Source: Gammaproteobacteria bacterium | GTDB lineage: Bacteria; Pseudomonadota; Gammaproteobacteria; UBA4575 | Length of the DNA: 64,000 nucleotides | NCBI GenBank assembly: GCA_965215055.1 | Contig: OZ244046.1 | Span: 548,233 to 612,232, forward strand | Reading direction: 5' to 3' | Shown here: piece by piece, positions 1-64,000 of the stretch | Position numbering within the stretch: position 1 is the first letter of the stretch | Layout: every line of letters starts with the position of its first letter | Notes under the pieces: generated by a model | Databases searched by the model: none | Told to the model about the DNA's origin: nothing | Seen by the model: only the letters and a program-made list of their open reading frames with translations | Program-made: the position numbers and the translations under genes

Positions 1-38
1 CCGTCAAATGCCTGTAAACACCAGGAAACCAGGTTTTA

Positions 39-1979
39 TTATCCTGCATTAAGACGGTTATCAATGATACTTGCCACTACGGAGGGGTCAGCCAGCGTGG
101 TCGTATCGCCTAGATCGTCCACTTCGTTGGCTGCAACTTTTCTTAGAATACGGCGCATGATTTTGCCCGAGCGTGTTTTTGGCAAGCCCGGTGCCCACTG
201 GATGATATCCGGCTTGGCAAAAGAGCCGATTTCTTTACGCACCAGTTGCACAAGCTCGTCCTTCAACTCGTCATTTGCATCCATGTCTTCCATAAGCGTC
301 ACATAGGCATATATCCCTTGCCCCTTGATGGCGTGCGGGTAACCAACAACGGCTGCCTCCGCAACTGCAGCATGTAAAACCAAGGCACTCTCAACTTCTG
401 CAGTTCCCAAGCGGTGACCAGAGACGTTTAATACGTCATCCACACGACCCGTTATCCAGTAGTAGCCATCTGCATCTCTCTTGCATCCGTCGCCACTACA
501 GTACATGCCAGGGTATTGAGAAAGGTAAGTGTCGATAAAACGTTGATGATCGCCATATACGGTGCGCATCTGTCCTGGCCAAGGATGTTTGATGGCCAAG
601 CTACCCTTGCATGCACCTTCAAGCTCTTTACCGTTTTCATCAACGACAACAGGCTGAACCCCAAAAAAGGGTTTACCTGCTGAGCCGGGCTTTAAGTCCG
701 TGGCACCCGGTAGTGGTGTAATGAGAAAGCCACCCGTTTCAGTTTGCCACCAAGTATCGATGATTGGGCAACGGCCTTTTCCCACCACGTGGTAATACCA
801 CTCCCACGCCTCGGGGTTGATCGGTTCTCCGACTGATCCTAAAAGCCGTAAACTCTCACGGCTGGTTTTGTTGACCGGTCCATCCCCCAAGCGCATCAAT
901 GCACGCAACACAGTGGGCGCAGTATAAAAGGCCGCGACATTGTGCTTGTCACAGACTTGCCAAAAGCGACTTTCATCGGGGTAATCTGGCACGCCTTCAA
1001 ACATTACGGTAATCGCGCCGTTACATAGTGGGCCATAGACGATATAGGAGTGGCCGGTAACCCAACCCACATCGGCCGTACACCAAAAAACCTCGCCATC
1101 ACGGTAATCAAACGCATATCTATGGGTAATCGCTACGTGTAAAAGATAACCTCCCGTTGTGTGCAATACCCCTTTGGGTTTCCCCGTTGAGCCCGAGGTG
1201 TATAAAATAAAAAGAGGGTCTTCTGCACCTACATGTTCAGGCGGGCAATTATCATCCACCAGGCACATCTCATCGTGATACCAGTAGTCGCGCGAATCAT
1301 CCCATGAAACATTACCGCCCGTTCGCTTGACTACCAGTACCGTACTTACATTGGGACAATCCTTAATCGCAGCATCCGTGTTGCCCTTTAATGGAATTTT
1401 CCTACCTCCACGAATGCCTTCGTCGGCAGTGATTACGGTACGGCAGTCTGAATCCAGTATACGGTCGCGTAATGAGTCAGGGGAAAAACCACCAAACACA
1501 ACGGAATGCACAGCGCCAATACGTGCGCAGGCCAGCATTGCATAAGTTGCCTCGGGAATCATGGGCATGTAGATACATACACGATCACCCTTTTTTACAC
1601 CACGCGATTTTAGAACGTTAGCAAGCTTACAAACCTCTTTATGCAACTCATTGTAAGTAATGTAGTAGCCGTCATCAGGACTATCGCCTTCCCAGATAAT
1701 TGCAGTCTGATCACCCCGAGTTTCCAAGTGACGATCAACGCAGTTATAACAGGCATTCAAACTCGCCCCTTCAAACCAGCGTATGTACCCCTTGTGATAA
1801 TCCCAATCTAAAACATCGTCCCACTTTTTATACCAACTTATAAATTTTTCTGCTTGTGCTGCCCAAAACTCCACCGGGTTCTCTACCGATTGCTGGTACA
1901 TGGATTCGTATTTTGCTTTGTCAATATACGCGGCGGATGCCATCGCGCTTGAAACCGGGTAGACTTTTTCATCGGACAT
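39..1979 (-). CDS. acs: Acetyl-CoA synthetase
   Basis: 646 aa; [14 protein letters not shown]-binding motif, [11 protein letters not shown]-terminal [11 protein letters not shown] with the acetylation Lys. Confidence 0.97.
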
Positions 1980-2045
1980 GTCTTATAACTCTCCGCCCAT
2001 TCCAATTACGCAGATAGCTGGAAGCTATATTAGAGCTCTAAAGAA

Positions 2046-2080
2046 AGGGAGGTGTTTCATTCAATATGAAACGCCTCCCT
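2046..2080 (-). terminator. Probable intrinsic terminator downstream of katG
   Basis: 15-bp inverted repeat AGGGAGGTGTTTCAT / ATGAAACGCCTCCCT (one wobble) with a 5-nt loop, followed by TTCTTT on the minus strand, 12 nt after the katG stop. Confidence 0.7.
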
Positions 2081-2092
2081 CATTTCTAATGA

Positions 2093-4300
<2,208 letters not shown>

Positions 4301-4328
4301 TTATTTCCATCAGGTCTTTTCGCCGTTA

Positions 4329-4406
4329 ATTTATACTGTATTTATACTGCACATGCATAAAATTTACTAATTTATTTTCTTGAATGTAATAATCGATTTT
4401 GCTAAT
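4329..4406 (-). promoter_or_regulatory. Putative katG promoter/operator: tandem ATTTATACTG repeats plus a degenerate LysR/OxyR-type site
   Basis: ATTTATACTG at 4329-4338 and 4340-4349 (reads CAGTATAAAT, -10-like, on the katG strand); 4370-4406 reads ATTA-N7-CGAT-N7-TTCA-N7-AAAT on the minus strand, a loose match to OxyR ATAG-N7-CTAT-N7-ATAG-N7-CTAT. Confidence 0.3.
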
Positions 4407-4521
4407 GGATGGGCAACTCGGAGAATTATTTAGAGATCGGAACAACTTAGCACCATTCTTTTACAGAGTGTAAAATTTGGAAAAGCAGTCAAAATGGATT
4501 CTTTCTTAGTAAGGGAAAAAT

Positions 4522-5881
4522 ATGGTCTCCGACGCTCGTATAGTAGTCCCCCCCCCCATGGAGTGGAAGCGGCCTCGACAGTAAAATTGCCGTCTTCGGG
4601 TTCCTCTTCCTGTGCCTCAACGTACTTCTCTTCGACTATCTTGTCGTTACCGACCCGTTAAAGCTCTTTAGGCTGGCTGTAGAAGACTCCTGGATAGAGA
4701 GTCTCACCGCGGTTTTTCTCCTCCTGGCAGGCCTGTTGTTATTTGCCATGGCTTGGGTGGAATCGAACCTCTTTCGGCGCTGCCTCTATATCCTCGGCGG
4801 TATCGCACTGGTATTCATTGCAGGCGAAGAAATCAGCTGGGGACAGCGTATATTTGAATTTACCACGCCTGAATTCTTGCGAGACTTGAATAGACAGAAC
4901 GAATTCAACGTTCACAATCTCCAAACTATTAGCTTCAAGCTGGTTGAAAAGGTCTTCCATCAAGCAATAATACTGTTGTGCACTGTAACCTGCGTCGCTT
5001 TCTTCTGCCGAAAACGCACTGTCCTCGGGATTCCAGTACCGTCAATACCACTGATGTTCGGATTCCTGATGATGATTGATTTCATGGCACCATATCATGG
5101 CACGGTTGGCTTGGAAGCTGTTCTTGGTTCGGGTTACACTCATAACAGCCAAAAGACCTTGCTTCTTCTCTTCGTCATCTATGCCTTGCTTTTCAGACAC
5201 ACCGGGTTGTTTATTGTCACGGTTGCAACCGCAACGCTCATCCTGGCTTCTGAGTTTATCTTCATGTCCAATCACCTGCGCAGATTATCAGAGTTGAAGG
5301 AGTATCTGTTCGGACTTGCCTGCCTTCTCTATTCTTTGGAGCTATGGTTGGCGCAGGGCGTTCAGGGACGGTTGGCGGCGATCTTTGGCCTAAAATGGCC
5401 GAACGTACGGGTCCCATCCTTGCTGACAACGTGCTCCCTGGTCATTGCAGGCAGTATCGGGTTAACGTTCTTCGAGTATTTCAGCGGCGCTCACCGGTCA
5501 GGTGATCACCGGTCAATTTACCAGTCCATCACGCAAGGTACGGTCGGTGAACCAGTCATCCGCTCCAACTTCGACGTCTATCTCATCGAAGACCGGTTAA
5601 TTTACTTCAAGGAGCCGTGCACGCCGGCGGATATCAAGCCCAAGTTCTTTTTGCATATTATCCCTGCTGACCTCCATGACCTTCCTGGCTACCGCAAGCG
5701 GCATGGTTTCGATAACCTGGACTTCGACTTTTATCGGCCCCATACAGACCATTGCATGAGGGCAATCCAGCTCCCGGATTACGACATCAACAGTGTCAGA
5801 ACCGGCCAGTACGTGCCAGGAGAGGGAAAGATATGGAACGAAGAGTTTACGCTTAACCCGAGTTTCCGGAACAGGCGTTGA
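4522..5881 (+). CDS. Polytopic membrane protein (EEISWGQR family) with soluble C-terminal domain, copy 1; frameshifted at a C10 tract as assembled
   Basis: ATG 4522 after AGGG; MVSDARIVV, then C10 (4548-4557). With C9 or C12 it reads into WSGSGLDSKIAVFG...EEISWGQRIF...EFNVHN...FFLHIIPAD...GFDNLDF...LPDYDINSVRTGQ. As given, the ATG frame stops after 20 aa and the ORF track only finds the TTG at 4736. Confidence 0.75.
4548..4557 (+). repeat. Poly-C tract (C10) in the 5' coding region of copy 1
   Basis: Counted directly: GTAGT-C10-ATGGAG. Confidence 0.9.
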
Positions 5882-5902
5882 CGTAAGTCATAGACAAGCC
5901 AC

Positions 5903-6079
5903 ATGGAACATGATAAGTGGAAACAGGGTTTTTTAATGTGCCTGGAAAAAGAACATAAAATTGAGCAGTTGTGGAAAAACAGGAGTTATGTCGTTTTGGG
6001 GGTGCTGTTTTACAATGAAACAAAGACCAGGCGAGATTTTGAAAGAGAAGATGCGGTTATCCTCGCAAAATATCTTTAG
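5903..6079 (+). pseudogene. C-terminal fragment of a type III restriction endonuclease (Res)
   Basis: Own translation MEHDKWKQGFLMCLEKEHKIEQLWKNRSYVVLGVLFYNETKTRRDFE..., resembling the D-x-WKE-x-FL...G-L-P-FYNE tail that follows the EPKG nuclease motif of type III Res proteins; not in the ORF track. Confidence 0.6.
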
Positions 6080-6140
6080 GTTGAACGTCCTGTCATAACC
6101 TCTTGTTGCAGCATCGGCAATCGTTAAAATGGTTACGACC

Positions 6141-6266
6141 ATGCAAAACTTACTGGAAGAATTAAAAGCTGCGTTTCAAAGTGATGAACGCCTAGTCATT
6201 GATGGAAAGCTGGCGAAAAACAAGATTATTGAATTGGTACTTGCGACGGATGGAAGCTTGTATTAG
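6141..6266 (+). pseudogene. N-terminal fragment of a type III R-M methyltransferase (Mod)
   Basis: Own translation MQNLLEELKAAFQSDERLVIDGKLAKNKIIELVLATDGSLY*, resembling the MQNLL..L...DERL..DG.L.KNKI.ELAL..D N-terminus of a type III Mod family; ends 4 nt before the copy 2 repeat starts. Confidence 0.65.
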
Positions 6267-6280
6267 GCAGAGGGAAAAGT

Positions 6281-7647
6281 ATGGTCTCCGATGCTCGTAT
6301 AGTAGTCCCCCCCCCCCCCCCCCCCCCCCCCCGTGGAGTGGAAGCGGCCTCGACAGCAAAATTGCCGTCTTCGGGTTCCTCTTCCTGTGCCTCAACGTAC
6401 TTCTCTTCGACTATCTTGCCGCTACTGACCCGTTAAAGCTCTTTAGGCTGGCTCACGAAGACTCCTGGATAGAGAGTCTCACCGTGGTTTTTCTCCTCCT
6501 GGCAGGCCTGTTGTTATTTGCCACGGCTTGGGTGGAATCGAACCTCTTTCGGCGCTGCCTCTATATCCTCGGCGGTATCGCAATGGTATTCATTGCAGGC
6601 GAAGAAATCAGCTGGGGACAGCGTATATTTGAATTTACCACGCCTGAATTCTTGCGAGGCCTGAATAGACAGGACGAATTCAACGTTCACAATGCTATTA
6701 ACTTGCCGTTGGTTAACAAGGTCTTCCATCAAGCAATCATGCTGTTGTGCGCTGTGACCTGCGTCGCTTTCTTCTGCCGAAAACGCACCGTCCTCGGGAT
6801 TCCAGTACCGTCAATACCGCTGATGTTCGGATTCCTGGTGACGATTGATTCCGTGACGCCATATCATGGCCCGGTTGGCTTGGAAGCTGTCCTCGCCCCG
6901 GGTTACCTTCTTAGCAGCCCAAAGACCCTGTTTCTCCTCTTTGTCATCTATGCCTTGCTTTTCAGACACACCAGGTTGTTTATTGTCACGGTTGCAACCG
7001 TGACGCTCACCCTGGCTTCTGAGTTTATCTTCATGTCCAATTACCTGCGCGGATTATCGGAGGTGAAGGAATATCTGTTCGGACTTGCCTACTTTCTCTA
7101 TTCTTTGGAGCTATGGTTGGCGCAGGGCGTTCAGGGGCGGTTGACGGCGATCTTTGGCCTGAAATGGCCGAATGTACGGGGCCCATCCTTGCTGACAACG
7201 TGCTCCCTGGTCATTGCAGGCAGTACCGGGTTAATGTTCTTCGAGTATTTCAGTAGCGCTCACCGGTCAATTTACCAGTCCATCACGCAAGGTACGGCCG
7301 GTGAACCAGTCGTCCGCTCCAACTTCGACGTCTATCTCATCGAAGACCGGTTAATTTACTTCAAGGAGCCGTGTACTCCGGCGGATACCAAGCCCGGGTT
7401 CTTTTTGCATATCATCCCTGCTGACCCCCATGACCTTCCTGGCTACCAAAAGCCGCATGGTTTCGATAACCTGGACTTCAAGTTTTATCGGCTCCATCCG
7501 GACCTCCGCCATTGCATGATGGCAATCCAGCTCCCGGATTACGACATCAACAGTGTCAAAACCGGTCAGTTCGTGCGAGGAGAGGGATGGATATGGAAAG
7601 AAGAGTTTACGCTTAACAGGCAAACTAAAGTAAAGCCCATTAAATGA
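6281..7647 (+). CDS. Polytopic membrane protein (EEISWGQR family) with soluble C-terminal domain, copy 2; frameshifted at a C26 tract as assembled
   Basis: ATG 6281 after AGAGGG, homologous to the copy 1 start; C26 (6307-6332) puts it out of frame with the gene body (C24 or C27 would restore it). The ORF-track start at TTG 6199 lies inside the Mod relic in another frame. Confidence 0.75.
6307..6332 (+). repeat. Poly-C tract (C26) in the 5' coding region of copy 2
   Basis: Counted directly: GTAGT-C26-GTGGAG; exact length may be unreliable. Confidence 0.85.
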
Positions 7648-7692
7648 CTTAAAAGGTGCCCGGGTAAGCTTATTAAAATCAATTATATATTA

Positions 7693-7768
7693 TGGTGGGT
7701 CGTATAGGATTCGAACCTATGACCATCGGGTTAAAAGCCCGGTGCTCTACCAACTGAGCTAACGACCC
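7693..7768 (-). tRNA. tRNA-Lys (anticodon TTT)
   Basis: Reverse complement GGGTCGTTAGCTCAGTTGGTAGAGCACCGGGCTTTTAACCCGATGGTCATAGGTTCGAATCCTATACGACCCACCA; 76 nt, cloverleaf, GTTCGAA T-loop, encoded CCA. Confidence 0.97.
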
Positions 7769-7770
7769 AT

Positions 7771-7786
7771 GTGGCGCGCTATCATA
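7771..7786 (-). promoter_or_regulatory. Probable -10 box and GC-rich discriminator of the tRNA promoter
   Basis: TATGAT followed by AGCGCGCCAC just upstream of the tRNA on the minus strand; no convincing -35. Confidence 0.4.
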
Positions 7787-7850
7787 GCCCAAATCTTGAT
7801 AAAGCTCTATGTAGAAAATTATCCAAACAAAACATCAACGCACACTATAT

Positions 7851-8543
7851 CTACATGACAGTATACGACGTTGGGTCCTCAATGCCGGCATCAATGAATC
7901 CTCGCTTGCGAAAACGGCAAGCATCGCACACTCCACATGCCCTACCCTGTTCATCTGCTGCATAACAGGAAACCGTAAGTGAATAGTCTACCCCCAACTT
8001 ATCGCCCAACTGAATGATCTCAGACTTGGAAAGTGAAATCAGCGGAGTATGTATAACCAGCTCTTGTCCTTCCACCCCTGCCCTGGTAGCAAGATTTGCC
8101 ATGGATTGATACGCCTTTATATACTCTGGTCGGCAATCCGGATAGCCGGAATAGTCCACCGCATTGACACCTATGAACAGGTCCTGAATACGTAGCACCT
8201 CGGCCCATGCCAGAGCAACAGATAAAAAAACAGTGTTGCGTGCGGGCACATAGGTGACGGGTATTCCTGCCGTTACATTCTTGGGAACCCCCATACTCTC
8301 GTCTGTAAGGGCCGACCCCTTAAAAGCCGCGAGATCAATATCGAATATCTTGTGCTCAACGACGTTCAGTGCACGTGTGATTTTTTTTGCCGCTTTCAAT
8401 TCTACGCTATGGCGTTGGCCGTAACGAAAACTTAGGGCATAACAAACGTACTCTTTCTCCCGGGCAATGGCTAAAGTAGTAGCTGAATCAAGTCCCCCTG
8501 AAAGGAGAACGATTGCCTTCTTACGTTGTGACAATCGATTCAA
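7851..8543 (-). CDS. queC: 7-cyano-7-deazaguanine synthase
   Basis: [29 protein letters not shown]-terminal Cys cluster SCY...CGVCDAC. Confidence 0.96.
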
Positions 8544-8601
8544 ACCCTGAAAATAAACACGATTACCCCTTTATGCCGGCCGAACCAGGCGAACATCGTA
8601 A

Positions 8602-9297
8602 TCAATGACCAGGGGCGCTGCCCCAAAGAATTTTATGCAGTTGCAACTGAAATCGAACGGCCAATCGGTCTGCCAAAATCCATTCCGCAAGTTGCCTGGG
8701 TTCAAGTTCATCAAAACTCGGTGAAAACAATATCGTACAACGGTCTGTCAGCCGGTGTTCATCCAAAACAAGCTTTGCCCAAAGATAGTCCTCGCGGTCA
8801 CAAATGACGAATTTCACCTGGTCTTGCTGACGCAAGTAGTTGATATTCTGCCAGCAATTCTTTTCAGCCTCACCTGATGCAGGCGTCTTGATGTCCACTA
8901 TCTTGACTACCCGTGGGTCCACCCGGTCTATTTCCAAAGCGCCACTGGTTTCCAGTGATACTTTAAATTTCTGGTCACACAGGTTTGACAATAGAGACAG
9001 ACAATCCCTCTGTGCAAGCGGTTCACCACCTGTAACCGTCACGTGCCTGATATTATAGTTCGCAACCCTGGTTTCTATGTCTGCAAGATTCATCCATTTA
9101 CCACCTGTAAACGCATACGTCGTATCACAGTATTGACAGCGCAGCGGGCAGCCCGTTAAACGAATAAATACGGTGGGCACACCAACTGTGTTGGACTCAC
9201 CCTGAATTGAAGCAAAAATTTCAGTAACGCGAAGTCTTGGTAACCGGGACTGTATATCCAGAGGCGCGACCGCGCTTGGCGTTTCAATGGCCTTCAC
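8602..9297 (-). CDS. queE: 7-carboxy-7-deazaguanine synthase (radical SAM)
   Basis: EIFASIQGE, RLTGCPLRCQYCDT (CxxxCxxC), TGGEPL, QLHKILW; start uncertain, GTG 9297 chosen. Confidence 0.93.
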   Translation of the reverse strand: MKAIETPSAVAPLDIQSRLPRLRVTEIFASIQGESNTVGVPTVFIRLTGCPLRCQYCDTTYAFTGGKWMNLADIETRVANYNIRHVTVTGGEPLAQRDCLSLLSNLCDQKFKVSLETSGALEIDRVDPRVVKIVDIKTPASGEAEKNCWQNINYLRQQDQVKFVICDREDYLWAKLVLDEHRLTDRCTILFSPSFDELEPRQLAEWILADRLAVRFQLQLHKILWGSAPGH

Positions 9298-10144
9298 GTA
9301 GCATGCGTTCAAGTCGTTGTTGCGCAAGGTTAGCCACACTGGAATTAGGAAATTGCGCGCGCACCTGGGTAAGCTCTATGCGTGCTTCCTCATATTGTCC
9401 GAGTTCGTAACGTGTAAAACCGAGCTTTAACTTGGCATCCGCCAACTTTGAGCTTGTCGGATAGTTATTTATTACCTTTAAAAACTCTGCAAGCGCTTGT
9501 GGATATCGCCTGGACACGTAGCTTGCCTCCGCTAACCAATACTGAGCATTGGCGGCATACTCACTATTCGGATAAGTTTGCAGAAAAAACCCAAAGGCGG
9601 CAATCGATTCATCGTATTTGCCTTGCTTCAACAAGATAAAAGCATTCTTGTAATCCCGTTTTATGTCATCTGGCGTTGCTGTTGATATCGTCGCGTCTGG
9701 TGTCGTCACCATAACCGGTGAAGGAGTGGGAATACCTGGGGATAATTGTAGCGCATCAAGGTCTGTCGCCTGCTGGTTTTGTGCATCTCCAGCGTTGCCT
9801 GCGCTCTCCCCACCACTTGTCAAAGCATTTACAGCATTTGATGGAACACCCGTCTCGCCTGGAAAAGCTTGCAAAAGGTGGTCAATATTCAGATGTTGCT
9901 CACGCTGATGCGCCATGAAAGTATTCAGTTCATGTACCAAACGTTCATTTTCACCACGCAACTGTTGCACCTCGCTTTGTATGGCCTCTATCCGTTTTAC
10001 CATGTTCAGCAATACCTGATTGTCAATCATGCGTTCAATACGTTGTAATCTTGCATCAAATTCAGCATCAGTGGCTTCGTCCGCTGCGACCACTGTAGAC
10101 AACAACACTGCAAAAAAACCTGTCAGTGGTTTTACTGCTCTCAT
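9284..10144 (-). CDS. cpoB: Tol-Pal system protein CpoB/YbgF
   Basis: Signal peptide, N-terminal coiled coil, TPR C-terminus (YPNSEYAANAQYWLAE...SSKLADAKLKLG); follows pal. Confidence 0.92.
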   Translation of the reverse strand: MRAVKPLTGFFAVLLSTVVAADEATDAEFDARLQRIERMIDNQVLLNMVKRIEAIQSEVQQLRGENERLVHELNTFMAHQREQHLNIDHLLQAFPGETGVPSNAVNALTSGGESAGNAGDAQNQQATDLDALQLSPGIPTPSPVMVTTPDATISTATPDDIKRDYKNAFILLKQGKYDESIAAFGFFLQTYPNSEYAANAQYWLAEASYVSRRYPQALAEFLKVINNYPTSSKLADAKLKLGFTRYELGQYEEARIELTQVRAQFPNSSVANLAQQRLERMLREGH

Positions 10145-10172
10145 CTTACATACTCTCTCTTCTGATCAAGGC

Positions 10173-10748
10173 TTAAGGACCGGCAATCAATTCCACTCTT
10201 CTGTTTTGTTGCCAGGATTCTTCGTTAGAACCAACAACCGCAGGATTCTCTTCGCCATAACTGACAATATCAATCTGGTCACTATTAACGCCATGCAACA
10301 AAATCAACTCGCGCACGGATTGCGCACGGCGTTCGCCTAAGGCAAGATTGTATTCACGCGTGCCTCGCTCATCCGCGTGCCCTTCCAAGCGTAACTGCCG
10401 CTCAGGACTCGCAGCCAGGGCTTCAGCTACCGAAGTAATTAAAGGCAACGACTCTTCGTGCACTTGATAACTGTCGTAGTCAAAATAAATTACGTTACCC
10501 AAGTCGCTATCTACGCCAAGCGCATCAAGTGCATCCATAGACAAATCGCCTTCATCACCAAGACTTGTCGTTTCGGGTCCATCATCCGTCGTTGCCTTGG
10601 AGCCATCTTCTATTTTGACATCATGCTCATCATCACTTATCACGTCACTAGGCACTTCCTCCTGTATACTGGTTCCAGTGCCACTACAGGCAACGCCTAC
10701 TATTAAAAACAGGCTTATAAATAAAATATAAAACGGTTGTTTAACCAT
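10173..10748 (-). CDS. pal: Peptidoglycan-associated lipoprotein
   Basis: Lipobox GVAC; IYFDYD, EGHADERGTREYNLALGERRA, SYGEENP, NRRVEL. Confidence 0.96.
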   Translation of the reverse strand: MVKQPFYILFISLFLIVGVACSGTGTSIQEEVPSDVISDDEHDVKIEDGSKATTDDGPETTSLGDEGDLSMDALDALGVDSDLGNVIYFDYDSYQVHEESLPLITSVAEALAASPERQLRLEGHADERGTREYNLALGERRAQSVRELILLHGVNSDQIDIVSYGEENPAVVGSNEESWQQNRRVELIAGP

Positions 10749-10779
10749 TGCTTACTTTCCCTCTATTCAGTCATTGACG

Positions 10780-12081
10780 TTACTGACGAAATGGCGACCA
10801 TACGGGTTCACGCACGTCACCCCCGGCTAATCGAAGCCTTTGTTTAACCCTCCCATCCGCACTTACCGCAGACAAGATACCACGGCCATTTTCCACGGTT
10901 GCATAGATAATCATACTTCCATTAGGCGCATAACTTGGCCTTTCATCCAGTTTACCATTGGTAATAACTCGCATCGCATTATTGTGCATTTCCACAATCG
11001 CGATGCGAAATCCATCACCGTTGTTATGTACCAGGGCAAAAGAACGGCCATCCGGAGCAATATCCGCCGCCGCATTATAGCTGCCTTCAAAAGTAATTCG
11101 GCTTGCCTTGCCGCCTTTTACAGATATTTCATAAATCTGGGGTCTGCCGCTGCGGTCCGAAGTAAACAACAATGACTTGCCATGTGGCATCCAGCTGGGT
11201 TCCGTATCAATTGAAGGCCCATTGGTAAGACGCCGCTCTATTTGCCGTGTTACCACATTCATCAGGTAGATATCCGGATTACCGTCCTCCGAGAGGGTAA
11301 GTGCCAGGTAACGGCCATCCGGCGACCACCTTGGAGCACTATTGATACCTGTTCGTGATGGAACCTTGAAGCGAGTACCCTGAACGATGTCTTGAACATA
11401 AATTGCGGAGTTATCTTCTTCAAATGATACATACGCCAAATGTTTACCATCTGGTGACCAGGTTGGTGACATCAATTGTTTTCTAGATGAAAAAACAGTC
11501 CTCTGATTATGACCATCAGCATCTGCAACCTGCAAAACATACCTTTGATTTACCGTTCCCCTGTTGATCGTGCTGATATAGGCAATATGCGTGCTGAACG
11601 CCCCGCGAACTCCAGTAAGCTCTTCAAATACAACGTCGCTGATCTTATGACCTACTCTACGCACATCTTTACCAGTAGCAGAAATGACGTTCCCCAAGAG
11701 TCTCCGTTGCCGTATCAAGTCAAACAGTTGAAACTCTACCCGGTATTGGTCATCGCTGACCACGTTGATCTTGCCCAGCAACAGACTCTCTACGCCTTGA
11801 TCAAGCCACGCCTGATAATTTAATTGATCCGGTTCAGTAATAACCTGTTGTGGGAAACTCTGTTTTTCCAACACATCAAAAAAACCACTGCGGTGTAAAT
11901 CATCCCTGACGATGGTCTCAACTGCCTCTGGAGCGGTATACACCTCACCCGAAAACGTAACAACGGCAATAGGCAACGTGCCCTCAACGCCCTGGGTTAT
12001 TTCTATTTCCAGGATCGCCTGTGCACCTTGCTGCACAACAAGTAAAAGAACGGCAAAACCTGCTATTTTCAGCAAACGCAC
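10780..12081 (-). CDS. tolB: Tol-Pal beta-propeller protein TolB
   Basis: LEIEITQG N-domain, PD40 repeats (SPTWSPDG, APRWSPDG, EPVWSP); likely GTG start at 12081 just after the tolA stop. Confidence 0.95.
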   Translation of the reverse strand: MRLLKIAGFAVLLLVVQQGAQAILEIEITQGVEGTLPIAVVTFSGEVYTAPEAVETIVRDDLHRSGFFDVLEKQSFPQQVITEPDQLNYQAWLDQGVESLLLGKINVVSDDQYRVEFQLFDLIRQRRLLGNVISATGKDVRRVGHKISDVVFEELTGVRGAFSTHIAYISTINRGTVNQRYVLQVADADGHNQRTVFSSRKQLMSPTWSPDGKHLAYVSFEEDNSAIYVQDIVQGTRFKVPSRTGINSAPRWSPDGRYLALTLSEDGNPDIYLMNVVTRQIERRLTNGPSIDTEPSWMPHGKSLLFTSDRSGRPQIYEISVKGGKASRITFEGSYNAAADIAPDGRSFALVHNNGDGFRIAIVEMHNNAMRVITNGKLDERPSYAPNGSMIIYATVENGRGILSAVSADGRVKQRLRLAGGDVREPVWSPFRQ

Positions 12082-12082
12082 G

Positions 12083-12931
12083 TCAAGTCTCCGGAGCAAA
12101 ATTAAAACGTAATTCCCGATCAAACAACTCCGGTGATGGAGGTGGCGGCAAAGGACTTGATTTCCACACTGCGTCTTCCACGGACTGACGAAAAGCCGCA
12201 TCGCCGCCTGTACATTTCTTAACGACCACATCTTCTACGTAACCATCCGGCTTTTGACGCACATAGACCTCGCACCGTGCGCGTGGTTGATTATTAAAGG
12301 GCTTGCGCCAATAATTTTGTACTTTGCTACGTATTGCATCCTGATATTGCTTGATCAATCTATTCCTCTCGCGTGCTTTCGCCATGCGTCTTTCTTTTGC
12401 CTTTAGCTCCGCTTCCTCCTGCGCAATATTTTTTTCTCGGCTTCGCTGTTCCGCGGCTTGCTCTTCTGCCAATTTTTTTTGCTCTTCACGTCTTTTCCGC
12501 TCTGCCGCCAACTTTTTCTGTTTTTCTCGCTTTTTTCGCTCTGCTGCCAGCTTCTCTTGTTCCTTTCGTTTCTTCCGTTGCAGTTCCGCTTGTGCTTCTT
12601 GAGCTTTTTTTCTTTCTGCAGCCTGTTTCGCTGCAAGTTCCTTTTTCTGCTTTTCCCGCCGCAGCTTTTCTCGTTTAAGCCGCTCTTGTTCGGCGAGTCG
12701 TCTTTTACGCTCCAGCTCCTTACGCTTTACCTCTTCCTCTCTACGCCTTTTTTCTGCAGCAAGTCTTTCAGCATCAATGACCTTGGCCTTTACAATATCA
12801 ACAGCCGGTGAAATCTCAGACACACGTTCGCGTTTTATTTGAAAACTGACAACGAAAAGTAAAGCAGCAACCACGTGAACGACTATTGCAACTGTCACCG
12901 ATACCGGTAAACGCCGCTTGGGATTTGCCAT
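12083..12931 (-). CDS. tolA: Cell envelope integrity protein TolA
   Basis: N-terminal TM with VHV, Lys/Glu/Ala-rich helical repeat region, C-terminal TonB/TolA domain; position in operon. Confidence 0.9.
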   Translation of the reverse strand: MANPKRRLPVSVTVAIVVHVVAALLFVVSFQIKRERVSEISPAVDIVKAKVIDAERLAAEKRRREEEVKRKELERKRRLAEQERLKREKLRREKQKKELAAKQAAERKKAQEAQAELQRKKRKEQEKLAAERKKREKQKKLAAERKRREEQKKLAEEQAAEQRSREKNIAQEEAELKAKERRMAKARERNRLIKQYQDAIRSKVQNYWRKPFNNQPRARCEVYVRQKPDGYVEDVVVKKCTGGDAAFRQSVEDAVWKSSPLPPPPSPELFDRELRFNFAPET

Positions 12932-12937
12932 GCTTAA

Positions 12938-13384
12938 CTAGTTTTCAGATTCTTTTACGGCCGGGTGTGTAATCAACCCTACATTCTCAGCACCTGCCTC
13001 CTGCAGCATAACCATTACTGCAACGACTCGACCATAATCGACGCTCTTATCCCCGCGTACGTAGATCGGGCTACTTCGTTCGTTAGATAAAATTTCCCTG
13101 ATTTGGTTTCTAAATACTTTATCCATAATGGGCTTTTCAGGTGAATCCACCTTATTCACAAAAATCTGCCCTGCCTGATCAACAGACACTATCAAGGGCT
13201 CTTGGTTCTCATCTGTTTTTTCAAGTGATTTTGCAGGTGCATCAGGTAATTCAACTTCTACACCCTGGTGGAATAAAGGCGTGGTTATTACAAATATCAC
13301 GAGTAAAACCAAGGTGACATCAACATAAGGGACGACGTTGATCTCGGATATACGTTTACGTTGACGAGTTCCAGTATATATCAC
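12938..13384 (-). CDS. tolR: TolR
   Basis: SEINVVPYVDVTLVLLVIF, RGDKSVDYG. Confidence 0.95.
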   Translation of the reverse strand: MIYTGTRQRKRISEINVVPYVDVTLVLLVIFVITTPLFHQGVEVELPDAPAKSLEKTDENQEPLIVSVDQAGQIFVNKVDSPEKPIMDKVFRNQIREILSNERSSPIYVRGDKSVDYGRVVAVMVMLQEAGAENVGLITHPAVKESEN

Positions 13385-13388
13385 GACC

Positions 13389-14087
13389 TTATGCGGTTTC
13401 CTGCCTTTCCATGTCCCTGGTTAATATCTGCCTTTGTAGTAAGGCAGTAAATTCTTCTACAAAATTGTCAAACCGTATTACAAGTCGTTCTACGTCGTTT
13501 GAGTATCGATTGTATGCGATAACGGCAGGAATCGCTGCAAATAATCCCATGGCCGTGGCAATAAGAGCTTCGGCAATCCCTGGCGCAACCGCGGAAAGCG
13601 TAGCCTGCTGCACGCTACCCAAAGCGCGAAAAGAATTCATGATACCCCATACCGTTCCAAACAAACCAATATAAGGGGCCGTTGAACCTACCGTTGCAAG
13701 AAAAGAGAGATAATGCTCCAGCGTTTCCACCTCGCGTGACATGGCTACTTTCATAGAGCGTAGCGCGGTATCCGCGATGGTAGCTGGTGCAATTTTGTGT
13801 CGTTTATGCAGACGCATGTATTCTTTAAATCCTGCCAAGAAGATACTTTCCATACCTGTGGGATATTTTTTCAATCTTGTCTTTTCATACAGATGTGCCA
13901 GGTTCGTTCCCGACCAAAACTCATCTTCAAACTTATCTGCCGCGTAACGTGCGTCCTTAATAATTTTCCATTTGCTCACGATCATGGTCCAGGAAATTAT
14001 GGAAGCCAGCAACAGCAAGAGCATCACCAGCTGCACCAGCAAACTTGCATGAATGATCAGGCCTAAAATACTGGTATCAACATGCAC
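13389..14087 (-). CDS. tolQ: TolQ
   Basis: LATVGSTAPYIGLFGTVWGIM, APGIAEALIATAMGLFAAIPA. Confidence 0.96.
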   Translation of the reverse strand: MHVDTSILGLIIHASLLVQLVMLLLLLASIISWTMIVSKWKIIKDARYAADKFEDEFWSGTNLAHLYEKTRLKKYPTGMESIFLAGFKEYMRLHKRHKIAPATIADTALRSMKVAMSREVETLEHYLSFLATVGSTAPYIGLFGTVWGIMNSFRALGSVQQATLSAVAPGIAEALIATAMGLFAAIPAVIAYNRYSNDVERLVIRFDNFVEEFTALLQRQILTRDMERQETA

Positions 14088-14490
14088 TCTTTATTTCCTT
14101 GAACAAATCCTCTGGAATAGACTGAGGTGAGAAATTATTTGCATGCAGGCAGGCAACGTTAACTTTTCCTACCGTAAGCACACTCTCACTTCCACCTTGT
14201 TTTACGACGGCTTGTTTGAACGAAATACTGGCTGGCTTTAAACCAAAAGGCTCAACAGTTATATGTAGTAAGTCATTAAATCTGGCGGGCTGTTTATACT
14301 CTATCTCTATAGACCGCACGGCAAACAAGATCTTCTCGTGCTGTATCAAATCATCCTGTTCAACTCCCAGGGAGCGCAGCCATTCCGTACGCGCACGTTC
14401 CATAAATTTCAGGTAATTTGCGTAGTACACCACGCCCCCTGCATCAGTATCCTCGTAGTATACGCGCGCGCGCAAAAAGTAAGGCTTCAT
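14077..14490 (-). CDS. ybgC: Tol-pal-associated acyl-CoA thioesterase
   Basis: RVYYEDTDAGGVVYYANYLKFMERARTE. Confidence 0.95.
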   Translation of the reverse strand: MKPYFLRARVYYEDTDAGGVVYYANYLKFMERARTEWLRSLGVEQDDLIQHEKILFAVRSIEIEYKQPARFNDLLHITVEPFGLKPASISFKQAVVKQGGSESVLTVGKVNVACLHANNFSPQSIPEDLFKEIKSAC

Positions 14491-14533
14491 TTAAAGATTT
14501 TTGAACTTGTACCTAAATATAACGTTAACCGGA

Positions 14534-15610
14534 TCATTGCGTAGTTTTCGAGAATAAATCAGAAGTTGGCTCAGTTTCTTGCAGTTGGTCCACGTTACGT
14601 GGAGGGACTTTGATTCCAAAATGACGATAGGCGTTACCCGTTGCTACCCTGCCGCGCGAGGTGCGCATCATGAACCCCGTTAGAATGAGATATGGTTCAA
14701 TTACATCCTCAATGGTGTCACGTTCCTCTCCGATAGTCGCTGCGAGACTATCTACTCCCACCGGACCACCTTCAAATTTCTCGATTATAGCAAGCAGCAA
14801 ACGCTGGTCCATGCTATCAAACCCATGTCCATCAACACCCAGCATGTCTAACGCTGAATTCGCACTATCGCTGGTAATCACGCCATCGGATTTAACTTGC
14901 ACGTAATCACGCACACGTCTCAATAGACGATTTGCAACCCTGGGGGTGCCTCGCGAACGCCGTGCAATCTGCTCGGCCCCCTTTTTATCAATGCGTACCT
15001 TGAGTATCTTTGCAGAACGGTGAACGATTGCTGCCAATTCCACAGCAGTATAAAACTCGAGTCGCTGTACGATTCCAAAGCGATCACGCAAGGGTGAAGT
15101 GAGTAAACCAGCGCGCGTCGTTGCCCCTATCAGAGTAAATGGCGGTAAATCCAACTTGATCGACCTCGCAGCAGGCCCTTCGCCAATTATGATATCAAGT
15201 TGAAAGTCCTCCATAACCGGGTATAACACCTCTTCCACAACGGGACTTAATCGGTGAATTTCATCAACAAACAATACGTCATTAGGTTCAAGGTTGGTAA
15301 GAATTGCAGCCAAGTCTCCAGGGCGTTCTAAAACAGGTCCCGAAGTGTGCCGCAAATTGACCTGCATCTCGTTGGCCACGATGTGGGAAAGCGTAGTTTT
15401 ACCCAACCCAGGTGGGCCGAATATCAATACGTGGTCCAGTGCCTCCTTGCGCTGTTTTGCTGCAGATATAAAAATATCTATCTGCTCGCGAACCTTCGTT
15501 TGCCCAATGTACTCACTGAGTCTATGCGGACGGATTGCATTCTCAGCAATACGTTCATCCTTCCTGGCATGCGTATCAACGATACGGGAAGTTTTGGGAT
15601 TGGACATCAA
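14534..15610 (-). CDS. ruvB: Holliday junction branch migration helicase RuvB
   Basis: [38 protein letters not shown]. Confidence 0.98.
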
Positions 15611-15676
15611 GTAATTTTATCAAAGGTTCCAGGATAGAAAGTACATAATCACACTTGGCATTGAGTAATTTTTTTA

Positions 15677-16267
15677 TCACTTGGACAGGCTGGATTTTAA
15701 CGCCAAGCGAATAATAGTTTCGCTGTTTTGATCCCGTGTTTCGACTTTGCTTACCATGCGACTTGCATCACTTGGCTTGTAGCCTAATGAAATGAGCGCC
15801 GTCACGGCATCTTCAATGGGATTTTGACGATGGCCCTTGTCTTCACCACTATCCGGTGCATTAACCCCATCCAGGCGGTCACGCATGTCAATAACGAGTC
15901 GCTCAGCAGTTTTCCGACCTATACCCGGAAGTCGAATCAATGAATCCACGTCCCCATTATGTATGCAATTTGCAAACGTGCTTGCATCCATCCCGGAAAG
16001 AATTGCCAACGCCATCCTGGCACCTATACCGTTTACCCTTAATAAGTCTCGAAACAGACTACGATCCTGAATACGCTTGAACGCATATAAAGTATGTGCG
16101 TCATCGCGTACCAGTAAATGTGTATACAACGCAACATTTTGCCCACAGTCCGGCAATTCATAAAACGTAGACATTGGTGCTTCTATTTCATATCCCACGC
16201 CTTTTACGTCAAGCAAAAGATGCGGTGGACGTTTTTCTATGATCTCCCCCTGTAAGCGCCCAATCAT
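15677..16267 (-). CDS. ruvA: Holliday junction branch migration protein RuvA
   Basis: MIGRLQG, GVGYEI, HhH motifs VNGIGAR and LPGIGRKTAER. Confidence 0.97.
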   Translation of the reverse strand: MIGRLQGEIIEKRPPHLLLDVKGVGYEIEAPMSTFYELPDCGQNVALYTHLLVRDDAHTLYAFKRIQDRSLFRDLLRVNGIGARMALAILSGMDASTFANCIHNGDVDSLIRLPGIGRKTAERLVIDMRDRLDGVNAPDSGEDKGHRQNPIEDAVTALISLGYKPSDASRMVSKVETRDQNSETIIRLALKSSLSK

Positions 16268-16289
16268 ACGTAGCTCCGAATACAGGAAG

Positions 16290-16799
16290 TTACCTGTTAC
16301 TCACTGGTAAAGACGAATGGGCGTGGCACAAAGATACGGCCAGGGCATCCGCCTCATCCGCTTGTAACTCCCCGCGCAACGCCAGCAAACGCAACACCAT
16401 GTGCTGAACTTGTCCTTTATTTGCCGCACCATTGCCTACTACAGCCTGCTTGATGGAACGCACACTGTATTCACTGATAGGTATATCAAATTGCACTGCC
16501 GCACTGAGGGCAGCACCACGCGCATGACCAAGTTTAAGCGTAGACGAAGCATTACGCGAAACAAATACCTCCTCTACCGCTATTTCATCAGGCTGATACA
16601 GGCCAATAGCCTCCGTCAATTTACGGAAAATCAAGCCTAGTCGCTGAGGCATTCCTGCATCGCCGGACTTGCGACCGGCACAAACGTTGCCACTGTGGAT
16701 ATAGCGACTGCTCCTTCCATCACTTTCGATGACACCAAAGCCCGTAACCTGCAAACCAGGGTCAATACCAAAAATCCGGATAGCGTTACTTCGACTCAT
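16290..16799 (-). CDS. ruvC: Crossover junction endodeoxyribonuclease RuvC
   Basis: GIDPG, AVEEVF, LGHARG, DEADALAV. Confidence 0.96.
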   Translation of the reverse strand: MSRSNAIRIFGIDPGLQVTGFGVIESDGRSSRYIHSGNVCAGRKSGDAGMPQRLGLIFRKLTEAIGLYQPDEIAVEEVFVSRNASSTLKLGHARGAALSAAVQFDIPISEYSVRSIKQAVVGNGAANKGQVQHMVLRLLALRGELQADEADALAVSLCHAHSSLPVSNR

Positions 16800-16825
16800 T
16801 CGCTGTCACACTCGTACCCAGATAT

Positions 16826-17572
16826 TCAGGCTACCGCCTCAAACACCACGTCAGGTATATCCGCATTAGAATAAACGTCCTGTACGTCATCAAGATCATC
16901 CAGTGCCTCCAGCAATCGCAACATCGTTTCACCGTCTTTACTCGACAATGGGACGGTAGTATTGGCGCGCATGGTAACCTCAGCCTGTTCAGGTGATAAC
17001 CCGGACGTCTCCAGCGCCTGCTTGACTGCCAGAAATACATCCGCTGATGTAACAACATCGAGACTGCCATCCTCATCAGCGATCACATCTTCGGCACCAA
17101 ACTCCAGCGCAACTTCCATCACCTCGTCTTCATCCGCGCCAGGCGTAAACCGGATGACACCCTTGTGTGAAAATAAATAAGCGACCGAACCTGAAGTACC
17201 CAGGTTTCCATTGCACTTGGTAAACACGTGGCGAATTTCGGCAACCGTGCGATTACGATTGTCCGTCATACAATCTACTAATATAGCTGCGCCGCCCGGG
17301 CCATAACCTTCGTAGCGAACCTCTTCATAGTTGTCGCCATCGAGTTCACCCGCACCGCGCTTGGTGGCACGTTCGACGGTTCCCTTCGGCATATTGGCGG
17401 ACAGCGCCTTATCCACCGCCAAGCGTAAACGGGCGTTGGCGTTCAGGTCTGAACCTCCAATGCGTGCGGCAACCGTTATTTCCCGGATCAGCCTGGTAAA
17501 CAACTTTCCGCGCTTGGCATCCTGTGCCTTCTTGCGGTGTTGAATATTGGCCCACTTGCTATGACCGGCCAC
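16826..17572 (-). CDS. yebC: YebC/PmpR family protein
   Basis: [31 protein letters not shown]. Confidence 0.96.
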
Positions 17573-17620
17573 TGGATCCCCTCTATCAGATCAACGGAGT
17601 CATTATAACACTCCCTCAGT

Positions 17621-18244
17621 TCAAGTGACATTACCAGTACACAGAAACTCATCTACAGAAGCTGCAACGGACTTGGCAAACAGCATACCGGTATGGCTGT
17701 ATGGCACCTGCACGTGTAAAGTGCAGTGAGCTGTTTCCGTTTCAGAAACGGCAACCGTGCCGTCATTAGGCTTATCAAGCGGCGCGCCAAGTATCCTTCC
17801 TATACCTCTACTTTGCGTACCGGCAAATACGGCTAATGGCCGCTTACCCTTCCATCGTGGAGCACCTCCAAGCAAAGACTCGGAACCTTTTCCCAATATG
17901 CTGTTTTTCATAAAGTTATTTCTGGCAATATGCCATGCAAAACCACTTTCTCTCAATGGCGTCCCCAGCATCACGACCCTGCCAGGTTTGACCTTGTCAA
18001 ATAGCTGGAAGTAATGTAGCAGAATAATCCCGCCAAAACTGTGAGCAACAAAATGGACGATATCGGCATCAAGTTCATCGACAAATCGTGCCAGTAGCCG
18101 CGCATTTGAGCCAGGTGCTCGGCGCAGGCTTTGATAAGAAAACAGCCTACATTCATGTCCGTGAGTACCGAGGTAACGGGAAATAGGCAGCATCACCCAG
18201 CCTTTCATCCAGATACCATGTATACAAACAACTATCTCACGCAT
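17621..18244 (-). CDS. Small alpha/beta hydrolase (esterase/lipase-like)
   Basis: HGIWM oxyanion loop, AHSFGG nucleophile elbow, NDGTV Asp, SHTGML His. Confidence 0.8.
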   Translation of the reverse strand: MREIVVCIHGIWMKGWVMLPISRYLGTHGHECRLFSYQSLRRAPGSNARLLARFVDELDADIVHFVAHSFGGIILLHYFQLFDKVKPGRVVMLGTPLRESGFAWHIARNNFMKNSILGKGSESLLGGAPRWKGKRPLAVFAGTQSRGIGRILGAPLDKPNDGTVAVSETETAHCTLHVQVPYSHTGMLFAKSVAASVDEFLCTGNVT

Positions 18245-18261
18245 GGAGACTGCTTAATGGA

Positions 18262-18690
18262 CTACTCCTCCACCCAATGCAGGACGGCGGCCCGATTTGT
18301 GTAAGAAGATGCCAAATCGGCTGCCTGTGCACGGGGCAACCATATGAACTCCTCGTGTTCCTTCGTATCAAGCTGAATATCGACTTTTTCAGGCAGTTTT
18401 AGCCGAAATACGTGTTCCTCATTTTGAGTAACACCAGGCGCGTAGCGTTCACGCCAAATAGGGTAAATTTCAAACACTTGTGAATAATGGCAATCACGTA
18501 CGCCCTTATTCACCAAACCAGTCTCCTCCCGCAATTCACGAATGGCAGCGTCCAAAGGTTTTTCCCCCCACTCCAGGCTTCCCGTAACCGATTGCCAGAA
18601 ATTATCAGGATATTTACGCCGTAACATCAAGACTTCGCCATCTTGCGTATACACAATTACCAATACTGATTCGGGGCGCTTATAATCCAT
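18262..18690 (-). CDS. nudB: Dihydroneopterin triphosphate diphosphatase
   Basis: YKRPESVLV, FWQSVTGS, Nudix box AIRELREETG, RYAPGVT; ATG 18690; aspS-nudB-yebC synteny. Confidence 0.93.
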   Translation of the reverse strand: MDYKRPESVLVIVYTQDGEVLMLRRKYPDNFWQSVTGSLEWGEKPLDAAIRELREETGLVNKGVRDCHYSQVFEIYPIWRERYAPGVTQNEEHVFRLKLPEKVDIQLDTKEHEEFIWLPRAQAADLASSYTNRAAVLHWVEE

Positions 18691-18764
18691 CAATGCCTGC
18701 GGATAATAAAAACTGGAGCCATTTCTTATAAAGTCAGTATTTTTTAGTGAACTTCCCCTGCTTA

Positions 18765-20540
18765 TCAAATCGTTCGCTCTCTACGCAATCGAAGGTGCAG
18801 CTCCTGCAACTGGCGTTCATTCACAGGGGCAGGCGCATCCGTTAACAAACAGGCTGCATTTTGAGTCTTCGGGAAAGGAATCACGTCACGAATGGAGTTA
18901 CTACCCGTTAACAACATCACCAGCCGATCCAGCCCAAATGCAATCCCTCCATGCGGAGGTGCACCATAACGTAAAGCATTCAATAAAAATCCAAACTTTT
19001 CCTGCACCTCCCGTGCATCGATCTGCAATACTTCAAAGACCGCAGCTTGCATGTCGCGTTGATGAATACGCACTGACCCACCTCCTACTTCCACTCCATT
19101 TAACACCACGTCATACGCCTGTGAAGACACGGTACCTGGGTCGTCGATAAGGGTTTCAGGCTCTTCGCAGGCTGGAGCAGTAAATGGATGATGCAATGCA
19201 GACCAGCGACCCGCATCCCGGTCCCACTCAAACATTGGAAACCCTACTACCCAAAGTGGACGCCAGCCAGGCGCAACAATATTCAAATCAAAACCTAACT
19301 TGACCCGTAGTGCACCAAGAGAGGCATTGACGATTTCTTTTTTATCTGCACCAAAGAAAAGTAAATCACCATTTACGGCGTTTGACTCAGTGATGATCCA
19401 TCTAACAACGTCCTCTGACAAAAATTTCACAATCGGTGATTGCAGTCCGGAAGGGATATTTGTAACGTCACTGCATTTAATATATGCCAGACCCTTGGCA
19501 CCATACTGGCCTACAAAATCAGTGTAATCCTGGATATCTTTGCGAGTAAGCGACTCACCTTGTGGGACCTTCAACATTGCAACGCGACTTGCCTCATCGT
19601 TTGCCGCCTTGCTGAAGACTGCAAACTCAACGCTTTTCATCATCTCCGTAGCGTCGATCAATTCAAGCGGAATGCGCAAGTCGGGTTTATCACTGCCGAA
19701 GCGATGCATCGCTTCTTCATAGTCGATCCTTGGGAAGGGCCTCTCCAACTCCTCACCACAAACCTGTTTAAATAAATCATGCAGCATGTCTTCGACCACC
19801 GACATGATTGCATCCTGCTTCATAAACGAGGTTTCTATATCCAACTGGGTGAATTCCGGTTGACGGTCGGCACGCAAATCTTCATCCCGGAAACAGCGGG
19901 CAATCTGGTAATAGCGATCAAACCCACCCATCATCAGTAACTGTTTGAATAACTGGGGAGATTGTGGCAGCGCAAAAAAGGAGCCGGGTTGCGTGCGACT
20001 GGGCACCAGGTAATCGCGTGCACCTTCCGGTGTTGCCCGGGTTAAAATCGGAGTTTCAACTTCAAAAAAACCGTGGTTATCCAGAAAATTGCGTAACACG
20101 CGGGTAATATCAGCTTTGGCTCGAATACGTTCCTGCATAACAGGGCGGCGCAAATCCATGTACCGATAGCGAAGTCGGTTTTCTTCATGTACGTCTTCGT
20201 CGTCCAACTGAAACGGAGGAGTATCCGATTCGTTCAGCACCTCCAATGACCTTGCAAGCAGCTCAACCTGGCCCGTCGGCAAATCCGGGTTTACATTTTC
20301 ATCAGGACGTACGCGAACGTAACCTGTAACACGTAATACGTATTCACTACGGATGTGTTCGGCAACTTCAAATATTTCCGGTGTATCCGGATTAAACACT
20401 ACCTGGACAATTCCCTCCCGGTCACGCAAATCGATAAAAATCACTCCGCCGTGGTCACGTCTGCGGTTTACCCATCCACATACGGAGACTTCCTGATTAA
20501 TCAGTTTTTCCGTCACCTGGCCGCAATAATGAGTTCGCAT
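18765..20540 (-). CDS. aspS: Aspartate--tRNA ligase
   Basis: [54 protein letters not shown]. Confidence 0.98.
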
Positions 20541-20659
20541 GGTAACCTTAAAAAAATATATGAGACGTACAAAAATACATATACTTGCAGGTGACGCTTG
20601 GTATGCCCTGCCCTGCTTGCTTGCAATAAAATGCCTTGGCCAATATGCGAAAAAACAAA

Positions 20660-21013
20660 CTATTTTTCTTTAGCCGATGACACGGAAGGCTTGCTACTTT
20701 TACTGGAACTTGATACTGGATTTTTTCCTTCAGGCGCAGGTTTTCCGCTGCCGTTTTTCACGTCCGATTTTTTGCTGTCTTTTGGTTCGCTCTTTTCTTG
20801 TGAGTCACCAGTAACCAGGTTACGCTTGTTATCCGACTTGAAATCGGTTTCATACCATCCTGAACCACTCAGTCTGAATCTCACCGCTGAAACAAGTCTT
20901 TTCAGTGCTGGCGTTGCACACTTGGGACAATCCGTCAGCAATGGATCGTTAATCTTTTGCAGGGCCTCGTGCCGAAATCCACAGGCCCCACACTCATATT
21001 CATATATAGGCAT
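20660..21013 (-). CDS. FmdB-family zinc-ribbon protein
   Basis: [12 protein letters not shown]...CPKC...[14 protein letters not shown] with low-complexity tail. Confidence 0.9.
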
Positions 21014-21016
21014 CGT

Positions 21017-21301
21017 TTACAAAATTTGAAAATCTGAAAAGTAGCACTCCGATATGGACTCACACTCCACGTGAGTAACACGAGCGGCACTTGAGCCTTG
21101 CCACAGCCACTCTTTCAATCGGTCCAGAGAAGCCAGCTCACCACAAGCAACCACCTCTACACGACCATCCTGCAGGTTTTTAGCATATCCTGTAACATCA
21201 AGTTGCCGCGCCTGCTTTTGCGTAGCAACTCTAAAAAACACGCCTTGCACCTTGCCTTGAATAATACAACGCATACACAGCCGAACAAAGTCGTTACTCA
21301 T
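21017..21301 (-). CDS. acyP: Acylphosphatase
   Basis: GKVQGVFFR, GYAKNLQDGRVEV. Confidence 0.92.
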   Translation of the reverse strand: MSNDFVRLCMRCIIQGKVQGVFFRVATQKQARQLDVTGYAKNLQDGRVEVVACGELASLDRLKEWLWQGSSAARVTHVECESISECYFSDFQIL

Positions 21302-21407
21302 ACGAACGGGTACTTTATTACCAAACCATCTTTTCTGCCAAATAATTTATGATGAAATATAATGCCGCATCAACACAACTTGTAAACAAGGCGGAGAAAA
21401 GGTCGTA

Positions 21408-22344
<937 letters not shown>

Positions 22345-22357
22345 CCTTGGCAAGCGT

Positions 22358-23077
22358 TCAGGCACTATCCAAAACCAATTTAACAAAAGGAACGGTAACC
22401 TTTCTTTGTTGCGCCAGTGACTGCTCATCAAGTTGATCAAGTACCTTCACCAGCTTTTTCAACTCACGTGGGTAATGCCTGATCAAATAGTTGCAGACCT
22501 CAAGAGGTACGTCAATGCCGCGAACGTTGGCATACAACTGCATCGCGGTTTTTTTCTGCTCATCGGTAAGCGGGTTCAATCTATACACGGAACCCCACAC
22601 CAGTCGAGACGCCAAGTCCGGTAAAGAAACATGGATAGCTTTCGGGTTGACTCTCGCAGTCATTACCAGGCTCTTGTTTTTTTCGCGAAACTCATTGATA
22701 AACCGGAACAGTGCCTGGTCCCACCTTTTGTCTCCCAACACCTTGTCCACGTCATCAATACACACTACGTCAAGCCGACTGATATCCTGCAGGATATGAA
22801 AATCGAGTGTCGGGATTTCATCGCAAGGAATATAGATGGCGTGTTGATCCGTTTCGGCAAGTTGATTGCAGGTTGCCTGCAAAAGATGTGATTTACCCGT
22901 CTGGGCAGTTCCCCAGATAAAATATTGACGCGGCTCACGGCAAGGTTTTGCCAAACTCTTCAGCACGGTCAACAACTCGTTATCTTCGGGATGAATGAAA
23001 GTCTCGAAAGTCGCAAAAGGTCGCAGCGCTATATCGAGCGAATACTGTACGGAAGGCCGTATATGGGAAGCTGTCAT
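22358..23077 (-). CDS. hda: DnaA regulatory inactivator Hda
   Basis: Clamp-binding-like QYSLDI, GKSHLLQA, VCIDDV, LPDLASRLVWG, QRKVTVPFVK. Confidence 0.92.
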   Translation of the reverse strand: MTASHIRPSVQYSLDIALRPFATFETFIHPEDNELLTVLKSLAKPCREPRQYFIWGTAQTGKSHLLQATCNQLAETDQHAIYIPCDEIPTLDFHILQDISRLDVVCIDDVDKVLGDKRWDQALFRFINEFREKNKSLVMTARVNPKAIHVSLPDLASRLVWGSVYRLNPLTDEQKKTAMQLYANVRGIDVPLEVCNYLIRHYPRELKKLVKVLDQLDEQSLAQQRKVTVPFVKLVLDSA

Positions 23078-23104
23078 GTAACGTTTATCAAGAAGTGCAG
23101 GCTG

Positions 23105-23665
23105 TCAAGCCCGCTTGCCACTATGCCGCGCGGCACGTCTGGAGCGTTCTTCCATCAAATAATCCAGACCACTGGCAACCGTGGTAAATACCGTAAATCC
23201 TATCAATACCGGCATCACTATGACAGACAACGTATTGAGTTGATTGTAGATTACGGCAAAGACCAGTACGATTTGCGTACACGTATTGACTTTACTGATA
23301 AGCGTCGGCTGGATATCCAGTCGACGTGTAGCAAAGTTATAAGAAAGTGCGCCAGCTAACAGCGCAACGTCTCGAAGTATGACGATAAATACCAGCCAAT
23401 GAGGTAAAAGATTCAGCGCACCCAACGTAACATAGGCACAAATCAACATGGCCTTATCTGCCGCAGGGTCCAGGTAAGCACCCAGGGTAGTTTTCCAATC
23501 AAATGCCTTGGCCAGGTAGCCATCCAACGCATCCGACAGGCCCATAAGGAAAAACAGTAACAGAGCGTTATAGAATTGCCCGTCAAGCAACCACCATACC
23601 AATAGCGGCACAGCAGCAAATCGAGCAGCCGTAATAAGGTTGGGAATTAACCTCCAATAAGACAT
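23105..23665 (-). CDS. CDP-alcohol phosphatidyltransferase family protein
   Basis: PNLIT, SDALDGYLAK...GAYLDPAADK signature. Confidence 0.92.
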   Translation of the reverse strand: MSYWRLIPNLITAARFAAVPLLVWWLLDGQFYNALLLFFLMGLSDALDGYLAKAFDWKTTLGAYLDPAADKAMLICAYVTLGALNLLPHWLVFIVILRDVALLAGALSYNFATRRLDIQPTLISKVNTCTQIVLVFAVIYNQLNTLSVIVMPVLIGFTVFTTVASGLDYLMEERSRRAARHSGKRA

Positions 23666-23868
23666 GCTATGTCCTACTCCCCCCTCATGACATACAATAT
23701 CAATGCCGTACTGTTATACATTATATTATCGGCATTCGGATAGTATAAGTATCTGGGTTACTAAGCAACGGGACATCATAACAATACCGATTCTTTTGAA
23801 AACATATTCTCATGACGGCCAATGTTTTCAAACAGTTATATAAATATTCTAAAATAGATTAGCAGACA

Positions 23869-24894
23869 ATGGGACTCACTTACAAAAATGCTGGTGTTGA
23901 CATTGATATCGGCAACAAACTCATAAACTCGATCAAACCGTCAGTATACTCCACCTACCGCTCAGAAGTGCTCTCCAGCATCGGTGGGTTTAACGGGCTT
24001 TTTGCCCTGCGACATCATGAATACAAGCAACCCGTCCTGGTTGCGGGCACAGACGGCGTAGGGACAAAACTGCATTTGGCGCAGCAGCTTGACCAACATT
24101 CCACCATCGGCATCGACCTGGTAGCAATGTGCGTAAATGACGTGATCGTGCAAGGGGCAGAACCGCTGTTCTTCCTGGACTACCTCGCAACGGGGAAACT
24201 CACCATTAAGGAAGCTCAAGCAGTGATTGAAGGCATTGCAGAGGGATGTCGTGAAGCCGGTGCCGCCCTGCTCGGTGGTGAAACCGCCGAGATGCCGGGA
24301 ATGTATGACAACGGCGCGTATGACTTGGCAGGTTTTTGCGTAGGAGTGGCAGACCAACAGGACCTGATTGATGGAAGTGGCATCATTGAAGGAGACCTGG
24401 TCATCGGGCTTCCATCCAGTGGCGTTCATTCAAACGGCTATTCACTGGTTCATAAAATCATGGAAACAACTGCCACCTCGGTCCATGAAAAATTTGGCGA
24501 GAAAACCCTGGGGGAAATACTGCTTACTCCCACCATAATTTACGCGAACGTTGTATTGCAACTGGCCAAAACACTCAACGTACATGGCCTGTGTCACATC
24601 ACAGGAGGAGGCTTGCTCGAAAACGTGCCCAGAATTATTCCTGATGGACTGGCTGCAAATATTGATTCTACGACGTGGATTCGCCCGGAAATTTTCGATT
24701 GGCTGCAACAGGTGGGCAAGATCGATAATAAAGAGATGTACCGGGTTTTCAACTGCGGAATAGGAATGCTTGTCATCCTGCCAGAAAAGCAGGCCGAGCA
24801 AGCCATCGAGATTTGTCAACAAGCGGCCCACCAGGCAAAAATAATCGGCGAGATTACTACATCATCCTCCAGGAACAAGATAGCGCTGCAGTAG
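23869..24894 (+). CDS. purM: Phosphoribosylformylglycinamidine cyclo-ligase
   Basis: YKNAGVDI, TDGVGTK, GGETAEMPG, HSNGYSL, HITGGG, FNCGIG. Confidence 0.97.
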   Translation: MGLTYKNAGVDIDIGNKLINSIKPSVYSTYRSEVLSSIGGFNGLFALRHHEYKQPVLVAGTDGVGTKLHLAQQLDQHSTIGIDLVAMCVNDVIVQGAEPLFFLDYLATGKLTIKEAQAVIEGIAEGCREAGAALLGGETAEMPGMYDNGAYDLAGFCVGVADQQDLIDGSGIIEGDLVIGLPSSGVHSNGYSLVHKIMETTATSVHEKFGEKTLGEILLTPTIIYANVVLQLAKTLNVHGLCHITGGGLLENVPRIIPDGLAANIDSTTWIRPEIFDWLQQVGKIDNKEMYRVFNCGIGMLVILPEKQAEQAIEICQQAAHQAKIIGEITTSSSRNKIALQ

Positions 24895-24898
24895 TATC

Positions 24899-25570
24899 AT
24901 GGCAGACGGTTTCTGCAACATTGCCGTTTTAATTTCCGGAAACGGCAGCAACCTGCAAGCTATCATTGACCACGTTCAGCAAGGCCACGTCAATGCCAAC
25001 ATCGCTTGCGTGATCAGCAATAATAAAGATGCCCATGGCCTGGTTCGTGCAACTCAGGCACACGTGCCCGTACACGTTATCGAACATACGCACTACCCTT
25101 CACGAGAGGCATTTGACGCAGAACTTGTCGCGACCCTGGGCACCTATGATCTTGACCTGGTTTTTCTGGCAGGCTTCATGCGTATACTGAGCAAAGTATT
25201 CGTAGATGAATATCGAGACAGAATCCTGAACATTCACCCTTCTCTGCTACCCAAGTTCCCTGGCCTGCATACACACAGGCGCGTGCATGAAGCAGGTGAA
25301 ACAGAGCATGGTTGCAGCGTGCACTTCGTAACACCTGACCTGGATGAAGGCCCCCTGGTCATACAGGCGAAAATACCCGTAAACGACTCAGACGATCCGA
25401 AAAGTCTTGCGAAGCGTTTACTGGAGAAAGAGCATACTGTTTGCCCGCTGGCGGTAAAATGGTTCAGTGAAGGCAGACTATCCTGTGTCAATGAAACTGT
25501 ATATTTTGACAACAAGCCTCTCCTTACACCCATATTACTGGCATCAGAACATGAAATAGAACTGCAATGA
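24899..25570 (+). CDS. purN: Phosphoribosylglycinamide formyltransferase
   Basis: ISGNGSNLQA, LAGFMRIL, NIHPSLLP, LDEGP. Confidence 0.97.
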   Translation: MADGFCNIAVLISGNGSNLQAIIDHVQQGHVNANIACVISNNKDAHGLVRATQAHVPVHVIEHTHYPSREAFDAELVATLGTYDLDLVFLAGFMRILSKVFVDEYRDRILNIHPSLLPKFPGLHTHRRVHEAGETEHGCSVHFVTPDLDEGPLVIQAKIPVNDSDDPKSLAKRLLEKEHTVCPLAVKWFSEGRLSCVNETVYFDNKPLLTPILLASEHEIELQ

Positions 25571-26301
25571 ACAAGACCGTTGCTCTGATCGCTATCTTTC
25601 TCTCGTGCATGGCCACGAGCCAAGCCGGTCCCGTACTGACTCTAAACGAAGAGAGCCTTCCGCCTGAATTCAAGGCCACGTATGACATCCAAAAAGGCGG
25701 TATGCACATTGGGGAAATGCAGGTGAGCCTGAGAAAAATCGGCGACCAGCTCATCTACGAATCGATCACCAATCCAACAAATCTTGCCACACTTTTCCTT
25801 GGTACGCAGATGACCGACCGCGCCGTGCTGAGACGCATTGACAAAGACTACCGGATTTCAGAATTCAAACGCGAAGTGCAAGGCAGTACCAAAAATCGCC
25901 ATGAACACTACATGTTCGACTGGAACAGTAACAAGGCCAGCGTTCGATACAAAGACAGAAGCGATACCCTGGATATTCCTCCCTACACGTTTGACAATTT
26001 TTCCGTACAACTGTTACTTATGCGCAGACCCGATAACAAAAACACGGAAAACAGGTTTTCAGTAATCAGTAAAGGCCGTCTAAAGGAATACGTATATAAA
26101 CCAGTGCCTGGTGAATTACTGGAGACAAAGCTCGGCAGGCTTCTTACAAATAAATATATTCGTGAAAAAAACAACGAAAAGAAAACAACCTACCTTGGCT
26201 GGTATGCCGAATCCCTGCACTACATACCGGTTAAACTGGACAAAATTGAAAATGGGAAAGTAGACGTTTCCATTCAAATTACGGCAATTACCTGGCTTTA
26301 A
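25567..26301 (+). CDS. DUF3108-like exported protein
   Basis: Signal peptide, FKATY, FDW, TKLG, WYAESLHYIPVKL; usual position after purN. Confidence 0.75.
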   Translation: MNKTVALIAIFLSCMATSQAGPVLTLNEESLPPEFKATYDIQKGGMHIGEMQVSLRKIGDQLIYESITNPTNLATLFLGTQMTDRAVLRRIDKDYRISEFKREVQGSTKNRHEHYMFDWNSNKASVRYKDRSDTLDIPPYTFDNFSVQLLLMRRPDNKNTENRFSVISKGRLKEYVYKPVPGELLETKLGRLLTNKYIREKNNEKKTTYLGWYAESLHYIPVKLDKIENGKVDVSIQITAITWL

Positions 26302-26313
26302 TTTCCACCGCAG

Positions 26314-27651
26314 TCAATTACCTGCCACCATCATTGCATCCATTAATATCGACGGAGTAATGACGTTACTGCGCCGATCAACGTCATTGCCGGCTGCAAG
26401 TATTTTCTGAAACATATCTTTCAGGTTTCCAGAAACGGTAATCTCCTCGACAGGGTGCTGAATTTCACCATCTTCAATCCAGTATCCTGCCGCGCCACGC
26501 GAGTAATCACCGGTTACATTATTCACGCCGTGACCGATAAGCTCCGTTATCAGCAAGCCTTGCTGCATGCTTTTCATCAGCTCACGCAGCGTCTGGTCAC
26601 CCGGCTGTAACGTGAGATTATGCACTCCACCTGCATTACCGGTAGATTCCATGCCCAGCTTTCGCGCCGAGTAGCTGCTTAACACGTATCCCCTTAAAAT
26701 TCCGGCTTCCACCAGCGTACGCGGCTGCGTTGCAACGCCCTCCAGGTCAAAAGAGCTGCTACCGAACCCCTCCTTGACGTGCGGGTCCTCAGTAATCGTT
26801 ACCAGTTCGGAAAACACCTTTTTATCCAGTTGGTCCAACAAAAAAGAGGCCTTGCGGTACAAGGCACCGCCACTGATTGCAGAGATAAAATGCGACAACA
26901 GGGAACGTGCCACACCGGCCTCAAAAATCACCGGCGTAGTGCGCGTTGACAGCTTCCTGGCACCCAACCGATTTACAGTGCGCGTTGCAGCCTTCTTACC
27001 AACCACCACCGAGGATTCCAGCCTGGCTGGATTACGCGAGGCAGTAAACCAATAGTCTCTCTGCATGGCGCCGTCCTGTTCAGCAACAACGACACAGGAA
27101 AGGTTATGTCGGGTAGATACATAGTCACCGATAAACCCGTGAGTATTCCCATAGATGCTCGTGTTGCGCGAAGTAGTTACGGTCGCGCCTTCCGAATTTG
27201 AAACCTGTTCAAATTCACGCGCGGCATCCTCGCACTCTATGGCAACGTCCAGTGCCTCTTCCGGGGAGAGTTGCCAGGGATGATCAAGCTCCAGGTCCTG
27301 GATCGAAGTTGCCATACGGTCCACGTCCGCAAGCCCGGCAAAGTTATCTTCCTGGGTAAACCTTGCAATATCACAGGCTGCGGAAACCGCATCCTTGATT
27401 GCTGCAAGCTCAAAGCCCGTCGTGCTCGCAGTGCCTTTTTTCTTACCGATATAAACCGTAATCGACAATGCATGGTCATTATGGTGTTCCAGGGTTTCCA
27501 CCTCGCCAAGACGCGCCGTAACGGATAAGCCTTTCTCAATATTGGCCAGGGCCTCGGCACTGGTTGCACCTCGACTTTTTGCCTCGTGCAGGCAGAATCG
27601 CACCAGGTTATTCAGATCTTCAGTAGCACGAGGTGCCTCTTGCAACTCCAT
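26314..27651 (-). CDS. pmbA: Metalloprotease subunit PmbA/TldE
   Basis: MQRDYW, GGALYRKASFL, FDLEGV, TGNAGG, TGDYSRGAAG. Confidence 0.95.
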   Translation of the reverse strand: MELQEAPRATEDLNNLVRFCLHEAKSRGATSAEALANIEKGLSVTARLGEVETLEHHNDHALSITVYIGKKKGTASTTGFELAAIKDAVSAACDIARFTQEDNFAGLADVDRMATSIQDLELDHPWQLSPEEALDVAIECEDAAREFEQVSNSEGATVTTSRNTSIYGNTHGFIGDYVSTRHNLSCVVVAEQDGAMQRDYWFTASRNPARLESSVVVGKKAATRTVNRLGARKLSTRTTPVIFEAGVARSLLSHFISAISGGALYRKASFLLDQLDKKVFSELVTITEDPHVKEGFGSSSFDLEGVATQPRTLVEAGILRGYVLSSYSARKLGMESTGNAGGVHNLTLQPGDQTLRELMKSMQQGLLITELIGHGVNNVTGDYSRGAAGYWIEDGEIQHPVEEITVSGNLKDMFQKILAAGNDVDRRSNVITPSILMDAMMVAGN

Positions 27652-29093
27652 CAGCTTGCAGTTCCACCGACGGTAAGCCCATTGATCAACAAGGTAGGCT
27701 GCCCTACCCCGACGGGAACACTCTGCCCCTCCTTACCGCACGTACCCACGCCCGTATCAAGCTGCAAGTCATTGCCAACCATACTCACGCGCGTTAACAC
27801 GTCTGGTCCGTCACCAATAAGTGTTGCACCCTTTACAGGCTTGGTGACTTTACCTTTCTCAATCATATAGGCCTCTGAAGCAGAAAACACGAACTTGCCC
27901 GAAGTAATATCTACCTGGCCTCCACCAAAGTTGACGGCATAAAACCCGGAATCTACGGAACTGATAATTTCATCCGGATCATACTTTCCTGCAAGCATGT
28001 ACGTATTTGTCATGCGCGGCATCGGCAGATGTGCATAAGACTCACGCCTTCCATTACCAGTGGATACTGTATTGGACAACTTGGCGTTGAGCCCGTCATA
28101 CATGAAGCCTTTAAGAATCCCGTCTTCGATCAGCGTCGTGCATTGCGTCGGGGCACCTTCATCATCGATATTAAGCGAGCCCCTGCGATCAGGCAGGGTA
28201 CCATCATCAACTACCGTAACTCCCTTACTTGCAACCTGCTCACCAATGCGGCCACTGAACGCCGACGTGCCCTTGCGGGTAAAATCACCTTCCAGCCCGT
28301 GGCCGATAGCTTCGTGCAGAAGAACGCCTGGCCACCCAGGTCCCAGCACAACGTTCATATTGCCGGCGGGTGCGGCCACGGCCTCCAGGTTAAGCAACGC
28401 CATGCGCACCGCTTCATGTACATAGGTATGCGCAAGGTTATCCTTGATAAAATACTCATAGTTCACACGTCCGCCACCACCGGCGGTGCCCTGTTCGAGA
28501 CGCCCGCCCTGTTCCGCAATCACCGCCACGTTCAGTCTTACCAGCGGACGTACATCGGCGGCCATGAGACCATCACTATTCGCGATCAGAACAACTTCAT
28601 GGCTACCTGCCAGTGACACCATCACCTGCTTGATGCGGTCATCTTGCTTGCGCGCCAACTCATCAAGTGTACGCAACAACTCAACCTTGTCGACCTCGGC
28701 AATGGACTCAAGGGGACTATCTGCCGGATACAGGTTATTACCTGCCTTGGACCTCCATGCCTGGACCTGCCCACCTCGGGCTCCTCGTGCAATAGCGCGC
28801 GCAGCTTTGCACGATTCCAGCAGTGCGGACAACACGATTTCATCAGAATAGGCAAAACCACTTTTATCATCCTTGACTGCGCGTATACCTACACCCTGGC
28901 TGACGTTATAACTTGCATCCTTGACAATGCCGTCTTCCAGGGACCAGGTTTCCTGCTTGCGCAACTGAAAATAGATGTCGCCACTATCCGCGGCAGAATC
29001 AAGCAACGTCGAAAACGCCTGTGTCAAGTGAGACTCGTCCAACCCTGAAGGATTCAGAATAGAATTCCGTGCCAGCTCTAATGATTTTCCCAT
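27651..29093 (-). CDS. tldD: Metalloprotease TldD
   Basis: [13 protein letters not shown] (HExxxH), [26 protein letters not shown]. Confidence 0.97.
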
Positions 29094-29131
29094 ATCTTCC
29101 CCTGGATATCGTGTTTGATAATTACAGACGC

Positions 29132-29947
29132 CTATTTTAACCGCCGGTGCTGGATGCAGGGAAAAGTTTTACGTCTTGATTGCAAATATTGCAAACTGAT
29201 GTCCGCGGTCGCTATCCCGGAACCGTGTTTAATACGGCTTAAAATCGTTCCCCAGGGATCAACAACCATACTGTCCCCAAAAGTTGCCCGGCCGTTGACG
29301 TGATACCCGCCCTGTGCCGAAGCAATCACATAAACCACGTTTTCAATTGCACGGGCCCGGAGCAAACTCTCCCAGTGCGCCTGGCCGGTAGCAGCCGTAA
29401 ACGCAGCGGGCAACGCCACGATCTCAGCACCCAAATCCAGCAGCCCCCGAAACAACTCGGGGAAACGCAGGTCATAACACACTGCCAACCCGATTTTACC
29501 GAAAGGCGAATCCACCACCTTTATACCTGAATCTCCATACTCGATTGTTTCCGATTCATTATAGCTCTCACCCGTATCGACAAGATCAACGTCAAACAAA
29601 TGGATCTTGTCATAGCGTTCAACCCGGTTTCCCTTGTTGTCATACACCATGCAGGCAGCATATATCTTTTTGGGGTCCGGGCATTCCAGCGGCACCGTGC
29701 CTCCCACCAGCCACGCATCGTGTTGCCTTGCCTGTTCAGACAGGAATTTTTGTATGGGTCCATCACCCTCGACTTCCCGCACGGCTACTTTATCTTCTTC
29801 CGTGATACCCATGATCGCAAAATTTTCCGGCAATACGATCAACTCGGCACCGGCACGTGCAGCTTGTGCAATCAAGCGATCTGCTGCATGCAGGTTTGCA
29901 TCGATATTCGGGCCCGATGCCATTTGTACGGCTGCAACTTTACTCAT
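29132..29947 (-). CDS. Carbon-nitrogen hydrolase (Nit1/YbeM-like)
   Basis: [29 protein letters not shown] (Glu-Lys-Cys triad). Confidence 0.92.
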
Positions 29948-29998
29948 GTAAAAAACTACCGGTTAAGCGAGGGCAAGATAATCTGCTCTATGACGGGA

Positions 29999-32900
29999 TC
30001 AAGGCTGGTCCTGATCAGGTGGACTTTCTTCAACTTTATCAGGCGAGCTTGCTTCAACTTTTGCAATAGGCTCGATTTTTGGATCATCCCAACTTCCCGT
30101 CAGGGAGTACTTGACTTCCGTTACCTTGTTCACGTCGATACCGATTTTGCTTGCCACTTTTTCACCAATATATACACCAACCGCACCGATCGGACCCCCA
30201 ACTGCCAAACCCACCCAGGGCAGCCCGCCTGCTACATGGGGCGTTACCGTAACGACCTGGTCATAATCCCTGGCTGCAATTCCAGTCCTTCCCTCAATCA
30301 GGATATCAGCCGAAGGCCCTTTAATAGACAGGTTCTCAGTAGTTAAATTCGCATCCTTAAAAAACAGGTCTCCCCGGATTTTTTCGAATGTATAACCCTT
30401 GGAGAAAAAATCAGTAAAGTCCAGAGAAAGACGCCTGGAAATTTCGCCTAAATTAAACAAACCGACCAGGCGTCCAACCTCACCGGGTTCCACGGACGAT
30501 ATCTTCCCATCATTGAGCCTGAGGTTCGTCGTACCTGTAAGAGATTCAGCGGAAAACTGGTACGGCGTATCCGGCCAATTGAATTTTGCGGTAACCCTGC
30601 CTCGCCCTTCGCTTACTGCGCTCTCAAACCCGAGGCCGACCAGGCTGTCATGTAAATTTTGAGTTTTCACGACAATATCCAGGTCGGTATTGTGCGTATT
30701 CTTTTCATCAACTACCCAGGTTCCTTCCATCTTGACCTGCATATCCTCACCTTCACCGGTCAGGGAGTTGATCTTCATTCCATCATCAACGGGTATGGTT
30801 TTCAGCACAACGTTACGGAAAGGATACTCATCAAACTCGAACTGCTTCGCATGAACTTCCAGTGCCAGCAATTTACGCGGGTCCAGCTCAATAATTTCCT
30901 CTTCCGGCTTACTAATATAAAGATAATCAAAATCTGCGGTTACAATACCGGCCGTACTGGAATTCAACGGGTAGCTGAAACTCCCTTTTGCCACGGACGA
31001 GTCGATTTTTCCCGTCCAGGACTTCGCCTCCTTCAGTAACTGGAAATCGACGTCCCTGATATCCAGGTCAGACAAGAAAATCCTGTCGGATTGTACGTCG
31101 ACCTCGCTCAACTCCAGGAAGCCATTGCCGCCGGATGATTTAAATACACCTTCCCAATCAGTCGGGTTTAGCTGATTGAATACCCCTGAGATCTTTAACC
31201 CTTTTTTCGGCAAACTGAATTGATCATCTCCCATGCGCAACTCCATTGCAGAGATAGTGCTTTCCGTCTCATCGAAAGACGCCTGCATAAACAGCCTGTC
31301 GTCAAAGTTTGCAAATAATGACTGTTTTTCCCCCGCCTGGTATTTCGTGTGCAGGGCAAACTGCTTGTCGTCATCAACTTCCTTGTAAAAAGGTTTAGGC
31401 AAATCAATCGAAGTGCCGCGCAAATTGCTGTCAACGTTTACCGACATTGATTTATCGCCGTCGTGTTTGCCGAATCGCGGCAAATTTATCGTAGCCCTTA
31501 CAGGCGCAGTGCCCTTGATGTATTTACCTGCTTGCTCATAATTATTGGCAGCCAGGTAAGCATCGACGTTAAAATCGCCCACGATAGTCAACAACGTACC
31601 CCCACCCTTCAGGCTTCGGGCATCAGCATTGAAAACGGACCCGTGTAAAACGGCACTCAGGCCCTGGGCTTCCAATTCATGGCGGTCGAATTTCAATTTT
31701 CCTTTCAGATTCTTGAACGGGAGTGCCGCCGACGTTACCGTCAGGTCCGTATCATCAAACTCTATAACCCCCTTCACGGCTCTCTCTTTCTCCAGCTTCC
31801 TGGTAAGAGTCAATACGAGACCCAAATCCAGTTTTGTATTGCCGGCAAGGGAAATATGCCTGGGAATCCGGCTGTTTTGCGGCATCAGTGAAGACTGCTG
31901 CAGGTAATCCAGAATATCTCCGGCAGGACCGGATACCTCGCCATCAATGACCAATCGGGGTAATTTCAGATTATCAATTGTGGCCGTAACCTGATCGATG
32001 GAGGAGTTCAGTATCGTCCCCTGGCGTCCGGAAACCACCAGGCGTCCATTTTCAATCGTCAGGCCTGCATGAAGGTCATGCACGTTTGGCCAATCCTTGA
32101 AGTAATTCAGAATGCCGTCTTCTACACTTGCAACGGCCTGGAACACACCGGAGTGATCCTTGAACGGGAAGTGTTCAGGATTTCCTCGAAATACAAACCT
32201 GGCATTTTTCAGCGCGCCACCACTTACGCTCTCCTTTAACCACTTCGCCAGTTTCGGGTTCATCTTCCTCAATGGCAGGTAGTCCCTGGTTATTGCAAGC
32301 CGGGCTTCCGGCACTTCGCCTTGCAGGTCCAGATAGAGCTTCCCGTCATCGACTCGAACATGGCCCTGCAAACCGGCGTCGATTCCCGGTGCCTCAAGCG
32401 AGACGTTTTCCAGCGATGTAACAATGCCATGATCCGTGTGTTTCCATTTAATTGCACCGGCGACTTTCTGGCCTGCAAATGCACTATCCCAAACACTGCC
32501 TGCCTGGATACGCAAGTCAGGAGCATCTATTTCCAGGCTACCTTGCAAGTGATTGCCATAAGCCGTGCCGTTCAAAGACGAAGCTTCAAACTCCTGGTCG
32601 GGAATGGATACCTGTACATCCTGCAAAGAAGTCTTGTACGAGTATTTTGACAGTTGCCCGTCATCCCAACGGGTCAGGATATTGGTACTATCAAAAACTC
32701 CGCCTATCCGTACCTTGGCACGCAGTTGCTCCAATGGTGCCGTGAAGACCGAATAATGCTGTAACGTCGAGAGCAGATGATTGGAGTCAACATAGTCCAG
32801 GGCGGCCGCGACAGAAAAACTCGAACCGTCGCAGTCAATACACCTGATTTCATATTGCTTGCCAAACCATTGCTCACCAGCGGCCTGGACGGTGCTGTCA

Positions 32901-33841
32901 GTCAATGCCAGGTGCCAATTTTCTTCTTCACCTTTGACCAGGAAGCGTGTATCAAGAGAGGTTATCTCCTGCCCGACCGAGACACCTTCTATCGGTCTTT
33001 TCACGTGATGATACTGCAAGTCTCGAACGCTCAACCTGCCGTTGAATGAACGTTGCAAGGAAGAATTGAAGTCCCCCCACACTTCAAAGTCGGAACTACC
33101 TGCTTTAATCCCGGCTTGAAGATGAGGGAAAAAATCACCCAGCAACTCAAGATTGATACTATTACCTTGCGCGTACAAATTTCCTTCCACGTTATCCAGG
33201 CCTTGCTCGAGATTGTGCACGTCTGCAACCAGGGTAAACGAATCCCCCAGGGTTTCCGGCAAGAAAATTTTCGAGGAGACTTTGAGTCGGTCTTGATAAA
33301 AACCAAGCGCGACGTCTACGTGGTCAAAAAAATAATCCAGGTTTCTCACGTCATCCCTGATAGAAATCGTACTGCCCACAAAGCTTATTTCAGTTTCCTG
33401 CTCCAATGCTTCCTTGCCTGCAAACTTTTCACTAACGTCAATTCCACTCAGCATTATCCTTTTATCCGCGGTTCGCACCGCTTTCAGATCGCTGCCGACC
33501 AACGTCAGGCGACGAATATCGAACCTTTTATGAACCAGGCTCGCGTAAAGATCGAACAGCAGGTGCGCTTCCTTCGCAAACAAAAGCTGCTCGGCCCTGG
33601 TTTCATCGGCATATATCGTCAAATCTTTTACCGTCACATACGGCGTATAGCCATACCAGGTAAAATCAATACCTCCGGTGTGTACAGGCTTGCCTATAAC
33701 GGACGAAATATTCTGCTGTATGACCGGCAGGTGGCGCTCATAAAGTGACGAGTAACCACGTATAACACCAACTGCAATGGCCACAAGTACCAGGATGCTT
33801 ACAATAAAATACCAGCCAGTCAATGCCAGTTTGCGCCACAT
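29999..33841 (-). CDS. yhdP: AsmA-like phospholipid transport protein YhdP
   Basis: 1280 aa, N-terminal TM, FPF, RRLSLDFTDFF, YSLTGSWDDP; upstream of nit-tldD. Confidence 0.9.
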   Translation of the reverse strand: MWRKLALTGWYFIVSILVLVAIAVGVIRGYSSLYERHLPVIQQNISSVIGKPVHTGGIDFTWYGYTPYVTVKDLTIYADETRAEQLLFAKEAHLLFDLYASLVHKRFDIRRLTLVGSDLKAVRTADKRIMLSGIDVSEKFAGKEALEQETEISFVGSTISIRDDVRNLDYFFDHVDVALGFYQDRLKVSSKIFLPETLGDSFTLVADVHNLEQGLDNVEGNLYAQGNSINLELLGDFFPHLQAGIKAGSSDFEVWGDFNSSLQRSFNGRLSVRDLQYHHVKRPIEGVSVGQEITSLDTRFLVKGEEENWHLALTDSTVQAAGEQWFGKQYEIRCIDCDGSSFSVAAALDYVDSNHLLSTLQHYSVFTAPLEQLRAKVRIGGVFDSTNILTRWDDGQLSKYSYKTSLQDVQVSIPDQEFEASSLNGTAYGNHLQGSLEIDAPDLRIQAGSVWDSAFAGQKVAGAIKWKHTDHGIVTSLENVSLEAPGIDAGLQGHVRVDDGKLYLDLQGEVPEARLAITRDYLPLRKMNPKLAKWLKESVSGGALKNARFVFRGNPEHFPFKDHSGVFQAVASVEDGILNYFKDWPNVHDLHAGLTIENGRLVVSGRQGTILNSSIDQVTATIDNLKLPRLVIDGEVSGPAGDILDYLQQSSLMPQNSRIPRHISLAGNTKLDLGLVLTLTRKLEKERAVKGVIEFDDTDLTVTSAALPFKNLKGKLKFDRHELEAQGLSAVLHGSVFNADARSLKGGGTLLTIVGDFNVDAYLAANNYEQAGKYIKGTAPVRATINLPRFGKHDGDKSMSVNVDSNLRGTSIDLPKPFYKEVDDDKQFALHTKYQAGEKQSLFANFDDRLFMQASFDETESTISAMELRMGDDQFSLPKKGLKISGVFNQLNPTDWEGVFKSSGGNGFLELSEVDVQSDRIFLSDLDIRDVDFQLLKEAKSWTGKIDSSVAKGSFSYPLNSSTAGIVTADFDYLYISKPEEEIIELDPRKLLALEVHAKQFEFDEYPFRNVVLKTIPVDDGMKINSLTGEGEDMQVKMEGTWVVDEKNTHNTDLDIVVKTQNLHDSLVGLGFESAVSEGRGRVTAKFNWPDTPYQFSAESLTGTTNLRLNDGKISSVEPGEVGRLVGLFNLGEISRRLSLDFTDFFSKGYTFEKIRGDLFFKDANLTTENLSIKGPSADILIEGRTGIAARDYDQVVTVTPHVAGGLPWVGLAVGGPIGAVGVYIGEKVASKIGIDVNKVTEVKYSLTGSWDDPKIEPIAKVEASSPDKVEESPPDQDQP

Positions 33842-33873
33842 ATAACTTTTACCGACAAATACTCAGCGGGCTG

Positions 33874-34344
33874 CTATTCCCGATGGTAGGGATGCCCCTG
33901 GACAATAGTCCAGGCACGATACAACTGCTCAACGAGCAACACGCGCACCAGCATATGCGGCAAAGTCAAGGAAGACATTGACCATACCAGGTCAGCCTGG
34001 CGCAAGAATTCTTTGGCAAATCCATCCGGACCACCAATGTAAAATGTAACTACTGAAAAAGATTGCAGCCATTGTGCAAGTTTTTCAGCAAGGAAGACCG
34101 TCGTCCACGTTTCTCCGCGTTCATCCAGTACAATGCGCACGCTATTACGCGGGGTACGCTTGATCAAAAGCTGCTGCTCTTGCGCCTGTGCCTGTGCAAC
34201 TGTTCGACTTTTTATGCGCTTGGCAGTTGCAACGGGAATAATTTTTACGCTGCATTCCCGGGGCATCCTGGCAACATACTGGTTGACGCCGGCTTCAACC
34301 CATGATGGTGACTTTTCCCCGACCGCTAATATATTGATTTGCAC
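33874..34344 (-). CDS. rlmH: 23S rRNA pseudouridine-1915 methyltransferase
   Basis: LDERG, IGGPDG, SSLTLPHMLVRV..EQLYRA...HPYHRE; GTG 34344 gives a typical length. Confidence 0.95.
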   Translation of the reverse strand: MQINILAVGEKSPSWVEAGVNQYVARMPRECSVKIIPVATAKRIKSRTVAQAQAQEQQLLIKRTPRNSVRIVLDERGETWTTVFLAEKLAQWLQSFSVVTFYIGGPDGFAKEFLRQADLVWSMSSLTLPHMLVRVLLVEQLYRAWTIVQGHPYHRE

Positions 34345-34403
34345 AACAGCCCTTGCAAAAACCTTGTAAGCCTGATCTCTATACACCTTAACGAATTCTG
34401 CAA

Positions 34404-34742
34404 CTACGAGACACGCCTGTGGTCACTTCCAACCTGCCACAGTTTTTCCAGGCCATAAAGGCTGCGTGTTTCTTCCAACATGACGTGTACGATAACGTCA
34501 TATAAATCAACCAGCGTCCAGGAGCGGTCCCGCTCCACTCCAAGTATATCCAGCCCCCCCTGCTTTACATCCAGCACCAGCCTGTCGGCCAGCGATTCAA
34601 CGTGGCGGTCTGACGTTCCCGTTACAATAATCATCGTATCGAATACATCAGTCTTGCCGCGCACGTCAATCAATGTAATGTCTTTACCCTTCAAATCCTC
34701 CAATGCATTAACTGCAATTCCTATGACCTTGTCATTTTCCAT
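34404..34742 (-). CDS. rsfS: Ribosome silencing factor
   Basis: EDLKGKDI, TGTSDRHV, WTLVD, HVM...R..YGLEKLW. Confidence 0.94.
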   Translation of the reverse strand: MENDKVIGIAVNALEDLKGKDITLIDVRGKTDVFDTMIIVTGTSDRHVESLADRLVLDVKQGGLDILGVERDRSWTLVDLYDVIVHVMLEETRSLYGLEKLWQVGSDHRRVS

Positions 34743-34748
34743 TATGAT

Positions 34749-35378
34749 TTACTGGTACAAATTATGTCTGCAAATATAGTGCCAAACGCTACCCGGCAAT
34801 ACGTATCTCGGCTGCTCGCCCGCGGCAATGGCCCGTCGAATGGCCGTAGATGAAGCTTCGATCATTTTTTCATTACTTGAATAGATATGACCACTCAACG
34901 TTGCAGAAATTTCCGTAACGTCATTCGTCGCACGCCTATCATACAGCTCTCTTTCACACCCTTGTTCGGAAAGCACGTGCCCGGGACGTTGTAACAACAT
35001 GATGTTACACAGTGACAAAATCGCTTCATATTCGCGCCATTGACAAAAACCTGAAAAGGCATCAACCCCCATAATCAACACTATTGTCTTCCGGTTTTCA
35101 ATCTCGTTGCGCAATCCTCTCAAAGTATCAATCGTATAAGATGGGCCAGGCAGCTTCAGTTCGCGGTCATCGACAACCAGCTTTTCATTTGAGCTTGTTA
35201 CCAGGTTCAACATCTGCCATCGATGCCGGGCACTCGCATACACTTTTTGTTTAACAGGAGACTGTTGGCAGGGAACGAAGCGAATCTGTTCAAAATCAAA
35301 GTGTTCCAATAACGCCAAAGCCGACTTGATATGACCAAAATGGACCGGATCAAACGTACCACCGAAAACGCCTAACAC
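34749..35378 (-). CDS. nadD: Nicotinate-nucleotide adenylyltransferase
   Basis: GGTFDPVHFGH, SYTIDT, MGVD, ASSTAIR. Confidence 0.95.
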   Translation of the reverse strand: MLGVFGGTFDPVHFGHIKSALALLEHFDFEQIRFVPCQQSPVKQKVYASARHRWQMLNLVTSSNEKLVVDDRELKLPGPSYTIDTLRGLRNEIENRKTIVLIMGVDAFSGFCQWREYEAILSLCNIMLLQRPGHVLSEQGCERELYDRRATNDVTEISATLSGHIYSSNEKMIEASSTAIRRAIAAGEQPRYVLPGSVWHYICRHNLYQ

Positions 35379-35411
35379 ACACCTTCCCTGGTATCTTGAG
35401 TCGAACGATGC

Positions 35412-36695
35412 CTACTCACGAATATTCCCATCTCCGACAACAACAAACTTCTGCGTAGTAAGTCCCTCAAGCCCAACGGGACCCCGCGCATGCAGCTTAT
35501 CCGTACTGATACCTATTTCCGCTCCCAGGCCATACTCAAATCCATCGGCAAAACGTGTTGAGGCATTCACGATTACCGAGCTCGAATCAACCTCGCGTAA
35601 AAACTGCTGCGCGACGGCGTCATCCCTCGTAACAATTGCATCAGTATGATGAGAACCGTATTTTTCAATATGCTCCATTGCCTGTGAAAGTCCATCTACA
35701 ACGCGAACAGCCAGGACAGGCCCGAGATATTCCTGGTACCAGTCCTGTTCCGAGGCACTGGATATACCCGGTAAAATCGAGCAGGTCCGGTCGCAACCGC
35801 GCAACTCCACTCCCCTGGGCGCAAATTGACGTTCAAGTTGTGGCAGTATCTCGCTCGCGACAGCCTTGTCTACCAACAAAGTCTCCATGGCATTACAAAC
35901 ACCGAAGCGTTGCGCCTTGGCATTGACCGCGATATCAACGGCTTTGTCCATATCCGCATCTGCGTGAATATAAACGTGACACACGCCATCAAGGTGCTTG
36001 ATTAACGGAATTCGTGAATCCCGTATTACACGCTCGATCAGACCCTTGCCCCCTCGCGGGATAACAACATCAATATACTCACGCGCCTGCAGCAAGGCCT
36101 TAACGGCGTGCCGGTCCGGAGTATTGATCACCTGTGCAATATCCCTGGAGAGACCAGCCTTGGTCAGTCCTGCGTGAATACAACCAGTGATGGCACGATT
36201 AGAGTAAATGGCTTCCGAACCGCCGCGTAAAATGACTGCATTCCCGGACTTGATACACAAAGCCGCGGCATCCGCCGTTACATTAGGGCGCGACTCATAA
36301 ATAATCAGGATAACGCCAAGCGGTACGCGCATCCTGCCGACTTTTATTCCACTGGGCCGTGGTTGCAACTCGCTGATCTCGCCAACGGGATCAGGCAAGG
36401 CCGCTACCTGTTGCAGACCTTCCGCCATCGCCTGTATACGTGCATCAGTCAGCTCAAGACGATCCAGCAGGGCGTCACCAAGCCCGCCTTGCCTGCCTGC
36501 GTCCAGATCCCGCGCATTCTGCTGCTTGAGCGTCTCGCCTGATGCAAGTATTTGCTCGGCTACGCGCAACAGCGCCTGGTTTTTTTTATCCGTGTCCGCG
36601 CAGGCAATATCCCGACTTGCAGACGCGGCACGCTGCGTGACGTCAGCAATATAGTCATCAATGGAATCGACTTGATCTTTTGCGAGCACGTCCAT
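35412..36695 (-). CDS. proA: Glutamate-5-semialdehyde dehydrogenase
   Basis: [41 protein letters not shown]. Confidence 0.97.
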
Positions 36696-36718
36696 ACAAA
36701 AACTATCCAGGTTCTAAT

Positions 36719-37723
36719 CTACGCCGCACCAGTTGCAGCAATACCCAGTTGCAGCAGTTCATGCCAGGGATCACCGCCTGCACGGCCCTTTATTACGCGG
36801 TCCACCCAGGCGCATTGCTTGAGCAAATCCGGGGGACCAGGGCGTCTCCCTGCACTGCGCACACCGATACTTTGCTGGTGCATGAGGGTTTGTCGAGCCA
36901 GTCCATCACGCCTTTCCGACCTCCTGTTCCCCGGAGGCGTATTTCCCGTTTCCGTCATCTGCCTGACCTGTTCCGTAAGACCCCATAACAGCAGGGGCGG
37001 CGCGACACCCTCTCTTTTAAGCCCGTACCAGACACGGATTACTCGTGATACGTCCTTTTTCCTCACTGCATCCGTCAACTCGTTCAACGAATAACGACTG
37101 CTGTCCGTCAACGCTGCCTCTATGGCGTGCAGGTCCAGTTCTTTCGCTTGGTCAATCAAGGCAATCTTTTCAACTTCCTGCATCGCGGCAAGTAAATTTC
37201 CCTCGGCCTGCTGCGCGATCAAGGCAACAATATCATCCGTAAAGGAAAACCCCTTGGAACTCAGTGCCTGCCCGATCAGGTTCCTGGTCTCCCTTTCACT
37301 GGTTGGCCACACGCGCAGTATACCGCCAACTTTATCAACAGCCTTGGCCCATGCCGCGTTCAGGGTGTTGCGATCCATCCTCGGCGCCTGGATTAAAAGC
37401 ATGACATCCTGGTGGAGATGATCAGTAAAATTCACGATAGCCTTTGAACCTTCCGTCCCAATCTTGCTCGTCGGAAGGCGCAAATCAATTAAAACGCGCT
37501 CACTGAACAACGACAGGTTGTCTTTTGCAAATGCCAACTCGTTCCAGTCAAATTCAGGCTCGGCGAAAAACGCCTTGCGTTCAGTAAACCCCAGCTTCCT
37601 GGCACGGGCACGAAACATATCGGATGCCTGCATGTGCTGGTACGGCTCATCACCGCTAACGAGCAAAACAGGAATTGACGATCGATCGAGATGATTTTTC
37701 AGTTGCGGGAATTTGATTTGCAT
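36719..37723 (-). CDS. holA: DNA polymerase III delta subunit
   Basis: SGDEP, SLFSER, EGNLLAAMQEVEK, DRVIKG...PW; holA-proA-nadD synteny. Confidence 0.9.
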   Translation of the reverse strand: MQIKFPQLKNHLDRSSIPVLLVSGDEPYQHMQASDMFRARARKLGFTERKAFFAEPEFDWNELAFAKDNLSLFSERVLIDLRLPTSKIGTEGSKAIVNFTDHLHQDVMLLIQAPRMDRNTLNAAWAKAVDKVGGILRVWPTSERETRNLIGQALSSKGFSFTDDIVALIAQQAEGNLLAAMQEVEKIALIDQAKELDLHAIEAALTDSSRYSLNELTDAVRKKDVSRVIRVWYGLKREGVAPPLLLWGLTEQVRQMTETGNTPPGNRRSERRDGLARQTLMHQQSIGVRSAGRRPGPPDLLKQCAWVDRVIKGRAGGDPWHELLQLGIAATGAA

Positions 37724-37802
37724 AGAGCTAACAGCCCGGTATTCGTTTCTACGCTACCGTACTATCCGTACATGTTACCACATACTATAAAAAGCCCCGC
37801 GC

Positions 37803-38819
37803 TCACAAGAACCCCTCCCCTGCATGATCCTTGAACGAGTCCGCGTCGCGGATATACTTCATCACCGTTGCCGGATTGGTATGCCGTGTTATTTCCATAA
37901 TCTTGTCCAGACGTGCACCGTGTGCCGCGGCACTAGTTACAAAACCTGCGCGTAAAGAATGACCTGCAAGCTCCCTGGGATTTAATCCAATCGCCTCGCC
38001 ATAGTGTTTTACCAGGCGGGGAACGTCCGAGGTATGCATCGGCAGGCCACGCAGACGGTTACCACGCTTTAACGTCTGGAACAGATACCCTTGCGTGATA
38101 CCGCTTTCTTTGAGCCAGAGGCGCAGGCGCGTCATGGGCTTGATGTGCTTGCCATCCAGAACGGCCACCTTGTGCCCCTTGCCTGCCTGGTCGGTCTTGG
38201 ACTTGCGGATGTGTACAAACATTTTCTTTTCAAACAGCACGACATTGCCTTGTTTCCTGCGCACAAACTCCACGTCGCCAGTCGTGAGTGCGCAAAGTTC
38301 GGCACGCCGCAAGGCCGCAGCAAAGCCAAGCGCAAGTATCGCGGCGTCCCGCAAGCCAACCAGGCGGCGTGCAGGATCACGACTGACCGCATCGCACACT
38401 TCGAGCATTTTGATAACGTGATGCTCACGCAAGGCTTTCACCCGGCGCGGCGGCTTGCCGTGTAACCGCATCAGGCCTTTCATTACGGCCTTGACGTGTG
38501 GATGCTGGGTAGGCGAGGTCTCTCCCGCGTCCTGGTAGTACCAGTTAATCGCACTCATAAACACCTGCACTGTACTCACGGACAAGGTCTTGCCCATGCG
38601 CCAGTACCGGGAGCTTTGCCTGATGGGCTGCATTGCAGATTGAATTAAAAAATCTGCAACCTCTTCAGGCGTTGCCTTTAGTGGCTTGATACCTTCTGTT
38701 TTGCAGTAGGCCGTGAAACTCCGCCACCCCTTGGCATACGCCAAGCGCGTGTTCTCTGCCATGGAGTTCGAAAGTATCTCTGCGTGAAAGTCTTTGGTCG
38801 GATACGTGGTTCTTGTCAT
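37803..38819 (-). CDS. Cre-like site-specific tyrosine recombinase/integrase
   Basis: N-terminal NTRLAY...W..F binding domain; catalytic set RDAAIL...ALRRAEL (R), KSKTDQ (K), GHSLRAG (HxxR), TRH (H), MKY (Y); ATG 38819 after GAAGGG (ORF track starts at 38852). Confidence 0.92.
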   Translation of the reverse strand: MTRTTYPTKDFHAEILSNSMAENTRLAYAKGWRSFTAYCKTEGIKPLKATPEEVADFLIQSAMQPIRQSSRYWRMGKTLSVSTVQVFMSAINWYYQDAGETSPTQHPHVKAVMKGLMRLHGKPPRRVKALREHHVIKMLEVCDAVSRDPARRLVGLRDAAILALGFAAALRRAELCALTTGDVEFVRRKQGNVVLFEKKMFVHIRKSKTDQAGKGHKVAVLDGKHIKPMTRLRLWLKESGITQGYLFQTLKRGNRLRGLPMHTSDVPRLVKHYGEAIGLNPRELAGHSLRAGFVTSAAAHGARLDKIMEITRHTNPATVMKYIRDADSFKDHAGEGFL

Positions 38820-38905
38820 CTTGGACCCTTCTTGAAAATTGCTGGGGTCCAAAATCTAACCGCCTGAACGACACGGTTATTTCCCATCTACCGAGGAATT
38901 TTAAC

Positions 38906-38938
38906 CAGTTATAACTGTGCTTTTATTATTGACAATAA
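38906..38938. promoter_or_regulatory. Palindromes upstream of the recombinase (candidate binding/recombination sites)
   Basis: Perfect CAGTTATAACTG at 38906-38917 and TTATTG-A-CAATAA at 38926-38938. Confidence 0.35.
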
Positions 38939-39022
38939 GACAAAATAGACACTGGTCAAGAAAGGCCTTAAATCTACCAAGATTACTACCCACATTGTGC
39001 GGAAAAGAGATTAGTCTTCTGA

Positions 39023-42000
39023 CTATTGCCCCAAAGCGTGCTCGATAACCCGCCCCAGGCAATCAGGATCATCGTTTAGAAAGTAGACACCCTTTTGTTC
39101 CCATTCATTTTGTGAACGCAACTCGTCGCCGATTTCTCCAGGTGATGTAACGGACAGGACATAAGCGTGCAGATGTATGTCTGGGTCGGTCTCGCGTACC
39201 TGATTCTCGACTTCCTTGATCCCAGCGTGCAATCGTACTTTCTCGCGCGCCCTTCGACCGTATCGAACCAAACCCTTTGGATCCAGGAAAACAACATGTT
39301 GTTCGTCGCTGCTCTTCAGCCAGACAATAAAATCGGGGTAGTAGCCAAAGTCATCGAAAAACGACACGCCTCGGCTGCGTGTCAAGTTACGAATCAGGAA
39401 CAACTCCCGGTTATGCAGACGAGGGTCGCCATTCTTGGCTAGTGCCGCCAGCTTCTCGACCACTTTCTTTTCATTCTCATCCAAAGGAACCGGCTGGACC
39501 GTAACCTTGCAGTCCTTCCCTGCATACAACAGTGGCTTGTAGGCATGAACATCGGGCAGGATAACACCGAGTTTAAGACGATGGTAATCTCTTTCCTGAA
39601 CGTACGCTGCCAACTCGTGGACATCTTTGATCAGTTCGGTTTGCGTCGCGTCCACCAACAGTTCGTAAGCACCGATATTGTTTGGATCATTCTCGTCCAG
39701 TGTCACCACTTCGATCTTGTCGTGCTCCCATTGTCGCCGCTCCCTGCGCCAGAACTGATCGGCATACTCGGTAATGAGATCGATAGCCACGTCTTCCAAA
39801 GCATACACTCGTTGGAATTCAGTCACACTCAGCAATTCAGGCGGTGCGTAGAGATCGTACCATTCATCGCTTTCCAGCAAACGACCCACGGTCTCCGGCT
39901 CAATGACCAAGTTATGCCATTCTTTCTGTCGTTTTCGTATCAACAGCTTGTCATATATGCGAGTCCTATCAAAAAAGGCGACATGCTTAGGATGGAGCTT
40001 GACCGAATTTTTCTTCATCCTTCCAATCACACCATCGTCGGATGATACAGATTGTAGCCGTGAATACATATCCAGCGTCACACGGGGATGATTCTTAGCA
40101 TCAGGACCAGGCAGGACAGGCCGCTTATCCGAAGACTTGTATTTTAGGTGCTCCTTCAGCCGTATCAGCTTCAGGTTCTTCTTTGCAAAGTTCCAGGTGA
40201 CAGGTAATGGGACAACTTCCCGCTCAACAGAAATCCCTTCCCTCTTCAACAAATCCTGGAACGCCTGCATGTAGTTGGCGCGTAGTCCGAAGATGTGCAG
40301 GGTCTCCAACGCTGCAAGGTCTACACTATCTACAGGTAGTTCCGCTCCACTTTCGCGATGCCGTTTCAGGCTCATGTTCCAGCCCTTCAGGCGCACGCCA
40401 CGCCCAAACATCTGGATAATTTCCGGCCCTTCACCGACACCGACGTGCATCAGCCCCATTGTACTCACCCGCCAGGAATTCCAGCCAGCAATAAAACGGC
40501 GTGCGCCGATGACAATGTTTACCATCGAGTCCGACCGGTCCACGTCTGCAAAAAGTCGCTTTGCAAAGCCAGTTTCTCGCTCGATGTCGATGTCAGGATT
40601 AGCAGTATCGGCAAGTAGTTTGTAGAGTGCAGCTGAGTCTCCGACATTAACCACACCGAAGGGAACATTATCGGCAGTCCGCAGGTGCAATTCACCTTCA
40701 CCAGAAGTGAGATAGCGGACATGCAACTTCCCCTGTCCATGAAACAGAGTCTCGCAAATATCAGTGTAGATATTGCCTGAGTGGCCGCTCTCCAGTTGAC
40801 CAAACCGGCCAGTAAAAAAATCATGACCAGCGTTGTCGGTCAGCCCCGATTCACCGGCAAGCAGACAATCAATCATAGGACGCGCTTGCTCAGCATGAGC
40901 CAGCACCCAACCAATAAAGTCCAGAATCCGGACGACATCCGACTTGGCTTCTTGATCAGCATTGCTTGAACCCGTCACGGTCTTGCCGAGAAATACCCAC
41001 AGTGGTTTGGCCAGATTGAAATTCGTCCACTCAGCGCCCTTGTCCCGCCAGATACGACACTGCTGGTAGAAGGTCAGCAAGCAGCCAAGAAGATACATAT
41101 TGCTGTTTGCGTCTTCCATACCCTTCGGCAGGTTGGAAATTATGTAATCCTTGCCGTAGCCATCCTTGTGAAACTGACGGTAAGCGTAATCAAACAACAG
41201 ACTTTTACCGTAGGCATTCAATAACTCGGTATCTCTCTTCACTATTTGATTGAAGGTAGCTGAATATTCGAACGTGAATCCGCCACGAGATAACTCCTTG
41301 CGCCGCTCGCGCCACACCTTGCCCGATGCACCCAGGTGCCCCTCATCGACCAGCACCAAGTTGTTATCACCAAAATCCCCCACGGCTACACGTTTGATCC
41401 CCTTCTTTTCGGCCAGTTTATTAAGGTCAATAATCTCGATATGTGAAAATAGGTCGGCATTTACATCAGCCGAAAACAACCGTGCTCTCAAGCCACTTTC
41501 TCGCATTTCTCGTTCATGCTGCCCCGACATCTGCTCATTCGGTGTCAACAGAATAATGTTATTGAGTCGTCCGCCAGAACATTTCAGGTAGTGTTGGTAC
41601 TGCAGGACGTGGGCGTGCATGATGAGCGTCTTACCGGAACCCGTCGCACTCTGGAAAGCAATAGTGCGAAGATCATCTTGTGTATAGTCCGGCATGGCGT
41701 GAGCCAACTGGTTCTCGCGTTTCGCCTCGTTCAAATCGGCACAGAGTGCCTCAGAGTCGCTGAAATAACGGCTGAGGTAATGCTCGGTGAACAGCAGGGC
41801 AAGATACTGATGGGGCTTCCATCCCCGCCCATGTTCGCCGGTCATGCGCAGCTTGTGACTGTGCGCCACTATGTTCTCGTCGTATGTGGAAAACTGGTCA
41901 GACGTAACCTTGGCGCGCGCCGGGCTCAGATAGAGAGCACATGCATATTCACTCTCGCTGCCAACACCAAGCTCAGTGGGCGCATCGCGCAGCCGGGCGA

Positions 42001-42073
42001 GTATATCGGACATATCATCATAGCCAAACTCTTGACAGACGAAACGATGCAAAACGAGGCGATTTGCAAGCAC
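39023..42073 (-). CDS. res: Type III restriction enzyme Res subunit (SF2 helicase + PD-(D/E)xK nuclease)
   Basis: ATGSGKT Walker A, DEGH, YSATF, GWNSWRVS, QMFGRGVRL motif VI, YYPDFIVW...FLDPKG nuclease. Confidence 0.92.
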   Translation of the reverse strand: MLANRLVLHRFVCQEFGYDDMSDILARLRDAPTELGVGSESEYACALYLSPARAKVTSDQFSTYDENIVAHSHKLRMTGEHGRGWKPHQYLALLFTEHYLSRYFSDSEALCADLNEAKRENQLAHAMPDYTQDDLRTIAFQSATGSGKTLIMHAHVLQYQHYLKCSGGRLNNIILLTPNEQMSGQHEREMRESGLRARLFSADVNADLFSHIEIIDLNKLAEKKGIKRVAVGDFGDNNLVLVDEGHLGASGKVWRERRKELSRGGFTFEYSATFNQIVKRDTELLNAYGKSLLFDYAYRQFHKDGYGKDYIISNLPKGMEDANSNMYLLGCLLTFYQQCRIWRDKGAEWTNFNLAKPLWVFLGKTVTGSSNADQEAKSDVVRILDFIGWVLAHAEQARPMIDCLLAGESGLTDNAGHDFFTGRFGQLESGHSGNIYTDICETLFHGQGKLHVRYLTSGEGELHLRTADNVPFGVVNVGDSAALYKLLADTANPDIDIERETGFAKRLFADVDRSDSMVNIVIGARRFIAGWNSWRVSTMGLMHVGVGEGPEIIQMFGRGVRLKGWNMSLKRHRESGAELPVDSVDLAALETLHIFGLRANYMQAFQDLLKREGISVEREVVPLPVTWNFAKKNLKLIRLKEHLKYKSSDKRPVLPGPDAKNHPRVTLDMYSRLQSVSSDDGVIGRMKKNSVKLHPKHVAFFDRTRIYDKLLIRKRQKEWHNLVIEPETVGRLLESDEWYDLYAPPELLSVTEFQRVYALEDVAIDLITEYADQFWRRERRQWEHDKIEVVTLDENDPNNIGAYELLVDATQTELIKDVHELAAYVQERDYHRLKLGVILPDVHAYKPLLYAGKDCKVTVQPVPLDENEKKVVEKLAALAKNGDPRLHNRELFLIRNLTRSRGVSFFDDFGYYPDFIVWLKSSDEQHVVFLDPKGLVRYGRRAREKVRLHAGIKEVENQVRETDPDIHLHAYVLSVTSPGEIGDELRSQNEWEQKGVYFLNDDPDCLGRVIEHALGQ

Positions 42074-42075
42074 TG

Positions 42076-42972
42076 TTATTCAGTACCTGTTTTCCGTTCT
42101 TTAGCTTGCCGATATTTTTCGGAGATATAGGCGGAGAGGGACGCACAGGCCCCGTACATAAACAGGGCGTCCTCTAGGCCGACATTCGAGACATCTTCGA
42201 ACACTAGTGGGTGACGTATGCCTTTTTCAGTATTGGTATAGGCGTAAATTTTTTCAATCCCAGCTTTAAGCTGCCTATTGATAAGATTCTTCCTTTCAAG
42301 AGCATTTAACGCCTCACCAAGTGTTTTTGATTTTAGGTCAATTCGGCGAGCAACAGATTCAACCGCACCAATGCTGTCACTGGCCGAGTCTGCATACTGT
42401 TGTGCGTCGATATGCTCTGCCGCTTGACGAAACTGTGCTGTGGCACTATCCATATCTCTTTCACAGAGAGTTTTAATGGCCTGTTGTGTTGCCTCTCCAG
42501 CTTCACGGCTAAATCGCGGTCTAATGGTAGGATGCCCATTTTTATCATCCACAAAATAAGAGACGGGAACTTTATCGAAGGCATTAACAAGATCCTCACG
42601 CAACTTTTCTGAACAGCATTCATGCCGCAAAATGAATTCAATCAAGGTCAGGACTTGATGGTACTTCCCTTCCGTTATGTGTCCTTTCAAAAAGTCGTAG
42701 GACCTTCTTGGGGTATAACTTCCTATCTCATCATGAAATTTTTGAGAGATCTGAAATTCGTATGAAGTAATAATGATGCCTATGTTACTCTTTTCGTTCT
42801 TCCAAGCATCACCATAAGACGATGCGGCGATTTCTATCTCTAAGTAAAGCCATACACCCTGTCTAAATTTTTTTGGGATATGTCTCAATTGCATAGGCTT
42901 GGGCAGTGGAGCTTCGCCTTCTCGCTGTGAGAAGGTCAGCTTGTTAAAATCATCATTGTTTTTGTACGTCAT
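42076..42972 (-). CDS. AbiJ-like protein (AbiJ-NTD4-type N-terminus, putative HEPN-like C-terminus)
   Basis: TFSQREG N-terminal motif; helical C-terminus with S...AVESVAR...KTLGEAL...IYAYTN..KGIRH...DALFM..AC; recognised from memory of the family, not searched. Confidence 0.65.
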   Translation of the reverse strand: MTYKNNDDFNKLTFSQREGEAPLPKPMQLRHIPKKFRQGVWLYLEIEIAASSYGDAWKNEKSNIGIIITSYEFQISQKFHDEIGSYTPRRSYDFLKGHITEGKYHQVLTLIEFILRHECCSEKLREDLVNAFDKVPVSYFVDDKNGHPTIRPRFSREAGEATQQAIKTLCERDMDSATAQFRQAAEHIDAQQYADSASDSIGAVESVARRIDLKSKTLGEALNALERKNLINRQLKAGIEKIYAYTNTEKGIRHPLVFEDVSNVGLEDALFMYGACASLSAYISEKYRQAKERKTGTE

Positions 42973-45900
42973 TGTACCCTCTCCTCAAACATTAACTCCC
43001 GAAAGAGAGGCTCAATAGTCTCGGCAGTCCAAGTTTCATCATGTGGTCTGACAGCATTCAGGGTGTGGTCGCCGTTGGTGTAAATGAGATCAAGTGATTC
43101 AGGAAGCTGCGCCCGATTGCGACCAAACCATGCATCCAGCGTAGTGTTGTCCACTTTCTCAAGATCGCGCCAGAGTATCAGACAGCGTCTCCCCTCTGCA
43201 TCCGTGCCCGTGATGGCGAGCACACCTTCGACCCGGCGACGGGACTTGACCCGCAAGCCAATCAGGTAATTGAAGGTTTCGGGCAGGTCCACCGGAACTT
43301 CGCTACGTGCGCCTTCGCGCACCACGGAGAGGGTGTAAGCAAAGGGATTGACAAAATTCTTCCCCAGCAGACAAGGACTGGAAGCTGTCTCTACACCAAG
43401 TGCGTAGCGCAACTGATAGTCTTCTGCCAGTTTGGAGTCCGCTAGGAGATCGCCGGCAGGCGGTGTCAGTTCAAGGCTGTCCAGCGTGTCCTCATAAGAC
43501 TCCAGGCGAACATATTTGAAAAACTGTGTACTCCCTTTGCGTGAAACTGGTTTACCACCTTTCCAGCTTGGTGAATAGACGACCTTTTTCATTCGCGGTA
43601 ACAGCACTGTATCGAAGTGCTTGCCCATTTCGACCAGGAGAAACTTGCGATGGCCCTCATCTTCTCGATTGAGATTGATGACCGCATGGCCAGTTGTGCC
43701 GGAACCAGCAAAATAGTCAAGTGCGTATGAGTCTGTCCATGAGTGCGTAACACTTTTTATCAAGTATCGTATAAGTTTCTCAGGTTTGGGATTTTCAAAA
43801 ATGTCGTTATTAAAAAGATTGATAATCTGCTGAGAGGCATCTTCATTTGTCTCCATTTCATAATGAATTGGGGACAGAATATTTTTCATCTTTTTTATTT
43901 CCTTTCCTTGCTTAATATGATTGGGCCGAAAAGGAACTTTACTAATGTACATCTCATCTCCTGAAGCCAGGATTTCATCTAACTTACTTTGAGAATACCG
44001 CCACTCACCTTCAATTCGAAAAGTATCTTTATTAAATCCACTATGTACAACGACATCATCCAAGAGACGTGTAACAATTGCCCCTTTAGACATATCTTGA
44101 GCTCGATAAACCCCGTCTTTGCATCCAAATTTCACAGACTCAGCAGGAAATGTAAGGATACTGAGCGGGTTGCCCGCATTATTCAGCGGTGTAAGCTTCC
44201 CTTCTGTTGTGGTTTCAATAGAGTAGGAGGGGCTTGCCACTGCATTCCGATTGAACGCTAGGATGAAATCTGTCAGTTTTCCTATGTTTCGATGTAGAAA
44301 AGATGGCTTTTTTTTCTTTTCCCAAATAACTTCCGAGGCAAAATTTTCAGCACCATAGGTTTCTCCCATACATAGCCACGCACGAGCAGCCTCAATTTCA
44401 TCAATGGAAAAAAAGAATACGCCCGAAGATGCCTGTAGTTTCCTGGCAATTTCAGTTCGATTTACAAACATCGATATCCATGATGAGTGCTGGTAACAAT
44501 CCTTATAGATGAAGCCATCAGAACCCGTATTGTACGGTGGGTCAATGTAGATACACTGCACCTGCTCTTTATACCGTGCTTGAAGCAAGACCAACGCTTG
44601 AAAATTTTCGCCATGCACCAGCAGTCCGTTCGATTGCTCATCCAGTGACCCAGCATCAGACAACGCTGCCAACAACCTGTCAGTGAAGTCTTGGCTGAAA
44701 TGCCGCGTATCCAGTACAAGAAAAGGGTTTGATTTCAAAAAATCTACATTCAGCGGACCGGTGTAGCCCGTGTCGCCGTTTCCCAAGTCACTGGCAATCT
44801 CGTCGAGGGCGAATAACCTTGTCCATTCCTTATGTTGTGCCGTATTAGCAATGATTTCGGGATAGAGCATCTCCGGGACCCTGTCCAACGTTACACACCA
44901 GTGCGTTTCCAGCACGAATTTCTTCTTCAGCCAGAGTTGCTTCTGAAAATTCTCCAGTTGCGCCAAGAAAATGATAATTTTCTCGGCCACGTGGCGGACA
45001 GCGCGCATACGTGCCAGAGCGCGACGTAACTGAGCTGTATTCCCCAGTGCCAGATCATCAAGACTCAGTACCTCATTCTTCAGGTACAGGTCCAGTTCAC
45101 GATGCAGGAAGCCACCCAGATCCTTGTGTATGAAATAGTCGAAGCTATTCTTGGCTGTGTATGCGGACAGATGTTTATCCAGCACAGTCCGGTCTGAACT
45201 ATTCTCAGTAGGTGCGAGTGTAGCAAGCGGGGCCACCCAGTCCGGTTGCAAGACTTTCAAGATTTGTTCACGGGCTGCTTCGTTGACCTGCTCCTGTTGC
45301 CGTTTCCCTGGATACTTATTTTTTTCGCCATCCGTCAATGGACGGTGTTCGAAACGGATGATCAGATCATCGCCTTTGACAGCAATGGTGTTCTCACCAC
45401 GGGCAAGTATGAAACGACGCTGCTTACCGCTGGCTTCTTTGATGTTATCCCTTTCGTTGTCGGCATTTTCAACCTCGAAACGCACACGCCGACCGTCCCC
45501 GACCTTGAACACATAGGAGGAGTAGTTCTCCGTCGTTTTGATGTAATACTGATCAGCATTGGCCCAATGCAACTTCACCTCTTCACCATCGTAGGGGATT
45601 AGGTAGGTTGATTGCCCACCGCCAGAGTAACGGCGCAACGACATGAAGTCGCCCCCATCGTAATAGCGGGAAAAGAAATTAACGAGATGGTTATAGACAT
45701 CTGTTTCGGCTTCCGCATCTGCCCGCGCTTCGGCTAGTTGCTGATTTAGTTCAGTAACCCTTGGAGCGGTTTCAGGATCGACACCCAAATTGCGGGCGGC
45801 CACCTTCGCACCCTCAAGCTCTCGTTCCAATGCTGCCCGCTCTTCACTAGCAATCCCCGCCAATGTCGTCTTCACCTGTGGCAACAGGTCGTTATCGAGA

Positions 45901-46034
45901 AAGTCTTCGATTTCTTTTGCTTTCAGGCTCATGACCCGATACAGGCCAAAGTCCAGGTCACCGCGGTCGAGTTGGAACATCTCGCGCAACAGAGTCTTCA
46001 GCCGGTCAAATTTTTCTCCGGGTTGCGTTACCAT
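42969..46034 (-). CDS. mod: Type III R-M adenine methyltransferase Mod (beta class, long form)
   Basis: DLDFGLYR, FFSRYY..GDF, HWANADQYYIKT, IYIDPPYNTG (motif IV), TRD, DYFAGSGTTG (motif I), LESYEDTL; ATG 46034 preferred over TTG 46106. Confidence 0.93.
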   Translation of the reverse strand: MVTQPGEKFDRLKTLLREMFQLDRGDLDFGLYRVMSLKAKEIEDFLDNDLLPQVKTTLAGIASEERAALERELEGAKVAARNLGVDPETAPRVTELNQQLAEARADAEAETDVYNHLVNFFSRYYDGGDFMSLRRYSGGGQSTYLIPYDGEEVKLHWANADQYYIKTTENYSSYVFKVGDGRRVRFEVENADNERDNIKEASGKQRRFILARGENTIAVKGDDLIIRFEHRPLTDGEKNKYPGKRQQEQVNEAAREQILKVLQPDWVAPLATLAPTENSSDRTVLDKHLSAYTAKNSFDYFIHKDLGGFLHRELDLYLKNEVLSLDDLALGNTAQLRRALARMRAVRHVAEKIIIFLAQLENFQKQLWLKKKFVLETHWCVTLDRVPEMLYPEIIANTAQHKEWTRLFALDEIASDLGNGDTGYTGPLNVDFLKSNPFLVLDTRHFSQDFTDRLLAALSDAGSLDEQSNGLLVHGENFQALVLLQARYKEQVQCIYIDPPYNTGSDGFIYKDCYQHSSWISMFVNRTEIARKLQASSGVFFFSIDEIEAARAWLCMGETYGAENFASEVIWEKKKKPSFLHRNIGKLTDFILAFNRNAVASPSYSIETTTEGKLTPLNNAGNPLSILTFPAESVKFGCKDGVYRAQDMSKGAIVTRLLDDVVVHSGFNKDTFRIEGEWRYSQSKLDEILASGDEMYISKVPFRPNHIKQGKEIKKMKNILSPIHYEMETNEDASQQIINLFNNDIFENPKPEKLIRYLIKSVTHSWTDSYALDYFAGSGTTGHAVINLNREDEGHRKFLLVEMGKHFDTVLLPRMKKVVYSPSWKGGKPVSRKGSTQFFKYVRLESYEDTLDSLELTPPAGDLLADSKLAEDYQLRYALGVETASSPCLLGKNFVNPFAYTLSVVREGARSEVPVDLPETFNYLIGLRVKSRRRVEGVLAITGTDAEGRRCLILWRDLEKVDNTTLDAWFGRNRAQLPESLDLIYTNGDHTLNAVRPHDETWTAETIEPLFRELMFEERVQ

Positions 46035-46175
46035 CTCGTAGGGTTTCAGTTTATTTATGAAAGAAGCCACAGGCGATTTGGACTGGTCAATCAATCCGAT
46101 GGCCAAGCTTCATTTTTAACCAAGTTAGGCTAAAATCATAGCATAATTCATGAAGCCTTTGAGTCAGGCTCTTAA

Positions 46176-47075
46176 ATGAAACCAAACAAAATAGGTATGA
46201 TCGGCTTGGGAATTATGGGAAAGCCCATGGCCATGAACTTGCTACGGGCCGATTACAAGCTGGGTTTATACGCGCGCCGGAAAAGCTCCTTGCAGCCCTT
46301 CGAGTCGCATGACGTTGAGCAATACGAGACCCCCGCGGAATTGGCGCGGAACTGTGCGGTCACCATCACGATCGTTGCCGACAGTCCTGATGTAACGGAA
46401 GTAATTACCGGTACGGATGGCATAATTCACGGTGCTGCCGCAGGACACGTCGTGATCGACATGAGCACGATCTCCCCCGAGGTAACACGACAGCTTGCAC
46501 AACAGCTTGGTGAAAAAAATATCGGGATGCTTGACGCACCGGTATCCGGTGGAGAACAGGGCGCTATCGATGGCACTCTGTCGATCATGGTGGGCGGCAG
46601 TACCGAGGTGTTTGACCAAGCCTTGCCGATATTGCAGTGCTTGGGGAAAAACATTACTCACGTTGGTACTCACGGTGCCGGACAGGTGGCCAAGGCCTGT
46701 AACCAGATCCTGGTGGCGCAAACCATGTCGGCCGTTGCCGAGGCGTTTTTGCTGGCTGAATCTTCGGGCGTTGACCCGGGCAAGGTGCGCGAGGCTTTAC
46801 TGGGCGGTTTTGCCTACAGCAAGATACTGGAGGTTCACGGCAAACGCATGCTGGATAATGCGTATCAGCCTGGTTTCAAGGCCAAGTTGCATTACAAGGA
46901 TATGAAGATTGCGCTGAACAGCGCGAATGAAAACAAGGTCTCCATGCCCGGGGCCGAGTTGACCGCCAAGTATCTGCAAAAAATTGTTGCGCAAGGGGAT
47001 GGAGAGCTGGACTCGGCGGCAGTTGCCAAGGTGATTTTTGGTGAAGCGGTGGAGGATGTTGACCGGGACGGCTAG
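46176..47075 (+). CDS. 2-hydroxy-3-oxopropionate reductase / beta-hydroxyacid dehydrogenase family
   Basis: IGLGIMGKPMA, DMSTISP, DAPVSGG, GQVAKACNQI, PGFKAKLHYKD. Confidence 0.9.
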   Translation: MKPNKIGMIGLGIMGKPMAMNLLRADYKLGLYARRKSSLQPFESHDVEQYETPAELARNCAVTITIVADSPDVTEVITGTDGIIHGAAAGHVVIDMSTISPEVTRQLAQQLGEKNIGMLDAPVSGGEQGAIDGTLSIMVGGSTEVFDQALPILQCLGKNITHVGTHGAGQVAKACNQILVAQTMSAVAEAFLLAESSGVDPGKVREALLGGFAYSKILEVHGKRMLDNAYQPGFKAKLHYKDMKIALNSANENKVSMPGAELTAKYLQKIVAQGDGELDSAAVAKVIFGEAVEDVDRDG

Positions 47076-47572
47076 TCCTCGATCTTTTGCAGGCGGTACA
47101 GTATACGTCTTGCAGCGTCCCTCCGCATTTCATCAAGCAACTGTTGCTCTTCCTCCCTGGTGCCCAGCACGTTATCTTTGTCGAAGACAAGGTTCCGGGT
47201 CACGCTGATACTTTGCTTGCCAAGCAGGTAGCTGTTGTCAGGTTTTCTCACGTCGAAGGTAACACTCAAAGTCAGTCCATACTCCCGTACCTTGCCTTCA
47301 TTATCGAATGCGAGCACGGTCTTGGAGGTGTGCTCGCGTAACACGTTTACCAGGATTTTTGCCTGGTCTTTTTCAACCACGTTGATTTGACGCGATTCGA
47401 GGCTTTGCATGATGAGGTGAGACAATTCGGGACTTGATGAGGTGCTTTGCACCGAGACGGCGTCCAGGTCGTCCGGTAATTTTCCCGTTCCTGCCAAGTG
47501 AAACCCGCAGCCAGCCAACCCGCCGAGGAAAACCAGCATGCAGAGAATCCTGTTGATGCTCGTGTTGATCAT
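47072..47572 (-). CDS. lptE: LPS assembly lipoprotein LptE
   Basis: Lipobox LAGCGFHL, REY, EEQQLLDEMRRDAA; directly after leuS. Confidence 0.92.
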   Translation of the reverse strand: MINTSINRILCMLVFLGGLAGCGFHLAGTGKLPDDLDAVSVQSTSSSPELSHLIMQSLESRQINVVEKDQAKILVNVLREHTSKTVLAFDNEGKVREYGLTLSVTFDVRKPDNSYLLGKQSISVTRNLVFDKDNVLGTREEEQQLLDEMRRDAARRILYRLQKIED

Positions 47573-47579
47573 GAGCGGT

Positions 47580-50039
47580 TCAGGATACCACTATATTGAC
47601 CAGGCGTTGCGGTACGACGATTATTTTCACGATTTTTTTGTTTTCAATAAAGCGTTGTACGTTTTCATTACTCAAGGCAGCTTTTTCCACGTCTTCATTC
47701 CCGGCGCCTGAGGGGACATTGACGGTGGCACGTTTTTTGCCGTTTACCTGCACAACAAGACCGACAGTATCTCTTTTCAGTGCGTTAACATCTACTTCGG
47801 GCCAGGCTGCCTCGTGAACGGGTACGTCGTGCCCCAGCCGTTGCCACAGAGCATGGCATACGTGCGGCAAGACGGGCGCAAGCATCAACAGGACGGATTG
47901 CAGTGCTTCCTGGTATACGGCGCGTCCCCGGGATGATTCATCCTTGAAGCTGGTCATTGCATTTACCAGTTCCATATTTGCAGCGATCGCGGTGTTGAAC
48001 GTGTAGCGCCTGCCAATGTCATCGGTTACTTTTTTTATCGTGGCGTGGGTCTTGTGCCTCAGTCGGCCTTGTTCTTCATTCAGATCGTTCGCCTTCAAAG
48101 CATCTTTGGACACGCCGCCAGTCTCCACGTGGTTTTCAACCAGGTTCCACAGCCTGTTGATAAACCGGTGTGCCCCCTCTACCGCGGCGTCCGACCATTC
48201 CAGGGTATGATCAGGCGGTGCCGCGAACATGGCAAACAGGCGCACGGTATCCGCGCCGTACTTGTCTATCAGTTTCTCGGGGTCTACCGTGTTGCCTTTC
48301 GATTTAGACATCTTGGCACCATCTTTCAATACCATGCCCTGGGTCAAGAGGTTCACAAAAGGCTCATCAAAGCTGTACAAGCCTTCATCACGCATGAGCT
48401 TGTTGAAGAAGCGCGCGTATAGAAGATGTAATACGGCGTGCTCGATACCACCGATATACTGGTCAACCGGCATCCAGTAACGCACCCGCTCGTCCAGCAT
48501 GGAGACGTTATTGTCCACACAGCAGTAACGGGCAAAGTACCAGCTTGATTCAAAAAACGTGTCGAAGGTGTCGGTCTCCCTCGTTGCAGGACCGTTGCAC
48601 TTGGGACATGCAACCTGCGTAAACTCCGACAGGGATTTGAGCGGAGATGCCTTGTCATCAAAATGAATTTCTTCCGGCAGGCACACGGGCAGGTCTTCTT
48701 CGGGCACCGGTACCGCCCCGCACTTGTCACAGTTGATGACGGGAATAGGACAGCCCCAGTAACGCTGGCGGGATATGCCCCAGTCGCGCAACCGGTAATT
48801 GACGCGGCGTTCTCCCTTGCCTTTTTCCTCCAGTTCGGTCGCGATTGCATCAAAGGCCTGTTGCGAACTCAAGCCATCAAATTGCCGGGAATGCAGCAGC
48901 CAGCCTTCATCGACAAACGCGCCCCGTGAAATATCTACGGAGGCGTCGTCCTTGTGCGGATAAACGACCGGCTTGACAGGCAACCCGTATTGCGTCGCAA
49001 ATTCCCAGTCACGCTGATCGTGCGCAGGAACGGCCATCACCGCACCCGAACCGTATTCAATCAAAACGAAGTTGGCGATCCAGATGGGAATTTTCTCATC
49101 GGTGAGAGGATGCCGTGCATAAAGACCCGTATCGACACCATGTTTTTGCAAGGTGTTTATTTCTACTTCGGAGACCCTGGTCTGTTTGCACGTTTGCAGA
49201 AATTCCGCGATTGCCGGTGAGGACTGCGCGGCCTGGACAGCCAGCGCGTGCTCGGGGGCAACGGCGAGATAGGTTACTCCCATCAGGGTGTCGGGCCTGG
49301 TCGTGAATACGCTTAAAGGTTCCTGGTCTTCAACTTCAAAAATGACTTCCACGCCTTGTGAACGCCCGATCCAGTTGACTTGCATGGTCTTGACTTGTTC
49401 CGGCCAGCTATGCAGCCGTTCGATATCTTCCAGCAGTTCATCCGCATAGTCCGTTATCTTCAAAAACCACTGCGGAATTTCCTTGCGTTCGACGACGGCA
49501 CCCGACCTCCAGCCACGTCCGTCAATAACCTGTTCATTGGCAAGTACCGTTTGATCTACGGGGTCCCAGTTCACCACTGCCTTTTTTTTGTATACCAGGC
49601 CCTTGGCGTACAGCCTGGTAAAAAACCACTGTTCCCAGCGGTAGTATTCCGGATGGCAGGTCGCCAGTTCACGGTTCCAGTCGTAGGCAAAACCCAGTCG
49701 CTTGAGTTGCACGCGCATGTGATCGATATTTGCATAGGTCCACCTGGCAGGCGGAACCTTGTTCTCGATAGCGGCGTTTTCAGCAGGCAGGCCGAATGCA
49801 TCCCACCCCATGGGCTGCAAGACGTTTTTGCCCTGCATACGCTGGTAGCGGCTGATGACGTCGCCAATGGTGTAGTTGCGCACGTGCCCCATGTGCAGAC
49901 GCCCACTCGGGTATGGAAACATGGACAGGCAATAAAATTTTTCCAGGCGCTCATCTTCGGTTGCCTTGAATACCTGCTGCTCTTCCCACCAGGCTTGCAC
50001 GGCAGGTTCGAGTTCCCGGGGATTGTAGGAATTTCGCAT
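47580..50039 (-). CDS. leuS: Leucine--tRNA ligase
   Basis: [18 protein letters not shown] editing domain, [13 protein letters not shown]. Confidence 0.98.
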
Positions 50040-50051
50040 GTTCAATGGCCG

Positions 50052-51482
50052 TCAGCGGCCGTAGACGTCGTCAAAGCGCGTAATATCGTCCTCTCCCAGG
50101 TACTCGCCTGACTGTACTTCGACAAGTTCGAGTGGAGCTGAACCCGGATTTTCCAGGCGATGCCTGGTACCGGCAGGGATGTAGGTTGATTCATTTGTAT
50201 TTAACAAGAACTCGTCTTCTCCGCGAGTGACTTTGGCAGTACCGTTGACAACGATCCAGTGCTCCGCACGATGGCGATGTGCCTGCAGGGAAAGTTTTTG
50301 TCCCGGGTATACGATGATGCGCTTTACTTGAAACCTGTCTCCCTTGTCAACCGTTTCATAAGTTCCCCATGGCCTGTATACCCTGGGATGCAGGTCAACT
50401 TCACTCCGTCCACTTTTTTTCAGCTTCTCAACAATACTCTTGACTTCCTGGGCGCGATCACGCGGCATGACCAGTACTGCATCCGAGGTTTCGACAATAA
50501 CCTGGTCTTTTATCCCTACGGCAGCAATCAAACGATTGTTGGCGTGGAGGTAGCATCCGCTGCAATCTTCTTCTATAACGTCACCACGAACTGCATTGTC
50601 CTTACCGTCTTTTGCGAATGATTGCCATAATGTGCGCCAGGACCCCACGTCACTCCAGGCACTTTCAAGAGGCACAACCGCGGCTTTTGCGGTCTTTTCC
50701 ATGACTGCATAGTCAATGGAAATTTCCGTGGCGTTTGAAAATTCCTGTGCATCCAGGCGAATAAAATCCAGGTCACGCCTGCTTTTTTCGTACGCCCGGC
50801 TGCACGTCTCAAACATGCCGGGCTGCAGCTTTTTGATTTCGTCCAGGTAGACGTCGGCAGGAAACAGAAACATGCCGCTGTTCCAGAGATAATCGCCGCT
50901 GGCCAGGTATTCTTTCGCTACATTGTAACCGGGTTTTTCGACAAATTCGCTTACACGATAAACAGGCCTTTCGTTTACTTTCACCGGGTTCGTTCGGTCC
51001 AGCCTGATGTAGCCAAAGCCCGTCTCCGCGCGTACAGGTACTACACCGAAGGTCACGAGCATGTCGCGCGCGGCTTGGCGTGCCGCAGTTACCGCAGACT
51101 GGAATTCATCCAGGTCGGCAACGGTATGGTCGGCGGGTAATACCAGCAACTGGGCACCGGGGTTTCGATGCAGGACGTGGATTGCCGCGACGGTGATTGC
51201 AGGCGCGGTATTGCGCCCGACAGGCTCCAGTATGATGTCCGCTTCTTTCACGTTTGCCTGGCGCAGTTGTTCCGCAACCATGAAGCGGTGCTCGTCATTA
51301 CAAACGACCAGCATTCCGTGCGTATCGCCCAGGTCCGTGGTTCGCTTCAGGGTCGATTGAAACAGGCTTTCGTCCCCACCCAGGGGAATAAATTGTTTCG
51401 GGTAAAGTCTCCTGGAAAGCGGCCATAACCGCGTACCGGAACCACCTGACAATATTACGGGTACGATCGGGCAAGTTGACAT
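50052..51482 (-). CDS. manC: Mannose-1-phosphate guanylyltransferase/mannose-6-phosphate isomerase
   Basis: ILSGGSGTRLWPLSR..YPKQF, EPVGRNTAPA, FVEKP, WSDVGSW, cupin RPWG...SLQAHRHRAEHW. Confidence 0.95.
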   Translation of the reverse strand: MSTCPIVPVILSGGSGTRLWPLSRRLYPKQFIPLGGDESLFQSTLKRTTDLGDTHGMLVVCNDEHRFMVAEQLRQANVKEADIILEPVGRNTAPAITVAAIHVLHRNPGAQLLVLPADHTVADLDEFQSAVTAARQAARDMLVTFGVVPVRAETGFGYIRLDRTNPVKVNERPVYRVSEFVEKPGYNVAKEYLASGDYLWNSGMFLFPADVYLDEIKKLQPGMFETCSRAYEKSRRDLDFIRLDAQEFSNATEISIDYAVMEKTAKAAVVPLESAWSDVGSWRTLWQSFAKDGKDNAVRGDVIEEDCSGCYLHANNRLIAAVGIKDQVIVETSDAVLVMPRDRAQEVKSIVEKLKKSGRSEVDLHPRVYRPWGTYETVDKGDRFQVKRIIVYPGQKLSLQAHRHRAEHWIVVNGTAKVTRGEDEFLLNTNESTYIPAGTRHRLENPGSAPLELVEVQSGEYLGEDDITRFDDVYGR

Positions 51483-51495
51483 GATTAAAGCCGTA

Positions 51496-53037
51496 CTAGT
51501 AAATAATTGATCTGTTACGCTCGGCAAGCCGCCATTGACGTACACAAATTGCAAGAAGGATACCAAGCAGGACGGTGATGATGCCCCAATTTCCCCAACG
51601 TGAAAATGGCGTCAATCCCGAATAGGGTTGAATATCTGCCCTGACAACGTCTTCCTGAAATTGTACTGACCGGTCCACTATTGAGCCGTTCGGGGTAATG
51701 ACGGCCGAGATGCCTGTATTGGTTGCACGTAACAAGTATCTGCCTGTTTCTACTGCCCTTGAGCGCGTAATTTCCAGGTGTTGATGAGGCGCAAGCGAAT
51801 CGCCAAACCACCCGTCATTGCTTACGTTGACCAGAAATTTCGCTTCGGGCAGGGCCTGGATAATTTCGTTGCCGTAAACTGCTTCGTAGCATATCGATAC
51901 ACCCACGGGATAACCCTTGAGGCTAACCAGGGGGCGCCCTTCCCCACTGGACAAGTCGGCCATAGGTACCTGGATGTAACGCTCCCAAAAGGAGGGCATT
52001 ATACTACGCAGGGGAATATATTCTCCAAAAGGAACCAAGTGCCGTTTTTGATAGAAACCAGTCTCTTCGCCCAGTACTGCTACACTGTTGTAAACGTTTC
52101 CACTGGCCGGATCATGGGTAAACACGCCCGTCAGAAAATCTGTGCCTTCAGCAGCGGCGACCTGCTCGACTTCCTTGATGAATGAATCCTCCACTACGTG
52201 GTAGTAGGTCGGGATCGCGGTTTCCGGCCATACCAGGACGTCTGCATCAAGATGGCTCTCGCTTAGTTGCAAGTATCTTCCCATTATGTAGGAACGCTTT
52301 GCCTGCTCCCACTTCATTTCCTGGGGAATACTCCCCTGTATCAACGCAACGCCGATTTCTTCGTCTTCGGCTTCAGTCCATACAACCTGGTTGGCCACGG
52401 TCAATGATAAAAAGACAAGTGCCAGGGAAATACCGGCAGTTATTTTTTGAGTACGTTTTCCAAGAACCGCTACGACAAAAAAGCAACTTGTCAAAAGTAC
52501 CAGCCACGTAGCACCGTAGGTGCCAAAAATGGGGATTACGCCGTGTAGCGGGCTGGAATGATGGGCATGCCCCAACAGCAGCCAGGGAAAGCCGGTAAAG
52601 AGCCAGCTTCGCAGCCATTCAAACAGTGTCCACAAGGTGGCAAACGCCAACGCGCTGACAAAATCAAGGCATGAATTGCAGCGTGTTGCGGCAAAAAGGT
52701 ATGCCACGCAGGCCGGGAACAGTGCCAGTACGACTACCAGCAGCCCCGCGAGAAAAGCGCTCAGTATGACGGGCGCATGGCCAAATTCATGGATACTGTT
52801 AAACGTCCACGATGCCCCAAAGCCAAAAAAGAACAGGCCAAAAATTAAACCGAGTAAAAAGGCATGGCGCGGCGTACTTCTGACCAGGCTTGCATACAGT
52901 AGTGCCGGGCAAATAAAGGTGATCAGCCAATACGAAAACGGCGCAAATCCGCAAACCAGGAAGGCTCCACCTGCGGCCATGAGTATGATTTTTGCAATGC
53001 CGGACAGCATGAGTAAAAAAGCCTGCGTGAAGCTCAA
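51496..53037 (-). CDS. lnt: Apolipoprotein N-acyltransferase
   Basis: TGFPW, WPETA, KRHLVPFGEY, ICYE, SNDGWF, RATNTG; start uncertain. Confidence 0.95.
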   Translation of the reverse strand: MSFTQAFLLMLSGIAKIILMAAGGAFLVCGFAPFSYWLITFICPALLYASLVRSTPRHAFLLGLIFGLFFFGFGASWTFNSIHEFGHAPVILSAFLAGLLVVVLALFPACVAYLFAATRCNSCLDFVSALAFATLWTLFEWLRSWLFTGFPWLLLGHAHHSSPLHGVIPIFGTYGATWLVLLTSCFFVVAVLGKRTQKITAGISLALVFLSLTVANQVVWTEAEDEEIGVALIQGSIPQEMKWEQAKRSYIMGRYLQLSESHLDADVLVWPETAIPTYYHVVEDSFIKEVEQVAAAEGTDFLTGVFTHDPASGNVYNSVAVLGEETGFYQKRHLVPFGEYIPLRSIMPSFWERYIQVPMADLSSGEGRPLVSLKGYPVGVSICYEAVYGNEIIQALPEAKFLVNVSNDGWFGDSLAPHQHLEITRSRAVETGRYLLRATNTGISAVITPNGSIVDRSVQFQEDVVRADIQPYSGLTPFSRWGNWGIITVLLGILLAICVRQWRLAERNRSIIY

Positions 53038-53060
53038 CAGGTAAACGTAGCGATATGGCC

Positions 53061-53900
53061 TTACGTATGGTGAGAGACGCTCAGTAAATGCAGCCTCCTG
53101 CGATCAGCACGAAGTACTTCCACTCTTAAATCGTCGAATTCGATTCTCTCGCCTTTCTTGGGTAGGTGGCCAAACTTGCCCAGTACCAAGCCTCCAAATG
53201 TTTCAAATTCGGTATCACTGTACCGGGTTGAAAAAAACTCGTTAAATTCTTCTATCGGGGTAAGTGCCTTGACGCCGTAATCACCTGACACATACGAAAA
53301 TATATTGTGATCTTCTTCCACGTCATGTTCGTCCGCAATGTCGCCGACGATCTGCTCCAGCACGTCTTCAATGGTAACCAGGCCGGATATGCTGCTGTAT
53401 TCGTCAACTACAATTGCCATGTGGTTACGCCCGTCTTTGAATTCGCTCAGCAAGGTGTTGACTTTCTTGGATTCCGGCACAATTTCCGCCTTGCGCAATA
53501 TGTCCTCTACACTGAATTGCCCCTGCTTGCCTTCCAGGAAATAGCGCAACAGGTCCTTGGCAAGCAGAATACCGAGCACTTCGTCCCTGTTGTCTCCAAT
53601 GACTGGAAATCTCGAGTGCGCGGAATCTATGATAATGGGGAGCATGTCTTCCAGGGAGGTATCTTTATGTACGACCACCATTTGTGAGCGGGGAATCATG
53701 ATGTTTTTTACCTGTATCTCTGATACCCGAAACGTCCCTTCTATCATGTCAAGCGTATCTTTGCTCAACAGGTTTTTCTCTTCCGAGCGACGCAGGAAGT
53801 GAAGAATATCTTCACGGCTCTTGGCAACGTTATGCAAAAGCTCCTTGAAAAAGGTAAGCAGATTTATACGTCGGGGTTTTTTACTGTCGGAAACCATCAC
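53061..53900 (-). CDS. corC: CBS/CorC-HlyC Mg/Co transport protein
   Basis: MIPRSQM, HSRFPV, LAKDLL, VDEY, TIEDVLEQIVGDI. Confidence 0.92.
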   Translation of the reverse strand: MMVSDSKKPRRINLLTFFKELLHNVAKSREDILHFLRRSEEKNLLSKDTLDMIEGTFRVSEIQVKNIMIPRSQMVVVHKDTSLEDMLPIIIDSAHSRFPVIGDNRDEVLGILLAKDLLRYFLEGKQGQFSVEDILRKAEIVPESKKVNTLLSEFKDGRNHMAIVVDEYSSISGLVTIEDVLEQIVGDIADEHDVEEDHNIFSYVSGDYGVKALTPIEEFNEFFSTRYSDTEFETFGGLVLGKFGHLPKKGERIEFDDLRVEVLRADRRRLHLLSVSHHT

Positions 53901-53903
53901 GTT

Positions 53904-54353
53904 TCAGGATCGATAGGGATTGTCCATGCCCAACTTTTTCAAGGTCTCTATTTCCAACGCTTCCATGCGTTCAGCTTGGCTGTCATTGTCATGTGTATGG
54001 CCTTGCAAGTGCAAGATGCCGTGCACGCACAAGTGCGCCCAATGTGAAAAAAGGTCTTTCCCCTGGGCCTGGGCCTCTCGCAAGACTACCGGTGCACAAA
54101 CGACGACGTCACCAAGAAAGTTCACGCCAAGCTCTTTGGGAACGTCAGCAGGAAACGATAAGACATTGGTCGCCTTGTCAACGTTGCGAAAGCGTTTGTT
54201 GAGTTTTCTGACTTCATCTTCATCGGCTATACGCAGACATACGTGTGTCTCGGTATCAGGGGATGGAATTTTCGCTGCCCAGGTCTTGAAATCTGATAAT
54301 GCAGGAATATCGGGGCCCTGCACGGCAATTTGAACGTCTAGTTGAATGGTCAT
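53904..54353 (-). CDS. ybeY: rRNA maturation endoribonuclease YbeY
   Basis: TNVLSFP, LGDVV, HLCVHGILHLQGHTH. Confidence 0.95.
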   Translation of the reverse strand: MTIQLDVQIAVQGPDIPALSDFKTWAAKIPSPDTETHVCLRIADEDEVRKLNKRFRNVDKATNVLSFPADVPKELGVNFLGDVVVCAPVVLREAQAQGKDLFSHWAHLCVHGILHLQGHTHDNDSQAERMEALEIETLKKLGMDNPYRS

Positions 54354-54367
54354 GCCGCAGAGATAGT

Positions 54368-55345
54368 CTAGTCCCCCGAATCATTGTCATAGGCTTGTAT
54401 GATTTTCTTGATCAGGGGGTGACGCACTACGTCCCTGACGTCAAACAGGCAGAATGAAATACCAGTGGCGTTTTTCAATATGCGCGCAATGTGCTTGAGG
54501 CCGGATTCCCTGTCGCTCGGCAGGTCTATCTGCGTGACGTCTCCCGTTACAATCGCCTTGGAACCGAAGCCGATACGGGTAAGAAACATTTTCATCTGTT
54601 CGATGGTAGTATTCTGCGCTTCATCCAGAATAATAAACGCATCGTTCAGGGTTCTTCCGCGCATATAGGCCAGGGGGGCAATTTCAATTACATTTCTTTC
54701 AATAAACTTGTTGACCCTATCAAATCCCATCACTTCATAAAGCGCGTCGTACATGGGTTTCAGGTACGGGTCTATCTTCTGTACCAGGTCGCCCGGTAAA
54801 AAACCCAGCCTTTCACCTGCTTCAACTGCCGGCCTGACCAAGACGAGTTTACGGACGTGATCTCTCTCAAGGGCTGCCACTGCACAAGCCACCGCCAGGT
54901 AGGTTTTTCCCGTTCCCGCCGGACCGATACCAAATACCAGGTCATTTTCTTCAATGGCATTGACGTATGTTTCCTGGTTGGCTCCACGCGGCCTGATGAT
55001 GCTTCGGCTGGTGTGTAACGCAGGGCGTGAAGCCTTGAGTTCCTGGTTGACCATCTTGGCAAGCCCGGATTCCTGCAGATGCAGGTGTACGGATGAAGAT
55101 GACAGGGTCTGGTTTTCAGTCGAGGCGTATAGTTCCTGGAGCACTTTGGCCGCGGCGTTCGCCGCCTGTACGTCTCCGCTTATCGAGAATGCGTTGCCTC
55201 GATTGTTAATTTCTACGCTCAGCCTTTCTTCGAGCTGGCGCAAATGTTCGTTGAGAGGGCCGCAAAGATTGGCAAGACGCGGATTATCGACGGGCTCTAA
55301 AAAAACGTCTATCGAATGAAGTTCGGTGATCAAACGTTCATTCAC
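54368..55345 (-). CDS. ybeZ: PhoH-family ATPase
   Basis: GPAGTGKT, RPAVEAGERLGFLPG, MRGRTL, DEAQN, DVVRHP; start about GTG 55345. Confidence 0.93.
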   Translation of the reverse strand: MNERLITELHSIDVFLEPVDNPRLANLCGPLNEHLRQLEERLSVEINNRGNAFSISGDVQAANAAAKVLQELYASTENQTLSSSSVHLHLQESGLAKMVNQELKASRPALHTSRSIIRPRGANQETYVNAIEENDLVFGIGPAGTGKTYLAVACAVAALERDHVRKLVLVRPAVEAGERLGFLPGDLVQKIDPYLKPMYDALYEVMGFDRVNKFIERNVIEIAPLAYMRGRTLNDAFIILDEAQNTTIEQMKMFLTRIGFGSKAIVTGDVTQIDLPSDRESGLKHIARILKNATGISFCLFDVRDVVRHPLIKKIIQAYDNDSGD

Positions 55346-55347
55346 CT

Positions 55348-56679
55348 CTATGAGCACACACCACAATAATTGCCACGCATCGAGTTCGAGAGTACGTCTG
55401 TAATCTCCAAGCGCACGAACTTGCCTATTACATTTTCAGGCACCGCAAAATTTACCACGCGATTATTCCCCGTTCTCCCCGAATACTCGTGAGTGGATTT
55501 CTTTGAATACCCTTCGACCAGTATTACCTGTTTGGTGCCTATCATCGACTTTGCAAAGTTTGAAGACAAGCGATTAATTGTCTCCTGTAAACGCCACAAT
55601 CTCTGTTTTTTCACATCGGGCGATACGTCATCCGGCAATGATGCAGCAGGTGTTCCAGGTCTGCGGCTATAGATAAAGCTGTAGGATTGATCGAACCCGA
55701 TTTCATCAACGAATTTCATGGTGGCTTCAAAGTCCTGTTCCGTTTCTCCCGGAAATCCCACGATGAAGTCAGAGGATATGCTGACAGAAGGACGACGCCG
55801 GCGCAGTTTGTTTACGATGGATTTGTATTCAAGCGCGGTATGGCCGCGTTTCATCGCGGCCAGCACTCGGTCCGAACCACTTTGAACCGGTAAATGCACG
55901 TGGTCCACCAACTCGGGGATATCCGCATAGGCGTTGATCAGGTTGTCCGAGAATTCGACAGGATGTGAGCTGGTGTAGCGAATGCGGTCAATGCCTTTCA
56001 GTTCACTGACGTAGTAAAGCATTAATGAAAAGTCGACGGTTTCACCATGTACGTCCAGGCCCCTGTAACCATTCACGTTCTGCCCCAGCAAGGTTACTTC
56101 GCGAACACCTCGCCCGGCCAGGGTCTCGATTTCATGCAGTACCTCCGCGACCGGCCTGCTGAATTCCTCCCCTCTCGTGTAGGGGACGACGCAATACGTG
56201 CAGTATTTGCTACAGCCTTCCATGATGGAAACAAACGCCGTTGGACCTTTGACGCTTGGTTCCGGCAGGCAGTCGAATTTTTCCATTTCCGGAAAAGATA
56301 TATCAACTACCGCCTTGTTGTTATTCTCGGCCCGCGCAAGCAGTTCGGGTAGTCGATGGATCGTCTGCGGCCCGAACACGATGTCGACCTGTGGTGCACG
56401 CTCGGCCAAAGATTCTCCCTCCTGGCTTGCTACACAACCTCCTACGCCAATCAGTACGCCAGGGTTATATTTTTTATAAGGCCGCCACTGCCCCAATTGC
56501 GAAAATACCTTTTCCTGCGCCTTCTCGCGTATCGAGCAGGTGTTCAGTAATAACAGGTCCGCTGCGGACGGGTCGGTGGTAGTTTCGAAACCGCATTCAT
56601 GACTGAGTACGTCCAGCATCTTTTGTGAATCATACTCGTTCATCTGGCAGCCCTGTGTTTTAATAAATGCCTTTTTCAT
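55348..56679 (-). CDS. miaB: tRNA-i6A37 methylthiotransferase
   Basis: [27 protein letters not shown] radical SAM motif, TRAM domain; ATG 56679. Confidence 0.97.
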
Positions 56680-56764
56680 GTCCTGGTGCCTGCTACGGTT
56701 TTGCAAGACTGTCCGCTTGACAGTTCTGACGGGAATTACTTCCCCATATTTTCATCGACATGAA

Positions 56765-57235
56765 TTAAAACGGGATATCGTCATCAAAATCGTTGGACGA
56801 GGAGTCCGGGGAGCTGGCTGGTTTTTCGGGTGCACGGGAAGCATTGCTAGGTGCCGCAGGTGCCGCAGCAGTCTCATCACTCGCACTTGGAAAATCCGAG
56901 CGGCCTCCCAGCATCTGCATTTCATTGGCGACAATCTCGGTGGAATAGCGATCAGCACCGCTTTGATCCTGCCATTTGCGCGTTTGCAAGTGCCCTTCTA
57001 CATACACCTGCGAGCCCTTGTGCAGATATTCACCTACAATTTCCGCCAACCTGCGAAAAAACACGACTCGATGCCACTCGGTTTTCTCGACCTTGTCACC
57101 AGTATTCTTATCATTCCAGGACCTGGTCGTCGCAACGCTTACATTGCAGACTGCCTCGCCGCTTGGCATGTATTTGACATCCGGGTCCTGCCCGAGATTA
57201 CCTACCAGTATAACTTTGTTTATTCCTCTTGACAT
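56765..57235 (-). CDS. ssb: Single-stranded DNA-binding protein
   Basis: [18 protein letters not shown]-terminal DFDDDIPF. Confidence 0.98.
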
Positions 57236-57409
57236 CTTGTTTTAGACGATAGGGGTTACAATCCACGCGCATTCGGGACACGCGCCGCTTTCAGGAATAC
57301 TTTATGCCGGATAGTATTGACTTGCCACATTTATTTTACATCAGGATTGTGTGTCTCGGATAGACTAGGTACGTATATTAGCGCATTTGATTATGCAAAA
57401 TTTATAAAA

Positions 57410-60262
57410 ATGAAACAGATCCGCATCCGAGGGGCAAGAACCCATAATCTGCAAAATATTGACGTTGAGTTCCCTCGAGATAATCTTATTGTATTTACGG
57501 GCCTGTCAGGTTCAGGCAAGTCTTCCCTGGCGTTTGACACTATTTTTGCCGAGGGACAACGCCGCTACGTGGAGTCTCTATCCGCTTATGCGCGCCAGTT
57601 CCTGGCACGCATGGAAAAGCCGGACGTGGACCACATAGATGGACTGTCGCCATCCATATCCATTGAACAAAAGGCAACTTCTCATAACCCGCGTTCGACG
57701 GTCGGGACGATCACTGAAATATATGATTACCTGAGACTGCTTTTCGCACGCGCGGGGACACCTCGCTGCCCCGCGCATCACATTGATTTACACGCCCAGA
57801 CGATCAGCCAGATGGTGGATAAGGTTCTTTCACTTGAAGAAGGCAAAAAACTGATGTTACTGGCACCCGTAATACGAAATCGCAAGGGTGAACACGTGCA
57901 ATTGCTTAACAAGTTACAAACCCAGGGGTTTTTGCGCGCGCAAATTGACGGGGAGATTTATGAACTGGATGCCTGTCCGAAACTGGACCTGCGCCGCAAG
58001 CATACGATCGAGGTGGTCGTAGACAGGTTCAAGGTCAAGTCGGACTTGAAACTGCGGCTGGCGGAATCTTTTGAAACTGCACTGAAGCTCGCCAATGACA
58101 TTGCCATTATCCGGTCAATGGGTCCCAACGAAAAAACCGAACTGGTATTTTCCGCAAAATTCGCCTGTCCGCAATGCGGCTACAGCCTGAATGAGCTTGA
58201 ACCTAGTCTTTTTTCTTTTAACAGCCCGGTGGGGGCATGTGCGGATTGCAGCGGCTTGGGCGTGGAACAATTTTTCGATCCCGACCTGGTCGTTACCAAC
58301 AGGAAGGCCAGCCTTGCAGCAGGTGCAATTCGAGCCTGGGAACGGCGTAATTTTTATTATCTTAATTTAATTCGATCACTTGCAAAGCACTACAAGTTTG
58401 ATATCGAGACGCCCTACTGTGAACTCGATAAAGAGGTCCAGGACATCATTTTGTACGGCAGTGGAGATGAAAAAATCCAGTTCGAGTACACGAATGAAAA
58501 GGGTAACGTTTATAAACGCCGACACGTTTTTGAAGGGGTCATCCCGAATATGGATCGACGCTACCATGAGACCGGGTCGAATACCGTGCGCGAAGAGCTC
58601 GGCAAATATCTCACTGCGCAAACCTGCCAGACGTGCGCAGGAGAACGGTTGAATACGAAAGCAAGAAACGTGTTCATACAAAATATAAATCTGCCAACCG
58701 TTACTTCCTGGTCCACGGCAAAATCCCTGGAGTTTTTTCAAGCGCTTAAACTCCCGGGTCATCTTGCCGCGGTTGGCGAAAAGATCGTTCACGAAATTAA
58801 TGAACGACTTAAATTCCTGGTGAACGTGGGACTGGATTACCTGACGCTCGACCGCAGTGCGGAAACGCTGTCCGGAGGAGAAGCACAGCGTATCCGCCTT
58901 GCCAGTCAAATTGGCTCGGGCCTGGTCGGAGTCATGTATATTCTCGATGAACCGTCAATCGGTCTGCATCAACGTGATAACCGGCGTCTCCTCGACACGC
59001 TCGGTTATTTAAGAGGTCTCGGTAACACTGTTATCGTAGTCGAACATGACGAAGAGGCAATCCGCAGCGCAGACCACGTCGTGGATTTGGGGCCCGGTGC
59101 AGGCACCCACGGCGGCAAGGTCGTAGCGCAAGGAACCCCTTCGGATATCGAGAGAAATACCGCGTCCCTGACGGGACAATACCTTTCAGGTAAGCGCTAT
59201 ATCCCGGTCCCGGAACTGCGCCTGCCCTTTCAGAAAAACGATACTTTGAAAATAACCAAGGCACGTGGAAATAATCTCAAAAATGTTACGGTCGAAATCC
59301 CGCTCGGACTGTTTACCGTGGTAACGGGCGTTTCCGGTTCTGGAAAATCCACGCTGATAAATGACACCTTGTACAAGCATTGTATGCGGTACTTGCACGG
59401 GTCAGGAGCTCTTCCAAAAAAATTCAGTAAAATAAGCGGCTTGGAAAATATAGATAAGGTAATAGATATTGACCAAAGCCCGATCGGACGCACTCCTCGA
59501 TCAAATCCGGCAACTTACACGGGGCTGTTTACTTCAATTCGTGAACTCTTTGCAAACGTCCCGGAGGCGCGCTCAAGAGGCTATATGCCAGGGCGCTTCA
59601 GCTTTAACGTCAGGGGCGGTCGCTGTGAAGCCTGCCAGGGTGGTGGCGTTATCAGGGTAGCAATGCACTTTTTGCCGGACGTGTACGTGCCATGCGACAT
59701 TTGCCAGGGAAGACGCTATAACCGAGAAACCCTGGAAATCAGGTACAAGGGGAAAAATATTCATCAAGTGCTGAATATGACGGTTGAGGAGGCACTGGGT
59801 TTTTTTGATGCTATTCCACAAATCAAGAGTAAAGTCCAAACCTTGATGGACGTGGGGCTGTCGTATATTGCCCTGGGCCAAAGTGCCCCTACGTTATCTG
59901 GAGGAGAAGCACAGCGGGTAAAACTCTCGCGCGAACTTTCCAAGCGCAGCACTGGAAAAACGTTGTACATACTGGATGAACCCACGACCGGACTTCATTT
60001 TCATGACGTTAAACAATTACTGAAAGTCCTTCATCACTTGCGAGATCAAGGCAATACGATTATCGTCATTGAGCACAATCTCGACATCATCAAGACTGCG
60101 GATTGGATTATTGACCTCGGTCCGGAGGGTGGTGACCGTGGTGGCAGGGTGATTGCAGTCGGCTCTCCTGAAGAAATATCGGCATCAGAAAATTCTTTTA
60201 CTGGCAAATACTTGAAGCCAATACTTGAAGTGAAAAATCTACCGAAAGAAAAAATTGCCTGA
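57410..60262 (+). CDS. uvrA: Excinuclease ABC subunit A
   Basis: ATG 57410 [14 protein letters not shown]; two ABC ATPase domains ([26 protein letters not shown]), zinc fingers. Confidence 0.98.
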
Positions 60263-60281
60263 GCAACAGGTACGGTTCGCC

Positions 60282-61016
60282 TTACTTGAAATGGATGCTA
60301 TCCCCGATTGACAGTCGGCATTTTTCTTCCGCAGAGGCTTCACGAGCAGCAATTTCCAATAACCCGTTGGCATTACGATACCAGAACAACTGGCCCGGGC
60401 TTACGGAATGAAAAGTCGCTGCATAATTCAGTTCGTGCTTTTTCACTCTGACTGTACGGGTCTCATCTACCTGGTCGAGCGTAATACCGCTAACGGCATT
60501 ACCGAAATGATCAATATAGATTATCTCGTGAAGATCGAGGGGCCACTCTGCACCTGTCATTTCTTCACACGAAAAAGGCTCAAGCTGTATTTCTGACCCG
60601 GACGCCATTTGTGCAGCAACGGGTGCAAAGACGTCTCTGCCATGAAAAGTTCGGCAGGCAGGTTCTTCTGCCAAAAGAATTTTTGACGCATTACAGCGCA
60701 ATAGTTTTTTCGCCACAATGGCAAACAGGCCGTTGTCAGGACCGATAAATGTACAGCCGTCACATTCCAGGATGATCGGTGCGCGATTTGAGCCGACGCC
60801 GGGATCGACTACACCTACGACAATGGAATTTGTTGGAATATGACTCGAATAACTTGCAAGCAAGTACGCCGAGGCCTTGGGATTGAACACGGGCAGATCG
60901 TGGTTCATATCAATGATCAAGGCGCCAGGTATTATTTTGTAAATTGCGGATTTGAGTTGACCAACATAGGGTCCCGTTACTCCATAATCCGTTGCTAGAA
61001 CAATTGGCTTCATCAC
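60282..61016 (-). CDS. SAM hydroxide adenosyltransferase (DUF62, halogenase-fold family)
   Basis: TDYG, VVDPGVGSNR, GPDNGL, TFHGRDVFAP, IDHFGN. Confidence 0.88.
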   Translation of the reverse strand: MMKPIVLATDYGVTGPYVGQLKSAIYKIIPGALIIDMNHDLPVFNPKASAYLLASYSSHIPTNSIVVGVVDPGVGSNRAPIILECDGCTFIGPDNGLFAIVAKKLLRCNASKILLAEEPACRTFHGRDVFAPVAAQMASGSEIQLEPFSCEEMTGAEWPLDLHEIIYIDHFGNAVSGITLDQVDETRTVRVKKHELNYAATFHSVSPGQLFWYRNANGLLEIAAREASAEEKCRLSIGDSIHFK

Positions 61017-61159
61017 GAACCTGGCAGTATAAAGTGAATCAGCAGCTCCGACAGGGTCGCTGTATAGCGCGGTGCTTGTGTAATGTGAGTAGAAACCAAC
61101 CCAGCTGGAAATTCCGACCTTGATGCCGCCGCTCGGGTTATTATAAGTATATTACGCGG

Positions 61160-61531
61160 TCAGGAGTCTTCAACAGGTCGATCCACCAGTTCTACAAGTG
61201 CCATGGGGGCGTTGTCTCCAGGACGAAAACCGCATTTCAAAATACGGATGTAGCCTCCAGGCCGATTTTTGTAGCGGGGAGAAAGTTCGGAAAATAATTT
61301 TCCAACACTGGCCTTGTCGCGTAATTTTGCGAAGGCTTGCCGCCGCCTGTCAACGCTGTCTTCTTTCGCCAAGGTGATTAAAGGTTCCGCATAGCGGCGT
61401 AATTCCTTGGCCTTTGGCAGGGTGGTGCGGATGACTTCGTGTAAAAACAGGGAGGCCGCCATATTGCTGAACATCGCCTTGCGATGAGCACTGTTTCTGT
61501 TCAGTCGACGCCCGGTCTCTCTGTGTCTCAC
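61160..61531 (-). CDS. rplQ: 50S ribosomal protein L17
   Basis: GTG 61531 [36 protein letters not shown]. Confidence 0.97.
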
Positions 61532-61599
61532 TTGACTACCTATTTCACCTGAATAAATAATTTTGTGTTTTTGTGCAGGCTGAGCTAACGCTTGAAAGG

Positions 61600-62586
61600 T
61601 CAGACGAATACCTTGCGTTCCGTATGCAGGTCGGCTGGCGGCCAGTTTTCCAAACGCATCCCCAGTGACAGGCCGTAGGTTCCTAGTACGTTCTTGATTT
61701 CCGTCAAGGATTTTTTGCCCAAGTTGGGCGTCTTCATAAGGTCGGTTTCCGTGCACTGAATCAAGTCGCCGATATAGTAAATACTTTCCGCCTTCAGGCA
61801 GTTCGCTGAACGAACGGTAAGCTCAAGGTCGTCTACCGGCCTTAGCAGGATCGGATCGATTTCCGCTTCGGACTTGTCCGGCTCGACCGGTTCTTCGGCC
61901 TGCAAGTCTACAAATACGGATATCTGCTGCTGCAACAGGCCCGCAGCTTTGCGAATGGTGTTCTCAGGGTCGATGGTACCATTCGTTTCCAGGTCAATAA
62001 TAAGTTTGTCCAAGTCGGTGTGTTGTTCCACGCGCGCGCTTTCCACTGAATACGCCACCTTGCGCACCGGGCTGAAGCTTGCGTCCAACGATAATGAGCC
62101 GATGGCACGATTGTCTTCACCGCGACGTTGCGTGGCAGGCTGATAACCACGGCCCCTGGCCACTTTCAAAGTCATGCTTAATGATCCCTGGTCAGTCAAA
62201 TGAGCAATCACGTGGTCCTTGTTGACGATTTCAACATCATGGGCCGTTTCTATGTCCCCGGCGGTAACCACTCCCGGACCCTGCTTTTGTAAGGTCAGTG
62301 TGGCTTCCTTTTTATCGTGCATAATAACCGCTACGCCTTTCAGGTTGAGCAGGATGTCGGCTACGTCTTCCTGCACTCCTTCAATGGCGGTGTATTCATG
62401 CAACACTCCGTCAATTTGAACTTCTACTATCGCGCATCCCGGTATTGATGAAAGCAGAATACGACGCAAGGCATTACCAAGAGTGTAGCCAAAACCACGT
62501 TCCAATGGCTCAAGCATAACTTTGGCATGGCATTCGTCGACTAACTGCACGTCTACTACCCTGGGCTTTAATAAATTATCTGCCAT
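61600..62586 (-). CDS. rpoA: RNA polymerase alpha subunit
   Basis: [41 protein letters not shown]. Confidence 0.98.
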
Positions 62587-62610
62587 CGAAAACCTCTTTC
62601 AAAAAATGTC

Positions 62611-63231
62611 TTATTTGGAATACAACTCGACCACGAGCGACTCGTTAACGTCCTGCGGTAGGTCATCGCGCTCGGGCATGAATTTGAACTTGCCCTGCAT
62701 TTTCTTGACGTCTACTTCAACCCAGTCCGGTAATCCGATTTGCTCCGCAACGTTAAGTGCGTCCTGAATACGTAATTGCTTTTTTGCCTTCTCTCGTATA
62801 CTGATTACATCATCCGGTGATACGTGATACGAAGGTACGTTTACCACTACTTTATTTACTTCAATCGCCTTGTGAGTAACAAGCTGCCGACACTCCGCGC
62901 GCGTAACGCCAAAGCCCATGCGGTATACCATGTTGTCCAGTCTGCATTCGAGTAATTGCAACAGGTTTTCTCCCGTAGAACCTTTGATACGCGAGGCTTT
63001 TTTATAGTAATTTCTAAACTGGCGCTCCAGCACGCCGTATATCCGGCGCAGCTTCTGTTTTTCACGCAGCTGTATGCCGTAGTTTGAAACCCGGCCGCGC
63101 TTGTCACCATGCTGACCAGGCTGTTTGTCAATCTTGCATTTCGACTTGAGCGACCGGGCACGCCCCTTCAATAACAGGTCTGTACCTTCACGTCGGCTGA
63201 GTTTGCACTTCGGCCCTAGATAGCGCGCCAT
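62611..63231 (-). CDS. rpsD: 30S ribosomal protein S4
   Basis: [36 protein letters not shown]. Confidence 0.98.
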
Positions 63232-63243
63232 AATATATCCTTC

Positions 63244-63633
63244 CTATACACGGCGGCGCTTGGGTGGACGACAGCCGTTATGCGGAATCGGCGTGACGTC
63301 ATTTATACTGGTAATCCTGTATCCCACTGCATTGAGCGCACGCACTGCCGATTCACGGCCAGGTCCCGGACCTTTGACTTTCACTTCAAGATTTTTCAAA
63401 CCGTATTCAAGCGCAGCCTGCCCGGCACGTTCTGCCGCAGTTTGCGCGGCAAAGGGTGTGCTCTTGCGCGAACCGCGAAATCCCGAGCCACCAGAGGTCG
63501 CCCAAGCCAAGGCGTTACCCTGCCGGTCCGTAATCGTGATGATGGTATTGTTGAAAGAGGCATGAATATGCGCCACTCCGTCAGTAACGATGCGTGTTGC
63601 TTTCTTCCTGGCGCGAGGTGATGATTTTGCCAT
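63244..63633 (-). CDS. rpsK: 30S ribosomal protein S11
   Basis: [37 protein letters not shown]. Confidence 0.98.
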
Positions 63634-63656
63634 TGCTGATCAGTAATCCTGTATCT

Positions 63657-64000
63657 CTAACGTTTGATCGGCCGCCTCGGCCCTTTGCGAGTACGTGCAT
63701 TGGTGCGCGTTCGCTGCCCATGCAACGGCAAACCGCGGCGATGCCGTATACCTCGATACGTCCCCAAGTCCATCAGTCGCTTTATGTTGACGGTAATTTC
63801 CCGGCGAAGATCGCCTTCTACGCGATATCTGGATACTTCTGTACGTAAACGACTTACCTCGCTCTCGCTGAGGTCCTTGATCTTGGTGCCTGGTGGAACG
63901 TCCGCGTCTGTGCAGATCTTGCGCGCTCTCGAACGCCCGACGCCATAAATGGAGGTCAGTGCAATTTCGGTGTGCTTGTGTACCGGCACATTGATTCCAG
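63657..64000 (-). CDS. rpsM: 30S ribosomal protein S13 (start lies just outside the window)
   Basis: GINVP...[40 protein letters not shown]. Confidence 0.97.

Follow-up and report, generated by a model that had tools for sequence, protein, structure and literature searches.

Why would two neighboring genes for closely related membrane proteins each begin with a start codon that is out of frame with the coding sequence behind it, and why does an uninterrupted run of cytosines lie exactly between the two? Phase variation by homopolymer slippage is textbook knowledge for a few host-adapted pathogens. We examined whether it also accounts for this gene pair, which lies in the window (the whole 64-kb stretch of DNA analyzed). 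Our best reading, to which we assign a probability of roughly 70%, is that both genes are slipped-strand contingency loci, as a preliminary description of this DNA had proposed. The frame-setting core of that proposal is well supported by context, and we infer the switching itself from tracts in every full-length paralogue, a genome-wide set of similar tracts, their recurrence in homologues, and intact gene bodies that look selected.

Tract length sets the reading frame in both copies

Each copy carries its poly-C tract between codon 9 and the conserved body, behind a ribosome-binding site and nine-codon leader that are nearly identical in the two. The elements of the pair are as follows.

4511–4516, + strand: Shine-Dalgarno-like AAGGGA of copy 1, at the start of inter-copy homology
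4522–4547, + strand: conserved start and leader of copy 1, ATG GTC TCC GAC GCT CGT ATA GTA GT (ATG at 4522–4524)
4522–4584, + strand: 20-codon out-of-frame translation of copy 1 in the assembly, closed by TAA at 4582–4584, by codon-by-codon reading
4541–4546, + strand: two consecutive TAG codons of the copy 1 body frame, abutting the tract on its 5' side
4548–4557, + strand: poly-C tract of copy 1, C10, in frame at 3n only
4559–5881, + strand: copy 1 body of 440 codons, with the stop at 5879–5881, a polytopic membrane part and then a C-terminal domain
6250–6252, + strand: ATG of copy 2 that falls by chance in the body frame at C26
6270–6275, + strand: Shine-Dalgarno-like GAGGGA of copy 2
6281–6306, + strand: conserved start and leader of copy 2 (ATG at 6281–6283), identical to copy 1 except for GAT in place of GAC
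6281–6436, + strand: out-of-frame open reading frame of copy 2 as assembled, 51 aa, ending at 6434–6436
6307–6332, + strand: poly-C tract of copy 2, C26, in frame at 3n only
6334–7647, + strand: copy 2 body of 437 codons, with the stop at 7645–7647 and 85% amino-acid identity to copy 1

Direct reading gives C10, then A, then TGGAGTGGAAGC in copy 1 and C26, then G, then TGGAGTGGAAGC in copy 2. DNA homology between the copies has an abrupt left edge at the ribosome-binding site (AGGGAAAA) and extends to about the stop codon. Both copies thus have what is expected of a contingency locus at this level, namely a slippable G/C homopolymer (8 or more) in the 5' coding region whose length sets the shared frame of start codon and body. 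The body is in frame with the conserved ATG only when the tract is a multiple of three, and neither 10 nor 26 is. On these points, as on the lengths and positions of the tracts, the preliminary description read the DNA correctly. Counting overlapping occurrences, the window contains C10 18 times; 100 shuffles averaged 0.23, and the count stayed below 18 in every one of them.

The earlier claim that both copies are out of frame holds for the conserved ATG; as assembled, however, copy 2 also has the in-frame ATG at 6250, and its body frame at C26 is formally open upstream as far as TTG 6199. No properly spaced Shine-Dalgarno motif was found upstream of ATG 6250 when judged by eye. In copy 1, the paired TAG codons make an upstream start in the body frame impossible, again as first described, and the first in-frame start beyond them is TTG 4736. 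The stored gene calls do mask the conserved starts, placing the start codons at TTG 4736 in copy 1 and at about 6199–6202 in copy 2. A promoter and terminator scan returned consensus-level matches only, with a promoter-like site at 4447–4476 upstream of copy 1 and none upstream of copy 2.

If both genes are contingency loci, then each copy, with its own ribosome-binding site, ATG and eight further leader codons before the poly-C tract, would be governed by tract length, which would decide between translation into the 440- or 437-codon body and a stop after 20 or 51 codons. Replication errors that add or remove cytosines would switch each copy between on and off in a heritable, reversible manner. 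In the on state (3n), the product would begin with MVSDARIVV, continue with n/3 prolines and proceed into WSGSGLDSK...; as assembled, both copies would be off relative to the conserved start. Random switching of this kind could present a variable envelope to phages or a host.

The pair belongs to a family and to a genome-wide set of tract genes

Both copies lie in a segment that is missing from a sister species, G001, in which acs directly adjoins tRNA-Lys and the katG–copy 1–copy 2 segment is absent. In G+C content, the inserted segment is unremarkable.

2016–7688, no strand: segment with katG, copy 1 and copy 2, between acs and tRNA-Lys, absent in G001
7693–7768, - strand: tRNA-Lys(ttt), boundary of the inserted segment

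The copies had been presented as a self-contained two-allele pair, a view that we abandon: they are part of a six-member family and of a genome-wide tract set. The genome (1.68 Mb, one contig) contains 27 C/G runs of 10 or more, where chance would give 2.1 of that length and 0.03 of 13 or more; three are C10 and 24 measure 13–29, with none of 9, 11 or 12. All six full-length paralogues share the position of the tract, with lengths of C21, C10, C26, C10, C26 and C20, and paralogues with near-identical leaders differ in tract length (C10, C26, C26). In only one of these six do the proximal start and the body share a frame. A seventh leader, followed by C27 at genome position 404361 and then by only a 52-codon frame, is a true remnant.

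Other tract genes encode, by Pfam, DNA methylase–nuclease fusions (N6_N4_Mtase+HNH and N6_N4_Mtase+Mrr_cat), a Glycos_transf_1 protein and a Bac_transf sugar transferase. A further one encodes a GT4-type glycosyltransferase with weak Pfam matches, of which only Glyco_trans_1_4 lies just above the cut-off, and the remainder include other membrane proteins or membrane families. Tracts far above chance expectation, concentrated in envelope and defense genes, are what a set of contingency loci would look like. MutS and MutL are intact in this genome, so slippage is not left unrepaired, unlike in phase-varying species that lack mismatch repair; this counts against the contingency-locus reading.

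Long tracts might also act without any change in the DNA. Transcriptional slippage on long homopolymers is established, and tRNA-Pro on CCC-C is known to shift in the +1 direction, exactly the shift that copy 1 (3n+1) requires. With a tract as long as C26, RNA polymerase or the ribosome might itself slip and so obscure a distinction between on and off, which again speaks against the contingency-locus reading. Leaky read-through by either route, with tract length tuning dose in place of heritable switching, is in our estimate unlikely, and it is compatible with slippage at the DNA level. It gains from the presence of EF-P in this genome and from tracts two to three times longer than Campylobacter needs for DNA-level switching, going by one phasome study (PMC6321876). 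Against it, the C10 alleles in three families fall in the length range of classical DNA-level switches.

The gene bodies look selected

Decay offers a different account of the frameshifts, in which the copies are remains of a duplicated foreign gene and the tract is a lesion. The predominance of out-of-frame paralogues (5/6), the C27 remnant with its 52-codon frame and the fairly high dN/dS among close copies (0.58–0.71, compared with 0.26–0.30 between subfamilies) all fit this account. Yet the six bodies, of 434–453 codons, contain no internal stop. Copy 1 and copy 2 differ by 110 substitutions, and all four indels between them are multiples of three; in random-substitution simulations of this pair, the frame stays open in only 4.8% of cases. 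The ribosome-binding site and leader have been kept between the copies, and disruption falls always at the tract and never elsewhere. We therefore consider pseudogenes very improbable. From the absence of internal stops, the indel pattern and dN/dS values of 0.26–0.71, the bodies look selected, and genes that are otherwise intact and under selection are what the contingency-locus reading predicts.

Many homologues carry tracts at the same site

The sister species G001 has 34 tracts of 13 or more. Twelve of its genes share a similar leader and an LDDYG body motif behind tracts of eight different lengths (C15–C28); all four of these tested were PMT_2 by Pfam. Of two autotransporter-like G001 genes tested against Pfam, one scored above the cut-off and one below.

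Among 26 usable homologous loci in MAGs of other phyla, 15 have a C or G run of 9–21 in the corresponding 5' position; six of these 15 are in frame and nine out of frame. Two paralogues within one other genome have tracts of C13 and C17. The preliminary description had named homologues with mixed CCN codons as evidence that would count against it, and such homologues account for part of the family: 11 of the 26 loci are without a tract of 9 or more, and those inspected encode a short proline run with mixed codons. All 11 are in frame. We take these run-less loci to reflect the ancestral state and do not regard them as refuting the proposal. When the MAG homologues are pooled with the six paralogues of this genome, the association of tract and frame gives a Fisher p of 0.0004, a value that overstates independence since the loci are kin and paralogues. 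A metagenome contig collection gave no match to a 22-base leader pattern, and a family search of it (80 loci) recovered distant relatives matching the membrane part only, none full-length.

Pooled in this way, 7 of the 21 genes with a tract are in frame. One third is also the share expected from random homopolymer length errors in assemblies, an observation that speaks against the contingency-locus reading.

Long homopolymers are a classic weak point of long-read consensus, and the assembly could be wrong about the precise length of each run. The tracts might then be real while their true lengths are fixed in frame (C9 and C27, for example), leaving ordinary genes with a poly-proline N-terminal linker. 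The 7/21 share, the length of the tracts and the short proline run that tract-less homologues encode at the same place all suit such a length-only artefact, which we nevertheless judge quite unlikely. Calls of a run as short as C10 are reliable, and the same out-of-frame pattern appears at tracts of 10–13 in other records (C13 in L069, G10 in L094 and C12 in L097). The gene classes affected are those of known phasomes, and proline coding does not require pure C runs of 20–29 over mixed CCN codons. By established biochemistry, pure C runs of this length would be hypermutable even if the consensus were in frame.

Six public sequencing runs were found, all as contigs, and four of them were aligned to the locus on either side of 6297–6343. 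In these four, contigs reach into or stop at both tracts. The contig ends of one run carry 10 extra cytosines before 4548, which may originate from a paralogue. An apparent rearrangement at joints 6084/6229 and 6233/4522 was set aside as cross-mapping, its letters matching the region upstream of the third paralogue.

A polytopic membrane protein ending in a probable beta-sandwich

The label 'surface gene' goes beyond what the sequence supports; the product, a polytopic membrane protein, is probably located in the inner membrane with its beta-sandwich domain probably in the periplasm. It carries conserved acidic loop motifs; a crude hydropathy count gives about 8–10 membrane segments, from which topology is not reliable. 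Pfam and NCBIfam searches at E up to 1 placed the two proteins (P0001/P0002) in no family and returned only a chance-level TrbC match, and PADLOC and PHROGs gave no match. The full-length AlphaFold model has a pLDDT of 58 overall and of about 45 in the membrane part; given that poor membrane part, its structure-search matches, all helical-hairpin look-alikes, were discarded. The C-terminal domain is modeled far better (pLDDT 89.5).

5522–5863, + strand: predicted beta-sandwich at the C terminus of copy 1, about 114 aa long and containing a pair of nearly invariant Cys

Foldseek with this domain gave a best E of 0.019 and TM of about 0.4–0.46. Structure comparison gave a best Z of 6.8 (rmsd 3.1 over 87 residues) and many FN3, CBM56, DUF3244 and GH2 Ig-like rows at Z 5.7–6.6. 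A PDB sequence search with the domain profile found no match, and the best ESM Atlas score, 0.83, was below a usable level. The model suggests a common Ig-like beta-sandwich without a specific family.

The same domain occurs, also C-terminally, in GT-C (PMT_2) glycosyltransferases of G001. PMT_2/ArnT-like enzymes can carry sugar-binding beta-sandwich modules at the C terminus, and our proteins resemble them in that a polytopic membrane part precedes a predicted beta-sandwich on the outer face; the G001 PMT_2 genes that share the domain likewise stand behind poly-C. Unlike those enzymes, the membrane part of P0001/P0002 has no Pfam family and matched no GT-C family model, PMT_2 included. From the membrane part with its acidic loops and the domain shared with the G001 proteins, we predict a role in envelope-glycan modification or glycan binding at the outer face of the inner membrane.

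Discussion

In Neisseria and Haemophilus, 5' homopolymer switches such as the poly-G of pilC (in the signal-peptide region) and those of pglI/oafA-type acyltransferases have tracts of about 8–14; switching has been shown by experiment, these bacteria possess mismatch repair, and their paralogues switch independently of one another. Our loci are alike in that an envelope-related membrane protein has the tract directly behind its start codon, in keeping mismatch repair and in paralogues that would switch independently, and differ in their longer tracts, their unrelated and unnamed gene family and in that switching here is deduced from sequence. In Campylobacter, which is not known to carry MutS or MutL, genes for glycosylation, surface structures and restriction-modification are likewise under tract control. 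According to the PhasomeIt study, C. jejuni has a median of 20 G/C homopolymer tracts per genome, and Campylobacter tracts are mostly of 9 (53%) or 10 (26%), with 13–15 rare; the majority are intra-ORF with length setting the frame, and homologues occur with and without a tract (PMC6321876). The present genome is similar in having many G/C homopolymers in a small genome and homologues of both kinds, whereas 24 of its 27 tracts measure 13–29. It differs further in retaining MutS and MutL and in belonging to an uncultured small-genome gammaproteobacterium that is not known to be a pathogen.

What sets these loci apart from the textbook cases is therefore the combination of tracts two to three times longer, intact mismatch repair genes and an unnamed family whose switch site recurs in MAGs of several phyla. 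Searches of the open literature turned up no study describing phase variation through long G/C tracts in MAGs, in sulfur oxidisers, or in symbionts of sponges and other marine symbionts. If switching is confirmed, there would be several implications. First, the tracts would provide a handle on envelope and restriction variation in uncultured symbiont or environmental bacteria, probably directed against phages or a host. Second, a large unnamed protein family and its domain would be marked as envelope-variation genes. Finally, annotators would be warned that such genes are systematically mis-called, as in the starts assigned here.

More broadly, and tentatively, the trait may be community-wide: a horizontally exchanged envelope-protein family that brings its own homopolymer switch site, found in at least six phyla of co-occurring uncultured bacteria, with each genome independently keeping tens of long (13–37) G/C tracts despite intact mismatch repair. 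Such an ecosystem-level, convergent 'long-tract phasome' outside pathogens is possible, although we hold it at somewhat less than even odds. The base of the tract can differ at one site: an orthologous methylase tract is G26 in this genome and C20 in G001, and the protein family has poly-G in Dehalococcoidia and poly-C elsewhere, which points to repeated tract birth from short proline or glycine codon runs.

Paired genes behind poly-C tracts

The paired poly-C feature is real, and its best reading, to which we assign a probability of roughly 0.7, is that slipped-strand changes in the DNA switch each paralogue heritably on or off. As the preliminary description stated, both copies share a ribosome-binding site, an ATG and a leader ahead of C10 or C26, and in either copy the ATG matches the frame of the body only when the tract length is a multiple of three.

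Features of the paired copies and their flanks (window positions)
2096-4288, minus strand: katG, one flank of the pair
4511-4516, plus strand: Shine-Dalgarno-like AAGGGA of copy 1, by direct read
4522, plus strand: ATG of copy 1, then leader GTC TCC GAC GCT CGT ATA GTA GT
4548-4557, plus strand: C10 of copy 1, then A and TGGAGTGGAAGC
4559-5881, plus strand: body of copy 1, 440 codons and stop
6270-6275, plus strand: Shine-Dalgarno-like GAGGGA of copy 2, by direct read
6281, plus strand: ATG of copy 2, leader as in copy 1 except GAT for GAC
6307-6332, plus strand: C26 of copy 2, then G and the body start as in copy 1
6334-7647, plus strand: body of copy 2, 437 codons and stop
7693-7768, minus strand: tRNA-Lys, other flank of the pair

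As assembled, the ATG frame of copy 1 stops after 20 codons (TAA 4582-4584) and that of copy 2 after 51 codons (ORF 6281..6436). The body frame of copy 1 is shut immediately ahead of the tract by TAG TAG (4541-4546) and has its next start at TTG 4736, which upholds the earlier view that this copy lacks an alternative upstream start. The companion claim that both genes are out of frame holds for the conserved ATGs as assembled but is too broad for copy 2, whose body frame at C26 is open upstream and contains an ATG at 6250; visual inspection showed no Shine-Dalgarno motif at a suitable distance ahead of this codon. Slippage by RNA polymerase or tRNA-Pro could also provide leaky rescue, which is plausible given the run length; copy 1 requires a shift of exactly +1. 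Such rescue is compatible with DNA switching, and we regard it as an unlikely explanation of the tracts.

At the DNA level the copies are homologous from a sharp boundary at the ribosome-binding site to near the stop codon; about 50 more upstream bases are common to copy 2 and a third paralogue and absent from copy 1. Between the copies there are 110 substitutions and four indels, whose lengths of 6, 6, 6 and 15 bases are each divisible by three, and when 110 random substitutions were put on copy 1, the frame was still open in only 4.8% of 5000 trials. Values of dN/dS are 0.58-0.71 among three close paralogues and 0.26-0.30 between two subfamilies, and none of the six paralogue bodies in the genome has an internal stop. 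That the genes are pseudogenes is very improbable, being contradicted by the stop-free bodies, the indel lengths, the simulation and dN/dS; judged from sequence, the paired genes are not decaying, and the tract is their sole lesion.

Further out lie acs, beyond katG, and queC, a radical-SAM gene, cpoB, pal and tolB, beyond tRNA-Lys. Because acs directly adjoins tRNA-Lys in the sister species (G001), katG and both copies (about 2016-7688) represent, by this comparison of sequences, an insertion at the tRNA gene in the present species. The 400-base spacer separating the copies holds a 58-codon ORF (5903-6079) with no Pfam match.

Tract lengths and genome-wide census

Six public runs contain the stretch, all as contigs, and four were compared with the window. 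Contigs of these four end at or within the tracts; for instance, some map as far as 6296 and continue for 26 unmapped letters, and at 4548 one end dangles with 10 C's. Independent contigs thus reach into or stop at both tracts, bearing out the earlier claim that the tracts exist, but no lengths are derivable from them, so the assembled values of 10 and 26 may be consensus errors, 26 most plausibly. A broader version, in which only the lengths are misassembled and the genes are fixed and in frame, seems improbable, as it leaves unexplained both the pure C runs of 20-29 and the out-of-frame short tracts elsewhere.

C10 matches the window at 18 overlapping positions, whereas 100 shuffles average 0.23. 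The whole contig of the genome (G000; 1,679,647 bases, 49.3% G+C) contains 27 C/G runs of at least 10, comprising three C10 and 24 of 13-29 with none of 9, 11 or 12, whereas base composition predicts 2.1 runs of at least 10 and 0.03 of at least 13; A/T runs reach at most 10. By tblastn, G000 has six full-length paralogues, every one with a tract at the matching 5' site (C21, C10, C26 on the minus strand, C10, C26 and C20), and only one (genome 400157, C10) shares a reading frame with its proximal start. A seventh family leader with C27 (404361-404387, L053) precedes just a 52-codon frame, a remnant beside two intact paralogues.

Many of the genome's C/G runs (10-29) sit at the 5' ends of genes for methylase-nuclease fusions (two), glycosyltransferases, Bac_transf and unnamed membrane proteins; tract positions include 286332, 476509, 720561, 1048803 and 1657399, and intergenic runs lie at 1361655, 1481120 and 1655947.

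Other tract-led bodies in G000 with Pfam matches
C17: N6_N4_Mtase and HNH
C22: N6_N4_Mtase and Mrr_cat
C18: Glycos_transf_1
C17: Bac_transf (sugar transferase)
C22: GT4-type glycosyltransferase, weak matches with only Glyco_trans_1_4 just above cut-off

Several other tract-gene bodies have no Pfam match, and at least three of these carry the family's C-terminal domain at their end. Slippage at these six paralogues, together with some 20 further tract loci, would generate a combinatorial envelope and restriction repertoire. The closest known system is the Campylobacter poly-G/C phasome, with a median of 20 tracts per genome in C. jejuni and tracts mostly of 9-10, 13-15 being rare (PMC6321876). 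Relative to that account, what differs here is the greater tract length (13-29), the strand of the tracts, the intact mismatch repair genes (MutS and MutL) and a gated family that is unnamed and spread across phyla. Like the two repair genes, the EF-P gene has an open frame. In literature listings and abstracts, we found no account of tracts like these in MAGs, marine symbionts or sulfur oxidisers.

The family in other phyla

Scanning one genome for each species gave 594 relatives. MAG records carry the full-length ones (34-60% identity), under the labels Nitrospirales, Dehalococcoidia, Pseudomonadales, other Gammaproteobacteria, Vicinamibacterales, Binatia, Spirochaetia, Bryobacterales, Caldilineaceae, Gemmatimonadota, Latescibacteria, Thalassobaculaceae, Paracoccaceae and Azotimanducaceae, a mix that may resemble sponge-associated consortia.

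We examined 32 homologue loci (L069-L100), leaving out six (L075, L076, L082, L088, L090 and L100) in which the match starts inside the protein rather than at its N-terminus. Fifteen of the 26 usable loci carry a run of 9-21 at the 5' site, ten poly-C and five poly-G, and all five poly-G runs are in Dehalococcoidia. An in-frame ATG through the tract is present in six of these 15 and absent from nine, whereas all 11 run-less homologues have one. Pooled with G000, seven of 21 tract-bearing genes, one third, are in frame, and the contrast with run-less genes gives a Fisher p of 0.0004, which overstates independence because the loci are kin. Homologues encoding the proline run with mixed CCN codons had been named as evidence against switching; the run-less loci inspected do encode a brief proline stretch in mixed codons, which we take to be the ancestral state rather than a refutation. 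In one Nitrospirales record, two paralogues with identical flanks have runs of C13 and C17. Ten homologue-bearing genomes contain 27, 26, 5, 0, 1, 17, 19, 32, 11 and 8 runs of at least 13.

The Dehalococcoidia MAG loci (L079, L081, L083 in record OZ243978, L092 and L094) have G9-G19 coding Gly where others have poly-C, and one Dehalococcoidia record holds four family copies in tandem.

Related genomes

Among 61 genomes searched, full-length relatives of P0001, a protein of the pair, occur only in G000 and in G004, whose single copy (42% identity) lies at a locus without a run of at least 8. Searched by itself, the C-terminal domain matches 30 times in G001 and 26 times in G004. Runs of at least 13 number 34 in G001; G004 has six of 22-37, G003 has three of 12-13, and G005 and G017 have none of at least 12. 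Twelve of 30 G001 tract loci examined share a similar leader and the body motif LDDYG, with eight different run lengths (C15-C28). They have open frames of about 660-800 aa with the family's C-terminal domain at the end, and each of the four tested exceeds the Pfam cut-off for PMT_2. Other G001 tract genes match autotransporter or LapA models, only one of these three matches being above cut-off.

An HsdM-like methylase (NPPYGKSW motif, by eye) has an internal run at the equivalent site in G000 and in G001. Read on the coding strand, it is G26 in G000 (in frame; 1450520-1450545, L063:2521-2546) versus C20 in G001 (L022:1501-1520).

The protein and its C-terminal domain

Pfam, NCBIfam, PADLOC, PHROGs and PDB sequence searches returned no family match for the protein. 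In a 25-member alignment, the membrane part has invariant acidic/polar motifs (E-D before W.E..T, G-E-E-.-S-W-G-Q, F.TP.F and H-N), and the conserved C-terminal module has two invariant Cys, nearly invariant also over 53 domain copies. A full-length structure model was poor in the membrane part, but the C-terminal domain modelled alone (53 sequences) is predicted to be a beta-sandwich with seven strands called (pLDDT 89.5). Its likeness to Ig-like, FN3, CBM56, DUF3244 and glycosidase Ig-like domains is at background level only (Foldseek E 0.019 or worse; Z up to 6.8). We infer an outer-face, sugar-related role, because the domain is also found at the end of PMT_2 enzymes, which have outward-facing active sites, because it contains a conserved Cys pair and because longer homologues have two or three repeats of it (P0008, P0017).

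In most of the family's genomes, the first 150 residues of P0001 match one protein, about 235 aa long. Its G000 member (237 aa, 715672-716052; L058:1885-2595, minus strand) has no tract and no Pfam family, and its match to P0001 is confined to the initial membrane segments and the GEE.SWGQ motif; this protein is possibly the core from which the membrane part descends. The C-terminal domain (about 110 aa) is much amplified: the 30 G001 matches are mostly at the ends of PMT_2-type, poly-C-led proteins, and in G004 (C1:1533619-1548895) it forms tandem arrays within open frames of 1761-1980 aa.

Follow-up and report, generated by a model that had tools for sequence, protein, structure and literature searches.

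A probable suicide-type RNase gene as apparently swappable defence cargo in a type III-like restriction–modification operon

Introduction

Why does a gene for a 298-aa protein lie between mod and res in a restriction–modification (R-M) operon, and what might its product contribute there? The window analyzed here, a 64,000-nucleotide stretch of a gammaproteobacterial contig, carries such an arrangement: the mod-then-res order is kept, and a third gene, which we call X, separates the two. A preliminary description of this DNA took X to be an AbiJ-like protein with a putative HEPN domain and proposed that it guards the R-M system in the manner of PrrC, an effector that is held latent by its R-M enzyme and released by anti-restriction. 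We examine the operon, the domains and conserved residues of X, and the contexts in which X and Res homologues occur. From sequence comparisons and a structure model, we conclude that X is probably a suicide-type RNase gene that apparently forms swappable defence cargo within the R-M operon.

Results

A three-gene operon encoding a type III-like R-M system

In the list of open reading frames, mod, X and res follow one another in the same orientation, all on the minus strand (Table 1). At the mod–X junction, 'GAGGAGagggtacaATGAcg', a GAGGAG sits 8 nt upstream of the X ATG at 42972, which overlaps the mod TGA as ATGA; at the X–res junction, 'gaaTAAcaGTG', a 2-nt gap separates the X stop from the res GTG. 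Direct reading thus bears out both the three-gene operon previously placed at 39023..46034 and the three junction signals reported for it, and on these signals mod, X and res are one operon in which X is translationally coupled with Mod and Res. The layout is not a chance one: among 79 homologue loci (taken from the best 80 of 316 relatives), 33 show the order mod..X..res, and they come from many phyla. The earlier ATG for mod (~46034) is residue M25 of the longer frame in Table 1, and is a plausible start because mod homologues align from about residue 20–31. X had also been described as more AT-rich than res. It is indeed AT-richer than the 5' part of res (GC 0.40–0.45 over 42000–43000 versus 0.50–0.575), but the dip is not specific to X, because the middle of mod (43600–44400, GC 0.38–0.43) is equally AT-rich.

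Table 1 Features of the locus in window coordinates
Feature	Position	Strand	Details and basis
mod	42969..46106	-	1045 aa from TTG; ORF
GAGGAG ribosome-binding site of X	42981..42986	-	within mod 3' end; read directly
X	42076..42972	-	298 aa; ORF
AbiJ_NTD4 domain of X	42622..42936	-	residues 13-117; Pfam PF18863 E 8.1e-11
HEPN-fold domain of X	42100..42465	-	residues 170-291; VIA-align of structure model
E205-S-V-A-R209	42346..42360	-	fits second HEPN motif Ex3[KR]; translation
R253-H254 dyad	42211..42216	-	at place of canonical R-N-x4-H motif; translation
res	39023..42073	-	1016 aa, GTG start; ORF
tyrosine recombinase	37803..38852	-	directly downstream of res; Pfam Phage_integrase E 2.8e-15

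Mod matches type III-like beta-class N6/N4 DNA methyltransferases (Pfam N6_N4_Mtase, E 1.1e-30; PADLOC MTase_III, E 2.7e-206). The DPPY and FAGSG motifs noted earlier are both present, with IDPPYNTG ~270 aa before FAGSGTTG, which is the motif IV-before-motif I order of the beta class. The best solved relatives of Mod are the type III Mod subunits 6k0w, EcoP15I 4zcf and Mbo45V 7dsu, its sequence matches in the PDB are type III Mods only, and an N-terminal extension of ~490 aa has no Pfam coverage. Res joins an SF2 helicase to a C-terminal PD-(D/E)xK nuclease domain (Pfam ResIII, E 7.2e-7; PADLOC REase_III, E 4.4e-148), and residues G145–T149 (GSGKT), D243–H246 (DEGH), P913-D914 and D931-P932-K933 (DPK) are invariant in 14/14 aligned homologues; no sequence match of Res to any solved chain, EcoP15I Res included, was found. 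We classify the pair as a long-form type III-like R-M system. The tyrosine recombinase is probably the mobility gene of an island bounded by holA (36719–37723) on one side and by a dehydrogenase gene, lptE and leuS on the other; a search for a direct repeat flanking this island found none.

An AbiJ_NTD4 domain joined to a HEPN fold

X carries an AbiJ_NTD4 domain that scores 43 bits against a Pfam cut-off of 34 and is matched by 48/48 aligned X homologues; we presume this domain to be a sensor or regulator. The X family aligns with five STM4504/CBY_0614 proteins of the AbiJ-NTD4 plus HEPN type (hhalign 96.1%, E 3e-9, 221 columns) from NTD4 across a beta-hairpin linker into the first helices of the HEPN domain, and the E205 motif of X falls on FESxxK in canonical AbiJ-NTD4 proteins. 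This supports homology of the C-terminal domain up to the R-polar-x(2-6)-H motif of Abi_C domains, which X lacks. X shares its two-domain plan and Ex3[KR] motif with STM4504/CBY_0614 and with the AbiJ/Abi_C RNases, although Pfam Abi_C matched 0/48 X homologues at E<=0.01 and NCBIfam NF046078 gave only 12 bits on X (E 0.082) against a cut-off of 150. By its end-to-end profile match, X is a member of the PADLOC candidate phage-defence family PDC-S32 (PDLC04997, E 5.5e-42, residues 11–288 on profile positions 6–282 of 285); it also matches PADLOC PDLC04996 (E 4.3e-34). The X family comprises 2535 representative clusters when the threshold is E<=1e-3 and 808 when it is E<=1e-10, and a literature search under the name PDC-S32 found no experiment.

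For residues 170–291 of the X model, the top seven VIA-align matches are all HEPN domains (Z 10.8–8.1), led by 2hsb (Z 10.8, rmsd 3.6, 114 aligned) and 1ufb (10.7) and including sacsin HEPN 3o10 (10.3), 4nqf (9.4) and 1wol (9.3), with the AbiA C-terminal domain (7.8), LsoA (7.4) and AbiV (6.7) lower, although for helical bundles a Z below ~13 may reflect a common arrangement. Foldseek alone found no match for this domain at E<=1e-3. The AbiJ-like and HEPN assignments of the preliminary description are supported by Pfam, hhalign and VIA-align. Its two terminal landmarks are also found: TFSQR within LTFSQREG at residues 12–19, and YAYTN..KGIRH within YAYTNTEKGIRHPL at residues 243–256.

An invariant Arg-His pair replaces the canonical HEPN motif

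In 78/78 diverse X representatives (29–46% identity), R253 and H254 are invariant, F14 being the sole other invariant column, and E205 is nearly so (at least 90% conserved). The HEPN Rx4-6H motif is absent from the X family, in which no conserved His lies 4–6 residues after R253 and no conserved Arg 4–6 residues before H254; the earlier doubt that the sequence reads N-x5-RH was well placed, and nuclease activity of X is unproven because the canonical motif is absent. The canonical AbiJ-NTD4 family has V-R-N-x4-H-G-Q-G, whereas X has G-[IV]-R-H with no conserved downstream His. Likewise, in the available text on SadR of Staphylococcus aureus the motif reads RNEYGDAH, of which R, N and H are each essential (PMC13590631), where X has RH instead. 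In an extended hhalign alignment of low confidence, R253 coincides with the canonical Arg and H254 with the polar residue that follows it, and the structure model is least certain in the motif loop (residues 246–262, pLDDT <50). We regard R253-H254 as a putative RH variant of the HEPN motif, and this variant is among the new points here.

X homologues occur inside and outside R-M operons

We surveyed 79 X homologue loci, drawn from the best 80 of 316 relatives and nearly all from metagenome-assembled genomes. Twenty are tight mod-X-res arrangements, and 13 keep mod..X..res but include extra genes; another 3 are partial, and in the remaining 43 mod and res of this family are absent within 8 kb. 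This distribution (33/79 plus 3 partial, among the best 80 of 316) is a strong enrichment between mod and res. In the 20 tight loci of this best-80-of-316 set, the distance between matched stretches is 7–41 nt where X meets mod and −15 to 108 nt where it meets res. Eight of the 43 loci lacking this R-M (best 80 of 316) fall inside Hma, adjoining the HmaB methylase, and ~35/79 are both without this R-M and outside Hma, several of them with housekeeping neighbours only. Four loci (L007, L031, L034 and L062) are relics of embedded ones that carry mod or res stubs, and persistence without R-M may therefore reflect decay instead of autonomy.

In the X tree, embedded and free clades interleave: starred branches require no fewer than 6 changes of context, and parsimony counts 20. 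X proteins have a median pairwise identity of 48%, Res proteins one of 65%, and X distances track Res distances weakly (Mantel r 0.31, Spearman 0.16). Two deep X clades, ~36–42% and ~50–64% identical to the X of the window, have Res partners that are equally related (~62–71%), which argues against a co-evolving X–Res interface.

The mod/res junction houses varied cargo

A sample of 65 determinable loci selected by Res, and hence independent of X, was scored for cargo of at least 400 nt between mod and res: 30/65 carry other cargo there and 35/65 none. The cargo includes HEC-04 ABC-TOPRIM, HEC-03A/B, Septu with PDC-M02, MNT-HepT and RelE-HTH. The toxin-antitoxin pairs seen in the slot are RelE-HTH, HigB-HTH, MazF, MNT-HepT and DUF4258; several occupants, among them recurring proteins of 167, 285, 325 and 493 aa, had no Pfam or PADLOC match. 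In four loci (L001, L008, L026 and L035), other cargo lies between mod and X while X keeps its own ~100-nt mod-3' stub, a stub that is kept even in loci without mod. The recurrent tight position between mod and res (33/79, best 80 of 316) and the retained stub also fit dependence of X on Mod/Res.

Discussion

We lean, with confidence a little better than even, towards X being an AbiJ-lineage effector, self-contained and of the abortive-infection type, that is slot cargo, co-expressed and co-transferred with the R-M genes. AbiJ_NTD4 would sense infection and restrain the effector, and the C-terminal HEPN-derived domain would be an RNase, toxic once triggered, built on R253-H254 and E205-x3-R209. 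X would occupy an accessory slot, share transcription and translational coupling with mod and res, and move horizontally with them, so that the R-M enzyme would cut unmodified DNA and X would kill or arrest cells in which infection goes on. The link between X and R-M would be genetic, through shared expression, shared transfer and cassette exchange, with no specific protein–protein latch. The Abi_C relatives include RNases proven to defend as single genes, for example SadR, as the available text describes it (PMC13590631).

The PrrC-style guard of the preliminary description, in which X is latent on the Mod/Res complex and fires when phage anti-restriction disables R-M, is not supported, although it is not refuted either, and we judge it unlikely. 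X is embedded and coupled, and recurs so in 33/79 loci (best 80 of 316) across many phyla; guardians of R-M systems form a recognized class (PMC12707154); and a 2013 paper, in the portion available to us, proposed that HEPN genes within R-M operons are PrrC analogues (PMC3710099). X also lies beside a methylase in Hma, which makes neighbouring a modification enzyme a common theme. PrrC in the type Ic EcoprrI operon (hsdMSR) is likewise a HEPN-type effector embedded in the same orientation, and it shares the logic of layered defence. By contrast, PrrC is an anticodon nuclease in which an N-terminal ABC ATPase regulates a C-terminal HEPN domain with the canonical motif, whereas X has AbiJ_NTD4, no PrrC-type ABC ATPase and the RH dyad. 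Moreover, PrrC is nearly always embedded, according to the accessible text of bioRxiv 10.1101/2024.01.29.577857, whereas X is often free-standing (43/79 loci of the best 80 of 316 lack this R-M, 8 of them in Hma) and its host is type III-like. The interleaving of X clades between contexts, their weak tracking of Res and the pairing of two deep clades with equally related Res all speak against a guard, as does the finding of no fused X–Res or X–Mod protein, although this last is weak evidence. In addition, the same slot accommodates cargo that is self-contained, for example toxin-antitoxin pairs and Septu, and the 2013 paper, in its available part, anticipates self-regulation for AbiJ proteins that carry an NTD and coupling to R-M for those that lack one (PMC3710099).

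Less likely again is that X acts as a toxin-like addiction module or hitch-hiker that stabilizes the island with little direct antiviral role. Classic toxin-antitoxin pairs occupy the same slot, the island carries a tyrosine recombinase of its own, and a selfish gain of embedding through linked transfer is noted in the accessible text of bioRxiv 10.1101/2024.01.29.577857. Against this, the ORF list of the window contains no separate antitoxin gene adjoining X, PDC-S32 was flagged by a defence-context method, and the relatives AbiJ and SadR defend against phages in the available account (PMC13590631). Finally, it is very improbable that X is a non-catalytic accessory that binds nucleic acid or regulates Mod/Res, like the HEPN protein MtlR: Rx4-6H is missing, motif-less HEPN families are thought to be non-catalytic binders in the consulted part of PMC3710099, and residues 203–252 weakly resemble wHTH proteins (GntR, MarR, HxlR; E ~0.05–0.07), but those matches fall far below cut-offs and inside the HEPN bundle, the invariant Arg-His pair and the conserved Ex3R, placed within a HEPN fold, resemble an active site, and the 35/65 Res-selected loci without an insert indicate that R-M does not need X.

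Beyond self-contained cargo, a bolder joint proposal, doubtful as a whole, is that the mod/res junction is a dedicated, recombinase-free cassette slot whose contents swap by homologous recombination, and that X is a new catalytic HEPN variant whose firing is tied to R-M failure. Defence genes would travel as units, each bounded by the final ~100 nt of mod, which are conserved, and the first ~100–250 nt of res, and cassettes could be swapped or stacked between related R-M systems of different genomes, much as in an integron, except that the R-M genes themselves would serve as the arms. X would be the commonest occupant in the clade of the window, with R and H collapsed into the RH dyad.

That defence genes become embedded has been published before (Anantharaman 2013; Payne 2024), and the general idea is not new. 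'Guilt by embedding' gave the PDC families in 2024, among them PDC-S32, the family that X matches; the hosts given in the accessible text are Hma, BREX, DISARM and type I R-M, not type III (bioRxiv 10.1101/2024.01.29.577857). HEC-04 and HEC-03 from that work also appear in the type III slot, just as X also appears embedded in Hma. The accessible text of Payne 2024 does not discuss the route of cassette entry, and 'recombination' is absent from its main text. EcoR22I, a type III R-M system that itself brings about cell death when it senses Ocr (Silas et al. 2023 preprint), would share with the X operon the combination of a type III R-M and an abortive back-up response to anti-restriction; there mod and res suffice with no nested gene, whereas the operon described here has X. 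What is new here is type III as a host, of which we found no treatment in the available portions of the literature on embedded effectors, together with the putative RH variant and the cassette stubs.

More broadly, nesting of back-up effectors in R-M, BREX, DISARM and Hma is an established theme, and the host family of the present slot is large, cross-phylum and type III-like. The duplicated mod-3' stubs suggest a concrete route by which embedded genes may enter and leave. With RH replacing Rx4-6H, X offers a clean test case for how far a HEPN active site can be remodelled, and because nearly half of the Res-selected loci (30/65) carry cargo, the mod/res slot would be a cheap place to seek new defence genes.

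The mod-X-res operon and its island

The three-gene arrangement claimed in the preliminary description is real: mod, X (the 298-aa gene studied here) and res are ORFs in one direction on the minus strand, and their junctions are as tight as had been described, with a GAGGAG ahead of X, an X ATG that overlaps the mod TGA as ATGA, and a 2-nt gap between X and res (TAA-CA-GTG). An alternative mod start, an ATG at about 46034 (residue 25), is as plausible as the TTG. X also has the lower GC that had been noted (0.40–0.45, versus 0.50–0.575 in the 5′ part of res), but mid-mod is as AT-rich as X; composition by itself therefore tells little, and low GC was rejected as proof of recent insertion. The genome, a single 1.68-Mb contig, holds one copy of X.

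Together with a tyrosine recombinase (Phage_integrase, Pfam E 2.8e-15), the operon makes up an island of ~8.4 kb, with holA on one side and a dehydrogenase gene, lptE and leuS on the other. The island interrupts the holA ... lptE-leuS neighbourhood, in which the 3-hydroxyisobutyrate-dehydrogenase-like gene is convergent with lptE (4-nt overlap). A search around the island for att-like direct repeats was negative, and promoter and terminator scans of it gave nothing above chance (8 promoter-like sites, 8.4 expected).

Mod is a beta-class N6/N4 methyltransferase in which DPPY precedes FAGSG (Pfam E 1.1e-30; PADLOC MTase_III, E 2.7e-206), and its sole sequence relatives among solved structures are the type III Mod subunits 6k0w, EcoP15I (4zcf) and Mbo45V. 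The Res motifs GSGKT, DEGH and C-terminal PD...DPK are invariant in 14 of 14 homologues, and PADLOC assigns REase_III (E 4.4e-148); no sequence relative of Res was detectable among solved chains. So, judged from sequence, the R-M system is taken to be long-form and type III-like, not a close relative of EcoP15I. Mod carries a ~490-aa N-terminal extension with no Pfam domain, covered by the long PADLOC MTase_III profile PDLC03646 alone, and the N-terminal ~130 aa of Res, ahead of helicase motif I, are very conserved.

Coordinates of features in the window and in numbered homologue loci
Feature	Coordinates	Strand	Remarks
mod	42969..46106	-	ORF, 1045 aa from TTG
Mod N-terminal extension	44640-46106		Mod residues 1-490
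GAGGAG before X	42981-42986	-	8 nt ahead of X ATG
X	42076..42972	-	ORF, 298 aa
AbiJ_NTD4 helical core	42565-42879		X residues 32-136
res	39023..42073	-	ORF, 1016 aa, GTG start
Tyrosine recombinase	37803..38852
holA	36719-37723		island flank
lptE-leuS side	46176-50045		island flank
3-hydroxyisobutyrate-dehydrogenase-like gene	46176-47075
X paralogues	L004:3871-4827; L004:8001-8909		Binatia
mod-3′ stubs	L001:7888-7986; L008:7912-7992; L026:7897-7992; L035:6762-6848 and 7897-7992
Stub stretches	L007:7729-7992; L034:7704-7992
167-aa cargo ORF	L025:8957-9460; L007:8946-9449		paired by length alone
285-aa cargo ORF	L026:6998-7855; L035:5858-6715		paired by length alone
493-aa cargo ORF	L030:10054-11535; L035:4174-5655		paired by length alone
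325-aa cargo ORF	L030:8976-9953		one locus

X belongs to the AbiJ-NTD4 + HEPN lineage

Pfam AbiJ_NTD4 matches X at residues 13–117 (43 bits, cut-off 34) and is present in 48 of 48 aligned homologues, and the PADLOC phage defence candidate family PDC-S32, on which we found no paper, matches X end to end (E 5.5e-42). Pfam DUF7014 was sub-threshold on residues 171–244, NCBIfam gave nothing near any cut-off for X, and the X profile found nothing meaningful among PDB sequences. When an AlphaFold2 model of X (pLDDT 80.8) was searched against 48,161 PDB representatives, the seven best matches, to residues 170–291, were all HEPN domains (2hsb, Z 10.8; 1ufb, 10.7; sacsin, 10.3; 4nqf, 9.4; 1wol, 9.3; 3mfn, 8.6; 2jpu, 8.1), with the AbiA C-terminal HEPN (Z 7.8), LsoA (7.4) and AbiV (6.7) scoring lower. 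Z-scores are inflated for helical bundles, and Foldseek with the whole model found no PDB entry at E ≤ 1e-3, HEPN entries appearing just at E about 1–2; independent sequence evidence was therefore sought. Against five NCBIfam STM4504/CBY_0614 members, taken from genomes and aligned, the X profile matched with 96.1% probability (E 3e-9, 221 columns) over a stretch from the NTD4 through the beta-hairpin into the first HEPN helices. CBY_0614 is given as the type example of AbiJ-NTD4 in a passage of Anantharaman et al. 2013 (PMC3710099). The family match and the HEPN structure matches thus place X, as a divergent member, in the AbiJ-NTD4 + HEPN lineage, and the AbiJ/HEPN domain call made earlier was right.

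The X family is fairly large, with 113 representative clusters at E ≤ 1e-30, rising to 808 at E ≤ 1e-10 and 2535 at E ≤ 1e-3. A role as a C-protein-like controller was rejected, the HTH matches being sub-threshold and inside the HEPN bundle. The helical core of AbiJ_NTD4 also matches the death-fold CARD, PYD and DED domains (Z 5.5–6.2), weakly and within the chance range for helical bundles.

Aligned STM4504/CBY_0614 members share the canonical motif V-R-N-x4-H-G-Q-G, and in SadR (Abi_C), according to a passage of PMC13590631, the motif is RNEYGDAH, with R, N and H each essential for RNase activity and defence. X instead carries Y-x-Y-T-[NS]-x-E-x-G-[IV]-R-H. Its family has neither a conserved His 4–6 residues past R253 nor a conserved Arg 4–6 residues ahead of H254; X therefore departs from Rx4-6H, with R253 and H254 adjacent, and the motif is non-canonical, as first suspected. 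An extended profile alignment pairs R253 with the canonical Arg and H254 with the polar residue that follows it, at low confidence. Among 78 representatives 29–46% identical to the window X, the invariant columns are F14, R253 and H254 and no others. The second HEPN motif, Ex3[KR], is matched by E205-x3-R209. Model confidence is lowest in the motif-bearing loop. We read the RH site as putatively remodelled yet functional. Enzymes of the HEPN class commonly work as dimers.

X occurs within and outside R-M operons

Scanning a single genome for each species gave 316 relatives of X, and the best 80 of these yielded 79 loci from many phyla, nearly all in metagenome-assembled genomes; contexts were called by tblastn with the window Mod and Res as probes. 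A tight mod-X-res order was found at 20 of the 79 loci (matched stretches 7–41 nt apart towards mod and −15 to 108 nt apart towards res), extra genes accompanied mod..X..res at 13, and three were partial or rearranged (L004, L032 and L037). One of these, L004, holds two X paralogues, of which the copy in the mod-res slot (the junction where mod ends and res begins) is 36% identical to the window X and the copy just past res 54%.

Window-type R-M was absent within 8 kb of X at the other 43 loci. In eight (L052, L054, L061, L063, L064, L065, L067 and L078), X lies inside Hma, another defence system, adjoining its DUF1156 methylase HmaB. Others adjoin defence or toxin-antitoxin genes (Type_ISP_C, a type I S-like gene with ThsB-TIR, PDC-S06, PDC-M02B, PDC-M07A, PD-Lambda-2_B, an AbiLi-like gene, Schlafen and HTH-M78), and several have housekeeping neighbours alone, for example TENA, succinate dehydrogenase, hydantoinase and RNase P protein. 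Short mod or res stubs remain at L007, L031, L034 and L062, so these loci are relics of embedded copies.

The mod-res slot holds exchangeable-looking cargo

To avoid selection by X, we chose a second sample of 80 metagenome loci by Res alone, and in 65 of these both borders of the slot could be located. The slot is bimodal: the gap is ≤100 nt in 35 of the 65, often as a 7-nt overlap, and 433–4079 nt in 30, with intermediate lengths in none; collapsing duplicates leaves 32 short slots and 27 with an insert. X occurs in three of the 80 loci, all belonging to the close clade whose Res is ≥64% identical; of the five determinable loci there, three have X. The other inserts, all or nearly all co-directional, include ABC-TOPRIM proteins matching HEC-04 (about eight loci), HEC-03A/B, Septu PtuA/B with PDC-M02A/B, MNT-HepT, RelE-HTH, an HD/dGTPase-like gene with a partner, a proteasome-like gene with a partner, KilA-N (PDC-S22), GGACT and HTH-M78. 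Cargo that can share the slot with X comprises HigB-HTH, MazF, a DUF4145/PD-T7-4 HEPN gene, and ORFs of 167, 285, 325 and 493 aa that match neither Pfam nor PADLOC and are candidate defence genes.

At L001, L008, L026 and L035, where mod and X are separated by another gene, X keeps directly upstream its own copy of the last 27–33 codons of mod; the mod 3′ end is therefore present two or three times. In L035, L007 and L034, a res-5′ stub abuts the mod-3′ stub just upstream of X. As a lead, such a junction would be expected from insertion of a ‘mod-3′-cargo-res-5′’ unit by crossover in shared ends, or from collapse of tandem systems. The stubs suggest cassette insertion or stacking via recombination in conserved gene ends, in cases that are few and, for L007, L034 and L035, all from Nitrospirales. 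Location of the X ribosome-binding region inside mod might be the sole cause of mod-3′ stub retention.

When window positions 38800–46300 were compared with four metagenome runs (labelled X1, X5, X6 and X7), contigs identical to the window were found. The same runs hold mod and res blocks of other organisms, at least 80% alike and at higher depth; several such systems therefore coexist in one community. Joints that skip X in these runs were not counted as evidence of swapping.

Coupling of X to its R-M partners

In a quick maximum-likelihood tree, the 80 X proteins fall into three clades with good support. The window belongs to one of 25 rows (12 embedded, 13 not), all eight Hma-embedded copies lie in one of 16, and the third has 39 (25 embedded, 14 not). 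The label ‘type III-embedded’ changes at least six times on starred branches, and 20 times by parsimony. Across 34 embedded pairs, X has diverged much further than Res (median pairwise identity 48% for X, 65% for Res), and the correlation between the two sets of distances is weak (Mantel r 0.31, Spearman 0.16); that r was not reached in any of 2000 permutations, a result that a few close relatives are expected to produce. Where Res is ~70% identical to that of the window, its partner X is either about 50–64% or about 36–42% identical. A search for longer, fused X-Res or X-Mod proteins found none, which is weak evidence, and a complex prediction for X with Res residues 1–700 (score 0.00, mark 0.32) was counted neither for nor against coupling.

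Discussion

On balance we lean towards X being a self-contained AbiJ-type abortive-infection effector, an RH-variant HEPN RNase carried as a passenger of the mod-res slot and co-expressed there. The AbiJ_NTD4 domain would serve as sensor or inhibitor, the C-terminal part would be the RH-variant HEPN RNase, and X would be expressed together with mod and res. The guard mechanism first proposed for X, a PrrC-style latch to Mod/Res, has a precedent: passages of Anantharaman et al. 2013 (PMC3710099) link 16 HEPN clades to R-M systems and propose the PrrC analogy, and report a higher frequency in R-M operons for AbiJ proteins that lack N-terminal domains. A passage of Silas et al. 2023 describes a type III R-M system, EcoR22I, that itself triggers cell death upon sensing Ocr. 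For X the guard is unproven; on genomic context it is less likely than autonomous cargo, and we regard the latch as unlikely. That X is a selfish stabiliser, a reading favoured by the toxin-antitoxin pairs in the slot, seems very unlikely. Less probable again is a non-catalytic accessory, a reading favoured by the non-canonical motif and disfavoured by the invariance of R253-H254 across the representatives.

Embedded defence genes in general are already a known kind. Main-text passages of Payne et al. 2024 (bioRxiv 10.1101/2024.01.29.577857) describe them in Hma, BREX, DISARM and type I R-M, 96.7% of them in the same orientation, and as the source of the PDC models; type III is absent from the hosts in those passages. 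Nor did listings and selected passages of the literature yield a type III system with a gene inserted between mod and res. What is new is a type III-like host for embedded defence and a HEPN site in which the RH pair is invariant, together with hints of cassette exchange through R-M gene ends. For an autonomous effector of this kind, residence in the mod-res slot could provide layered defence and linked horizontal transfer with the R-M system.
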